The notes under the pieces were generated by a model. It made no database searches. It was not told the DNA's origin and saw only the letters and a list, made by a program, of their open reading frames with translations. A program made the translations under genes and the position numbers. This document shows positions 1 through 64,000 of a stretch of DNA of 64,000 nt, piece by piece. Each line of letters starts with the position of its first letter. Position 1 is the stretch's first letter. Source of the DNA: Pseudovirgaria hyperparasitica (lineage: Eukaryota); NCBI GenBank assembly GCA_010093815.1, contig ML996575.1, one strand, 5' to 3'.

Positions 1-322
1 TGGCCATGGTTTCACAACATGTGCTGAAGGCATTGAAGCTGCTGTGTATCAAGCGATCTATACTAAGGAGAACGCCATCGTGCAGACTACGGCACTGAAT
101 ATGAAGAACGCAGTCAGCGGAAGCACTATTGAAGGCAAAGTGGATGTTGAGGGCAGCGGAAAGATCAAGGATGGAAAGTTGAAGTCTGACAAGGGATTAC
201 GTGGACTGAGTGATAAAGAAATTGCAGATACAGTTAAGATGAATCAGGAGTCAATGATGAGGCCATGGGAGTTGTGGTGTCGAGAGGTCGAGGTGCAGCC
301 TCTGTATATCAACGAATGTTAG
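1..322 (+). CDS. Class II aldolase/adducin-family protein, 3' end (5'-partial)
   Basis: Frame is open from position 2: GHGFTTCAEGIEAAVYQAIYTKENAIVQTTAL...RPWELWCREVE...PLY, matching the (R)GHG motif and C-terminus of fungal class II aldolase/adducin proteins; stop at 320-322. Confidence 0.75.
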   Translation, partial: GHGFTTCAEGIEAAVYQAIYTKENAIVQTTALNMKNAVSGSTIEGKVDVEGSGKIKDGKLKSDKGLRGLSDKEIADTVKMNQESMMRPWELWCREVEVQPLYINEC

Positions 323-2732
323 ACAGATTGAACACGCAGGTCTGGGCTATACAATCTGGGATCTCTCGCGACAAGATGGTTAACACGATATCTGCACGGA
401 CAAAGTAGTTTTCCATCTGATCTATAACCTAGGTTCATTCTCGATTAAGTGTTCATATTATATTAATACTTTATTAAACATGAAAGCTTTAGCGCGCCGT
501 CTCCTTGCGTTCTCCATTTATACCATCGGGCTTAAAAATTTCTTCTCATCGTTATACGAAATGGTTGATAAGTATCATTATCTTTCCATGCGCCACAGCT
601 AACTGTGAATGCTGATATGTTGCGTTAGCCGTCAAAAGCTACCATACTTGGTAGTCAAGGTCGGAGCAGGCATAAGTGATACCTCTTATCGCACAGTAAA
701 AGGTGTTGGGTATGTAGCAATGAGAGCGCTGGAATGTGAGTGCCAGGTATGTAACCTTCACAATGCTAATCTTACAGTGACGGTTATGCCATCCCTAACT
801 ACATATACCTCTGCTTCCTCTGCCCAAACCTCTCCCCTTACTTCTTCTGACGGCTTAAAATTGAATCGACGCCGCTGCTAATATCTGTCTCATCAGAATC
901 CATGATATGCCCCTGCTTGAATTTGACCGAGCAGTTGCGGCTGTGCGGTCTTTTCTGCAAACGCGGCCCTTGATGTGTCTTCGCGCAGTATTACTCGTGG
1001 GGATGCTCATCGTCCAGAAGACAAGGAGATGGTGTGCATAGGAGCAGAGCCACAGCGCATGCATTGAGCTTCGCAAGCACTGACATGGAAGAAATTGCGC
1101 AGAGATATGTATATTCTATTTCATTCTTTGCCCATAATGCAGTATATTTATATAGAAACGGAGCATGTTGATACCTGAGGACGAGCATCGAGAGTCATGT
1201 GTTTTGGTCGATCTTACCTGCATACTTATTATTCCTACGAAGAAACATGATCAGTATTCTCAATTGGCAATCTGGCTTCCAGTGTTTGAAAAGGGTCGAT
1301 CTGTTAGTGCTATTGACCATTGTTCGCATCACACGATGATGGACGTTGTTTCAGGAGACGATGACGCGAATCTGCGCCCATGAGGGAATTCTGGCGCTGA
1401 TCGGGTCCAACAGTTATCATTCATAGCTTTGGGCGCTTGTGCTCAGCGGTCAGCTCGGTTGCATGATGTTCTGCATGGAATGGCTGAGTGTCATGTTTGG
1501 ACAACAGCTCTTGCCGCTCAACAGTACATGTACGCCGGCGATTGAATGTCAGATGGCACTTAGGGGAAACGACTACGGTAGGAGTATATCCTGTGTGGAA
1601 TAAAACACATGGGACTGCCGGGTCGGATTGAACGAATGTATAAATTTCACTGTGGAGGTTCAGTGGCGGAGCTTTCACTGGCCAAGCTTCAACATCATTA
1701 TCAGTATAGGGAAGCACTGCTACTCCTGATCATCGTCTAAACTTTGATCAACGAGAAAATCGACATTATCTGATGCACACGTCATTTCCCCTAACACAAT
1801 GGCTAATTCATAAAGGCTAGTTCACAAAGCTCAGTTATACATATACATAGCTTCAAGTAAGAATACTCCTCTCTGCTCCACAGGCGCACCCAAGATATTC
1901 CTTCCTCCACATCTAACAACTGGAGGTGCCTCTTTTCGTGGTTCGTGCGGTGCAACTCATCATATCTAGCTCCAGTGTACGAGACAAGCCCTGATGACTC
2001 GTTTACGTCACATTATTCACTAAATCCTACCTTACGCACTGTGATCTCGGTATGATGATGAATTCTAGCACGTTGGAAGGCCAGTGACGTCTATCGCCAT
2101 GTATACAGTCGCATGCAATGAAGTATTCAAGTTCTTTGACGTGATTCTGAACCGGGAATACATAGCTACGCTAGATTAAGGGACACGGATTAGACCTATC
2201 ATGCTTATGGTCTGGAGTTGTGACGAAGCGAACATGATGCTGGAACAACCCTACGGGCTCGAATTTGCTGGTAAGTTGGTGTCTGAGGTCCAGGAGGTGA
2301 ACAAGGGCTTAGTTACGGCAACGTCGTCTCTACTTATAGGAGTAGAGCGTCGATGAACACAATTCAGATGTGCCGAGTAGAAGAGGTGTGAAACAGGGGA
2401 ATAGAACCTTCACAGATGGACTCACAGAAGCTATCTGACATTGGCTTCAATTGCTGGGCTGTGAGCGTGTGACCTTTTTAACTTCGTCATGTAACGTAAG
2501 TAGTGTCAAGGTCTGGGCGATCGTGATGTTTTTTCTAGCTTGATAAGCTACTCTTGTATTGCATCTTCGGGATTACCAGGCACGATAGTGGATCTGGCTG
2601 AGTCGCTTGAGATAGACTTCTCGTTGATCATGTACCTGTGTCATCTTTATGACTAAGATACACCATATCTTTGGCCTATGGCATCTTTCCCAGTTCTGCC
2701 TGTGAGTATGACGTCATGCAATGTGTGTCTGT

Positions 2733-4883
2733 TTAGAACATCTCATTAACATCGAACGATCCTGTTAGACTCTCCAGATGCTCGAAACCTGGCATCCAAG
2801 CATCCACACCATCGTCATGATCAATCCAATTTGCCAATTCCATGACCATCCTCAATGCCTCATCACTCCCTGTCCCGTGTTGTACAAACGCTTCACTAGC
2901 AGCCACGATACTGACATGAGCTGCTGCTGTTCCCATTGACCTCTGCGATCCCGTAGCCATAGTGCTGGAAAAATTTGCGTCTGGACTCTGCTCGGTCTCC
3001 GCATCTCCACCAACCTTTTGCATCGTTGCATTGACTAGGATCTCGAAGGCATCGCGGTACTTGCGCACCCAATCCGCGCGCTCGCCCATGACGAAAAGGA
3101 CCGAACTGCACGCGCGGATATCATTGCTGAGTGTAACAGACCAGACTTTGTGCGAGCTCGTCCATAGACAGTACAACATCGTGATTCCTGCCACAAATAC
3201 CGTCTGCACGGCGATAAAGCTATGGCCATATTCGAAACTCTGGTGCAGTCGTTTGTGCGCTTGACAGATTTGGCCGGCTGCGCGAAGACAGGTCTGATAA
3301 TATGGATCACCGACGGGAAGTAGCAGCAGGAAGGGCTGTAAGAGCAAACGTAGAGCTTTGTGGTAGTGTAGCATGGGGTATTCAAGATCATCGTTGCAGA
3401 GTCGTGTGTGGGCACTGAGACGCCATTCCTCAAGATCAGCATACAGACGGTCGATCTTGGGGCGAAGGGAGCAGAGAGACCGATCGTTGCGGTAGATAGA
3501 GTTATAGATGCGTGATTCCACACGGCGGAGTTCGTAGAGGGTAATGGGGTAGGAGAGAGATGATAGGAGGGCCGGGGAGGTGGCGGTTTGGGAATGAGCA
3601 GACGGGAGTGGAAGGTCAATGTGACGGTCAGAGATGCTGCAAGGGCGACCGAGGGATATTGATATTATACGTTCTAGTGAGTAAGTAGACCAGAAGAGGA
3701 GTCGGCGTCGTTGGATGCCTTCAGGAGAGTGGCTGATCTCTGACGTTGCTCGGTGCATGCCTAGATCAACGCAGGTGCGCATGGCAAGACCTGACATATA
3801 CCAAAGACCTTGAGTAGAAGCAGATCGCAGATGATATATGATCAAGAGTAACATAGCCTCTACATTTTGAAGGCACCGGGGCTCTCGTGCTGCGGATATG
3901 TGTTGGAGGGCAGTCATGTAGAAACTCTGACAGAGCCACGTTAGAAATTTGGCTTCGTCATAATTTGGATAAGATCTCACCTCTGGAGGAGAGCTATCAG
4001 AGAGCCTCTCGGTCAGCTGCAAGAGCATGGCACCAATCGCATAGACCATGTACATCTTGAATATCCCAAACCGTTCTGAGCTGCTTAGCATCTTGACATC
4101 AGTGGAAGATAGACGCGACCGATTTGCATGTAGCGTCCATATTGATCCTGGATCTAAGAAAGGATATCGTATGTGTAATCTTTGGAAGTATGCATGTATC
4201 AATTTAGTACCCAGTTGATCGTCTGGAGGAGCTGAGCTGTTGGCTTGTATATCTTGCACCATGATCCTAGTTCGTTCTTGCGAATGGCTGGATAAGTATA
4301 TCTTATCTACTATTGGCGTGCCTTGTTGAATATCATCGTCCCGAGGTGGTGGCATCGCTTTATTCCACACAGTCGCCTGAACCATTTGCCCAAGATTCAG
4401 AGCCAATGGAAGACCAGATGACGAGCCTACATAAGCAGGAGCTTCAAAGTTACCCATGTGCAGAGCATCGACAACATCTCTCAGGGCGTCTTCAATATGC
4501 GATGCATCATGTTGATCACTCCGTGGGCCTGCTATACTGTTCACCGCGATTGGGTGTTCAATACCAACATTTTGGTGCGTTCTTGAGAGTTCGATCTCGA
4601 GAGCTGCAACACGTTCCTCTAAAGCATGTGTATATCTGCATGCTACGTGAGTCGTTTTGGTGATAGTAAGGAAGATTGCGGCTGACGCTGTCGGTAAAGG
4701 CTCACCAACGAGGCTCTTGTCACAGGCATTGCCGCTTTTCTCGCAATTTGAACACGTCGGCCATTGGCTATCACATTTTTGCTTCCGGTTCTTGCATCGT
4801 GTACATGCCGTTCTTGGTCGCTTCATTGGCTTATGTCCAAGTGGTGATGTTCGCAAGGGTGAGTTCTCATTCAATTGACTCAT
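2733..4883 (-). CDS. Zn(II)2Cys6 transcription factor with Fungal_trans domain (Ppr1/UaY-like)
   Basis: CTRCKNRKQKC...CSNC...C zinc cluster, LEERVAALE coiled coil, DLGMHR and RRLLFWSTYSLERIISISLGRP middle homology region. Two in-frame GT-AG introns (4636-4686, 3927-3980). Start codon uncertain: 4883 chosen, ORF is open to 5006. Confidence 0.9.
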   Translation of the reverse strand: MSQLNENSPLRTSPLGHKPMKRPRTACTRCKNRKQKCDSQWPTCSNCEKSGNACDKSLVGEPLPTASAAIFLTITKTTHVACRYTHALEERVAALEIELSRTHQNVGIEHPIAVNSIAGPRSDQHDASHIEDALRDVVDALHMGNFEAPAYVGSSSGLPLALNLGQMVQATVWNKAMPPPRDDDIQQGTPIVDKIYLSSHSQERTRIMVQDIQANSSAPPDDQLGTKLIHAYFQRLHIRYPFLDPGSIWTLHANRSRLSSTDVKMLSSSERFGIFKMYMVYAIGAMLLQLTERLSDSSPPEVRSYPNYDEAKFLTWLCQSFYMTALQHISAAREPRCLQNVEAMLLLIIYHLRSASTQGLWYMSGLAMRTCVDLGMHRATSEISHSPEGIQRRRLLFWSTYSLERIISISLGRPCSISDRHIDLPLPSAHSQTATSPALLSSLSYPITLYELRRVESRIYNSIYRNDRSLCSLRPKIDRLYADLEEWRLSAHTRLCNDDLEYPMLHYHKALRLLLQPFLLLLPVGDPYYQTCLRAAGQICQAHKRLHQSFEYGHSFIAVQTVFVAGITMLYCLWTSSHKVWSVTLSNDIRACSSVLFVMGERADWVRKYRDAFEILVNATMQKVGGDAETEQSPDANFSSTMATGSQRSMGTAAAHVSIVAASEAFVQHGTGSDEALRMVMELANWIDHDDGVDAWMPGFEHLESLTGSFDVNEMF

Positions 4884-5297
4884 GATAGATGTTATGCAAT
4901 CTGCAGATATGTATATTTGCTGTGGACGGCAATCAAGCGTTGATAGTGATTTTGAACAGGGCATGTCACATTGTTCAGTCGTCCGGCTGCTCAGTGTATC
5001 GCTCATACAGGGATTAGGATAACAAGGACATGTGGCGTAAGCTGCGGGGGACCTAGCACAATCTTCGTGACTCGTGTCATCACTTGTGAGTAATATGACA
5101 GAGTTTGCGTGAATCTTCCCATCATCTATAGATGCCAGGTCAGAAGAGTTGGATGAAGCTCAGATGTTTGACAAGATGACAAGAGCTATCGGTCTTAAGC
5201 AGATCCGTGAACACTTTAGCTGGTCTAATATGCATATTCTCTGCATGTAATGAGTATGCTTCCTGCTCCGACTGCGAAGATAATGAATGCATTGCAG

Positions 5298-7173
5298 CTA
5301 CCTAGCCACGCACATAAGACGTACGGCGTCAGCGTTCTTCATCCTCAATAGCATCTCCATGTCCACATCGTTGATGGTTCTTCTGAGTCTCTTCAGGGTG
5401 TCCAATGCAATCTCGCCATCAGCGGCTCTGGGCTCGAGTCTGTGGTCTCGGAAGAGATGTGCCATCACTGCAACAAATTCGACTTCGGCAAACTTCTTAC
5501 CAGGGCAGTCCTGTGGTCCATCAGACCAGGGGAAAAATGTGTTCCTTGCTGGTGTGTGAAACTTTTGACCTTCCGTAGAAGCCTCTATCCAACGCGAGGG
5601 TTTCCATAGTAATGGATCAGACCAGCTGCTGGAATTAGTGTGGCAAGCTAAAAGACTCATGGTAGTTGTTGTATGTGGAGGTATAATTATGTGTTTCCCG
5701 CGGACATTGAGGGACTGTGATCTATCATCAGTACCCTTAGGTAGTGCCATAATAGGCGGATATAACCGTAGCGTCTCGTACTATTGAGATATTTAGTTTT
5801 AGATATTCAAGAGATTCACAAGTCAAGACATACGAGTATTGCTTTGCATCGTAGAAGCTGTGGGAAAAACTTCTTATAGCTCCCGAGTTCAATTGTCGAA
5901 GTAGTGAAGACTTCTCTGATCTCTTCCCATATCCAGTCTTGTACTTCGGGCTGGGTAGCTAGTAGTAACATTGCGAAGGCGAGTGTGTTTGCCGTTGTAT
6001 CGTGCCCAGCGAAATTAATGACAAAGATATTACCAAATATTTCATCAACTGAGAGTCCTCTCGGGAGTCTCCCAGCTGGGTCTTCAGCTCGATCATTGTT
6101 ACTTTGATTTGCATGATGCGCATGTATAAGCGATGTCATGAGCCCACCCGAACCGGACTTATTAAGCTCGTGTGCTCTCAATTCTTCGTGAAGCATCTCA
6201 TTCATGTACTTCTTGAATAGACTGCCTGCCTGGCCAATGCGAGCCAATCTCCTAGGCATCAAAGGAAACATTAACACCTGGTAAGGTAGAAGCATAAGTA
6301 ATATGACGTTGTCCAAAATAGTCTGTAAAGCGTCTCTATATGTTCCTGTTCCGACAACGGAATCGTCCGCTGAGCCGATGAACCTATAAGTCTTACGAAA
6401 GCCAGTCGCGGCAAGTATATTCAGCGATAGCGATCGAGTGTCCCGTTGAATGCTGGGAATACCTGTCCGCTCAGTGCTTGGTCTTGTCCAGGACTTCAAC
6501 ATGCCCTGAGATTGACGCAGAGATTCGTCCCATACGAAGCTCATAATACTCTCATTAAAGGGTGCGGCAAGGGCTTTCCTGTGGCGAGGCCAGTTTTCTA
6601 CATCTGCTGTCGATATGCAAGGGCCGAAGACTTCTAATATCTCTGTTGAACGTCAGCAAAAGTTATGAAACGTTACTACAGTGCCAAAACACAATTCTGA
6701 CCCGAACCAAGTACAGGAGACTCCTCGAGGTACCACTAGACTCATGTCTTGTTACAGTATGTGGAGATAATTCTATGCTTACTGTAGCCTTCAATCGGTC
6801 TTACGAAGTCGCGCCGGTGAGCAAAAATGTGACCAATAGCCTCTGGATCTGATATATGAACATCGATTCTGACTGGAGACACCAGTGCCCAGATCGGACC
6901 CAATCTATCGTGATCTGAAGATTTCTCGTGAAAGTGCCATCCTCGACGAAGGTGTCGAATCGATGCTGGGTACGATGTCCAGTCGAACGGCAAGCTGTCC
7001 AAAACTGACCAGATGAGGTGTCCGAAAACCTGCCAGAGTATATTGTGGGAATCTATAGGTAGTCGAACGCAGGGAATGCCCATCCTGGACGCCACGCGCA
7101 TGTTTATCTCGAGACATGCCAGCGTCCATGAGCCGTACGCGATCAGCAAACCAAGGACGACTTGGAAGAACAT
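5298..7173 (-). CDS. Cytochrome P450
   Basis: N-terminal membrane anchor, WPRHRK (WxxxR), I-helix AGHDTT, ETLR (ExxR), KPSRW, heme loop FFPWSDGPQDCPG; three exons joined by GT-AG introns. Confidence 0.93.
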
Positions 7174-7515
7174 GTCCGTGTGCTACCAACGTCGAGCGAC
7201 CTCTATAAGTTTACTTAGAGGTGTAACACCGAAGATAGATGTCTTGTAGGGCCCTGGGATACTCCTTATGTAAAAGCTCGCATTAGAACTTAGGTCTGTT
7301 GGTTGCGAGATCAGACGCGCTGAAACATTTGAGTATTAATTAAGTTTGGCCCCGAACCAACACAGACCTAGGGGATGTGTCGTCTCACCACTAGTCTTAA
7401 CCCGCTCTAGCGTAAATCCCACTCTGCTTAAGAGCGTTAAATTACCTCTTACTTAGACTACAACTACTGTCTGTTATCTACATCGATGTGGCTTGTTTTA
7501 TGCGTGACCCCCTGA

Positions 7516-8675
7516 TCATTCTTTGCTCATCCAGGCCCCATGCGGCTTGTATGGGAACTCTTCATGCATGTGTCTCGCAATCTGCTCTCGTGTTGTCACC
7601 CAGACATCTTCTTTCTCCGAAATATACATCATGAAGTTTCGCAAAGCCTCGCAGCGCCCGGGCTTGCCAGTAATCCTGGTATGTAGGGGAATGGTCATCA
7701 TCTTTCCAGAGCTCGCACCCTCACGGTAGAGCATGTCAAACGTATTCTTCAGATATTTCTCGTAAGTCTCGGCAACAGAGCTACCGAATCCAGGTGCCAT
7801 GTGGAACTTCCCATCGTTGCAATCATAGTTGTATGGTACGAGGAGCATTCCCTGTCTTTGATCCTCTGGCAATTCAGCTTCCCAAGGGAGGTCAATCCAG
7901 TATGGTACGTCATCCTGTCATGTTGGTCACATGGCATTCAGCTACGGACATCGCGTCTAATGACTTACGTTGTATACTTCTGAAGAGTAAAGAAACTCAG
8001 CATCTAGTTCTTTCCAGACTTCTGGAAACAACGACGGGGTGTTGGGTGTACCACGTCCAAAGTACGCACCCGTGGGCATCCTACCTGTACCCAGTCAGCA
8101 GATGGCGGTAGGATCTCACGGAAGTAGTAGTTTACCGGTCACCTCTTTCAGTGTCGTGAGCGTCTTCTTGATGTACTCTTTATCTTCCTCGAGACCATAA
8201 TCCCATATATCGAGCCATCGATAACCGTGGGCGCAGATCTCGTGACCATCTCGAACAAGTGCCTGCGCAAACTTTGGGTTCTTTTGCAAGGCTAAAGCTA
8301 CCGCAAAAGTGGTGAAATTCCAACCAAACTCCTTGAACAGACGGATAAAACGCCATGAAGCTGTGCGCGATCCATATTCAAAGTCCTGCTCCGCATTTAG
8401 ATATCTGGCATTCTTGCGGAAGCCTCCCGATGAGCCTTTCTCCCAAAGATATGGCTCTGATATTTCATCACCATCTAGCACGGATCTTTCACCTCCCTCT
8501 TCATAGTTCAGGACGAATGATACCGCGATCCTAGCACCGTTCGGCCATTTTGGATCAAAACTGTCCTCTCCGAAACCTAGGTCAAGTTAGCAATAGTAGT
8601 CAAAGCAAGCGGAATTGATAGGAACGGACCTTCAAAGTTTCTCGGTATCTGCAGCTTCTTCTCTATGTGAACCAT
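7516..8675 (-). CDS. Polysaccharide deacetylase-fold protein, PuuE/metal-independent allantoinase-like
   Basis: Spliced product contains PRNFEG, WPNGARIAVSFVLNYEEGGE, EYGSR, AHGYRW, DDVPYW, LVPYNYDCND, FDMLYREG and IPLHTRITGKPGR; four exons with canonical introns. Confidence 0.88.
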
Positions 8676-8857
8676 ATTAATACTTCCAAGAATGGAGAAT
8701 TCCAGTAAGCTTCGATCGCTACTTTGATTGCTAAGCTTTATAGAGAGGCAGTCAATAGCGACCCCTCCTAGTGGATATGGTGATACACATCCATGTGAGA
8801 TCTTTATTCGTCGCGATCTAACCCCGTTACGAGACAAAACATGACTCGCAAACCCGC

Positions 8858-8869
8858 TCGGACGTCCGA
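8858..8869. promoter_or_regulatory. Palindromic TCGG-N4-CCGA, candidate Zn2Cys6 binding site
   Basis: Perfect palindrome TCGGACGTCCGA in the divergent PuuE-like/amidase promoter; related copies at 13469-13479 and 13487-13498. Confidence 0.4.
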
Positions 8870-9135
8870 TCTATAAAGTGGAGAACTATCTCAATAAGCA
8901 AGGAACCCGACAAGGGCATCCGATAAGAACCAATCTTATCAGACCCTTACCACAGACTGTAAATGCGGCAGGCCTTGACACATGATAATATACCGCATTA
9001 GTCTTCTGAGTCGTTAAGTTGTCGCTGCTACGCGATGCACTATATGACACCATGTTATGAGTAGGAGTAATAAAGATTTCTTGATAAGACGTGTTCGTCC
9101 ATTTGAAATCAGACGGTACTAACGATAGTTCAGCC

Positions 9136-10888
9136 ATGTCGGTCTTTTCGCTAGAGGTGAAAGAATCTAATCCCGTCACGTCGCAGACTGTGGATGAGCT
9201 CTGCTCCCTATGGGGCGTCGCAATCAACGATGAAGAGAAAAAAGACTATGAGACACTCTTGGCCGTATTCCATGACTCTGCGGATGCTATGATGAAATTA
9301 CCAGGTAATTGGATGTACATGACTCCTTTGCGTACCTCTTTCTTACAGAGTGCAGAGTATAGCCCTACTGTTGATCTAGATCGCTTCCCACGCCAACATG
9401 TTCGGTTGCCGAATCCTGAGAAGAATACATTAGGAGCGTGGGCCTGGAAATGTGAGATCATAGACCAGAGAGGGCCAAATGGAGATCTTTCTGGTAAATC
9501 TGTCGCCCTGAAAGACAACATTGCTGTCAAAAATGTTCCGATGTTGATGGGGACAGATATGGTCAAGGGTTACGTGCCAGTAAGATAATCTCAGACCAGG
9601 TATTATCATATATTAACAAGTCCATAGGCCATAGATGCGACAGTTGTCACAAGAATCCTCGAGGCTGGTGGTAGGATAACTGGCAAGGCTGTCTGCGAGA
9701 ATTTATGTCACTCTGCAACTAGTTCATCAGCGGCCACTGGGCCCGTTCATAATCCATATGCGAAAGGATATAGCAGTGGAGGGAGCTCAAGTGGAAGTGG
9801 TGCCCTTGTTGCTAACCATGATGTTGACCTAGCTCTTGGAGCTGATCAAGGTGGCTCTGTCCGCGTGGTGAGTCCTGTTTCTCCCCTGAGCGCTTGTTTG
9901 AAGGCTAACAATGCAGCCTGCCGGGTGGTGTGGCATATATGGTCTCAAGCCAACCTTTGGTCTAATTCCATACACTGGTTGCGGCAGTAACGAGCCTACA
10001 AACGACCATCTGGGGCCCATGTCACGCACAGTGCTCGACAATGCCTTACTCCTCCAAGCTATTGCCGGAAATGACAACATAGATGACCGCTCCTTTGCAA
10101 CACCCTCACCCTCCCGGATCCCGAGATACCACACCAGATTACTCGAAATTCCTAATCCCACTGATCTAGCTGGTGTTCGCATCGGTGTGCTCAGCGAAGC
10201 ATTCACCCAGCCCGCTCTCGACTCACGTGTGGTCGAGTGCGTCCGTTCCGCCATCGCCGAGTTCATACGTCTCGGTGCCATAGTCGAGGACGTGAGCATT
10301 CCAATGCATACTCACGGTGCATCAATCTGGACCGCTGTCAGCAAAGTAGGCGGGTACCTCGCCAAACAAAATCTTGCATTCGGCCGCCGTGGTCATGCCA
10401 TGAACGATCTTGCAAATCTATTTACACCGCTTACACAATCCTCGTGGGACGCTGCATATGTCAGTACAAAGAATATCTATCTTAACGGCGCGTATGCTGT
10501 CAAACACTTTCCTAGTCTCCTGGGCCATGCGACAAATCTTTCACGCCAACTGCGAGATGCATATGACGTAGCGTTGGAAAATTATGATGTTCTAGTCCTG
10601 CCAAATCTACCGTATATAGCGACGAGTAATTTTGATAAAGAGGATAAGCCGTTGGAGAAAATTAGGAAGCAGGTGGGCTTGACCGGTAACACGGCATCGT
10701 TCAATCAAAGTGGACACCCGGTGCTGGCAATGCCGATTGGGATGCTGGAGATTCAGGAGGGCCCGTTGAAAGGGAGTGGAGTGAAGTTACCTGTGAGTAT
10801 GCAAGTTGTAGGGAAGTGGTGGGGTGAGGAGCGTGTATACAAGGTAGCATATGCGTGGGAGAAGGCATGCAACTGGAAGAGTAGGTAA
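9136..10888 (+). CDS. Amidase-signature family amidase, CX3C subgroup
   Basis: LKDNI (catalytic Lys), [35 protein letters not shown]; introns 9305-9355, 9580-9627 and 9868-9916. Confidence 0.93.
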
Positions 10889-11312
10889 GGGTATTTTTGT
10901 AGACAGATAGAGTATGTATTTATACAGTGCTACATAGGCCATGACCCTCGTTTTAAAGCTCTTCTATCTGCTGTAATATACAGAGAATAGAATTTATGCT
11001 CTATAGCTAGCAAATCGTGTTTCAGCGTTCGTGTAACCTAGTGTGATAATCTCTGCTGCCACCCTTTCTAACAGTAGAGAGAGTGTAGTGAGAAAGTGAA
11101 ATGTCTGGTGCTGAAATAACCTTCACCTGATATGTTGGTTTTGACACACTGTGCACCTCACTTGCGCTTCTCTTCTCCTGTGCTTTGTCTTCAGTAGTAT
11201 AATCATAGGCTTTCAAAAACAAAGTGTAAGCTTCTCTAAATGATTTGAACAATTGAAACGGTCATTTACTCAGTCGTTCGGTAGCGGTACTTATAGATAC
11301 AGATATTAAATC

Positions 11313-13210
11313 TCAAACTATACCCTTCTTCTGTTCTCCTCTCACAATCTCACTCATGGTATCGTCATCCGTAGTACTAGCGATACCCACTACTCCCATA
11401 CTATTTTTGATGCTGTCGACACTCTCACCACTAAAGAATCCCTCTGTGGCTGCCATATACTCGAAGGTCTTCTCAGCATTTCCAGCTTGTGATGCCGGGT
11501 ACACAGGCGTAGGCCAGATTAGCGAGAGGCAGTAGAATATTACTGCACCCATTGCAAAGCTAAGGAAGAAGCCCAGTTTATACATATTTTTACTCGACTG
11601 GTTCACGGAGTCTGGATCAAGGCTCCCAGCAATGCCATGCACAGTGAACGCGACGCCGGCAATCCAAGCGGCAATTGCGCGTAGGTTCCATCCATGGGTA
11701 TATTCGTATGGTGTTCCCGACTTCTTCTCGTATAGAGATGGAACGTGGAAATTGCCGTTTCGAAGCACCCAGTAGTCAACGATCATAATCCCCACAATAG
11801 GCATCAGGAAGACGGTATACGAACCAAGGAAGACTAGGAACGAGGACGCACTCGAAATGATTTTCCAGGGGACACACAATGGAGCAAGAAGTGCACATAC
11901 GACCTGACCGCGGACGATGTTGACGTAACGTGGAAAGAGGCCAGAGGTGTCTGCTCCAACAGGGAGTGAGTTTGATCCGGCATTTGTTGCTAGTATCGCG
12001 AGGACCATGCTCTATGCAAGTTGTTAATATAAACAGTGGAGGATGTAATTGTTGGGAAACGCACTAAAGCTACGAAGAAGATGCCAGCACGAGCTGTGGA
12101 GTTCCAGTATTGGTCTAGGATTGCGCCATACGCATCCCACACGTTCCAGTAGCTCTTTCCAAGCACCCCTGTGGTAGCAGAGGTCGTGGCACACGAAATG
12201 AACATGACGAGCACTTTGCTGATGAGAATTCCGAACGCCTGGCTCCATGTTGCTTGGCTTGGGCGGGCTGCGTACCTAGCTACATCGGGCTGGTTAACTA
12301 GGATTGGACAAAGTGCTCCACATACAGAGTTGATAGCTTGAATCATAGGCCAGACCAGTGCAGATCCTGTGAGAACTTTTTGGTCTGTAAACGCGAAGCC
12401 ACCGATAGTTCCCCCGTTCTTGGAAACTGCCCAGCCTAGCATGCCGAGAAGGGCTGTGGTGGTGTATACGGCTTTGACGACGAAGAGATGGCGAAGCACC
12501 GTGGGATGCAAGAACATGACGGGCAGTTGAATCAACCAGAAGATGAAGAATGCTAAGAGATTGCCAGACGTAATTCCTGCAGACACCGGAAGGTGGTTCG
12601 GAATTCCGGTCCAGTGATGGCCAAAGATTGCCCGTAGGCAGACAGACATTAACATGCCACCATAAAAACTTTGCGTCGCAAAGTAGATGACAGCAACGCT
12701 GGCACGGACTCCAATGAACAGCCTCGCGCCGCCAAGGCCACTAGATGCTCTGACGTAGACAGGGAAGCCAATATGATATCTACTAGCTCCACGGGAGTTT
12801 AATATCACGATGATGGAAAGGAATACTGAGCCGATGACAGCTGCAATGATCCCATGCCACCATTGCTAGAAATAAATCAGCTGACTAGGAAAATGTATTA
12901 ATTAGACTGCATGTGAACCTACCAAGCCCGTGGCGATCAAAGTGGCTCCAAGGTTGTATGACCCTGGTGAGAATGTCTGGGTTAAGTAGTACGTGAAGAA
13001 ATGTACCATATTCCATTTTCTGTGCTCTAGCAACTGAAGATTAGTTAAGTATGTCAAGAAGACTACGGTAATCGTACCTAATCGCGTCGGAAGTAGGTCT
13101 TCATTGAAGTATGCCTTTCCTTTAGCAGGAGCTTCTTTGGTTCTCACTAATCGTTTGAAATCGTCAATGGACGAGAAAAGATTCTTGACAGACGTCAAGC
13201 CAAGCATCAT
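11313..13210 (-). CDS. NCS1 family nucleobase/allantoin/uracil permease (Fur/Dal4-like)
   Basis: NEDLLP, YHIGFPVYVRAS, NQPDVARYA, WNVWD, TNAGSNS, PRYVNIVRGQ, PWKI and GWNLRA motifs; many hydrophobic segments; multi-exon. Confidence 0.92.
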
Positions 13211-14409
13211 GCTAACTCGAAGTATCAAATCGGGCTGTGATGGTGCCTGATGATCTGCAAGGATTCAGACTATCCTAAATGTAGGTTTCGACTCTGCCAA
13301 GGTACGACGCAGCTACCTGTGTGTGATCTGCGTGGGGTCGCCGATGGGTCAAACAACGTGTGTTTAAGTCACCGCTACCACGTCAAAGCGAATGTACATA
13401 CGCATGATATACGCAGTCTTCCCATGATTGAAATATTCAGACAGACACTAGAGTCATTCGGCAGGTGGCGGACCACCGACAATGTTTCGGAGTATCGATG
13501 GGCGAAATGACATGGGTTATCTTGGGATATCATGGTTCCTGTCATGATGGGAGAAACCCGCGTCGAAGGTGGGATATTAAAGTGGAGATGTGCTATCATG
13601 TACGCATGTATGAATAGTGCAAGGGGTTGTTTTCTTATCTATGGATGATCACAAAATCTCTCATTTTCCTGGCGTCTTGGAAGTCCCCACCTGTCTCGGT
13701 TGCTCCGTGCAGTGCGATCTGTGCACTCTTCCGAAAAACCTCCGCGCCGGGCCGGCTGCCGGGATGCGAAGATATGCACGAACTCGTTCCCTTCATCCAC
13801 AATACACTTGATTTGCCCATCATCAAACCACCCCTTCGCCGTAGACGGACCGCCAAAACGTCTCGGAAGCTTGTTCATCCATCGTGAACTCAACATGGTG
13901 CCTCTTGCTAACGTTGCCAAGATGTCCGCCTTGCGCAAGTCCACATTAGCTAGTGGGCGTGTTTGGTTGTTGTCGGCCTCAGCATCTCAGCACGTGTTTT
14001 TCATCATCCTTAATTACGACACGCTGTGGATGCTAAGGCCTTCCGCAGTCTTGGGACGGTGATTGCAAACCATAATATTCACCGAAGCTAAACTCTGGGC
14101 AAATGACGCTGTTTCATGCCCTTGTTCTGTACATTCCATATCATCTATATATGTGCTTTCCCGTTCGTTATGGACATGCCGAAGCTCTCAAAGCCCACAG
14201 TGGTGGTACCATACTCAATATCAAGACGATCACTACAGCATAGATCTCTCACTGTGCACTGCATAGACTTTTCCAGTTTCTAGTCCTAGTAAGACAGCAG
14301 CTTTATCATTAGCCTGCATGCAGTGCTAATATATTCAAAGTAACACCTTGGTGGCAACTCAGAAAGCCACTCCTCGATATTCAGCCTATTTCGGTTCTCT
14401 CCCTTCACC

Positions 14410-16250
14410 ATGGGTGGAATGATGAGAGAGAATGCCGCACAGATGCGTGCAGAGCGCGCCCTGACCGACCAAATGAAGATCCTCCCCAAGAGTCAACTAT
14501 ACGCCGTGACATCCATACTTTCCATTGCAATGTTGGCCACATACATGGATCAAAACGGTGTCAGTGTTACTGTCCCAATCATTGGCACCTCCCTGGGGGC
14601 CGAAGATACCATATCCTGGGCAGGTACGAGCAGTCTAGTAGCCAACACCGTATTCAGTGCGCTCTACGGACGGATGAGTGACATATGGGGCCGCAAAAGA
14701 GTTTTCATATCCGCGCTCGTGGTGCTATCATTTGCGGATGTTATGTGCGGCTTGTCACAGAATGGACCAATGCTCTACTTCTTCCGTGGCGTCGCCGGTG
14801 CAGCTGGTGGCGGCGTGACGAACCTGACAATGATGATCCTCTCTGACGTTTGCACCCTTGAGCAACGTGGGACATTCCAAGGCATTATAGGCAGCATGGT
14901 AGGCATTGGGAACGTCATCGGTCCATTCATCGCCGCTGCGTTCCTCAGCACAAATGTGAATAAAGAAGAAAGCCGTCTAGGCGTCGGCTGGAGAGCATAC
15001 TTCTACTTCCTAGCACCATTGGTGGCTGCAGCTGCAGTTGTGTCTGGGATATTACTTCCGAATCTACAGAAGGAGAATAAGAAACTGGATCACAAGTCCT
15101 GTGAGAAGAAAGTCTTGACTGCGTGGGAGAATGTCCAGATGTTCGACTGGGGCGGTCTTGTTCTTAGCGCTGCGTCGATAATACTTATCCTGATCCCCAT
15201 ATCCGGTGGTGGCGCATATTTTCCGTGGAATGGCCCGGTCGTCATATCCTTCCTCGTCATCGGAAGTGTCCTTCTCGTCGCACTCATCCTATATGAATGG
15301 AAGGTCGCAAGATTGCCTATGATACCTGGTACATCCCCTTTATGCTCCAACACTCTCACACATGACAAAAACTGACCAATCTTGTAGTAACCCTCTTCAG
15401 CAATACCGCCATAGCAGTAGTGCTCGCCCAATGCTTCCTCATTGGCTTCGTCTACCAGACATATATATATTACCTACCTTTATACTTCCAAAACGTGCGC
15501 CAATTCTCGCCTATCGTCTCTGCGGCCTTGATCTGCCCGATCGTCGTCATGCAAGCCACGTTTTCTGTGGCCACGGGCCGATACATCTCTTATCGCAAGC
15601 GCTATGGTGAAGTTATCATTGTTGGCTTCATTCTCTTCACTCTTGGTGCAGGACTGACAGTTCTGTTTGATGTGGATACATCACCTGTGGCGATAGTCTT
15701 CACCCTGGGCTGCGTCGGCATCGGCGTGGGATGTGTGTTCCAGCCGACGCTGATTGCGCTGCAAGCTCATAGCCCAAAACCAAATCGAGCAGTTGCAGTA
15801 TCAATGAGGAATTTCTTCCGATGCCTGGGCGGAGCGATCGGGCTGGCTGCTTCTGCGGCTGTGCTGCAGGCGACGCTACGCAAGAATCTCCCAGAGGAGT
15901 TCAGCAGTTATGCAGACCATACATACAGTCTCAGCGGCGCCGGGAAAGAGGTTAGTCCGGAGAATTTTGCGAGGATCAGACATGGCTATATGCTCTCGAG
16001 CCGCGCAGTGTTCATTGTACAGGTCCCGCTTATGTTCCTTTGTTTGCTGGGCTGCTGGTTTGTCAAAGATAGAGGATTGGAGAGGCCAGATGAGCGCGAA
16101 GAGAGGGAGAGAAGGGAGAGATCACAGCAGACAATGGTTATGGAAGACACGGATATTGAGAAGGCTGTTCGGCAGCTTGATAGTGAGATGACAAGTGATG
16201 ATGAAATGGTTGACAGTGGTAAGAGCAGCGAGGAACAAGTCCGATCATAG
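14410..16250 (+). CDS. MFS transporter (DHA2-like, about 14 TM)
   Basis: YGRMSDIWGRK motif A, SDVCTLEQRG, GPFI, GWRAYFY, YYLPLYFQ and RNFFRCLGG; intron at about 15329-15388. Start codon not certain. Confidence 0.92.
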
Positions 16251-18323
16251 GCGCTGCATGGGGTTGGAAGACTTTGATGATCATGACTAAAAGTATATAG
16301 AGCCCAAAACCATAGACGAGATAACGATGCATAGAATCATGATTTACTTGCACCTTCAATCTTTCATACTGACTACTGAACTGATAATTTGCAGCGCATC
16401 GAGCAGAAGAGAACCAAACCGACGAGAATCATAAGCTCGCACAAGACAAACCTTTCTTGTAAAAATCCCCGCGCCTTGTCGGCTCCTAGCATCTCCAAGA
16501 CGATTCCACGCTTAGCATGGCCCTCACCGAGACCTTAACAATCTTGTCCGGTTCTTGGATGACCATTTTACGTCTGCAGGATCACTGACCACTTCGTTTC
16601 AACATCTATAGGCTAAAGTTATCCCCTTGTCAAGGATGTCACTAGAGTTGTTTGATGCTTGGTTCGACACGTGCGATCGACAATGGAGATCATCGGACAA
16701 GTTTATCCGAATCTTAGGTGACCGTACCAACCATTTGTCTAAGCAAAACTTTGATCTCGTGAATAGAATCGCCTGTCAATCAGGTCAAGTGAGGATAGTT
16801 ACAAATTAATTAGACTACCCTACAAGACTAAACGCGCCAAACATTCCTCGATCTAATGGACTATCTGAACCACGTTTCGCACTTCGACGGACAATTTCAA
16901 AATTCCTCGGAAAGTTCCATAGTCAAACCCATTCGTATTCGGAACGATTGGGTTCCATGGCGAGGTAGGAGAGGCTGACCTAAAGTTGATGCATACACAA
17001 GGCATTGTGATATGTCAGCCCTTGGTTGAGCTGGCGTGTGGAATAGTGAACGTAATAAAAATTATTCTATAAGGCGAGATAGTGGAGAAGCCGATGATAG
17101 GTCTTCAAGCGAAATACGGAGACAATGAATGCATTCGACTAAAGTTCCAGAATTTGGCTTCATTGCTGGTTCTCGTGTTCGCAATCACCGCTGTCGTGCA
17201 TATAAAGCATTCCGCCCACAAAAATTACTTGATAAGCACCCAGACACTTTTATCTCTCTACTATTTTTGCAATAGTGACAGTAGACTAAGCTTATACAAT
17301 ACACCTTTAGCATTCTCTGACGCCTCACACGCAGATTCATGTACGCTCATAGGCCTAATACGAACCCATGTGGAGGCGACCAAAGTATGTGTGATGTTTT
17401 CAGTAGCAATGATTACGATCCATCAGTCCTAATGTCACAATACAGTTGCGGCGTGTCGAACATCTGGCTTTGGTGGCCTCAAGAGTCGAGGGATTTTTTC
17501 AAAGATCAAGACTGGCAGCTGGAGAAACCTGACTGATTGCCTTCGCAGTTGAGAGTGTTAATGTTACAGTAGGACTCACGTATAACGGCATGATCAGGAA
17601 GAAGACATACTTAGTCTACTCTATGACGTGTTCTATTTCACTGGCATTTGATTGTCAATGGTTTTACTCAAGCCTGAATCCCAATCATTCCATCCCGTCT
17701 CTTCATATTCGTATTCTCAAAGGTTAACCTACGAACTACACTTTGCGATATATGTGTAAAAGCTGATATTCGTCGCGTGCTACATCACAAGACTTGATGA
17801 GGAAGGGCCCCGTTGAGGGTATCTTGCAACTAATAAACTTACTTACCTACAATGTAGCTCTCACTAATGAAATATATGGATATTTCTTAAAGGATGCCTA
17901 CAAGCACCATTATGATACAGTTTTCCGTGAAATATGAATGTATATTTCGATACTGAGAATTGCGATCTATGCCATATGACTGGTCAGAATGATTGCGCTT
18001 GATCGAAGGGCTCTAGGTTTCACAAGTCTAGCATTGGGAGAGGTATGGACTTTGGAACGCATAATATCTCACTCAGATTAGGACCTCATATAGCGTCATC
18101 CTGTATTTCATGCAACAATAAGTTATAGAATGGAAGGTTTATAGTTGCCGGACGTGAATGTGACAAGAGGTGTTATGGTATCCCGATCGATGGCAGCATC
18201 ATACATTTTGACGATCCATGTTGCTGGCCTCCTGGTGCCGATCGAAGATTTCTATCACACTCATGAGGTTTTTTTTTCATTCAACTCCTCCTTAAAAGAA
18301 TGCCACAGCAATATTTACCGGCT

Positions 18324-19167
18324 CTACGAAATAATGGAGGTAGCTCTGATATAAGTTCCACGTCGTGTCCAGTGTTGGCTGATAGGTATCGCAAGGATCC
18401 TAAGGTGTGGCAAAGCCCAACCCAGTTGTCTAGTCGATGAAAGATCAAACCACTGTGCCAATTGAGTACACTCGTCTCCAAAGATTATGACCAGTGTTTT
18501 GACTCTGTTGATTTCAGGTAATCTTTCTGCGTACGGTAGCTTAAGGGAGTCGAACATACTTAGCTTGTAAAGCCCCTTGGGACGAGGTAGGAAGCAGTTC
18601 CACGACTCTTGAGGAGAAAATACGGCCATCTTCAGTTCAATATCATCAGAGCCTGGTCGGTCCCAGGTCTTGATCAGGTCGAATAGTTTTGTGACTTGTT
18701 CGTGGATGTGGTCGTTGTCAGCGTCACGCATCCACTGTATATACTTGATCTGACTTTCCTTTCCGTGGCTTTCAAGGTATACTTCGAAAGAGAGCCTTGA
18801 TAGAGCTTGCTGACGGTGCTCGTACCGAAAGTACTCACAGAATTTATCCCATGATAAAGCAGAACTCTGTAGAATGAATTCTCTGTCAGGGAAAATCTTG
18901 CGGAACACCATGGTTTCGATGATGCTGAGCCAGGACTGGGACACGAGACTATACTTGCTGAACTCGATCGCTGCTGAAAGATTCTGTACACCAGCCTCGC
19001 CTGTTTTGTCATTCGTCAGCCTTTGTTCCATAGAGTGAAAAGATGGATCATTCTTGAGACATACAAGCAGCTTGAGAAAGAGGTATATCTCCAAATACAT
19101 TTTCGAACAGTTCTTCAAACACCATGAGTTTCAACTCTATCGGGATGTCTTCAAATGATGCCATCAT
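18324..19167 (-). CDS. F-box-like protein, possibly 3'-truncated or decaying
   Basis: Exon 1 MASFEDIPIELKLMVFEEL splices over intron 19001-19064 (GTATGT...GCTGAC...CAG) to YSLVSQSWLSIIETMVFRKI, a typical fungal F-box pattern. The 3' end is unclear. Confidence 0.55.
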
Positions 19168-20857
19168 TTGAGTGCCCGTCAAGCACTGGAATTTGAAGGT
19201 CAAGGTTCAATTAACTTCGAAGCTCGATCAGAACACGATCTTTTTCCAGTTCAGAGATCTATCCGAATTTTATTCCAGTCGCTAGAAGCTCGCTAACCTT
19301 GCAAGTGTGACGAAGTAGATTCTGAGGTGGAGAGAGTGAGTCAAGATTCCTGGCAGATTTCAACCATGTGATGAGTTCTGGTGTGCGCTTTCGCGTTGTA
19401 CCTGCTACTGTTTTGCGTCGTTTTGATTCAACGCTAGTCCTGAACTTGAAAATAAAATCGGATTTCTACCATAACACAGAAGGCAGCAGCTAGAGGAACG
19501 TGACATCGATGTATAGCCTTAATCTTTATATATGATCGAGGTCGTACCTACTTCGAAGTTATGTGTAGCAGTCTGCAACTTGCTCATAGCTAGATTCTCG
19601 CTCTAGACTTGGGAATTTGTATAATATACAGGTCACCACCTCTAAACATAGCATACAGGCCGACATGAAAGCGAACCATACTAGCTACATCCAGCATCCA
19701 GCTTTGCAGACCATGAGTACTAAAGCTTGTACAGTGCCATGCGTAGTGAGTTATCGCTGTCAGCCGTTCTGATCCTTTAATGAGTATAACCCAAAATGAG
19801 CTTGATCCTCTTGTGTCAGCGATCGCCGAAGTCATCGTGCAAGTTTTGCCGGTCACTGAGATTAAGAAGTTGTTTACGTATGACAAATGACACATGGATA
19901 CGTGGGAAGCACTCAAACAACATCTAAAGATGACAATGTGTAAATCAACACTGGATTTTGTTGGGTGCGATGATTCGTAGAGAACCGAAAGCTTTCTTAC
20001 GATATGTAAGTAGCCTCGGAACTGTCATGCGCGTTATCATGAGAGCTCTATTGAAATTGGCAGTGCATGCATTGGTTATATTTTGAGATATGATCGGACA
20101 TCCGGGGTCTCTATCTGAGTCCCAGTGTCTTGGTGTGGGATACCGTCGACAAACAAGATGCTGGACGCCGCTCACGTCAACTCGAGTTTTGGCACTTACT
20201 TCGTTCTCTCTACACTGAAGACATTTATTATGACCGGCTGTTGAGAGTCGAAGCGACCGCGGAGTGCGACTCGAAAGACCGCGCAAAAGTGCATCACTTG
20301 AACCGAGATAGGTGTCAGAATACATCCTCTTACAGCCCGTCCAGCAGCTGACTTTGCTTATAGGCTACCACGCGTATGTATGTCGTTGGTGTCATGCATG
20401 TCTGGCACTAGACCAACTAGGCTGCTTAGGTAATTTGCCGACAGCATGCGATTTACGTTGCTATATATATGCGAAAACTTCATTCAATGAAGCTGGCGCC
20501 ATATTGCAGATGAACTGTTCGACGAAATGATCCTGCAAGCAAGTGATTTCATGGAACTGCATTTCAACGATTCTGATGTCCAATCTGCAACTTAGACGCT
20601 ACAAAGCTTGGCTGGACAATATGATGTTTCAGTTCAGATCATCGGAGTTATCCTAAGCTTTTTTTATAGCTTTTGTTGTGGGAATGTTTCTCGGGCTTTG
20701 TCCAAAGCATCGATGTGAGTGGCATCTTGATATAACTGGTTTCGACCGAACATTGACACCCGTTTGGTTATTACAGTATCGATCAGGTAGGATTGGTGTG
20801 GTATAGTATATATCACCAAATGATGTGAAGGAACAGAATCTAAAGGTACCGATGACT

Positions 20858-22730
20858 TCAACCATCATCCAGTAAGGAGTCTATCAATTCCCGATTGGCT
20901 CCACTTGAAGCGGCAATGGATTGAAGGGCGGCGTGTACAGCGCGGCTTTCTGACCTGACACTTCGTAGAGCTTGCTCGAGAGCTGAAACACGGCTGTTTA
21001 GTCGAGTATTTTCTTGAGAAAGGTGTCGATACCGTCCAAACTTGTGTTCGGAATCACTGTGTCCTTTGCGCTGTTCTAATGGCTCATTGTGAGCGTCTGG
21101 ATCTTGACTCATATTGTAAGGTTGTAGCACGGGTGACACGAGAGTATTAGGGGCGTCTGGACTTTGACCCTCAAGACGTCGTTCCATCGTCTGTTTCTCC
21201 ACAAGCCATCTGGCTTTCTCTTCTGCATTTCTCGCCTGTATCTGATTCGATAGTGCCACCATTTTCATGTACTGCGATCCACTTGCGGCACTCTTCCTCC
21301 TCTCTTCATCACGGCTCTCCTGCAGCTTCTCGATCTCAACTTCGAGTAATGCAACCTGGGCCTGTACTTGATCCCTTTCGGTAACCGCGGAATTCATTTC
21401 GATTTCACCGACTGCTGCTTTGTTCTCAAACGTTGCGCACCTAATCCTTTCCCGTTCCAACTTCTGTAAAAGCCTATCGTACTCTTGTCGCAAGGATTGA
21501 TATTCCAACGTTTTGACACTGAGTTCGCGCTGTAAATCCTGAATATGTACAGCCTGAGCTGCGGTCGGCGCTCCGCCAGCTGACGAGGCGAACGACGGAG
21601 CTTGGAGTGCTGGGAAATTGAGTGAAGTTGGCGACGGTAGCATCCTTTGTGCTTGTGAGACCAGAGGCGGTGAGTGAGAGGTGGCATGAGTAGGGGTGTT
21701 TGCCACGGTACCAGAGCGGGAAACGATTTGAGGCTCCGCGGAGGAAGGGAGCGGTCGAGACGACGGAGGAAGTGGGCTACGTTCATACTTACTAGGATTT
21801 CGCTCTGGTGACGAGAAATCCGATCGTGCCGGATGTCGTTTGACCTCGTCGAGCACATCTACACTTGTTCGAACAGAAACTTGATCAGGGCTTCGTTTCA
21901 TCGACGCTGAAGTCTTCTCCTGTATATTGTTGTTGTTGCATCTGACTACATCGAGTGCCCAAGAAGCAATACGGTCAAAGTCTGTGCTATCAATTTCAGG
22001 TTTCTAAGCTGACGTTAGTAAGGTGCACCAACACTGAACTACCGAATGTAGCGATTTATCTAGCCGTAACTTGCCTGCGTAGCAGCACTGGATGCTGGGC
22101 CAAGCGCAGTGGTCAGATGCGAGTCTAGCAACAGTAGTTCTGTCGCCAGCCCCTGAAGTATCGACCGAGTCTTAAGACAGATATCTCCTTTACATCTAGG
22201 CCCACAGCATGCCATCTTCTCATTTGGTCTCATGAAGCCTGCTGTTTGAGCATGCTCGTGTTGTGGACGAGCAGGTAATAATGTGCCTGGGACAAGTCAG
22301 CCCTAAAATTCCCTGCCAAGCAATCTCTGATTTGAACACCACTGAAAACAAAGATAATGTATCGCTATCATGAAGCAATAACTGAGTACGAAAACCTACT
22401 CTCATGAGCAATATGAAGCTTTGGTTTCTTCGGATGGAGGCTATTATCGTAAGGAAGATGCCTCCCAGAGGAGTGTCGCAAAAATGCCTCCGGTCTGGGA
22501 GAGCTTGATGGGGACAGGGGCGAATTTTGCTGACGCAGTACACGGAACGGCTCAGGTTCGTTGGAAGTCAGCAGCGGAGGGAGTGCCCGAGTATCGTGAT
22601 CCTTTCTATGACCTGACAATAATGCATGTTGCCGTATTGGAGGCAGTGAAACAGTGCTGGCCGGAGTGATGCCATGCGTAGCAGCTAGATCTTCGTTCCA
22701 TTGTCGCTTTCTGCCAGGCCCACCCTCCAT
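20858..22730 (-). CDS. Fungal hypothetical protein with Cys motif and long coiled coil
   Basis: Exons 22730-22400, 22286-22075 and 22003-20858 join in frame; the second intron is GC-AG. Contains CCGPRCKGDIC and the IQDLQRELSVKTLEYQSLRQEYDRLL heptad region. Confidence 0.75.
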
Positions 22731-24535
22731 TTAGGCTATTAGAACTCCTCAGTGATGCACTACGACTTCGCTGCGCCATCGACCGGCTAATAGCCGTGCC
22801 TATCTGTTCAAAGGAGGCGCAGAGTCGACGTTAATCGTCGAGAACCGCAAGCAGAAATGTCGGAGCCACCCTCAGTATCGCAAGCCGCTGTATATCAAGA
22901 AGAGAAACGCGTTCCGGTCCAGTGAAGTGGTGGCCGCAGGTTGATTCGTAGTAACTTGACAATAAGACCGAAGGCAGCTAGTAAACGTAGATGTACACAG
23001 AAAACGACGACAAATATATCATTGAGCGCGCCCGATGAGATGTCCAGCGAGATATTCCTAGATCTTACATAACCACCAATAGGGTGATGGTATGACGGTG
23101 GGTTCTGTGCTGATCTTCAAGCGCATTGACACAGAAATGAGGTTTAGCTCTGGCGCACGACGGGATGAGAAGCTAAAGACGCCCCTCGGCGATGGAATTA
23201 CAAGAGATGAGGAAGAGAGAACGGGGCACGCGAAGCGAACATAGCTTTGATGAGAAGAGCTACGTCTTTTCGATGGACAGCCACGGCAGCGGTGGGTTGG
23301 ATGATCTCTGTTAAAAGGGAGTACAATGACCGCTGAGCCGAGAAACAATCGATTACTAAGGCGCACGTAACAGCGACGGGTCTTGGTAAGACATGCAGAT
23401 TGCAAAGTAATAGCGACGGTTGCCTTTTGCAAGATTCGCTCGCAAAAACTGTTTGTAGTGCGTCCTTCTGCCTCTGGGAGTCAAGGAGAGTATATCATTG
23501 TCGCTACATGTCTTGATCATAGCGAAAGAGGGCTCAATACTGTTGGCGGCTTCACTGGACCAGCGCTGAAGGACTGTGTACGCGGACTCTCGCCAAGCCC
23601 CATTACGGTATAATGTCATCCCAGGGTTATGGCTTATCTTGCAGACTCATGCACGCGTGTTACATCCCGAGCATGGCCGATGCGAGTCAGCGTTGGATAT
23701 GGCCTCTGATAATACCATGTAGAGGTCATAAGCCTAGTGTCTCTCGTTCAATATCCTCGTCACCTCATGTTGGTCATAGAGCGAGTCGGGATATACGTCT
23801 GAGATGTTCCGGGATGGTAAGCCCAAGAATACGCAGCAACATGTGGAGCTCGGCGGGCACGGTCCGCGATTGTCGGATGACTGTCTGACAGACCTGTGGC
23901 AAGGCTGAGAACCTCAAGCGAACCGTTTTCGGTGGTAGAAGCATTCCAAGGACGCTCTCTGACTAATGTTATTGCCTCATACATCATGCTTACAAGTTAA
24001 GGCGAGCTTGCACTAAACGAGTTTCTTCCGCTTCGTATTTGACGTCTAAAGAAATCTGTTTCCTAGATCATGAAGTGAAACAAATTCGTCCCATGGAGAC
24101 GATTGAGAATATGAATTCCTCGGGGGCCAAGGATCGGCCAAATGATCCGGTGCGGTGCTTAGTGTTAAGCCACAAATGGGGGCATTTTTCGTGGGACTCT
24201 GCTTTCAAAATTTATCATCTGAGCAGCGTCAAAACATTCAGCATGCCCTCAAGCGTAGGCTTTCTTGGGTATCCTGAGAGAGATCAGTGATGGTTGAATC
24301 AAGGGACTTCAGGGATAAGGACTCGATACGTATGCGAGACAGGGCAATCTGCGAAGTGTGGAAGAATGCTAAAGTCTTAACTAATTAGTGCTGTGAGGAT
24401 GACTTCTAATGTGGAGTTGGAGGCGCTTAGCCACACGTATATCTGCTTTAGGATTAGTGTCCTTGCCCTTCCTGCGTTGGACCTTTGACCCGCGGCAATC
24501 AGTTCTTGGGCCCACTCAAGTCTTCTACATCAACA

Positions 24536-26243
24536 ATGCCCGCGTCCTCAGTCAGCAATCCACAAAGCTCTAGGAGTGGCCAGTCGAGGATCCAGAGGCC
24601 CGTTTCTTATCATGAGGTACACTCTATACTACGATTGAGGCATATAGGGTCTAACCAGACCTCAGAAACATGCTCGACCTGATCCCCCAAACCTCAAGCC
24701 ACATCCCGATGCTCCACGTGGGGACAGATCCCCAACGCGTCTTCCAATATCATCGAAGAGCTCTTTCGGACCAAAAAATGATGCTCCTACCCAGCGACGA
24801 GTGCTGAGGCCGCCGAAGGGCTATAATGAACCTGCAAAGGCACGGACAGTCCCTTTGGCCGCAGCTGAGAACCCACCAAAGCCGACTGGAGCAGATGAGA
24901 CAAAGAAGAGCACTAGCGATGCATGTGGTTCGTCAGACATAGTTAAAACCGAGAGCGCATTAGAAGCGGAGAGTTGCACTTCTAAGGAGGGTCCCTGGGT
25001 ACAAGATGACAGTGCTAGTGTGAGTCCACCTCAAGAAGCACAGGAGCCGAAGACTTCGACAAGAACTCCTGCAGTGACGCGACAGATGTCGGTTGGACTT
25101 CAGCGATCACAGTCACTACGTAAACCAACACCCTCAGCCTCAAGTCGACCACCAGATGTTCGTACACACTCGCGCCATGCCTCAACGACAAGCACAGTAG
25201 CATCTGGAAGGTCTTCGAGAGTAACATCGTCAGAGGTGAGAGGTGGGCGACAAGATCACAACAACGATGCGTCCTCGAAAGATCGAGTGCTGAGATCTGC
25301 CTCCACCACCCAAGGAGTCAAAAGATCTGTCAGTACACGCATGAAGACGGAGCAGCCAAATTCCTCAGTGACAAGCTCTGCTCATGTCAAAGACAATAAA
25401 ACGTCATCAAGCACAACAACTGCCAAGCGCGACATATCTGGAGGCACAGCGCCCCAATTAAATCGTCCAGCATTTTCCACCATGCAGCAGCACTTCTCAC
25501 CGCGAAAGACTACCAAAGCAGCAACCTCAACATTCATCCACCCAAATGCATCTGATACCCCTGCTCCCCAGTCCACAGAAACGACGCGTCTTCAAACAGA
25601 ACTGCTCCACCTCTCCATCCTACACGAAGCCTCTCTCCTCACCAGCACCCGGTATAACGCTAGCGCACATGCTGCCCTGGAAAACAAATTCAATGCCGTG
25701 GCTCGTCAACACCAAGCCATGCGCGTCAATGAGCGCAAAATGCAAGAGCGCCTAAACCTCCTTGCTCTTAGTGAGTGGACAAGCGGCAGCACGTCTTTTG
25801 GGCTGAGCGAGAACATCCATCTGCTCAGCTCAATCCTGAAGGAATTACCGCCGCTTACCGACGCAGGCGGACGATTCCCACGACTCGTAGAGACTTTCGA
25901 GACATGGATAGCGCAGGTTGGGGATGTATGGGCGGCGCGCGATAAAGAGGGTGGCGAAGACAATCATTCAAGCAAATTTATAGATGGACTGAGCGAAGAC
26001 TGGTCTACAGAGAATGCGTCTTTGACCCGGAGACTGACAGCTTTGGCGCGGGAATCAGAGATGCTGATGCCTGCGAAGGAAGGCTCCAGCGTTGCGACGC
26101 TCGTGGTGGGCTGTAAGCGATTATTACGAGGAACTTTAGATGAACTGGTGGCCATGACGAAGATTGAGAAGGATGTCATGGCAAGGGAGAAGGCCTGGGT
26201 GCAAGAGAAGATCGAGAGCATCAATTTCGAGGAATTGGTCTGA
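24536..26243 (+). CDS. Protein with disordered Ser/Thr/Arg-rich N-terminus and C-terminal coiled-coil domain (possible augmin HAUS8-like)
   Basis: Exon 1 (24536-24616) and intron 24617-24665 join in frame to the 24801 ORF; contains RPAFSTMQQHFSP and LQTELLHLSILH blocks. Confidence 0.75.
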
Positions 26244-26604
26244 TAGTGTGCCCTAGACGCGACGCGCAACCAACTAAACCTATGTCAGGACAGACTCCGG
26301 AGCGGAATTGATGGTACACCAAATGTAGATGGGTTCATGAAAGATCATGACTATGGCTCACGATGTACGATGATATCAGCTACGTCGAAGCATTTTGCAA
26401 CGCATGGGCATGTAGAAGCATACAAGGACCGCGTATAGCGCAACATTTGCGCAATACATAATTGTTCCATGACGCTAATGAGACTTGTGCGCCCGACAAA
26501 AACTCGTCGTATTGCATTATCAAAGCTTTTGTTTATCCGCATTATCGCTTCTGCCCTAGTCAGCCCCTGTCTAGGCGCACATGTACACTACATGTCTTCA
26601 CTTA

Positions 26605-27593
26605 CTAAACACCCAGCCGCTTCGCATGCCACTCCACATGTTCGTCAGCAAAGCTCGCCACGAAAAAATGATCGTGCCCATACTCGGGCTGAAACCTCAA
26701 CTGCACCCCCTTGTCATTCCCGCTCTCCTTGGCCGCAGCCAAAAAGTTTTCCGGCAGCAACTGTCCCTCTTTATAGAACCCGTCGCCAGTACCGACATCT
26801 ATGAGTAGCTCCAAGGGGCCTCTGTGTTTTTTGACGAGTTCGGTGGCATCGTGCTCTGCCCATTTGGACTTGTTGGCTTCGCCGAAGTAGCCAGAGAAGG
26901 CTTTCTGGCCCCATTGGCAGGCGCTGGGGTTAGAGATCGGTGCGAAGGCGGAGCAGGATACGTAGGCGGTCGGGTTGCGAAGGAACTGTTCACACAAGTC
27001 AATGAGCGCCGGCCAGATTTCGCACAATTGGAGTACGTGAATGCAAGGTAAGCGAAAGGGTACAAACCAATGTCAGCGCACCATGTCCACCCATGCTGAA
27101 GCCCGTCAGACTGACTTTGCTAGAGTCTAGCTCCTTGAAGCTCGACCATAGTGCCTCCGGTAGCTCTTTTGTGACGTATGTGTACATGTTATAGCCCTTG
27201 TTCCACGGCTCTTGGGTTGCATCGATGAAGAAGCCGGCCGCAGAGCCGAAGTCATATGCATCATCTTCGCCGGGAATGTTGAGGCCGCCTGTGTGCGTCA
27301 GCCTTGATCTCTGAATCTAGAGTTGCAATGAGCTCACGAGGGCTAGTGTCGGGATACACTATGGCGATGCCCTTCTTTGCTGCCGCATGTTGTAGGAAGC
27401 CTTTCTCTGTACAGTTGTCGGGTGTGCATGTAAGACCGGAGAGCCAGAAGAGGACAGGAACTTTTTTGGAGGATGCTTGAGGCGGCAGGTACAGATTTAC
27501 ATTCATGTCGCAGCTTGTAGATTTGGCGGTATGGGTGAGCTTCAAAAGCTTGCCGCCGAACATGGCGATAGTCTTGTTGGTTGTGAACGACAT
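26605..27593 (-). CDS. S-formylglutathione hydrolase (esterase D)
   Basis: MFGG, WLSGLTCT, YPDTSPR, YDFGSAAGFFIDAT, GFSMGGHG, SAFAPISNP, WGQKAFSGY, QLLPENF and C-terminal His; three exons. Confidence 0.95.
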
Positions 27594-28008
27594 TGCGATA
27601 GTTGTAGAACGGCACAAAGGTGTGTGGAACTCAATTGGTGTGGATTATGGGCAGTCGACAGTGCCGGACATGTGGAATGTTTATAGCTACGCTGCAGCTG
27701 TGACGTTTTGCGGGTATGCGGGGCTTGAGGTGCATCAGACGAGCGTTCAACCCCACATGGTCGAATAGAGTAAAAAGTCCCGAGGCTAGTGAACTGTTTA
27801 TAGGATGCTCCATTAGGGATTTATCTATCTTCACTATTGTGAAAGCCTTTTGGTGGAATAGCTCCTATGCTACTCGAAGGCTCATCCATCTATATGAAGC
27901 AAGATGTCGCTGACCTTGTGCCCGAGTAGAAATCCAGCTTTGAGTGATTGTTTGTAACGCCGAAAAATGCTCAAACTGAAAAGGAAGGTGACCCGACCGC
28001 TTGCCAAT

Positions 28009-28640
28009 CTACAATAATTCTTCGCATGTCCAGTCCTCATACCTGGTAGACTTGTCAGCTCTGATGGCGACTTTATCCATACAGGAATACGTACCAGCCA
28101 TCTGGAAGGTATCGCCGTACGACAAGCGGAATCTTCTTCGCGTTAAGTTCCTTGATCGCTATCTGGAGGGGATCCGTCTCGCCCTCGAGATCTACCATAG
28201 GAGGTGCGTTCAAACTGCAATTCGTTTAGCCCATTACAATGTTCTGCTCGCAAAGATATTCGTACCTAATCTGAAGTGCACGCGTTCCGAGCACTCGAGC
28301 TTTCTCGTACTTGGTCATATAAGGGGTCGTTGTCCGTTTATCATTTGGTATCTTTTTGCTCCTTAAATCTAAGACGGTGTTCTTCGTTCTGGCTGTAGCG
28401 GCTGCACTTTGATCCCCGCCTACGACAATATTCTGGTCGCCATTCTGCTGGCGCAGTCTCTCAAGCTCGTGCTCTCCCTCGCCGTCTTCTTCGTAGTAGT
28501 CCTGGGGCTCTTCGGGTTCCTCGTCAAGATAGTCCTCGGCAGGCTCGCTATATACAGATAGTAGTTAGAGATGCGTCAATGCGATGTGCTCCTGGCGCGA
28601 CTCACTTGACCTCTGGTTCGTCTCCACCGAAGTCAGACAT
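28009..28640 (-). CDS. RPB6: DNA-directed RNA polymerases I/II/III subunit RPABC2 (Rpb6)
   Basis: Not in the ORF track. Four exons translate to an acidic N-terminus, then [48 protein letters not shown]...[24 protein letters not shown]. Confidence 0.96.
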
Positions 28641-28965
28641 GTTGCAAAAAGTGTTTGATCGCGTGTGTGGTTACAAGGACTGTAAGACTCGCAGATCTTA
28701 AGTCGGACACGGAAGCGGAAAGTCGAATCTGGTCACTATTCGCAATGCGCGTATTCTTTTGCTAATCACAAGCTGTAACTGAGCTAGGCTCTTTTTCCAC
28801 CCGCGCTAGTTTCTCCGCGCCGACGAAATCTTGGCGCACCCGCCCAAAATCTTAAATCGATATGATATTATTGTAACTTGGCTGATATCGATACCAACCC
28901 TGCACTCGTGCATAGGACTCCTGCTCGTGCGGACCATTGCGTGGCACTGGTCGCAGCATGTTGTA
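28641..28965. promoter_or_regulatory. Bidirectional promoter between RPB6 and TFIIIA
   Basis: Only 325 bp separate the two divergent start codons. Confidence 0.7.
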
Positions 28966-30680
28966 ATGGCTACTAGTACGGCGTTGAAACGACCCGCTGA
29001 GGTCGACATTGGCATTTTGTCCAAGAAGCCTCGATTCTGTGGATGTAGGTTCGCCGCATATGACACGTCCCTCTGGGAGCCGCTTGACTGACATCTACCG
29101 AAACCACAGTTCAGCCTGATTCAGAGAACAACTCTGTATACTCACCCGGAAAGTCAACCCCTGGGTCACCAGATGATACCCATTCCGACGGCACCGACAT
29201 TACCCATCCTTCACCCAAAGGAGAGGCTCGGCGACTCAATGCATACGTCTGCCCATTCGACGGCTGTGGAAAGACCTACAATAGGCCTTGCCGGCTAGAA
29301 GATCACATTCGATCACATACGCAAGAGAGACCGTACGTGTGTACGTACGAGGGCTGTGACAAGTCGTTCCTCCGCGACACTCACCTCAACCGACATATCA
29401 AGTCCGCACACACCAACGAGCGCAAATACGCCTGCGAGCATGAAGGTTGCGGTAAAAGCTTCCTCACTAATCAGCGTCTCAAAGCCCACCAGCAAGTGCA
29501 CTCCAACGCCGAGCGATTTCGCTGCACCGACTTCCCACCCTGCAACCAGACCTTCCGCAAACACAAGACCCTTCAAGCGCATATCGTCTCGGCGCACTTT
29601 CACAAGAAGCCTTTCCAATGTGCTTATGTTGACGAGACTACCGGCCGTGCTTGCACTCATGCCTACGAAACGCGCCAGAAACTTGAGAACCATACGAACC
29701 GCGTGCACGGCGGGGAGCGCTTTTTTTGCACAATCTGTGGGAACGATGAGCCCGAAGAAATTATGTACATGGACGACGGCTTGTCGATCTGTACGTCTGC
29801 CATGACATCTGGCGCAGGTTTCAAGACCTACAACGCTCTTCAGACACACATCAAGGAAGTCCATCCGCCAACCTGCGACCCATGCGGGCTGGCCTTCGGC
29901 ACACACCGCGAGCTGCGGCGACATATCGAGCTATCACACCCTTCCACTCTCCCTCTATCGCAGCAGAATCGCTCAAATGTCTGCGCCGAGTGTGGGAAGT
30001 CATTCACAAAGCCCGGGAACCTCAAAGTGCATATCCAGGTCGTACATCGCAAAGACCGCCGCTTCGCCTGCCTCACTTTTGACTTCGTTGACTCAAAACA
30101 CGCGGAACTCGTAGCCTGGACTAAAGAGAATGCGTGTGATGCTGCGTTCACGACCAAACAACAACTCGAAACACACGTGCGCACCGAACACCTGGGGATG
30201 GAGAGCGCATGGCACGCAAAGCGGCGCGCGAAGTTGAAAAGCTCGAACGTTGAAGTACGCAAAGCCGCGGGCACATATCACGGCTCAAGCACGAAAAGAT
30301 TACCGCTCATGACGGAGCTGACGGGCGTGGGCTACGAAGACTATCGGCCGATCGCATGTCTGCGGAGTGGTTGCGATACACGCTTCTACCGGGACTACGA
30401 CCTACAAGTCCATTGCTCAACGGCACATGGCATGGCCGATATCGAGATTGCGGAAGCTGTGCGTGAGAGGGAGGCACTCAGCGGCGGCCAGTTCTGGCTC
30501 GGAGGCGTGGATCCGAATGAGGCGGACGAAGACGACAGATTATGGAATGCTGGTGGAGGCTTTGCCGACTTCGATGCTGATGGCACGATACCCCAGGGAC
30601 CACCACTCGCAAATAGCGACGGCGAGGACTACAATATGGCGGACGCAGTGATGCAGTTCCTGCACAGCAGCGACCCTTGA
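28966..30680 (+). CDS. PZF1: Transcription factor IIIA (C2H2 multi-zinc-finger; Pzf1/Sfc2-like)
   Basis: Intron 29045-29109. About 10 C2H2 fingers, starting CPFDGCGKTYNRPCRLEDHIRSHTQERPY and CTYEGCDKSFLRDTHLNRH; head-to-head with RPB6. Confidence 0.88.
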
Positions 30681-33600
30681 TCTCCACCACCCACGTATCT
30701 CTCCACAAGAGAACCGGTGACGGACTACATGAACATTCTCGATTCCAGCAGCCACGACGAATACTGTATACAATCTATTAGACCATGATACCCATACCCT
30801 CCACCACCCCCAAAAGCGCTGCATCTCCATTTTAGTAAGCATATAACCATACCACATCTCCAAATACCATACTCATCATGCTCTGTTCTGCTCTGCTCCC
30901 GCCGCGCTGGCCTCTCCGTCCCACACCTCCACTCCCCCCTGCAACCCACGCCACACATCTCCGGCATTCTCCGCCCCTATCTTCCCTGTACCGCTCCGCG
31001 CGCGCGCCCCCCAATACCGCCGATCCTTACAGTCACGCGATGCCATGATATCTAATAGACTGTGTGAATTGGGTATGTAGGCATGTATTTGTGTGCCTTG
31101 ACGCCGCACTACGCTGCTGCTGTTGTGCGGCGTAGGAGGAATGGGTGGGTAGGTGGGGTGGTGTCATGCTGGGATGGAATGTGATGGGAGGACTGGAAAC
31201 GAGTGTGTAGTGTGTAGTGCTGGATGAATGGATGGGTGTGGTTAATACGTGTTTATGTGCTTGTGTTGGGAATTCATGTGGGAGGGAAGGTATAGCCGCC
31301 ATAAAGAACGAGGAGAATAGAATGCAGAATCATATTAAAGCGGAGTTTGTTCGGATATAATATGATATAATAGGTGAGGTGTTGTGGAGGCAATAGACTC
31401 TTTACGTGGTTCGTGGTATCCCGAGTTACAGGCATGGGCGGAGTAGTAGGTCATCATAGGTCTAATTATGCAAGTACGTCTGGTCTGGATAGAAGCAAGC
31501 GACTTCGGCCGTTCGTTCGCTGGAATATCCAACCAGGTGCGATCAGATGAAAATGAAAGTGGAATAAGAATTCGAAATTGTGTGATATTAGTACTAATAA
31601 TGCACTTCAAAAATGGTCCAGTGAGATCAATTCTTAGTAATTAGCCTGATTTTCGGACATGTGCTAGCGATAGGGTGCGAGTTGTGTCAAAATCGCCGTC
31701 TTTGAGATAGCCTATGATTATTTAGGTGATCTCGAGCGTTGTGGAAAAGTCTCTTTTTTTTCTTGGTTAAAATGAATGATGTTGTAGGGCTGCTTGGGTT
31801 TGCTGGGATTGATTGTTAGCGCCGGAAATTATTGTTTCGCTAAAAGGGGAAGGGTTGCTGGTTTATTTATATACGTCTTGATGGGGAAAGTGCTGTGTTG
31901 CTTTTGTGGTTGATAAGGTGGATGAGATGAGATGAGATTTTATCGTTGTTACAGCTAAAATGGAGTGGTGTTTGTGTGTCGGCGTCGAATGCTTTCATAA
32001 GATTTACCACTGCTGATCATTCGACTGATCAAACTCGTGTGAGTTTGTGAACAACTTACTACACAACCTAGGTCATTAGAATGAAGTCGACAAGTTTGTA
32101 ATGCGTCTACGGCTGAAGTCCCTATGTCCAAAAATATGGATGCTTGCTCGCATGGAAATGACCGACATATCTAGCTGTGTGTCAAAAGGATGATGACGTG
32201 CAGCGTCGACATGCTATCTAAGTCTCGCTACCAGAATTTGTTCAGAAGGACAATGTGAAATGGCGTTTGTGAGGCTGGACGATGTGATGGTCTGAGGGAT
32301 CGCTGGGTCAAAGACATGATCCGATGGTGTTATATTTGACAAGAGCTCTTCGGAGAAGATTGTCGGTCTTGGTACTAATACATGGATGCAGCTCCAGCTG
32401 GATTGATGCGACGGATGGTCGTCGAGAGGTTTTGTCCGTCTTGAATGGCCAGCATTTCTCTGCAGGCTCCGCGGATCCATCGTTCGCAATGCCGAAGTAG
32501 CTACGCTAAACTTGCAAACAAACGTTAAACGAGAACGACGACGACAGCAGGGGATCCAAGCTTCGGCGTCGAAAGTTGATACAAGCAGATGCTTGTTGAT
32601 GACGGACTACCTAACGGCTCAAACCAGCTCTTCACGAGACAACGGGCGCTAGTGTATCGTCTGGAATGCTAATTAATATAAGCACAGATGATTATTGCTC
32701 TGTGGTGCTATTTCGAGGATGACGGCGATAGAATGACCAAGAGTTGACGTGTCCGGACGGAGATTGACGTGTAGCCCACCGCCCAGGACGGAGGATGAAA
32801 AGGCATAGATCAGCCCGTGGCTACGAGTCAAACTCAATTGTTCTAGAAGGACACTGCCGCCCAGGAAGGCAAGTCGTGGTTCCAAGGCAGTGGTAGCAGC
32901 ATGCGCACGACACGTAACTTCAATGCGCTGCTGTCAAATCAGTAGAGACAAGATTGCATTATAATCAAGTTGTTTCCGGACGATGCGTTTGTAGACGCGC
33001 GTCGACGAACAACAGCAACCATGCGCTGCAACAAGAATTATTATAGAGATGCTTGCTAAAAGCGCAGAGACGAGTGCTGTGCATAGTACATCACAAATGA
33101 GGCACGCAATAGATTAAAGACCAATGGCATGATGATCACAAGATCAGCTGGAGCACAATGAAGGTCAGGGATGCTGAGCATGACAGCCGTCCCGCTCACT
33201 GTATTCTAATAGATACTGATTAGTAATTAGCCAGACCTGCCAAGTACTTTAGGTATGAATAGAACCTGAGAACCTAGCTAAGGTAGATTTGTTCCGGTCA
33301 GGAGGTATTTATGCCTCTAAGGTTATAGTTATACTTAACAGTCTTGGAAGAATGAAAGTTATCTATTGTTTCGGCCACGAGTATAACAGACAAGCAGACA
33401 GCCCCTAGTAGGCCTAAACCTTGTTGGACCCTGTTCTAATAGTTGATGTGCTTCGCGTTGCGCAAATACCCAGACCAGATATTAGAATTTATTTAGCAGC
33501 TAATTAGGAGTATTTGTTTTCTTAATGAAACATAGCACCTAGCTACGATATCTTTCTTGCCCTTCAGATGACCGAAACAAGCCCTATCGCGCAGAGAGTT

Positions 33601-35312
33601 GCAGTCCTTTTCCTTGATAGTGGGTTTCAGTTGGCCTCGATTAGGTGCACCAAGCCAGGGTCCAAAGGGGTCAATCAACGGCCATGATATGAGGCAAGCC
33701 GGCACTGACTCCCATTGGTGAGCATGGAGAGGCCATCCACACCCAACCTTCGCCCACCGATCACAAGAATGGAAATATGATTAATTAGCGGCATGGATGA
33801 GGGGTGGAGGGCGTGGAGGACGACAAGACTTGAAGGGGACTGGAGTCTGGCGCACACCAACAAAGCGGACTGCAGGGAGGCAGCACGCGCAGGCCAAGCC
33901 GGGTTTAGAAGCGCAGTCGAAGGGCCGTAGAAGTTCAGGAGCCGTTTGGACGGTCCACTGTCTCCAACGGGCCATGCTTAGAACGACCACAGAATTGCTT
34001 TGAGGCGGCGAACGCCATCCATCACAATCGACTGGACAGCGTCAGCGGCGGTGCAGATAAACAAAGAGCGCTATGTTTGTGGAGAGGAGGCTGATGCAGT
34101 GCAAGTCGGACTTGACCAACGAATGTGAGCCGTCGGGCTGAGCTGGACAAGGCAAGTCGTCAAGAAGATCTGGCGCCATGTCCATATAACAGCCTTAGCA
34201 GTATCAGCATGCAGGCCGTGACTATACTAGAACTGGGTCGTGAAGCAACAAAAACAACCTCCTTTCTCGTTGATATCGCCGGCGGGACAACGGAGGTGAG
34301 AAAGCGGGCGGCTGGCTGGCTGGCTGGGCGGGCTGCTGCTGCTATATTGTTTGCTGGGCTGCTGGGCTACCCTCCTACTGCTGGCCTTCCCTACTACTGG
34401 GCTGCCCTAATTATTACTTGATAATACTGGGCTCCTCCTTAGGGTAAAACTGCTGCTACACTGCTACAGTACTGCTGCTGTTGCCAACGGGTGTGGGTGG
34501 GGAGCCTCGAAACGCGCAGCCACTCACGCCTCCCGAGCTTTGCAATTCTCCACCGTGCTGTAACTTAACTCAACTTCTTCCACGCTTCATATCCTCGCTC
34601 TCTGCTCGCGACCGTGACTGTGCGCAATTCACACTCAGATGCCGTCTTCGCTCACCCTGGTCTGCTCTTGCGACCCCTTCGCATGAGCCCTCGTGAGCCA
34701 TCCTTGACCGGCACTACCATCTGCCATCTACCATCTCCTACGCTCCTCCTAATACCACCCACTCACGCACACACACACACACATACACACGTACACAACC
34801 TCCCATGCACAGTCTCGGGGCAAAAGAGTTTCTCCAGATTCACACATCGCGTCTGGATTGTCATCGTCGTCGGGTATACTGGACACTCATTGCTGCTACT
34901 GCTTACTGGGACCATTGTCGCCTATGACAACAGCGAAATTTCAGTTACAGACTCTCGATCCGACCACGATACCCGTTGTCGAATCGCACCTACTCACTCA
35001 TACACACCTCTAAAGCGACTTCTTCCGACCGACGTCTTGTCCTTCCACGTTAATACCTATCGAGCCAGATATCCTCTTTGTTGTCGCCGCCCAGTCTCAC
35101 TTCCTATCCTTCTCACCACGATTCAACACAAGCAAGCAAATCCTATCACCAAACTGACTCCCGTGCGCAACATTGCGTTCACGCAAGCCTTATTCTTCTA
35201 TACACAGTCCTGCTATTTTGACTAGCTACTGGCTCGCCTCCCGTACCCTTGGGGGGGCATTTCTTCCCGGCCGGTTTCAGCAGAGCCTGGCTCAAACTGA
35301 CGGCACAACAAT

Positions 35313-38300
35313 ATGGACCATGGCGCGTGTAATGTCATATACCTGGATAAGAGAGCAGTTGATGAGCACGTTCGTCGCAATACGCTGTCAGAGTCGTGGG
35401 CTGTACGAAACAATTCCACGCCTGGTCCTGGCAATGATTCACCGGGATACTTCCATTCTGTTCGGCCCAAGAATCCTACAGAAGTTCTCTCCAATATTGA
35501 GCACATCCTCTCTGTCTTCAATGAAGGTTAGCTAATAAAGATATGCACTGCTTCACTTGCTAATTAGTGGCACCAGTTCATGTATGCAATACAGGCGCCT
35601 CATGTCTGACAAGACTATCAGACTTGAATGAGAATCTCGCGGACTTGGTACCTACAATACTACTGATTGACATTCCTCTCAACGAAGAGCGCCGACTCAA
35701 ACGCCTGTCGCGGGAACCTAGAACACCATCTCCGAACTCAATGCGACGTCCTCTTCCTGACAATTGCGAACCAGACGATCTATACGGCATGCACCTTCTC
35801 CAACACGTCGCCTCCGAGATTCAACAGAGATCATTGTCCAGGATGGTTCTCCCCATCGCGATGCTCAGTGGTGTGGAGGAGACCGAGCGACCTGGTGCTC
35901 CTGCTAGAACCTCCTCTGCCTCACAGCTCCTGAATGAGGGCACCCGTTCTCTACGTTACGTAGACGCAGGTGCTGTAGACGTCTACACAAGCCCACTCAC
36001 CAAAGGACAAGTTCACAGCCTAGCTGTTCATGCTTACAGGACCCGCAAAGAAGCATCCAAAGAAGACACGAATTTTCTCGCCGCTCGTCGGAATAGGAAG
36101 GTGTCATGGGTCGGCGTGGACGACACAAAACCCTACGCGTATCTCAGGGAGGTCATGGTGTCTGGCTTGATGGGTGGTATCTGCAATCCTGATACCATTG
36201 GCGATAATATTGACCCCAAGTAAGTTTACCCAACATATCTCGTGATCTGCCGCTAATGTTGAATTAAGTGATATCGAAGTCCAGCCTGAGAGAATAGGCG
36301 TAATAGCAAAGATGATCGGAACTTGGGAATTCTCGGCACATGATTTCACGGATGATGAATTGCTCTATGGTGCTCTGCTGATATTGAAACATGCTCTTGG
36401 CATGCCGGAGCTGGAGCAATGGCGAATGGACACGGGTTTGTAACTCGAACCAGATCAACATGATTCACCTACTGACAGTCCACAGACGAATTGACAATTC
36501 TTCTCCTCGCCAGTCGTACGGCGTACAATGAGTTTGTACTTTACCACAATTTTCGACATGTGGTCGATGTCTTGCAGGCTCTTTTCTTCTTCCTAGTGCA
36601 GATAGGAACCCTGCCACCCTATCCGGCTGGCTCGTCATCACAACGAAAATCTCCGCCGTCGGCGCTTGCAGCACTGCTTAAACCGTTTGATGCTTTGACT
36701 CTCTTAGTGTCTGCAGTAGGACATGATGTCGGACACCCTGGTGTAAACAACGCCTTCCTTGTCGCGCTCAATTCGCCCCTGGCTCAGCTGTACAATGATC
36801 GATCAGTCCTTGAATCCTTTCACTGTGCTGCATACTCCCAAATACTCAGACGCTACTGGCCTGGCGCGTTCTCGGATACGGGTATGCGAAAGCTGATGAT
36901 CAATAGTATTCTCGCTACAGATATGGGACTGCATTTCAAGTACATGGGCGATTTGGGAAATTTGCAAAGCCAACTTGCTCACAATAACAATACATTGGAT
37001 GGGTGGAGTCCGAAAGTTCTCGAAGAATACAAGGAGCTGCTCTGCGGTCTCCTCATAAAATGCGCAGATATTAGCAACGTGGTTTGTCACCTATGTTCCT
37101 GAATTAGTCTTGCGAGTCGCTGATCCTTGGTACAGGCACGCAAATTTGACACTGCAGCGAACTGGGCTCGCATTCTTACAGACGAATTCAGCAACCAGGG
37201 AGACATGGAACAAGAATTGGAAATGCCAACTTGTCTCTTTGGCGGACCCCCAGTCCTAGATTCTGTGATCAAGATGGGCGAGTCCCAAATTGGCTTCATG
37301 AACATTTTTGCGCGACCCCTGTTCGAAGCAGTCTCAGATGTTGTACCGGCCATGCGGTTCAGCCTTGATGAAATCTTAACCAACAAGTCAATCTGGGAGC
37401 GCAAGATTGAGCTGGAAAGAGAGAATCAAACCAAGCTCGCTGCCACTGGCATGCTTATCCCTAGGCCCAGTTACGACACCGCGCCAAGTCCATTCTCAGG
37501 TAGCTGAATGCAATTGAAAGTGTAACATAGAACTCCTGCTTACGTTGATTCCAGAGATCCCAAACGTGGGAGACAGTAAAAAGCATCATCATCCTGAGCC
37601 TAGTACCCCAACACGATCATCGGTAGTGAATCCTACCTTTCAGCTGAATGCAGCTGCCGCGTCTTCAAGACGCTCGTCCCTCGGTGTTATCTCTCTTTCT
37701 GAGAAGGGGTCTCGTCGCTCGTCGAAGCAATTTCAGTCTTCAGATAACGCATCAAGGCGAGGTAGTGCTGATGCAAGTATCACCGCTATCCTTATTACAC
37801 AGCCATCGCCAGAAAAACCCAAAAATTCTGGACATCAGGACGTGCATGCAAGTTCTCCTGCTAAGAAAAGAGGATCTTCAAAGCCAGCTCCGAGAAAAGC
37901 CAAACCAGGCGAAGATGGTGAGATTTTTAGACCTGTGTCGGCGCCCGCTCCCACGAACACTAAAGCAGCACCATCGACCAATGACTTGGCAAGCATGCCT
38001 TCCACAGGTGGCACTAGAGCTCAACACGGAAGTCACACGAATCAAATCCCAACGCTTAGCGTGTCGGACACAGACCTGTCGCAAAGTGCGAATGGAAGCT
38101 TGCACCCCAGTTCTCCTCAGCATTGGGATGGCGTAAGTAGTCCAAGCCGAGGGAGTGGCTCGTGGTCAGGCGAACGCGTAGAGAGAGCTTGGAGTGGAAC
38201 GCATAATATGCGATCTACCACTGGCGGCCACACATGGAAGTCGGGCGGTTGGCGGAGTGGTCAAACAAAACCTGGGAGCGTGAAAACGCGTCAAGAGGTT

Positions 38301-38498
38301 GGCGGCTATCTTTCCGCAACTAAATCGCCCAGCTCAGGGACGTCACCCCAAGGGAAGAAGAAAGAGAAGTTCGGCTTGGGTAAAATCTGGAAGAAGCTCA
38401 AGAGCAATGGAGATCGTGGGGAAGTAGAAGCACGCTCTTACGGCCAAGCATCAGCATCATCGCAAGAAATGGCAAAAGATGGCCATGACGGTCAATGA
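35313..38498 (+). CDS. PDE2: High-affinity class I 3',5'-cyclic nucleotide phosphodiesterase (Pde2/PdeH-like)
   Basis: YHNFRH, HDVGHPGVNN, YNDRSVLESFH, ILATDM, KCADISN, EFSNQGD and QIGFM motifs; six exons; Ser-rich C-terminal tail. Confidence 0.93.
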
Positions 38499-39290
38499 CT
38501 AGCCGATCGACTTGACAGGACCATGCATGATGAGCGGCATCATCACGACTTCACCATCTCGTCAAACCCCCATCTCCCTCGGCAGCTCGACGCCCGATTG
38601 AGTCAACAGCAGGTGCATAAAGGCGACTGAAATACTATCTCTTGGCATCAGTGCCCGGTTCATAGATGTTGCCTATCCTTGCTCATGTAATCTGGACGAC
38701 CTAATGATATATTTTGGGACACGGGCGCATATGGACGAAGGCCGGTTGGTCTACTTGTTTTTCATGCACAGTTTCGGGTAGCGCGCGAGTAAGGTTCATC
38801 ACGGCGTCGGCGGATCACGTCTTTCGAGTTTCTGTCACGACAATGCATCGCATATATGATTTTACAGCTGGCCAGCACATACTTTGACCTTGAGACGGAC
38901 GGCTGTGCAGTCAGTACGTAGACGACCAAGGCGGGACAAAAGTTGTGCTTCCAGCACGAAGGCGCGTTTGTGGTATGGATTACTGCCACTGCATTCTAGA
39001 GCATGGTTTCGGAGTAGCTGGGGTCGTCACTCGGGAGTGCAAAAAGGGTTCGGCATGGATACGTGCAGGTTGATTGAGCAAAGGCGTAAATGACAAGAAG
39101 GCTGGCTCAATCAATATGTGATGTGCTTTCTTCTGCGCATGCATTTGATTGATCATGCCCGCCGCCGTTGCAGCAGATGATATCGACAGAATTACAATGA
39201 CTTATCTCCCCCCTCTTATTGTGCCTGAGGTCTGCAAGTGAAGAAGTGATATGAAATCCGTCCGATGTTGGCATTCCTTTCCGGTCCACC

Positions 39291-39365
39291 ACTGACTGAC
39301 TGACTGACTGACTGACTGACTGACTGGCTGGCTGACTGGCTGGCTGGCTGGCTGGCTGACTGACT
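39291..39365. repeat. Compound tetranucleotide microsatellite (ACTG)n/(GCTG)n
   Basis: Nine ACTG units followed by mixed GCTG/ACTG units. Confidence 0.95.
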
Positions 39366-40366
39366 AGCTCCTGGTCGATCTACGGAGTTTGTTGGGGGGT
39401 TTTGATTCTTTTGTGGCTTGGTACGGATGATGGATGGTGGTTCCTGGCTATGCGTCGATATATATATATGTGTGTATGTATGTGTACATATCTATGATTA
39501 ATTGTCCCAGCGACAGACACTACTCACTCCTTTGACTACCAAAAGAATTAATAATTTCTATTTAAACCATCCCCCCCAAAAAAAAAAACTTTTGGTTAAA
39601 TCTCCCAAGGCAAAAGAAAAAGAATATATTTTGTTTTCGACTCTTTTTGGAAGTTTTGAAAGGTTTCGAAACTCTGTTTCTTTATCTGTTTCGGGGGGGG
39701 GATTCTTTTGGTTGGTTGGTTGGTTGGTTGGGAGAGAGAAAGAGTGTATATCGCGCTTATATTATAGTCTTGAAACTCAGGTATGTGTGTCTGTATATAT
39801 ATGTATCCAGCGATAGAGTTGTTGATCCTGGTTTTGGTATGAGTTTGTGTTTAGATAGGTTTGGGATAGCGAAGGGGTGGGTTTGGTATGACGGGTGAAG
39901 AGAGCGGGGAGCCCGGGGGTGACAGCGCTGGCGCGTTGAGCGGTGTATATATGTAATATGTAGGAGGGAATTATTATAGATGGGGGTGTTCAACGTGCTA
40001 AGTTATGGCTTCGTGATGGGTCTTTTTTGGGAGGGGGGCTATGGGAGAGTCTACTTTGGGAGAATTTACGCACACACACACGCATGCACACACACACACG
40101 CACTCGCGACCCCTCGAAACATCCTACGCCGAGCTATAGGAAGCTCTCCAATGCCCCCAGGCACTGGTCTATGTTCGTCAGTGCTGAGTTCGGATGGGTA
40201 TTTTATCGCATACACAATGCTCCCTCTGTTTCTTGGGGTTCTTCACTGCTCAGCTGTGTATTCTGTAGATACTCACTGAGACCGTAGGTCATATGGGCCA
40301 TGATTAATATAGTAGTAGTGTATTAGCAGCGATATCTCATTCCTGGTCTGGCGATGGAAATGTCTA

Positions 40367-40490
40367 GGGAGGAGGAAGATGGGGAGGAGGAAGATGGGGA
40401 GGAGGAAGATGGGGAGGAGGAAGATGGGGAGGAGGAAGATGGGGAGGAGGAAGATGGGGAGGAGGAAGATGGGGAGGAGGAGAAGATGGG
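40367..40490. repeat. 15-bp purine-rich minisatellite (GGGGAGGAGGAAGAT)n
   Basis: Six perfect units at 40381-40470 plus partial flanking units. Confidence 0.95.
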
Positions 40491-40779
40491 AGTGGGGGCT
40501 TGAGATGGCAAAATGTCAGGTAATGGATGATAAAGTGCTCAGTACGATATATCCTTGGAATCATGTATGTATAACAACAAATTCCTATGTAGGCGTCCGT
40601 ATCGTATGCCGGGAGTACAGGTCTTAGCTAATGATGCTATTCTGAGCGCGGGCCCGGGTCTCCACTGCCGGTCATCTATCCAGAGCAACGAATACCGACG
40701 AACAAGCCTATAGATGGACATCACGTCGAGCCAGACTATGCCACAGGTATCATTCTCCAAGGCACGTCAGCCCGGCACC

Positions 40780-42565
40780 TTACTCGGCGTCAACACTCAT
40801 CGCATACCTCCTCTCGCTCGCCAGCTTCGCGAATGCCGTATCCACAAGCCCATCATCAACCATATCCTTAAGCACAGTCTGCACGACATCAATATCCAAA
40901 GACCGCAGCTCCTCCCACGCCGTCCCTTCCACCTCTCCAACTGCCATAATCGCTGCCGCTACACTCTTCACTCGCAACTCCATCGCCTCATCTGCGTATT
41001 CCTTCCCACAACGCTCTGCCACGCGTCCTGCGTCACGATAGTACACTCCAGCACATCGAGTCTGTAGCGTTGCTTGCGCTGTCTGCACATCTACAATCCC
41101 AGCCTGGGCGTCGCTGCCTGCTGCTTCGGTGTCTGCGGTCAGAAGGCTACGTTCCGGGCTCTGGGGCTCTATGTCGCGCAACATGGCACCGCGCAGCATG
41201 CACACATCGGCCAGACCGGTAAGGACGGCAATGCGGGATTCTTCGGACGAAGACGTCGAGTTGGACAGAGCGACTCTGGCGCCGAGGAGGGCGCTGCGTG
41301 CGTCTTTGAGGGCGGTCCAGCGTGTGGATACTAGTGCTGCGGAAGGGTAGGAAGGGGCTGTACTCAGTGTCTGGGCGATGGTGGTGAGGGCATCTGCGTA
41401 GGCGAGGATGCTGGTCGGGAGCACGGATTGGGCACCGTAAACGGGGGTAAAGGAGGTGGCGATGGTGTCGGCGTAGGTTGAGGGGCTGAGGATGCCGGTT
41501 GTGAATTGTGCTGTGGAGAGGGAGGTTATGAACTGCGCGATTGCAAGGTCGGATTCGCTAGTGGCATCCTGCCGCGGATTTAGAGCTGTGGTGGATGTGG
41601 GCTTGAAGGAAGCACCGGTGGCTGTTAGAGAGAGCGATGGACCGGTAGTTTCAGGGGGTCCCGGAAGGCTGGTCGGGATGAGAGTGAGGGCCTTTGGGAT
41701 GGTGTCGTGAATTAGGGGTGTGGAGATGTTGACGATGGCTTCGAGGGCAGATGCCGCTCCGTGGTGCAGTGCTGCGAGGGCAGACAGGGCAGTGAGGATG
41801 GCCAGAGAAGTATCAATTATATCGGACGCCTTGGTGGGTTCCACGATGTTTACCCAGTCACCAGATGTGCTATCGCTTGGATCGTCGGTCTGGTCTGACA
41901 TTGAGACATCGGGGTTGTCATTACCGGTGTCATTCGCTTGGGTCTGGTCGTCACTTTCTTGCATGTAGCTCTGGGTTTGCTCGTAATCCTGTTCCTGCCG
42001 TCGGAGACAGTCAGAGAACAGTTGGACGGCTTCGTCGAGGAGCTTGATCTGCTCGCTCTTGTTTTCCCTGTTCTCATCGTCGTCATCATAAAGCGCTTCT
42101 GAGAGGGTGGTCAGGACTTGGCCGGTATTGAACAGCACATCAGTGTTCTCGTTGTCAAGTGACAAGGCATATCGGTGAGACACCAAAGCTCCTCGTAGCA
42201 AGGCAATGTTGGAGCTTTCATCAAAGTGGTGAGACATCCGTGCGTCGTCCGCCAGGTCGTACAGCAGACGACTTTTGTTGTATGCAAGGTCAAAACTCTT
42301 TGGAAACCTTGCCAGTCCCTCATTATAGACCTCTATGGCACGCTTGTAGTTGCGTGCAGATTTGGCTGTATCGCCGGCTCGCCATTTCCCGCCAGTCTTC
42401 TCAAAATCATCAGCTGTTTCCAAGAAGTCATTCTCATCTTCAGGTTCCTGATTAACTCAACACGTGTTACAAGCAGATGTTGACGTGATCACCAACCTTT
42501 GCCCGTTTCGAAAAAGACTTGGGCACATTCTTTGGTAGGCTCTTCAAGTTTTTACGTTTCACCAT
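40780..42565 (-). CDS. Fungal TPR-like helical-repeat protein
   Basis: Basic exon 1 (42565-42497) and intron 42448-42496, then KWRAGD, FDLAYNK and DVLFNTGQVL, which look like TPR-type helices. Confidence 0.8.
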
Positions 42566-43044
42566 CTTTTATCCAACTCTGCAATACAGGTTGGCTAATC
42601 CTATCCCTTGGAAAGTGGAACGGCCACCCAGCTCCTTCTAGGGGAGTGGTGGCTGATGACCGGTGTCCGAGACTGGTTCGACGCGGAAATACTGGATCAA
42701 ACGTAGTCCCCTGACACCTGTAAGCGAAGCACTTTGCAAAGTTTGTCCAGTGATGTTTGTTGGAAGAAATCACGGGCTTAGAATTTTGACATGTTGGAGA
42801 TCGTTCTGACTAATCATTGACGATGATGAGATGAACCCCGTACGTGCTCAGAAGTTCCGGAGCCCATTCCCGAGCTCAACCCCACACCAAGCAGACCCAC
42901 ACTGACGAAACTCGTGGGGCTTGGGCGTATGTTCCCTTTCACTTTGACACAGCCACAGCCACATTTCCCTCTCCTATATCACCATGCGCTTACCGCCGCC
43001 TTACCTATGCGGACGTCCCAAGTCATACGCCTCCATAAACAACT

Positions 43045-44085
43045 ATGGCTATCACAAAAGTCGTACGTGATCGGCTCAAGCGCAACTCCAAATTTGTAGC
43101 AGAAGACGCTCTCCCACCCCTCAGGAACGTCGAGCTTCCCAAGGTCAAGCCGGCCCATCAGCCGGCTCTTGCAGGACAAGGATGGACGACCATCACATTC
43201 GATGGTCCGGAGGATACGCTTAAACATAGCCTCGACCAGTTGTTCGATGCCAGCAAGGCGTTCTTTGCGCTCCCGCAAGAGTACAAAGCCAGTTTCTTGA
43301 CAACAGCTGGTAGTGAAGAGGGATGGAATCGTATCGAAGGAGAGAAAGAATTCATCACGCTTCGCACTATAGATAATACTCCGAAAGAGCTAAAGTCGCC
43401 GGCCATAAGGGCATGGGCGGAGGCTGGGCAGGCCTTGAACGCCATCTTGGAGCAGGTTGCGAAGACACTTGACTTGCCGCCTGAAGCTTTGACACAGTAC
43501 TCAGAGCCATGCATAGAGCTGAACGGAAGAAGAACTGCGACCATGCTCAGGCTTTTTAGATATGAGGGGCACGAACAGAAGGTCGTCGCTGAGCCTCATG
43601 CTGATCTTGGTTTGCTCAGCTTTGTCATGGGAGATACCCCTGGCTTGGAAGTCTGGAACAAGTACCACAATGACTTTTGGCCGATCGAGAAGACGTACAA
43701 AGTTCCACAGGGGACTATACTTGGCGGGCGACAGCTCCAGCGTCTGTCGAACGAGCGATATGAGGCCGGTGGCCACCTCGTACGATCATATGGTCTTCCA
43801 CACGAGTCTCCAATCACTGCCGCTCACGAGAAACCATATCGATATTCTATTGTATTCGTGTTGCGCGCCCACTCTCCTATTCTAGTGGACACGGACAAGT
43901 TGACTACGTCTATCACAGGCCCTTTCAAGCACCCGCTACGAGATATGACGGCAGGGCAGTTGTTCCAAGACACAAAGCGCAAGCATTTCAACATCAACAC
44001 TGGCACGGAGGAGCGAGAGAAGCAGAAACTTGAAATCATTGCGAAACGACAGGCTCAGTTTCTAGAGCTGACGGCTAGAAGCTGA
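43045..44085 (+). CDS. 2-oxoglutarate/Fe(II)-dependent oxygenase
   Basis: LRLFRY, H-x-D in HADLGLLS, distal His in GHLVR, and RYS 2OG-binding motif. Confidence 0.88.
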   Translation: MAITKVVRDRLKRNSKFVAEDALPPLRNVELPKVKPAHQPALAGQGWTTITFDGPEDTLKHSLDQLFDASKAFFALPQEYKASFLTTAGSEEGWNRIEGEKEFITLRTIDNTPKELKSPAIRAWAEAGQALNAILEQVAKTLDLPPEALTQYSEPCIELNGRRTATMLRLFRYEGHEQKVVAEPHADLGLLSFVMGDTPGLEVWNKYHNDFWPIEKTYKVPQGTILGGRQLQRLSNERYEAGGHLVRSYGLPHESPITAAHEKPYRYSIVFVLRAHSPILVDTDKLTTSITGPFKHPLRDMTAGQLFQDTKRKHFNINTGTEEREKQKLEIIAKRQAQFLELTARS

Positions 44086-44481
44086 ACTATGGTCATTCAC
44101 GTCTATCGTGAAGCATTATGCGAGCGCCATTCGCAAATTCCATTGCAGCAGCTCATAGACACTCAAAAGCTTTCTTATCCGGCTTGCCTATATGTTCCCT
44201 CCTTCTGGCATCGGGAATTAGTCAACTCCGTTAGACCTTTTATACTAAGATATAACACAGATCATTTCGACGTCTGACCAGAGAAATAATTCTAGAGTTG
44301 TTGTGTTGAGATAGAGCATCAAGGGGGCTTACAAGATCTCTTCCGTGGCATAGTTGTTTGCTGCGGTCACAACAGAGACTCAATGCTATCATAAACGCTG
44401 TAGAACAACTCTTTGGCGATGATATTGCTGAGAACCTAAGTACGATTATACTAAAGATGTAGTTCGACAGCCACTTTGAAC

Positions 44482-45170
44482 CTACAGTACTACCAGGACA
44501 AGCAGACCCACTATTACAATTGAAATTCCTGCCATTCTCATACTACCACCCCAGAGTCCCTCCACTCTACTCCCTCCGGACTCATCATCGTCACCACCGG
44601 TAGCCTCATTTCCATCGCCACTATCTGCCTGACCACCTGCTGCACCTGTTGCGTCTGGTACCGGAGGCGTATAATCATTTCCACCTGTCTTAATTGCCTC
44701 ATTGATACTTTGAACATAGCTCTTCACCCCGGAAGGCAGTTCATTGTACCAATCAGGCGTATTGCCAGCCGCAAATTCTGAAGCAATCGAGGCACGTGCA
44801 GACGGGTCGACCAGTTGCGCAAGGACGGTCTGTGGGACGCCAGTGAAAATTGCGAGCATAAGGGACGTTGGGGGTGGGTCAGAGTGTTTGTTAGCTTGTA
44901 CTGCAGAACGGGCTAGATAGGATATGCGACGACGAACCGACATTCATGAGACGTGTTGGTATTTCAGTGACAAATGTGACTGGTGCTGTGATCGTTGGGG
45001 CGATCTTGGACCATGCGGCACTGACGAGGTGAATTGTGAGCACTCGAGTGTGTGTTGGGCTGGTGGCAATAGAGGGTCATTGCTTACAGAAGTGACTTTA
45101 GCTCTTCTTCTGAGCTCTGTGCTAGGATTGGTGATGCACAGAGGAGGATTGCCAGTTTGGGTAACTTCAT
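44482..45170 (-). CDS. Small secreted, probably GPI-anchored protein
   Basis: Signal peptide MKLPKLAILLCASPILAQ; ASIASEFAAGNTPDWYNELPSGVKSY core; Gly/Asp-rich spacer; hydrophobic C-terminus. Two introns, the second acceptor ambiguous. Confidence 0.7.
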
Positions 45171-46039
45171 GGTGGAAACTACTCTACAGATTGCTGAAGC
45201 TGTAAAGTTGAACGGCGGAAATCTGGTGTAGGGACACGATCAGTAGTAAGGCGTAGTCGACTTGTTCACTTATGGAGCAAGACTGGGTGCAGAGAATAAC
45301 ACCTGTGGTACGATATCAGCTGAAAGTTGCATATCAAAACATGCTTTCGCCTCCTCGGCGAATACCTATCAAAGAGGGATTAATATAAATCTGCCGGCCC
45401 AGTACTATCAAGAATGATGATCTATCCCGACAAAGTCTGAGACAATTTCAATGATGAGTCCTCGGCACCTCGGTATGAACCCATTCATGAGGGGATCATA
45501 TAACATCGTTGCACCGATCCTTGACAATGAATATCAAGTGATGCTTGTTAAAATATTGATTCCGATTCGTCTAGAATCTACCGACCTAGGATAGCATCAA
45601 AGAAGCCTGTATCATGGAGATTCTCTGGCAACTACTATCCCTACGTGAGATATTCGTGTTACGAAAATTCAAAAGCCTTTATAGGACAAGAGTAATGTTA
45701 CTGTTCTGTATTAGTTTAATAGATAATTATGGATGCTCGTATAGTTATAGTCTGGTGGTGATGGATGAGTAGTCATATAGACCCTGACAAAAAATTCAAG
45801 TTTAGAGGGAAGGGCGAATAAGCACTAGTCTCTTAGTTTGTCTATAAAAATAGAACTACTTGTTGCTCAAAGCTTTCTTACCTAGCTGCGTGGTTTTGAA
45901 GTCATACCTCGAATGATTCAATTACTAGTTTATAAATTTTTTTTAAGTGACATTCTATCTGATAATCTTAAAATCATATAAGTTCTAATGTTACAAGTCG
46001 TTTGCACATTTTCTTCCAAGCACTTATGAAGCAGTTACC

Positions 46040-47148
46040 ATGTTCTTGCCTGCTACCCTCTCTTTTACGCTTCTCATAACATTATTTACTCCCTCCCTAG
46101 CACAGGGGACTTATGCGATTGATCCAACATCATGTAGGGGATATCGCTTGGAAGATTATATAACAGAAGCCCAGTTCATGGCTCAATTAGCTGCTAATGA
46201 TGCCCGAAATTGGGATCACCTGCACCTTGACGTCCGAAATGCCTTCCATCAACTCTTCGAATCATATAGTTTCGAGGATGAAGATTGGTTGGAGGACGAG
46301 CCCGCAACCGGCATAGCCAAGACGAGAGTTATAGAGGTAATGACGGGCATCGCACAACTTAGCCTCGTGGCCTGGAACGACGCCGAGATTCGGATCTTCT
46401 GCAACGATGATCGCTGGCGCCTCGTCAGTAGCCCACAGGAACTCGCCAGGCTTGCACCAAATGGCCGAGCCCCGAGAGCGCTGCTCAGCGCATTGGACAG
46501 CGGGCCCATATGGATCGACGTCGAGACCGGGATGCACAGGCCGATGCCATGGACGCCGAAGTGCCATGACCCGGAACCAAACAGCAGGATAGGCCCTTCT
46601 CCCTATGGGATATACGAATATGTAGGGCAGCGCCGAACGCACTCTATAAACCTATCGTTTTGCAGCCATCGTTGGCGACGATGGCGTTTTCTTAGCGGGC
46701 CGCTTGCATTCAGGGATTATGCGATGGGAGAGCCCCAAGAGCGCCTGCCTCGCAGTGCTCTGGCGGAGTCCCTCATGGACGAGGTACGGCGCATGTTTTT
46801 GAGTCCGATGCTGCTAGAAATGCTGCTCCAGACGCCGCGTTTTGCTCGTATGTCACTGATCCCATCCACCCTTGTTCGTGACGCTGTGTGATGCCGATGC
46901 TAATTGAAAATCATAGTCCAAAAGAGAGCTTCTGGATGGGCCGCGTGTCTAGCGCTTGACGGAGAACACTCACTCGGAAATTCAGATAACTATGGTAAGT
47001 TTTCCGATGTTCATAAGACTTTGAAGTCCTTATTAATAAGATGATAGTATTTTTTGCCCTTGCAAGCCTCTTATATACGCAGGGTATTGTGCTTTATGAA
47101 CAGGAGGCAGACCTTGGGGCACTAACGACTATTGGAGACCAAGATTAA
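46040..47148 (+). CDS. Secreted zincin/M35-like protein lacking HExxH
   Basis: Signal peptide; YAIDPTSC, IRIFC, LSPMLLEMLLQ, then GWAACLAL...NSDNYVFFAL after introns 46848-46916 and about 46995-47047. Confidence 0.6.
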
Positions 47149-47419
47149 TTTCTCTGGTGAGATCTACGGGAGCGTCATATCGAACCAAGGATGTCAGGAT
47201 TGCAATGCCTGAAGCCAAGAGATACACCTACTTTGGTTCACATGCTCCAGTGAACTCTCCTCGGTCAAACACTCTATCCCAGAGTGTAGTATTGACTGTT
47301 GGACGTGTTATGTGCTTGAAGCTGACTATAAAGTCATGATGGATCACAACACGCTTGAAGGGACCCGGCTTGTTTTCAAAGTATCCAGTCCCGCTGCATT
47401 CTCAACAAAATCACTCACC

Positions 47420-48025
47420 ATGAGGTTCTCCCTACTTTTGTCAGCGGTCCTCCTACCTTTCGGTGCTCTCGCAGCTCCATCATCTGCCTTTGGCTCGGAA
47501 GTCGAGCATCGAACTTCCACTGAGCCAGCTCCTGCAATGGATGCACAGGCTCTATCCCTTTTGCTCCCTCGACAGACTAGTCTCACCGACCTATTGAGCG
47601 GCATTTTGCCCGCTCTTCAAGCTCTGGGTGGCTTGCTAAACGAGGACACTATCAACAACATCAAGACTGTTGTCGATGGTCTCGCTGTTGTCCTTGGCGA
47701 TAACAGGTCTCAGAACACTGCTAATCTCCTTGACTCAGTGTCAGGGCTTCTGAGTGGTGATCTGATTGACCAGATCAAGGGCCTGCTGCCCTCCGTTGCC
47801 GGGCTTCTTACGGAAGACAATGTCAACAAGATCCAGTCTCTAGTGAACAATGCGAACGGTCTCTTGACTGAGAGCTTCGTGGACCAGACGACTGGACTGA
47901 TCAATGATGTTGCACCGGTACGTTGAACCTTGTCATCTTTCATATGTAGCGCTTACCTCTTGTAGCTCGTTTCGGCCATTGCTCAGATCATTACTACGTT
48001 GCTACAGGCTCTGCTCGGTGGATAG
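47420..48025 (+). CDS. Secreted Leu/Asn-rich helical-repeat protein of unknown function
   Basis: Signal peptide MRFSLLLSAVLLPFGALA; repeated GLL..D/E...I..L units; intron 47918-47965. Confidence 0.8.
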
Positions 48026-48884
48026 AGTGGCTTGCAGACTTGGGGAAGACCCTTGCAGATAGCAGTTCATCGGGAATAACTTTATGTTCGGTTGAAGTTT
48101 GGTTATTTGTTATCAGCTCGTGTGCTTCGTTCCTATGTAATGTCTAGTATCAAGGGTTGATAGTACCCTTGCCTCGCTTATTCCCCATCAGCCTGAGTCT
48201 CTACATAGCAGTATCTCTCTGAATGTCATTGTTGCAACATATAATACTATACTGTTTTAAATCTATCTACTTGAATTCTCGGTAGACTCTGTTGAAGACT
48301 TGAGGTTAGATTCACACTCCCTGTCAAGCAACAGCAACAACATATGTGCCTTGCAGTCCGACAAGGATAAACAGACAGGGGTAGACTGTCATGACCCCTC
48401 ATTATCCATGTCTCCCCACTTGCATCTGACACGTGCATGTCGTAAAGGGCCGAAGATCCTGAAGTTCATTCCGACGTCAAACACTTTGCATCAAGGTACA
48501 CTGTGGTCTGCGTAACACACTGCGCATACAATCTCGAAATCACTTCAGTGTCCATGACACAGCCAGTGGAGGAAGATGATTGCACATTGAGTTGTCAAGA
48601 GAGAAAATGGTCACGGAAATACTCTGGCAATTATTCAGTGATCACGGCTTCCCCGTAATTCGCTAACGGAGATATAGTAATCCCAATATCGTCTCCAAAG
48701 GCCTGCTGAGCTGAGTTCTAACTCAGGTACTTCATGAAAATTATTGAAGAATGGCTACCTAACATTGGAAAGTACTCGGCTCAACATCTGTATCCATGAA
48801 GAGAACTCTTAGTATACAAAGGCGAACAAAAAGGCTTTCATGTATACTGACACTGATGCCACGGTTTTAGACGGCTACAGTTAC

Positions 48885-49826
48885 CTACTGCATCTTGTGG
48901 CCTGTTCCTATCACATGCCCTCCCTTAGCAAGACGACGACGCATATCCTTCATATAATATTTCATGGGGAAAAACCTGACTGCCTCTGGCAGAAATGGAT
49001 ACGTTGACCTTATGACCGCAACGCCCGCATCATACAGCAATCTTCTCCCTCTTGACTCCCTCTTGAAGCCATATGGCTCGCGCAGACTAGGAGGAAGCCA
49101 TTCCGCCGTTATTACTCGCAACAATGGCATGTTCACACGCACCCAGAGCGGATAATGTTTGTTGTACAGTAGATCATTCTTGACATTGACAGCGTCTTCT
49201 GTAACCCTGAGCTTGCCAATCATGTCGTTCCAGTAGCTCCAGAATTCCGCTCGAGTCTTCGGCCACATCGTAGGGGGCACACGCAGCGAGCAGGCTAAGA
49301 CAGAATAGTCTGTGTATGTTTGTTCCAGGAAGGCTTCATCCAACTTGCCAAAGATCTTCTCGTGGAGGTCGGTGCCGGTCGCGTACAGTGTTGCGGCTAC
49401 CCACATTTGCAGCTCCTGGTCGTCGGCGGAATAGCCGTCCCCGCGAACTTCGGCGTGCACACTGTGCACCATGTTGATGATTGCTTTCTTTTCCTCGGGA
49501 GTGCCGTACGCCATACAGTAAACGAACGTCATGGTTGTGCGTAGGCGGTCTTCGACGCGATAGGCAAAATTGGAATTCCGATTGACTCCAGCGCCAACCC
49601 CTGGACTGGCGACTTGGAGGAGAATGGCAACTGCACCACCAGCAAGGAGGATACCTTCTTGGACGATCTTCTGCATACCCTCTGGATTGAATTCTGGAGT
49701 GAGGAAGGTAGGGTGAAAGTTTGGTGTGTCGATGCCATATTCGTGTTTGCTTGAAGCACTTTTCTCACTGTCTCCGATCGATTCAGTGCGTTTCCCGAGC
49801 TGAGCACCATTGAAATGACATGCCAT
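48885..49826 (-). CDS. DUF2236 / MpaB-rubber oxygenase (Lcp)-like protein
   Basis: GGAVAILLQVASPGV, RLRTT, HSVHAEVRG, YSADDQELQMWVAATLY and WPKTRAEFWSYW motifs. Confidence 0.88.
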   Translation of the reverse strand: MACHFNGAQLGKRTESIGDSEKSASSKHEYGIDTPNFHPTFLTPEFNPEGMQKIVQEGILLAGGAVAILLQVASPGVGAGVNRNSNFAYRVEDRLRTTMTFVYCMAYGTPEEKKAIINMVHSVHAEVRGDGYSADDQELQMWVAATLYATGTDLHEKIFGKLDEAFLEQTYTDYSVLACSLRVPPTMWPKTRAEFWSYWNDMIGKLRVTEDAVNVKNDLLYNKHYPLWVRVNMPLLRVITAEWLPPSLREPYGFKRESRGRRLLYDAGVAVIRSTYPFLPEAVRFFPMKYYMKDMRRRLAKGGHVIGTGHKMQ

Positions 49827-50450
49827 TGTGTCGGATAGTTTATGTCAAAAATGCTGCAATGAAACGTAAACAAAGTGGTCAGATGAGGAGATTAGGTATA
49901 AGAGCACTCTCTACCACACAATATCTTTCTTTATAGTTGAGGAAAGGTGAAAATATCTCATCTGTCTCCCTAGAGCGGGAACACTAACATCCGAATTCTT
50001 GTACACGGCTGCCTCGGCATACGAATCGTACACTCAACTGTAATAGGATTGTTCTTGATAACCCCTCTTCGTGCCATCCTGGCAAGTCTGACCAATTTTG
50101 GGTGATTTTGTGAGGGTGTAGTTATCCCTGTGGGATGAGCTGATCCCTTAACCAGATACCTTGCCCACCGAGGTACCCCACAATACCCCATTCATATGCA
50201 AAGTCAATAGAGTCCTCTCCATGGGTAATGGAGTCAGGGTAATCTAGGATGCACATCTAGCTCTTAGTAAAGTTAGGGATGTATTTATCGCCAAAATTCG
50301 GCTGGAACAACAAGATTGATAATCGGGACATTCTAGAAATGAGGCTTCGACTCCTGTGCAGTTACATTTCCGCCTGGCTGCAGGGCCTCTACGACAACTT
50401 TCTGTACGTCTACTGCTAGAGAGTCAAGAAAGCCAGCAGAGTTCTTGGCG

Positions 50451-51905
50451 ATGGGTAGAAACGACTATATCGGCGCAGGCCAGTTTGCGACGCCAGGTAA
50501 AGGGAAGGCATCACAGCATGACGGGATCGAAAAGGACTCATCAAGCAGCGCACAAATTATTGGAGATGCCGGTAACGTATCTCAAGTGAAAGCAATATCA
50601 AGACCTACCAAGACTCAAGTGATCAAGAAGCATATTGGTAGATTCTGGGTATGTTACGGCATCGGTGGCATAGTTCTGCTCGCAATTGGTCTGCCAATCC
50701 TGTAGGTAGTCATACAGTACCAAAGGATCCCCAATAGATCATCTGGCTAATGTTGCAAACAGCTTCCTGGTCATCGTCCCCAAGATTGCGCAAAGGTTAG
50801 TCGACGATGCAGATCTCCCCATATACAGCGTCACCATCCGCAACCCAAAGGCCAACTCCGTGGTGATAACTCTTGCTACATCGCTCAAGATTCCAAAAGG
50901 CCTCACTGTCCACCTAGATCCACTCACTCTGCAACTGTATCGACCGGAAGAGCCAACGTTCATTCCATTCGTCGAGGTATCACTGCCAGGCTACAAACTC
51001 AGAGGCACGACAAACATCACTCTTGAGAACCAACTTGTGACCATTGGTGACATCGACCAGTTCACAAAGTTCCTCGGCAATGCAGTTGCAAACCAGAAAT
51101 TTGTCATTGCAGCTCGAGGGAAGGCAAGAGCGCACTTAGGTGCGCTACATGCAGATGTGACGTTGGATAAGAAGGTCACACTCGACGGTAGCTTCTCATC
51201 TCTTCAGGACTATTGCTTCAACGGGAATCTAATCCTTTGTTAGGGCTAGACAATCTGAAAGGCTTCTCGATTGACTCTGCAACAGCCGTATTTCCCCCTG
51301 AAGCAGACGGTACGAACTTGCGTGCGAGACTCACCATACCGAACAGATCAACGGTTTCATTCGATCTGGTGCCAATCCCCTCTAGTTTTGGTCGTGATGA
51401 TGATTCAACTGACAAATATGACCAGGGCAACGAAACACTCAATATCAACGGCCCAAACGGCCTCATACTGGGCAACGCAACCGTCCTAGATGTATACGTC
51501 CAGCCTGGAAACAACACGTTCGAAGCAACAGGCGTGCTCGACCTAGCCACACTTGTTGGTAATCTCCAGACCTTGATCACATACTGGGCCCCCAGCCTTG
51601 CGAATGGCAATATCAAGCTTGCCGCAAGTGGCAATGCGACTATCTTCAACGGTGAACACATCAAGTACTATGAAGATATATTGAACGGACTTGAGCTTGA
51701 AGGTGAGGTGCCAGTGATCAGCTTACTAGCGAACAGTCTTGGGAATCTACTTGGAGGTGGAATGGATGGAATTAAGAATCTCACTGACTATCTGGGTCTC
51801 AATGTGACCGAAATATTGGGCGAGTTTGACTCAAATTTGAATACATCAACGACGAGTGTACGGAGTAGGGCTGACCCAGTGATGAGAACCGTTGATATGG
51901 GCTGA
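50451..51905 (+). CDS. DUF3712 single-pass membrane protein
   Basis: KKHIGRFW followed by one TM helix, VPKIAQRLVDDA, beta-rich luminal domain with GLDNLKGF, IPNRS, LGN and VQPGNN; many N-glycosylation sequons; three introns. Confidence 0.85.
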
Positions 51906-52190
51906 ATGTTAAGCATAGTTTAGGAAGCGCATTGACAGTCCTGGTACAAGACTTGAAGAGTCCTTGTCACTTAGTCTCCTCATATAATGACCCAATGAAA
52001 AGATTTGTATTTGCTTAATTATGCTAGAACGCTAAGTGAAAGCTCAGGCATAGGACACAGTAGTTCACAAAGTCAATTGGAGAATACTGAGGTCAGAGCC
52101 CCCTCTGTACCATCTTTTTCCTGACTCGTATATCCTCGCGATCGCTCATATCTGACGAAATACAAGCATAATCTCCTCACACAGCGCTAT

Positions 52191-52249
52191 CCTCGGTCAT
52201 GTGGAGGACCGAGGCGCGGGAGTTCCTGCGAACCCCTGAGCTTCCGAGG
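52191..52249. promoter_or_regulatory. Three clustered CCTCGG/CCGAGG motifs (FarA/Ctf1-type sites) upstream of cytochrome b5
   Basis: CCTCGG 52191-52196, CCGAGG 52209-52214 and CCGAGG 52244-52249. Confidence 0.55.
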
Positions 52250-52379
52250 TGCACAGGAACCACTACCACTACACCTAAAGAAAACTATACTCGAATGACC
52301 TCCAAAAGATGAGTGAAATCGTCAAAAAGCCGCTCAAATTGTCCAACATCTCTTTCCCTCTCTCTCAACCATTAAAACC

Positions 52380-52847
52380 ATGCCGCACCCGCCCGCAGCC
52401 ACCACCATCACCACCACGGTGCAAGACGCATTTCAAAAGCCAAAGAAATCAGTCACATTTAGCAGCAACCAGGGTGCCAGCGAAAGTATTTCACTCGAAA
52501 CCTTTACGATAGAAGACGTACTCGCGCACGACAAGGCGGATGATATATGGGTCGTCATCGACGGTGAGGTGTTCGACTTGACGTCGTTTGTGGACGAGCA
52601 TCCAGGTGGACGAAAAGGTTGGTAATATAAAGGAGAGGGGGTGCTAGGGGGCTTCTTGTAGTGATGTGCTGATGCACAGTGTGCAGTTCTTCTCCCAGTT
52701 GCGGGCAAGGACGCAACGAAGCAGTTTCGGAAACATCATCGAGATGCAATCCTAATTCGGTATCGGCCAAGATTCAAGATCGGTGTAGTGGAACCTGAGG
52801 AGAAAAAGCTGAGATCGAGGTTTTCATTCTGGAGAAGAAGTCATTAG
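52380..52847 (+). CDS. Cytochrome b5-like heme-binding protein
   Basis: IWVVIDGEVFDLTSFVDEHPGG, intron at about 52618-52687, then AGKDATKQFRKHH; both heme-ligand His residues present. Confidence 0.9.
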
Positions 52848-53293
52848 TAATCTAGATCTAGATGAGTACACTGCATGTATATTGCTGAGCGACAGAGATC
52901 AAAGCATACTGAGTCACATATATGAAAGTGCAAGGTTCAGAATCATAGAATTTATTGTTTTTGCAAACGTCCTTGATGCCGGGGTATTCCATACTCCACG
53001 CTGCCATAACGCCTTCCATAAAACACAACCACGTTGCTCTTCGGCGCCAAACTCAGTGAGAATTCAATTTAAACAGATGGTACAGCGTGGCTGAGAAGGG
53101 AAAATCGCTCAGAGCTCTCCCAGGTACACCATATCATCGCAACCAGTCTCGAAAAAACCCAATCCCACAATGATCGATACCCAAAAAACCAAACCATCCA
53201 TATTCTAAATCCCCCAATCTCCATAACAAAATACCGTTTCTTCTGTCAAGTCCTCCAAGACAAATCCTCCAATAAACCTCCTCCGTAGTCGTT

Positions 53294-53485
53294 TCACAAC
53301 GTAGGCGCAATGCCAGAATGCGCAGCAGCAGGCGGCGCGTCGCTCAGCTCTGCATCGATGCCGCGCTTGATATGTGCGCAATGCACACGGTACGCAGCAC
53401 GTTCGGCGTGCGTCATGGCGAGGAAAAGCCGGACGCTGGCGACTTTCCAGGCGATGCTGCGACGCATGCGGTGGGAGAATGGCAT
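53294..53485 (-). CDS. Putative small (63 aa) basic protein
   Basis: ATG in CAACAATG context, C/A-rich leader and TATAAA about 185 bp upstream; no recognisable domain. Confidence 0.35.
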   Translation of the reverse strand: MPFSHRMRRSIAWKVASVRLFLAMTHAERAAYRVHCAHIKRGIDAELSDAPPAAAHSGIAPTL

Positions 53486-53967
53486 TGTTGGTGGGTGAGG
53501 GGTGGTGAATGAGGAGTCGTGGTTTTAAGTGGTGTTGAGGGTTTGAAATTGGGTTGTGTTGTTTTGGTTGTGCGTGGAGATGGAGTGCAAGGTGAGTAGA
53601 AGAAGTGCAAGATGAGTGGATGAAGAGCAAGATGAAGATTGTGAATTGAGTGGGAGGTTTAAGCAGTATTTATATGAGGATATGTGTTGTGGTGGTGGTA
53701 GACTAGTTTTTTTTTTCTTTGCAAAGTGGTTTCCGCGTGCTGCCGCTGTTTGGAACTTGCGGCCGTGATGCTTTGAGGATCGTGATGGACATTGGGAGAT
53801 CCATAGCTCTATCCCTTTTAGTTGTCCAGTTCCATGGAACGCGTCCGTATAGCCCGTCTTAGTCATATGCTCACTTACACGGATGGCAGGCATAAAAATC
53901 CCTAGACATTAAACATACGAAATTTAATGATTTACTCTGCTAAAATGCGAATCTCAAGATCATTACC

Positions 53968-56900
53968 TCAGTACCAAGGTTTGTAGCCACCGAAAAGATT
54001 ATCCAGCCTAGCCTCTCTGTCCCAGATCTTCACGCCATCGCTCTTTCTCCGGAAATACATGATACGATGCTGTGGAATGAACTCCTCGTCGGTCTGTTCG
54101 TCTTTCCAGCGATCAAGTGCAATCTCCTTGGCCCCGGTGAAGCGGTCAAGATATCCCACAATGAAGTCAGTGCTGTCAAGACTAGGATCCCAGCGGATGC
54201 GACTTATGACATCCGCTGCGGGACGAAGCCTCTTTCCCTTTACGAGAGGGCTTGATGTTGTCGGCCTACTTGTTGATCGGCTAGTGGGCTTGACTTTGGA
54301 CATTGTCGTGAGCTCTAGTCTCTCGAACTCATCAATGGGCAGGTCTTCTTCTTCTTCCTCGTCGAATTCTGAGAGATCAGCTTCGAAGATGTCGCTTCCC
54401 CAGGCCCTGTTGTCGACACGCAAGGCGCCTAGATCGGTATGTTTAACGTGCGAGACATCGACCCAGGCGATGTTGACATTGAAATATTGGTTGTTCTCCC
54501 GGATGTTGACTGCAAATTTGTCCAACATGTCTGTCAGTTTGTTCGCTACTACACGCTTGTCTTCGGTCGACTGGTTTGTTGCCCTATGCTCTTGGGTTTT
54601 AGTAAGCCCAACAAGATAGCAGCCTTGGAACTCTTTCGCGGCGGTAGATTCGATAGTACTCGAATCACAACTAGACTGGTCGCGTGTAAACCGAGCGGGC
54701 CATATTCTGCCGTGAATCTCGGGAAAGCGTCTGTTGAGGTCTACAAGGAGGGCTGGGAAGCGGCTTTCAATCCAGCCAAGGAGCTCACGGCCCTTGCTCA
54801 AGCCCCAGAACTGCACATCAATCCGGATATAACTGTTATACGAAGTCAAGAACTCTGTGACTGCATCTCTCCCATCGTCATGAAGGATTCTTTCCCAATC
54901 GATACCTGACTGCGCTTTGAGTTGAGTAATAATGATGTGATCTGCCCTCTGCAACTCTTGTTCTAATGTACGGACAGCGGGGATCGTTGCTTGACGTGCG
55001 ATATTCGTGTTGGGGGCGTTGAATCCGGTGATGACCATGGCCTCGCCAAAGTGTCGTGTATGCGGACGCCGGCCTTGAGTCTGCTGTATATCTGGATCTT
55101 CTACTGCATGCTTCTTCCAATCGAATGTAGCATAGTACCTGAAGAAGGCGCATACGATGTCTGCGGCAGTAAAAGTATCAACCTTATCATGACTCTGTCT
55201 GTAAAGGAGCTTGATGATACGATTCAGCAACATGGAGATGTGTAGACCTCCCAGAAAACCAAACCGCGCTGCATAGAGTCCCCGACCTACTGCCCAGATC
55301 ACGATGTAGCGGTAGGCAAGCTGGAACGCGGGAAAATTTGGAATCGTTTCTTGGAGGGCAGCCATGTCACGGACGGCTTTGAGCTTCGATAGTGCTTGAT
55401 GTGACAAAGAGAAGATTGGGTCGGAACTTGAAAGTGATAGCGGAGTTGGCCAGGTCTCCGCAATCCGTGTGGCGCAACAGTATTGAACATCAGCTCTCAC
55501 GTCCTGAACCTCGATCTCTAGCATAGTCCCAGTATGAGCTCCCACTTTTCGAAGGATCCGAATGCCTTGTTCGGATGACGCCCGGAGGCGTTGTATGGCA
55601 AGTGTGAAGAACGTCTTCGAGCTGATGGAGCCGATGCATAGACAGTCAATATCAGAGGCCGTGTTCCAGACATTCAAACCATAGGATCCAACTGGAACTA
55701 CGACCATTGAAACTCTATTCTCAGCATTTGAGATCTGCGAGAGACAAGTCCTAAGAATCTCAAAAATCTGCTTCCGCCGTGTGACTTCGTCGCTGGTGGG
55801 ATTCAAGACGTTATTAGCGATAAATTTTAGCAGACTTTGCGCATTGATACCAGATGCGTAGTTGACTAAACTTAGAGACGCTGCCGTGTCTAGTTCGAGG
55901 TGCCTGCTAGATACCACGCTGAATGTTGCTCGGACTCCCCAATGATCTGATCCACAGGTAGACTCTCTGCTTTCAACCTGTTCAGGAATGCCAAACATAT
56001 TGAATCGGACAGGCTGGAGGACATCCTTGCCTCTGACCAGAATCCTGTCATAACGTTGAGGTCGATGATGAGATCCATGTCCCACTATCTGCGCCGCCAA
56101 TGGGTTTCTCAATGGATCAAAAGTAGCACCCTGTTCTCCGTCAGGACATCCCTCTTCGGCCATCGTGTTCTCTTCCGATCCCGTAACCTCCCATGAGTCG
56201 ATGAAGCCAGCATCGGAAATTGTAGATTCTATCGAGTTCAATGTCCTCACAGTCTCCATTGTGATAGAGTGCGAATTCACAGCGTCGACGACCATCTGTT
56301 TCGAAGTGTTGATATTGAAGTCTCCAGCGATGATCCATGGTGAGCTGGGATACTTGGCAGACAAGTGGCGTGTCAGCGTACGAATCTGGCTTTGCTTGGC
56401 TGCCACAGATCCATCAGTCAGACCGCAAGTCAAATGGACCCCTGCAATGACAAGAGGGTAAGACTTTCCATCGTCGCCCTCGACACCAATATGAGGGAGA
56501 CGTATCAGTACAGCACCCTTGTGTCTGCGCTCAAAGGGAACAAATTCCCAAATGAAACTCCGGCGTGACAGAATGACGACATTCCTTAAACTGAGGAGAG
56601 GACCGACGTCAACCTGATCTGACGGGGCGTGCGTAGTGTAGGGATACTGTTGACGGATATCATCGTTGGAAAGGAGGTACGTCAGAAAATCGTCTGAGAC
56701 CTCTTGAAGCAAGAGTACATCGGCAGCGGCACGACTTGAGCGTATCGTATCCAGCAGGATGGCAAATCGTTCTCGAGGAGGTGGGAACAATGAGTCGATC
56801 AGGACATTATAGCTCGACACTGTGATACTGGTCGTGGTGTTCTGGCGCGTCCTGATTTGAGGCACAACGTCGAGAGCCTTCCATAGACATGCAGAAGGAT

Positions 56901-57600
56901 CAAATCGGTAAGTTGCTTCTTGAGATACTCGACTGACCGACACGATATCAGATGATGATTGTACAGTCGAACACCCCTGGTTGAGCTCTGGAACAGATTG
57001 TATTCCAGTATGGGACTTGATCAAATCATCGCAAGACCTGCCTCTGGCCGAGAGTCGGACTGTTCTCCAGACTTTCATCTTTCTGTCTTCGTCCCTAATC
57101 ATGATCGCGATTTCATGAACGGGCCACTCGATCTTCGGTAGTAGTCCGACCTTCAGAAGTAGCGAGTCACGTAATTCGGTATTTGTCGGCCCCGCTTGAC
57201 CGACTGTAACATGTGGGATGAATGAATCATGGTTAGATTGAGAGAGTATGGAGTTGATCCTCTGTCGCAGTTGTTGTAGCCCCTCATTGTCCTCCGGCCG
57301 TAAATGAACTGTAGAGCGGTATTTGTTTGCAAAATAGCCCGCTTCTCCTAGAATTAGATGCAATGGTTCCCATGGAGCTTCGGAAAATGCAGACTCCAGG
57401 AGGGATAAAGCTGTATCGAGAAGATCTGGATGAACGAAGGGACATGCAAGAGTTATGTGAGCAGGCCAAGTAGTCCAGTTTTTGTCGTAGGCAGCTCTGA
57501 GGCGATCGATTTCAGTTGTCAGGTGCGACGGTAAGATAATTGCTAATGCCGTCTGGTGCGAATGGAAACTCAAGGACTGTGCTTTTTGTGAGACCGCCAT
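53968..57600 (-). CDS. Multidomain 2H phosphoesterase + EEP + poly(A) polymerase-like nucleotidyltransferase + MJ1316 protein
   Basis: Single 1210-aa ORF: HIT (H48) and HVT (H130); SYNVL, LQEV, GDFN, RYDR, SDH; GSYG...SDIDC, RADVQY, WA..RGLY...FGFLGG; RIRWD, VGYLDRF, IPQHRI, IWDRE. Confidence 0.92.
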   Translation of the reverse strand: MAVSQKAQSLSFHSHQTALAIILPSHLTTEIDRLRAAYDKNWTTWPAHITLACPFVHPDLLDTALSLLESAFSEAPWEPLHLILGEAGYFANKYRSTVHLRPEDNEGLQQLRQRINSILSQSNHDSFIPHVTVGQAGPTNTELRDSLLLKVGLLPKIEWPVHEIAIMIRDEDRKMKVWRTVRLSARGRSCDDLIKSHTGIQSVPELNQGCSTVQSSSDIVSVSRVSQEATYRFDPSACLWKALDVVPQIRTRQNTTTSITVSSYNVLIDSLFPPPRERFAILLDTIRSSRAAADVLLLQEVSDDFLTYLLSNDDIRQQYPYTTHAPSDQVDVGPLLSLRNVVILSRRSFIWEFVPFERRHKGAVLIRLPHIGVEGDDGKSYPLVIAGVHLTCGLTDGSVAAKQSQIRTLTRHLSAKYPSSPWIIAGDFNINTSKQMVVDAVNSHSITMETVRTLNSIESTISDAGFIDSWEVTGSEENTMAEEGCPDGEQGATFDPLRNPLAAQIVGHGSHHRPQRYDRILVRGKDVLQPVRFNMFGIPEQVESRESTCGSDHWGVRATFSVVSSRHLELDTAASLSLVNYASGINAQSLLKFIANNVLNPTSDEVTRRKQIFEILRTCLSQISNAENRVSMVVVPVGSYGLNVWNTASDIDCLCIGSISSKTFFTLAIQRLRASSEQGIRILRKVGAHTGTMLEIEVQDVRADVQYCCATRIAETWPTPLSLSSSDPIFSLSHQALSKLKAVRDMAALQETIPNFPAFQLAYRYIVIWAVGRGLYAARFGFLGGLHISMLLNRIIKLLYRQSHDKVDTFTAADIVCAFFRYYATFDWKKHAVEDPDIQQTQGRRPHTRHFGEAMVITGFNAPNTNIARQATIPAVRTLEQELQRADHIIITQLKAQSGIDWERILHDDGRDAVTEFLTSYNSYIRIDVQFWGLSKGRELLGWIESRFPALLVDLNRRFPEIHGRIWPARFTRDQSSCDSSTIESTAAKEFQGCYLVGLTKTQEHRATNQSTEDKRVVANKLTDMLDKFAVNIRENNQYFNVNIAWVDVSHVKHTDLGALRVDNRAWGSDIFEADLSEFDEEEEEDLPIDEFERLELTTMSKVKPTSRSTSRPTTSSPLVKGKRLRPAADVISRIRWDPSLDSTDFIVGYLDRFTGAKEIALDRWKDEQTDEEFIPQHRIMYFRRKSDGVKIWDREARLDNLFGGYKPWY

Positions 57601-58199
57601 AACAACAGTTCCTCCGGATCTATCGTGGTAAGTAACGTGATAAGAAGTAGTGTAAAGAAAAGCAAATTGAACCAGAAGGTCTTATGCTAGAAAATGAAAT
57701 TGAGCCACTAATGAGATGAATGGTATCGCATACGGATGCAGACCATGGTGGACAAGCCTACTTAATGTCGCCAACTGATATTCACAACAATGACGAATGC
57801 GCCTCTCGAGAAGCCTGTTTCTGGTGACTCCCATGCCGTCGTTCCAGAGCGTTTGAAGCGCTGCTTTTTGACTCATTTAGGTGCACTTTATTTGCATGAT
57901 TACACGGACTTGAAAGATAATTTCGTTGCCGGAAACCATATACAGTGTGACTCAAGCACGGGAACCAGCCAAAGGATGGCTGTGGCTGTGCATCTCGCGA
58001 CTACCACGACCGGATGACTCATCGTGGCTCATTATGAATCATACAAATAGCAAGCCTCAATAATGCCACTAGACAGGAGCGTAGTGTTTGAGATGGAATT
58101 GCGATGGGAGATGACTGATCCGTCGAATGTGAAGAGTTTGCCTACAGCGGATGATATGATGATACTTGCTGCCTGAGGCAAACACGCTAGCCCTTCTCG

Positions 58200-58680
58200 T
58201 CTTAACTCTTACCACTTTCTAGTACTCATACACACACATTCTCTCTTCTCTATCACTACTTAAGGCCTATATCTCGGGTTGAGAGTCTATGCTATATAGT
58301 ATATAGATATATAAAAGTAAGTTATACATTAACTCTCTAAGATTCTCTAGCTTTGAAGTTATCGAAAGTGGAGACGAGTTCAAATCCAAGTTTAAACAGA
58401 CGATAAGTTTGTGAACATATTCTCTAGGTACTAATTACTTGACTTGCTATAGTTCATCTCTTTAAGAAAGTCTTACTTCTGTTATTAAGATACTCTCTAT
58501 AAGCGTCAACAGGAAATATAAGTTTTTATACGTATACTCTTACGTATACTTATCCCACGATAAGAAGCTCTTATATATACATCTATATAGCGTAGCCGAA
58601 AAACGAGAATTGCACACTTATACGCAAGTTATAGGAATAACATGTTCTATCTAAGTAATGGGTTGTCAGGCCTAACGATG
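58200..58680. other. AT-rich, TpA-rich segment (possible RIP-degraded repeat relic)
   Basis: Visibly low GC, with abundant TA dinucleotides and no ORF of 60 aa or more; judged by eye only. Confidence 0.4.
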
Positions 58681-58686
58681 CTACTT

Positions 58687-58760
58687 TCGTCTTCTCGTCT
58701 TCTCGTCTTCTCGTCTTCTCGTCTTCTCGTCTTCTCGTCTTCTCGTCTTCTCGTCTTCTC
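58687..58760. repeat. 8-bp tandem repeat (TCGTCTTC)9
   Basis: Nine consecutive perfect units. Confidence 0.95.
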
Positions 58761-58980
58761 TTCTTACTAGATTCCTAGATTTGTAGTACAGCGTTGATTA
58801 ACTCAGATTAGACGAGTAGAGTACGGGACATCAAGTCAAGAGATCCTGACGGTGTTATATAGGCCAAAAGTGCCGATACATGCATAAGTACTTATATTGA
58901 GAGCAGTCCTCCAAAGCGAAGAGACGAGAAAGGAAACAGACACAAGACAACCATTCAACACAACCCCCCCCCCCCCCCCT

Positions 58981-60021
58981 TCAAAGCCACCTCTCAAAGA
59001 ACCTCACCGCCTGCACAAAAACCTCCTCCTTCGCCACCCTCTGCACCCGATCACTCACATTCGCACGCACCCCAAACCCATGACTCGTCCCGCCAAACAA
59101 CCCCACCACATACGGCACCCCCGTCCCGCCCAACAACCCCTCCACCACCCCCCTCCTCTCCGGCCCAACCATCCCATCCACCTCCGCAAACGCCACACCC
59201 ACAGGACCCCCAACAGCCTGGATCTCGCCGTCCTCAAGCAGGCTTGGGTGCGCGGCATAGGCGACCTGTGCGCTGGGCGTGTGTGTGGGCGAAAGGAAGC
59301 GCAGGGCGTAGCGGCCGCCGAAGCAGTAGCCTGTGATTGCGATGCGGGAGGTGTGGAAGTGGGTGTGCAGGGTGTTCAGGGCGGTGGTGACGAGGGGGTC
59401 GGTGGTGTTGGGGGCGTGCTGCGCGAGGAAGGCGCTGGTGTTGAAGGCTGGTGTGCCGGGGGATGTGAGGTCGACTGGGGCCGGAGTGCCGTTGAAGAGG
59501 TCGGGGGCGAGGGTGAGGTAGCCGGCGCGGGCGAAGGAGTCGGCGAGGCTGTTTGCGGTGTGTGTTAGGGTGGAGTCGTGGTATGCTGCTTTGAAAGCAA
59601 GAGGAGATATCTAGATCTGAAGGTGGGGGATGGAGATGGAGATGGAATAAGATGAGCTCGGGAGACAGGATAAGAATGAGAGGAAGAGCGACAGAAAAAG
59701 GGACAACCCACAGTCTATTCTGCAACAGCTGAATCCCAAACACATCCGTCAGATACAACACCGCAACCCCATCCCTCGCCGTCCCCTTCTCCGGCTCCGA
59801 AACATACATATTCACTATCACACTCGTCAGCATCATCTCTCTCTCTCTCCACACAACATTATCCCCTCCACAAACGCACCTCCATCAAACACCCTCTCAT
59901 ACCCCACCGACGACCCATTATGCGCCACAAGCGAACCATCAACACAAGTCCGACGCGCCACCACCACGCCCGCAAACGCAACCGCCACAAGCGCAAACAA
60001 ACGTGTGCAAAAAAGCATCAT
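58981..60021 (-). CDS. Dienelactone hydrolase family protein with signal peptide
   Basis: Spliced over introns 59815-59879 and 59549-59711: LYLTDVFG, LADSFARAGY..LAPDLF, GYCFGG nucleophile elbow, AHPS, EVD and HGFGVR. Confidence 0.9.
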
Positions 60022-60948
60022 AGCAGCAGCCCGACAATCTCACACACATATACTTTAAAAAAAAAAGGCCAAAAGCGCGCGGGTGATAATGCGACGTTGA
60101 AATAGACACGCAATGACCCCGAGGCGGGTATTAGGCCAAACTTTATATACGCTTTCTGCCAACTCTGGTGGCGTTGCGGGCGCTGTAGTGTGTGGTGATT
60201 GAAGGGTGCCTAATCAGGCTAAATCCGTGGTATAAACCCCCCGCGGGCTGGGCCAGGACGGGCCGGTGGTGTAACCTACCTTACGTGCGGGTGGACCGGG
60301 GGGGACGCCACGCGCCTTCCTGATGCGGGAGCAGCCGTTGACGTGCAGTGTGAGGGGTTGGTGGAATGGTGCATGGGTATGAGATGGTTTTACTGGCGGG
60401 TTGGGCTGTGGTGCCGTTATCTCGTTCCTGGGTGTGTAATATAATTATGTTGTGTTACACAGGGTAATCGTGCCCTTGTCCTGCGCTGGAATGATGCCCC
60501 GAGGTGGGAGGCCCCACTTATGTACCTCCTCTACGCAGATTCAAACTCAACTCACTCCACAGCCTTCGACTCCACCAGCTTCTTGCCAAACAATTCAAGT
60601 CTCAAATCTTCACGATTTCTTTTCGTCAAGATGGACTTCAGTTACCTCAATCCGTTCTTATCCTTTGTGTTTGATTTCCGTCTTGGAGCCTCTTTCACGT
60701 TCTTCGGGCAAAATTGGTTTCGATCTCTTTTTTAAGAGGATCTACCATCGATTTCGTTAACAAAGGAATCGAAAGTAGTCTTGACCGAAGATAGAACATG
60801 CTGCAAGAATTAAACCAAGAGAAAAAAAATGGAATAGAGGTAAATGAATAAAAAGTTGTGAAGGTTTGATGTTTGAAGTGTCTTTGAAGTGATGTCATGT
60901 AGATTGTCATTATGCATTATCTAGCTGCGGCCGTCTAAGTAAGCTACC

Positions 60949-62807
60949 TCATGTCCTGAAGACATCCCCATTATCATTAATAAATTTGATGGCATTCGCC
61001 CTGTAATCGTCTGTAATTATATCCGTCTGACTCTCTCTCAGATGCATCGTCTTGCGCCCGCTCTCGTCGAAGAGCGGCCATTTGGGCAGATCACTTAGCC
61101 CGTGCTGGTTCGGATCGAGGTGATTTACGAAACTCACCAGCACACTCATCAGATGTAGCGAATTGCGACTCACTGTCGGCGGTAGAAGGCCGAACCAATA
61201 AAGCACAACGTCGGAGACGTGGAAACTGCCGAGCACGGGAATGTTGGCGAGTTTGAGGGTGTTGAGCAGTGTGCCCACGATGGGCAGGCCGTCGAGACCT
61301 GCACTCGGAACGACGGTCTCGAGCAGATAGTTGTAGACCTTATTCTTGGCGTGTGGGAGCAATTGCCGGCGCTCAGACTGGAAGGTGTAGTCGCCGATGA
61401 GTGCGGCGATGCGTTTGTATTGAGGGCTAATGGCATTCAAAGGACCGGTGTCAAAGGGAGAGCCGGCAGATGGGTCGTTGGGGTATTGAGCGACGAGTTG
61501 TTCGATCTTCTCCACTGGTGCGTTTGGGAAGAAGATTGTTTGGAGGTAGTCGATGAGATCGTCAGTGGTAGTGATATTGAGGTTGTTGACGAGAGAGAAG
61601 AGGGTGCCTTCGTCTTTCATGTCGCCGATTAGGATTGGCACATCTGCGACCTGCCCCTTGGCAATGAGCCGGTCAGGCGAGTCGGATAGATAGTGGTTAT
61701 CTGCGCGCAGATTCCAGGCAACGTTCGTGGAATGGTAGCCAAGGAACTGCGGGCTCTGGTTGATGTACTCGAAAAAGGACTCTGTAGGCTTGCTGCGGAG
61801 ACAGGCGAGTTTATCAGTTGCGTCGCGGCAGCCTACAGATTCGAGCATGTAGTTGAATGTGCCTTGCTGGCGCGTGTAGTCGTCGACTTTGAGGCCGGCG
61901 CCCGAGGCCATAATGACGCCCCGGTAGAGACCCTCGGTATCGCCGCCATTGGCTGTGAGATGGCCGGCGATAGACATGGAGCCTGCACTTTCGCCGAACA
62001 ATGTGACCCGGTTTGGGTCTCCGCCAAACTGAGAGATGTATTTCTTGACCCAGTGCATTGCGACTCGTTGGTCACCAAAACCGAGTGATAGAGCGTCTTG
62101 GTCAGCAAGTTCCTTGGACTGCGAAAAGCCGAATGCGTTGAGACGGTAGTTGATGGATGCAAACACCACGGGCTGATTCATGTTGATGGAATGCTGGACG
62201 ATATTGGCGCCTTGGTAGATGACGCCCTGTATGGCCTCAGTTTCTGTGAAGCCTAATGCAGCAGACGAGCCGACTGCAAAGCCGCCTCCGTGAATCCACA
62301 AGACCTGAACGAGCAAAATTAACGATAGTAGGTACAGCTGCATGCTTGATCACTTACCACGGGCAGTTTACTATCCTTGGTCGCATTGAGCGGAGCCTGC
62401 ACATTGATTGAGAGGCAGTCCTCCGCTGTTCCCAATACCGGTCTCAATAGGGGACCCTCCAGTAAAGTGGCGAGTCCACCAAGTAGGTCCCCAATCGGAC
62501 TGGGAGAAAGAATGGAAAGGACGGACTGCTGAATACATGCCGGGCCATAATCAGAAGCGTCTTGAACGCCCTCGAGTTTGGTGGTGAGAAGCTTAGAGCG
62601 GCGAAACCTTTCAGGACGAGCATAGGGCATTCCGAGGTAGTTCTTGGTGCCCGTTCTCAGATCTTTCGCACCCCGAAAACTGGCATAGTCAAGGTTGACA
62701 GCATCGGCAGGACCGCCGATGAAGAGTTTCGCAGCGCTGATGATGGCCGAGTTGGCAGCGCCGGCCAACAACAGGAGGCTCACAAAGGCCTTTGTTGATA
62801 TCAGCAT
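60949..62807 (-). CDS. Secreted carboxylesterase/lipase type B
   Basis: Signal peptide, LGMPYA, EDCLSINV, intron 62305-62357, WIHGGGF, NYRL, FGGDP, GESAG (Ser), DEGTLF (Glu) and GSFH (His). Confidence 0.94.
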
Positions 62808-63697
62808 CTTTGAGTCAAGCGGGCGCTCCCGAGCAGCAGGAATCGACGGCGGATGTCATTCTTGGTCATGGGTAGTCTGATGGAATAAATAGCTGGAGGT
62901 CGCGGTTGAGATGTTGTTGAGAAGGGCCGAGTTGGACTAGCACTAGCACAGTTGCGCGATCAAGGCGCCGATTAGTAGGGGCCGGCTATGGTCTGGACAG
63001 CTATCCGATGGTTGTTGTCTCGCGTGGCGCAGAACACGAGGTGAGAATTAGATATACGTGTACAATAGACTGCATGCGTCTTTCTTCTTAGGTCGATTAT
63101 GAGATGGCAGATAAGACGAGACGAGAGGTCACTGTCACCATCACGACGCTTCTTGTTGGTCAGCCCTGTCAGCCTTCAACGCCATGTCGGCCGTGCCAAG
63201 AGGGTGCTATAGGAAGATGAGCTATGATACGACCGGATAAGGGACGAAGTGGACTATAGTACATACATGGCCGTATACACGTATTGCTAAGTGCGTGTTG
63301 GTGGCTGGAGGATGGTGGAGGATGGCGGAGGATGTATGATGTATGAGAATAAGAAAGGACGAGAGTTGATGGAGAAGAGGCAGGTGAGGAACAAGGAATT
63401 GGCGGCGGGGGAAATGAGAGTGAGTGACCAGATACTGAGGTCAGTATAGCGATACACTTGACCGTGGCGGTCACGTCATGGCATAATCGTGCAGAAGGAG
63501 GCATATTTGGGCCTTGCGATTCAGGCAAGTATACCTATGACCTCGGCAGTATTATTAGTCGCACGCCTAAAGCTGCCCGGCTGTCCGAGAATGGAAGGGT
63601 CGATGGGAGACCTTCAGCCACTAATCGTAACCAACTGAGCCACATGCGCACGCTTGTTGCTACCTTGCTTCATAGGGCTTAAGGCTTACATGTGTCT

Positions 63698-63756
63698 TGC
63701 CTCATAAGGCATAAGGCTCATAGATATCCTGCCTTATAAGGCATAAGGCATATAAG
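63698..63756. repeat. Short ATAAGGC-based direct repeat with palindrome GCCTTATAAGGC
   Basis: TGCCTCATAAGGCATAAGGC and TGCCTTATAAGGCATAAGGC; perfect palindrome at 63731-63742. Confidence 0.7.
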
Positions 63757-64000
63757 GGATCCACCCATCCTTCTTCCCATCCAACTTATCGCTACTGTAC
63801 GTTGGGATCTGGGTAGTATCTATACCGTCAGTCTTGAAAATACGCAGCAGACCTGTCCTTCCGCCCGGGACATGATTACCTAATAATGCCCAAGTGGCCC
63901 CATGCACCGATTGCCCTAATAAGTGTGTGAATGCCCTGAGTCGTGCGCGATGGTCACCTGGTCATGTCGGCAGTTTCCAGTCCGTAATCAGTACTTCACA

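What the first reader, a model, noticed from the sequence alone, without database searches (positions are those of the whole stretch)
53968..57600. Single-chain candidate RNA end-repair enzyme: 2H + EEP + poly(A) polymerase-like + MJ1316
Seen: one intronless ORF (1210 aa) in a window where most genes are spliced. It has four modules whose catalytic residues all look intact: 2H phosphoesterase (two HxT motifs, H48 and H130), EEP nuclease/phosphatase (about aa 260-555; QE, GDFN, D, SDH), pol-beta nucleotidyltransferase of the poly(A) polymerase type (GS...DID plus a third Asp in RADVQY, followed by central and RNA-binding-like regions), and a C-terminal MJ1316 domain. Established: 2H enzymes open 2',3'-cyclic phosphates, EEP domains (Angel/CCR4/TDP2 class) can remove terminal phosphates, PAP-type enzymes need a 3'-OH, and MJ1316 has been proposed computationally to recognise cyclic RNA ends. 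Inference: an ordered bind, decyclise, dephosphorylate and tail pathway for RNA cut by ribotoxins, Ire1 or tRNA endonucleases, leading to repair or decay. As far as I recall, this architecture has been noted in comparative surveys but not characterised biochemically.
Basis: partly seen in the sequence, partly recalled or inferred. Interest (0 to 1): 0.82.

Follow-up and report, generated by a model that had tools for sequence, protein, structure and literature searches.

The report
Fungal four-domain RNA-end healing-and-tailing enzyme
This is an intact fungal gene that joins four RNA-end-processing modules in one protein; it belongs to a widespread, catalogued family that has never been tested biochemically, so it is a sound candidate enzyme and not a new kind of system.

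Summary
Window 53968-57600 (minus strand) is one uninterrupted 1210-aa ORF. Pfam finds four modules above cut-off: 2H phosphoesterase, EEP, poly(A)-polymerase central domain and MJ1316. Transcript-like contigs from a second sample cover the whole ORF without a joint, while the same runs skip introns in neighbouring genes.

It is one member of a large orthologue family. Of the 120 best hits, 112 carry all four Pfam families; they are Pezizomycotina at 38-50% identity. A four-domain form also occurs in the basidiomycete Lentinula.

All four modules match the bacterial MJ1316-EEP-2H-PAP proteins module by module, but the order differs: fungi 2H-EEP-PAP-MJ1316, bacteria MJ1316-EEP-2H-PAP.

Predicted folds: the polymerase part is a complete canonical PAP (Z 32.3). 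The EEP is nearest TDP2 (Z 24.4), with ANGEL2/CCR4 at about 20. The 2H is LigT/YjcG-like.

The bind, decyclise, dephosphorylate and tail pathway is plausible but remains inference. No biochemical study turned up. A separate canonical Pap1 could not be checked because no genome is held. Verdict: new member of a known, predicted kind.

The parts
53968..57600 (-). Complete intronless coding sequence, 1210 aa plus stop (P0001)
   Evidence: N-terminus colinear with orthologues; covered without a joint by contigs of runs X3 and X4
57049..57558 (-). 2H phosphoesterase domain, aa 15-184, with motifs H48-I-T50 and H130-V-T132-V-G-Q135
   Evidence: Pfam PF13563 E 3e-27. Model aligned to YjcG 2d4g_B at Z 18.8 (165 residues, rmsd 2.4), P. 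horikoshii LigT 1vgj at Z 15.8 and ThpR 4qak at Z 14.8. H48, H130 and T132 invariant in 56/56.
55906..56844 (-). EEP domain with a short N-terminal beta element, aa 253-565; N265, E300, D427, N429, D518, D552, H553
   Evidence: Pfam PF03372, 37.2 bits against 24.5. All seven residues invariant in 56/56. Foldseek best match TDP2 4gyz_E, E 8e-14. VIA: TDP2 4fpv_A Z 24.4, nSMase 8j2f_B 23.6, Nocturnin 20.9, CNOT6L 20.6, PDE12 20.6, ANGEL2 20.3.
54418..55830 (-). Canonical-type poly(A) polymerase module, aa 591-1061: nucleotidyltransferase, central and C-terminal RNA-binding-like domains; G638-S639, D650, D652, D704
   Evidence: PAP_central PF04928. PDB profile search: PAP gamma 4lt6 E 2.2e-39 over chain 34-475; bovine PAP over chain 25-496. 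VIA: bovine PAP 1q78_A Z 32.3 with 418 residues aligned, yeast PAP 2o1p_A Z 29.8 with 439 aligned, next GLD-2 at 23.4.
54238..54345 (-). Acidic then basic low-confidence linker, aa 1086-1121
   Evidence: pLDDT below 50 at residues 496-531 of the C-half model; poorly conserved in alignment A1
54016..54225 (-). MJ1316 domain, aa 1126-1195 (R1134, W1137, D1138, I-P-Q-H1178-R1179-I)
   Evidence: Pfam PF04457 E 2.2e-20. 46% identical over 81 aa to the N-terminal MJ1316 of the Calothrix protein P0122, E 3e-13.
57601..58110 (-). Upstream stretch covered by the same transcript-like contig; it holds 10 upstream ATGs. Whether it belongs to this mRNA is not shown.

Best explanation
The gene encodes a member of a conserved fungal family (Pezizomycotina, and some Agaricomycetes). 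The family puts four RNA-end modules in one polypeptide, in the order 2H phosphoesterase, EEP phosphoesterase, canonical-type poly(A) polymerase, MJ1316.

Most likely it works on broken RNA 3' ends that carry a 2',3'-cyclic phosphate. The steps below are inferred, not shown. MJ1316 docks on the end. The LigT/YjcG-like 2H domain opens the cyclic phosphate to a monoester. The EEP domain removes that phosphate, or another terminal block, to leave a 3'-OH. The PAP module, which keeps its own RNA-binding domain, adds untemplated nucleotides, probably A.

What the tail is for, marking fragments for decay or protecting and restoring them, is open.

Shown here: the modules, their intact catalytic motifs, the folds, conservation, transcription of the locus, and homology of all four modules to the bacterial MJ1316-EEP-2H-PAP proteins.
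For: Four Pfam families above cut-off. Catalytic residues of 2H and EEP are invariant in 56/56. The PAP triad is invariant in 11/11 and at least 90% conserved in 56.

Models are confident: N half pLDDT 84.2, pTM 0.84; C half pLDDT 86.3, pTM 0.78. Fold matches: PAP Z 32.3 over 418 residues including the C-terminal domain; 2H Z 18.8 to YjcG; EEP Z 24.4 to TDP2.

Of the 120 listed orthologues, 112 keep all four Pfam families. In the motif census, 101 of 121 fungal sequences show all four motifs in the order H-E-P-M, and the other 20 show fewer motifs in the same order.

Each module matches the same module of a Calothrix plasmid protein of different order. BLASTP: EEP 3e-15, MJ1316 3e-13, 2H 1e-12, PAP 6e-8. 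They share signatures: AHINL in 2H motif 1, and G-x-TFDP-x-RN-x-LAA ... R-x-DRIL in the EEP. The four-module association therefore persists in both fungi and bacteria although the order differs.

Chemistry of relatives: ThpR gives a 2'-PO4 end (PMC4201822 abstract). ANGEL2, an EEP, removes 2',3'>P through 2'-P (PMC13247085 passages). PMC6514570 (passage) describes MJ1316 as a recogniser of RNA 2'-3' cyclic ends that is fused to RNA-repair domains across eukaryotes.

The locus is covered end to end by transcript-like contigs.
Against: No activity of any member was found in print, so every catalytic step is inferred.

The EEP is structurally nearer TDP2 and neutral sphingomyelinase than the cyclic phosphatase ANGEL2, by about 4 Z units. 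A phosphatase role is therefore not the only reading.

The 2H motif 2 is HxTxGQ. The corresponding Arg is essential in ThpR. Motif 1 is H-x-N in 110 of 121 fungal members. The window protein alone has H-I-T, and it has Cys53 where 110 of 121 have Tyr. The effect of these changes is unknown.

Nucleotide specificity of the PAP module was not examined. Neighbouring genes are unrelated: an mpaB-like oxygenase, DUF3712, cytochrome b5 and a carboxylesterase. The Calothrix neighbours give no ligase context either.

In the PAP-MJ1316 search, all 10 hits of about 600-690 aa that were scanned lack 2H and EEP, so the four modules are not always together.
Confidence: 0.6

Rival explanations
1. End-adduct or 5'-end processing enzyme. 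The EEP acts like TDP2, as a phosphodiesterase that removes a bulky group or a protein (tyrosyl) link from a polynucleotide end, and not as a phosphomonoesterase. The other modules then clean and extend the RNA.
For: TDP2 chains fill the top of the Foldseek list (best 4gyz_E, E 8.2e-14, TM on target 0.76). TDP2 also leads the Foldseek-independent search (4fpv_A Z 24.4, 240 aligned, rmsd 2.9; ANGEL2 20.3).
Against: TDP2 is tied within 1 Z with neutral sphingomyelinase (23.6), and identity is only 18-21%. Fold rank among EEP enzymes does not fix the substrate. The conserved partnership with a cyclic phosphodiesterase fold and MJ1316 points to 3' phosphate ends.
Confidence: 0.12
2. Poly(A)-tail remodelling enzyme. 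The EEP is a CCR4-type deadenylase and the PAP a cytoplasmic polyadenylase, and together they set tail length. 2H and MJ1316 are accessory.
For: Nocturnin, CNOT6L and PDE12 align at Z 20.6-20.9, and the PAP module is complete.
Against: The deadenylase clade ranks below TDP2, sphingomyelinase and several uncharacterised bacterial EEPs. The same four modules travel together in cyanobacteria and other bacteria, where regulated long poly(A) tails are not expected (general knowledge). The 2H histidines are invariant, which argues for a catalytic and not an accessory role.
Confidence: 0.08
3. Oligonucleotide second-messenger module. The PAP/OAS-like transferase makes 2'-5'- or 3'-5'-linked oligoadenylates, and the 2H and EEP domains (compare AKAP7/ns2 and PDE12) degrade them.
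For: OAS1 (Z 20.9), CD-NTases (Z about 21), PDE12 (Z 20.6) and AKAP18 (Z 13.8) all appear in the fold lists.
Against: Canonical PAP stands about 9 Z units above OAS and the CD-NTases, and it aligns through the C-terminal RNA-binding domain, which those enzymes lack. The 2H is nearer LigT/YjcG than AKAP18.
Confidence: 0.05
4. It is simply the organism's canonical mRNA poly(A) polymerase with extra domains.
For: UniRef names orthologues 'polynucleotide adenylyltransferase'. The fold is a canonical PAP. No genome was available to look for a second PAP.
Against: Identity to the bovine and yeast PAPs is only 21-22% in the structural alignment. The word-indexed search among shorter proteins found no canonical PAP sharing 5-residue words (15 hits, all pieces of this family). 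The family's named hits are all fungal (Pezizomycotina, plus Lentinula), and its relatives are bacterial repair-type fusions. That model fungi carry a separate Pap1 is recalled knowledge and was not tested here.
Confidence: 0.02
5. In this species the 2H module is weakened or re-specialised. The protein acts with only some of its modules, as in the shorter PAP-MJ1316 forms of other fungi.
For: The window protein is the only one of 121 with H-I-T in place of H-x-N, and with Cys53 in place of the Tyr seen in 110 of 121. The Cys53 position corresponds to the base-stacking Phe of ThpR's HxTxxF motif (PMC4201822 abstract). Two-domain PAP-MJ1316 proteins exist in Talaromyces, Candelina, Hypoxylon and Ascobolus.
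Against: Both histidines and T132 are intact. HxT is the canonical motif of the superfamily. The sequence is identical in contigs from a second sample (no other letters in X3 or X4), so it is not an assembly error. The domain model is confident, with pLDDT mostly above 90.
Confidence: 0.08

Closest known systems
Fungal 2H-EEP-PAP-MJ1316 orthologues, for example Diplodia seriata SLS55_009925 (P0002), Macrophomina phaseolina MS6 (P0004), Blastomyces dermatitidis BDCG_04864 (P0018), Parastagonospora nodorum (P0095)
   Same: Same four modules in the same order. Full-length colinear alignment at 38-50% identity. Catalytic residues conserved.
   Different: The best hit is only 50% identical (53% over the C half), so the window's lineage is not closely represented. 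The window protein has H-I-T and Cys53 where the family has H-x-N and Tyr.
Bacterial MJ1316-EEP-2H-PAP proteins, named 'poly(A) polymerase', 'DUF504 domain-containing protein', 'RNA repair domain-containing protein' or 'RNA 2',3'-cyclic phosphodiesterase'; for example Calothrix brevissima NIES-22 plasmid2 BAY66805.1 (P0122)
   Same: All four modules are homologous one to one (BLASTP E 3e-15 to 6e-8). They share the AHINL 2H motif and the EEP insert signature, and give the same Pfam set.
   Different: Module order is M-E-H-P in 105 of 121 bacterial sequences and H-E-P-M in 101 of 121 fungal ones; the rest show fewer motifs in the same clade-specific order. This is not a circular permutation. 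The bacterial proteins are shorter (median 1007 against 1225 aa). Also untested biochemically, as far as the searches show.
E. coli ThpR / LigT-type 2H cyclic phosphodiesterases and B. subtilis YjcG
   Same: 2H fold (YjcG Z 18.8, ThpR Z 14.8) and two His-x-Thr motifs.
   Different: ThpR's extended motifs are HxTxxF and HxTxxR with an essential Arg (PMC4201822 abstract). Here they read HxTxxC (family HxNxxY) and HxTxGQ.
TDP2, and the CCR4/Nocturnin/ANGEL2 branch of the EEP superfamily
   Same: EEP fold with the full set of metal-binding and catalytic residues. ANGEL2 shows that an EEP can turn 2',3'>P into 2',3'-OH (PMC13247085 passages).
   Different: 18-21% identity. No PDB EEP is found by sequence at E up to 0.1. 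There is a family-specific helical insert between GDFN and D518, aa 434-515. The subfamily is not resolved.
Canonical eukaryotic poly(A) polymerase (bovine PAP alpha 1q78, yeast Pap1 2o1p)
   Same: Three-domain PAP fold, the GS and DxD...D catalytic motifs, and the conserved FG(F/Y)LGG segment.
   Different: 21-22% identity. Fused to three end-processing modules. Not the Pap1 orthologue by similarity. Pfam PAP_RNA-bind is not detected by sequence in this protein.

Membership tests
2H phosphoesterase superfamily (Pfam PF13563 2_5_RNA_ligase2; LigT/ThpR-like) | Two H-x-T/S motifs on a 2H fold | tested here: met
   H48-I-T50 and H130-V-T132; Pfam 96 bits against cut-off 27; YjcG Z 18.8, LigT Z 15.8, ThpR Z 14.8
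ThpR subfamily of 2H enzymes | Extended motifs HxTxxF and HxTxxR, with a catalytically essential Arg (PMC4201822 abstract) | tested here: not met
   Motif 2 is H130-V-T-V-G-Q135, and Gln135 is invariant in 56/56. Motif 1 ends in Cys53 here and in Tyr in 110/121 family members.
2H phosphoesterase superfamily | [quoted passage not shown] | not testable with these tools
   Needs an enzyme assay
EEP superfamily (Pfam PF03372) | Profile match, the conserved N/E/D-N/D/D-H catalytic set and the four-layer fold | tested here: met
   37.2 bits against 24.5; N265, E300, D427, N429, D518, D552 and H553 invariant in 56/56; 16 of the first 17 rows of the VIA list are EEP structures, Z about 20-24
ANGEL2/CCR4-type EEP (2',3'-cyclic phosphatase or deadenylase branch) | Closest structural and sequence kinship to that branch | tested here: inconclusive
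   ANGEL2 Z 20.3, Nocturnin 20.9 and CNOT6L 20.6, against TDP2 24.4 and nSMase 23.6. No sequence-level PDB hit for the EEP part.
Canonical (PAP-type) poly(A) polymerase | GS motif, DxD plus a third Asp, PAP central domain, C-terminal RNA-binding domain | tested here: met
   G638-S639, D650, D652 and D704; PF04928 38.3 bits against 27.1; bovine PAP Z 32.3 with 418 residues aligned to chain 43-498; profile E 2.2e-39 to PAP gamma. PAP_RNA-bind (PF04926) is not detected by sequence in this protein.
Pap1 orthologue (the mRNA 3'-end polyadenylation enzyme) | High identity to Pap1 and being the genome's canonical PAP | tested here: inconclusive
   21-22% identity to the bovine and yeast PAPs. No whole genome is held, so a second PAP could not be sought. 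The 'shorter' search found none, but it is limited by its word index.
MJ1316 domain (Pfam PF04457) | Profile match above the gathering score | tested here: met
   73.5 bits against 26.3, aa 1126-1195
MJ1316 domain | Binding of RNA 2',3'-cyclic phosphate ends | not testable with these tools
   Stated as a property in PMC6514570 (passage). I saw no experimental source. Burroughs and Aravind 2016 is not held.
Four-module MJ1316/EEP/2H/PAP 'RNA repair' proteins of bacteria and giant viruses | All four modules in one chain, each homologous to its counterpart | tested here: met
   BLASTP against Calothrix P0122: four separate significant alignments. Pfam on P0122 and on the Nonomuraea ORF.
Four-module MJ1316/EEP/2H/PAP 'RNA repair' proteins of bacteria and giant viruses | Module order MJ1316-EEP-2H-PAP | tested here: not met
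   Fungal order is 2H-EEP-PAP-MJ1316 (101/121 with all four motifs). Bacterial order is MJ1316-EEP-2H-PAP (105/121).

The most novel reading that the evidence does not exclude
Filamentous fungi have a dedicated surveillance route for RNA fragments that end in a 2',3'-cyclic phosphate. Such fragments arise from ribotoxins, T1/T2-type RNases, Ire1 or tRNA endonuclease. One enzyme recognises the end, heals it and adds a tail, so the fragments go to decay or rescue instead of to Trl1 ligation. In this it would parallel CNP and ANGEL2, which compete with RTCB in animals. The same four-module toolkit occurs in a different order in fungi and in bacteria, which would mean that selection acts on having the four activities in one chain and not on their order.
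Probability: 0.3. Interest if true: 0.7.

Novelty: new member of a known kind. Interest (0 to 1): 0.48.

Why it matters
If the predicted activities are real, this would be the first single-chain eukaryotic enzyme that takes a cyclic-phosphate RNA end all the way to a tailed 3'-OH. It would also give the first function for the MJ1316 domain and for a family present in hundreds of fungal genomes, including plant and human pathogens.

It bears on how cells without RtcB dispose of or rescue RNA cut by ribotoxins and stress nucleases. The protein is compact enough to express, its active-site residues are obvious targets for mutation, and the substrates are standard, so the question can be tested directly.

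The find itself is not a surprise. The family is catalogued in Pfam and UniProt and, as I recall, in Burroughs and Aravind 2016.

Tried and rejected
- Whole-genome search for a canonical PAP1: no genome is held for this window.
- Reading Burroughs and Aravind 2016 (PMC5062991, doi 10.1093/nar/gkw722): not held. What I say of it is recalled.
- The search for related loci with the fungal alignment in bacterial and archaeal genomes: 23 pattern matches, none confirmed. The patterns were specific to fungi. The bacterial relatives were reached through a tblastn of plasmids instead (2 records).
- 'Shorter' homologue search with the PAP part: 15 hits, all pieces or partial models of this same family and no canonical PAP. 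Given the word-index limit, this is no evidence of absence.
- RNA runs: no RNA holder is listed. X3 and X4 are of unrecorded kind; I judged them transcript-like only from their intron-skipping contigs.
- Bdelloid rotifer lead. The Atlas lists a Rotifera cluster with MJ1316, 2H and EEP. PMC11258130 reports horizontally acquired 'RNA ligase' (PF13563) genes induced by a fungal pathogen (passages). In its supplement the up-regulated 'RNA ligase activity' and 'polynucleotide adenylyltransferase' gene lists do not overlap, and three of the four adenylyltransferase genes carry the GO term 'biofilm formation'. No link to this family was established. One supplementary file (file 9) was not searched.
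- Sequence search of the PDB for the EEP and MJ1316 parts: no hit at E up to 0.1 or up to 1 with the single sequence. The weak 'HomA' hit (E 0.0017) was ignored as unexplained.
- MJ1316 fold: not tested. The PAP module filled the structural list.
- Gene neighbourhood, both in the window and beside the Calothrix gene: nothing related to RNA repair.
- Atlas search of the PAP part with fusion families excluded: the nearest clusters are PAPs of about 500 aa from nematodes and plants. This is uninformative about a fungal Pap1.
- Reference 80 of PMC6514570, cited for MJ1316 end recognition, could not be located in the text.

Full report
THE OBSERVATION

The stop-to-stop frame reaches only 57681, so there is no earlier in-frame ATG. 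The N-terminus aligns residue for residue with ten orthologues that also begin 'MA...'.

Pfam finds four families above their curated cut-offs:
- 2_5_RNA_ligase2 (2H), aa 24-172, E 3e-27.
- Exo_endo_phos, aa 264-553, E 3.4e-9.
- PAP_central, aa 759-905, E 1.4e-9.
- MJ1316, aa 1126-1195, E 2.2e-20.
A sub-threshold NTP_transf_2 match lies at aa 633-662.

In an alignment of the N half with 55 orthologues, H48, H130, T132, N265, E300, D427, N429, D518, D552 and H553 are invariant. The polymerase residues are invariant in 11 of 11 sequences and at least 90% conserved in 56.

TRANSCRIPTION AND GENE MODEL

No run on record as RNA holds the stretch. Two runs of one sample, X3 and X4, whose kind is not recorded, give gene-sized contigs. 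These contigs skip five GT..AG (or, on the minus strand, CT..AC) introns in the neighbouring genes. The DNA run X1 runs straight through those same places. I therefore read X3 and X4 as transcript assemblies.

One X3 contig of 4282 nt (53829-58110) and one X4 contig of 4198 nt (53901-58098) cover the whole ORF with no joint and no differing letter. This supports an expressed, unspliced gene and confirms the sequence from a second sample. Contigs cannot show where the RNA starts or ends.

FOLDS

AlphaFold2 with 56-row alignments gave confident models. The N half has pLDDT 84.2 and pTM 0.84. The C half has pLDDT 86.3 and pTM 0.78. The only low-confidence stretches are the termini, the 2H-EEP linker (aa 192-222) and the acidic/basic linker before MJ1316 (aa 1086-1121).

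The models were compared with 48,161 representative PDB chains without Foldseek.

The C half matches bovine PAP at Z 32.3 (418 residues aligned, chain 43-498) and yeast PAP at Z 29.8 (439 aligned). The next match, GLD-2, is at 23.4 with 266 aligned. The polymerase module is therefore a complete three-domain canonical PAP, including the C-terminal RNA-binding-like domain. This agrees with the profile search of PDB sequences (PAP gamma E 2.2e-39 over chain 34-475).

The 2H domain is nearest B. subtilis YjcG (Z 18.8), then Pyrococcus LigT (15.8) and E. coli ThpR (14.8).

The EEP domain is nearest TDP2 (Z 24.4, 23.8, 23.7) and is tied with human neutral sphingomyelinase (23.6). Nocturnin, CNOT6L, PDE12, ANGEL2 and ExoIII follow at 20.2-20.9. 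Foldseek likewise puts TDP2 first (E 8e-14). The EEP subfamily is thus not resolved, but it is not specifically ANGEL/CCR4-like.

THE FAMILY

The word-indexed search returned 398 hits at E up to 0.001. The 120 listed are all full-length or nearly so. By my count of the table, 112 carry all four Pfam families. They come from Dothideomycetes, Eurotiomycetes, Sordariomycetes and Geoglossum at 38-50% identity. Their names are 'hypothetical protein', 'polynucleotide adenylyltransferase' or 'DUF455 domain-containing protein'. The nearest are Botryosphaeriales at 50%.

An exhaustive HMMER search with the C half found 2316 representatives at E up to 1e-3, 906 at up to 1e-10 and 176 at up to 1e-30. I chose 30 of the 150 listed hits, by length class, for a Pfam scan at E up to 1e-4:
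- All 10 proteins in the 600-690 aa class with a PAP-plus-MJ1316 match had only PAP and MJ1316.
- Of the 9 proteins of 820-995 aa, 3 had EEP, PAP and MJ1316, and none had 2H.
- Of the 9 proteins of 1093-1369 aa, 7 had all four families.
- The last two, both about 600 aa, matched one family each: P0399 (594 aa) MJ1316 only, P0401 (603 aa) PAP_central only.

Names recovered for ten of them place a four-domain form in the basidiomycete Lentinula. The two-domain forms are in Talaromyces, Candelina, Hypoxylon and Ascobolus. Whether the short forms are real or are split gene models was not tested.

RELATION TO THE BACTERIAL FAMILY

Earlier reports of this scan describe bacterial and giant-virus MJ1316-EEP-2H-PAP proteins. 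I checked this independently. A tblastn of plasmid records found two bacterial loci. The Calothrix brevissima plasmid gene (annotated thpR_2, 991 aa, P0122) and a Nonomuraea ORF both carry MJ1316, EEP, 2H and PAP_central in that order.

BLASTP of P0001 against P0122 gives four separate significant alignments, one per module:
- EEP: 26% over 308 aa, E 3e-15.
- MJ1316: 46% over 81 aa, E 3e-13.
- 2H: 26% over 184 aa, E 1e-12.
- PAP: 20% over 255 aa, E 6e-8.

The alignments show shared signatures. One is 'AHINL' in 2H motif 1. The other is an EEP insert that reads G-x-TFDP-x-RN-x-LAA ... R-x-DRIL.

A search with P0122 found 197 relatives. Most of the 120 listed that carry an organism name are cyanobacterial. 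They are called 'poly(A) polymerase', 'DUF504 domain-containing protein', 'RNA repair domain-containing protein' or 'RNA 2',3'-cyclic phosphodiesterase'.

A motif-position census shows that the order is fixed within each group. Among fungi, 101 of 121 read 2H-EEP-PAP-MJ1316. Among bacteria, 105 of 121 read MJ1316-EEP-2H-PAP. In both groups the rest show fewer motifs in the same order. The two orders are not circular permutations of each other. I could not root a tree, so the direction and number of transfers remain open.

PECULIARITIES OF THE 2H DOMAIN

ThpR's extended motifs are HxTxxF and HxTxxR, and the Arg is essential (PMC4201822 abstract). In this family motif 2 is HxTxGQ, with Gln135 invariant. 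Motif 1 is H-x-N-x-x-Y in 110 of 121 fungal members and H-I-N in 61 of 121 bacterial ones.

The window protein is the only one of 121 with H-I-T, and it has Cys53 in place of the Tyr. The contigs of the second sample carry the same sequence. What this does to activity is unknown.

MECHANISM

The following is shown: the four modules, their intact catalytic sets, the folds, strong conservation across Dikarya, transcription of the locus, and persistence of the four-module association in fungi and bacteria despite the changed order.

The pathway is inferred from relatives. A LigT-type 2H enzyme opens RNA>p to a 2'-phosphate. An EEP enzyme can take such ends to 2',3'-OH, as ANGEL2 does (PMC13247085 passages). 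A PAP needs a free 3'-OH (general knowledge). MJ1316 is described as recognising cyclic ends (PMC6514570 passage), which is a computational claim as far as I could see.

I therefore favour an RNA 3'-end heal-and-tail enzyme, at about 0.6 for the general function and less for the exact order of steps. The fate of the tailed RNA is open.

The main alternative concerns the EEP step, which could be TDP2-like removal of an adduct instead of a phosphate. The remaining rivals are less likely for the reasons given under each: tail remodelling, oligoadenylate signalling, being the sole mRNA PAP, or a weakened 2H in this species.

WHAT COULD NOT BE DONE

- Burroughs and Aravind 2016 could not be read. 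My statement that it noted such architectures is recalled.
- Nucleotide specificity, the MJ1316 fold and inter-module geometry were not examined.
- The window neighbours give no functional context: an mpaB-like oxygenase, DUF3712, cytochrome b5 and a carboxylesterase.

VERDICT

The gene is one of hundreds of orthologues already in public databases, so it is a new member of a known, predicted kind.

Noticed in passing
window 57601-58110 (minus strand): The transcript-like contigs extend about 510 nt upstream of the start codon. This stretch holds 10 upstream ATGs that open short ORFs of 6-64 codons. It could mean uORF control of translation, or overlap with the transcript of the divergent neighbour at 58094-58607. 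Contigs cannot tell which.
   Followed up: partly
window 58094-58607 (+), 59191-60371 (-), 50073-51625 (+): Neighbouring genes are spliced. Introns at 58317-58452, 59549-59711, 59815-59879, 50702-50762 and 51368-51424 are skipped by contigs of runs X3/X4 but not by the DNA run X1.
   Followed up: partly
window 48888-49844 (-), 50710-51905 (+), 52317-52625 (+), 60952-62855 (-): Flanking ORFs match an mpaB/rubber-oxygenase-like domain, DUF3712 (two exons), cytochrome b5 and a carboxylesterase (two exons). None is related to RNA repair.
   Followed up: yes
P0265, P0269, P0281, P0297 and other hits: Proteins of about 600-690 aa with only PAP and MJ1316 are annotated in Talaromyces atroroseus, Candelina, Hypoxylon texense and Ascobolus immersus. 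Forms of about 900-1000 aa have EEP-PAP-MJ1316 without 2H. They may be true reduced forms or split or truncated gene models; the Eremomyces entry is marked partial.
   Followed up: partly
ESM Atlas clusters; PMC11258130: A Rotifera cluster (61 members, about 1249 aa) carries MJ1316, 2H and EEP and resembles this protein (score 0.97). Bdelloid rotifers strongly induce horizontally acquired PF13563 'RNA ligase' genes on fungal attack (passages). A link between the two was not established.
   Followed up: partly
L001 (Calothrix brevissima plasmid2) 4986-7961: The bacterial four-module gene sits on a conjugative 208-kb plasmid, next to a dynamin-like GTPase gene and several hypothetical genes, with no RNA ligase nearby.
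   Followed up: partly
window 58975: A single C>T difference in one contig of DNA run X1, 31 letters from the contig's end. It is probably a contig-end artefact or a strain variant in a repeat-bordered gap (58688-58944 is not spanned by the listed contigs).
   Followed up: no
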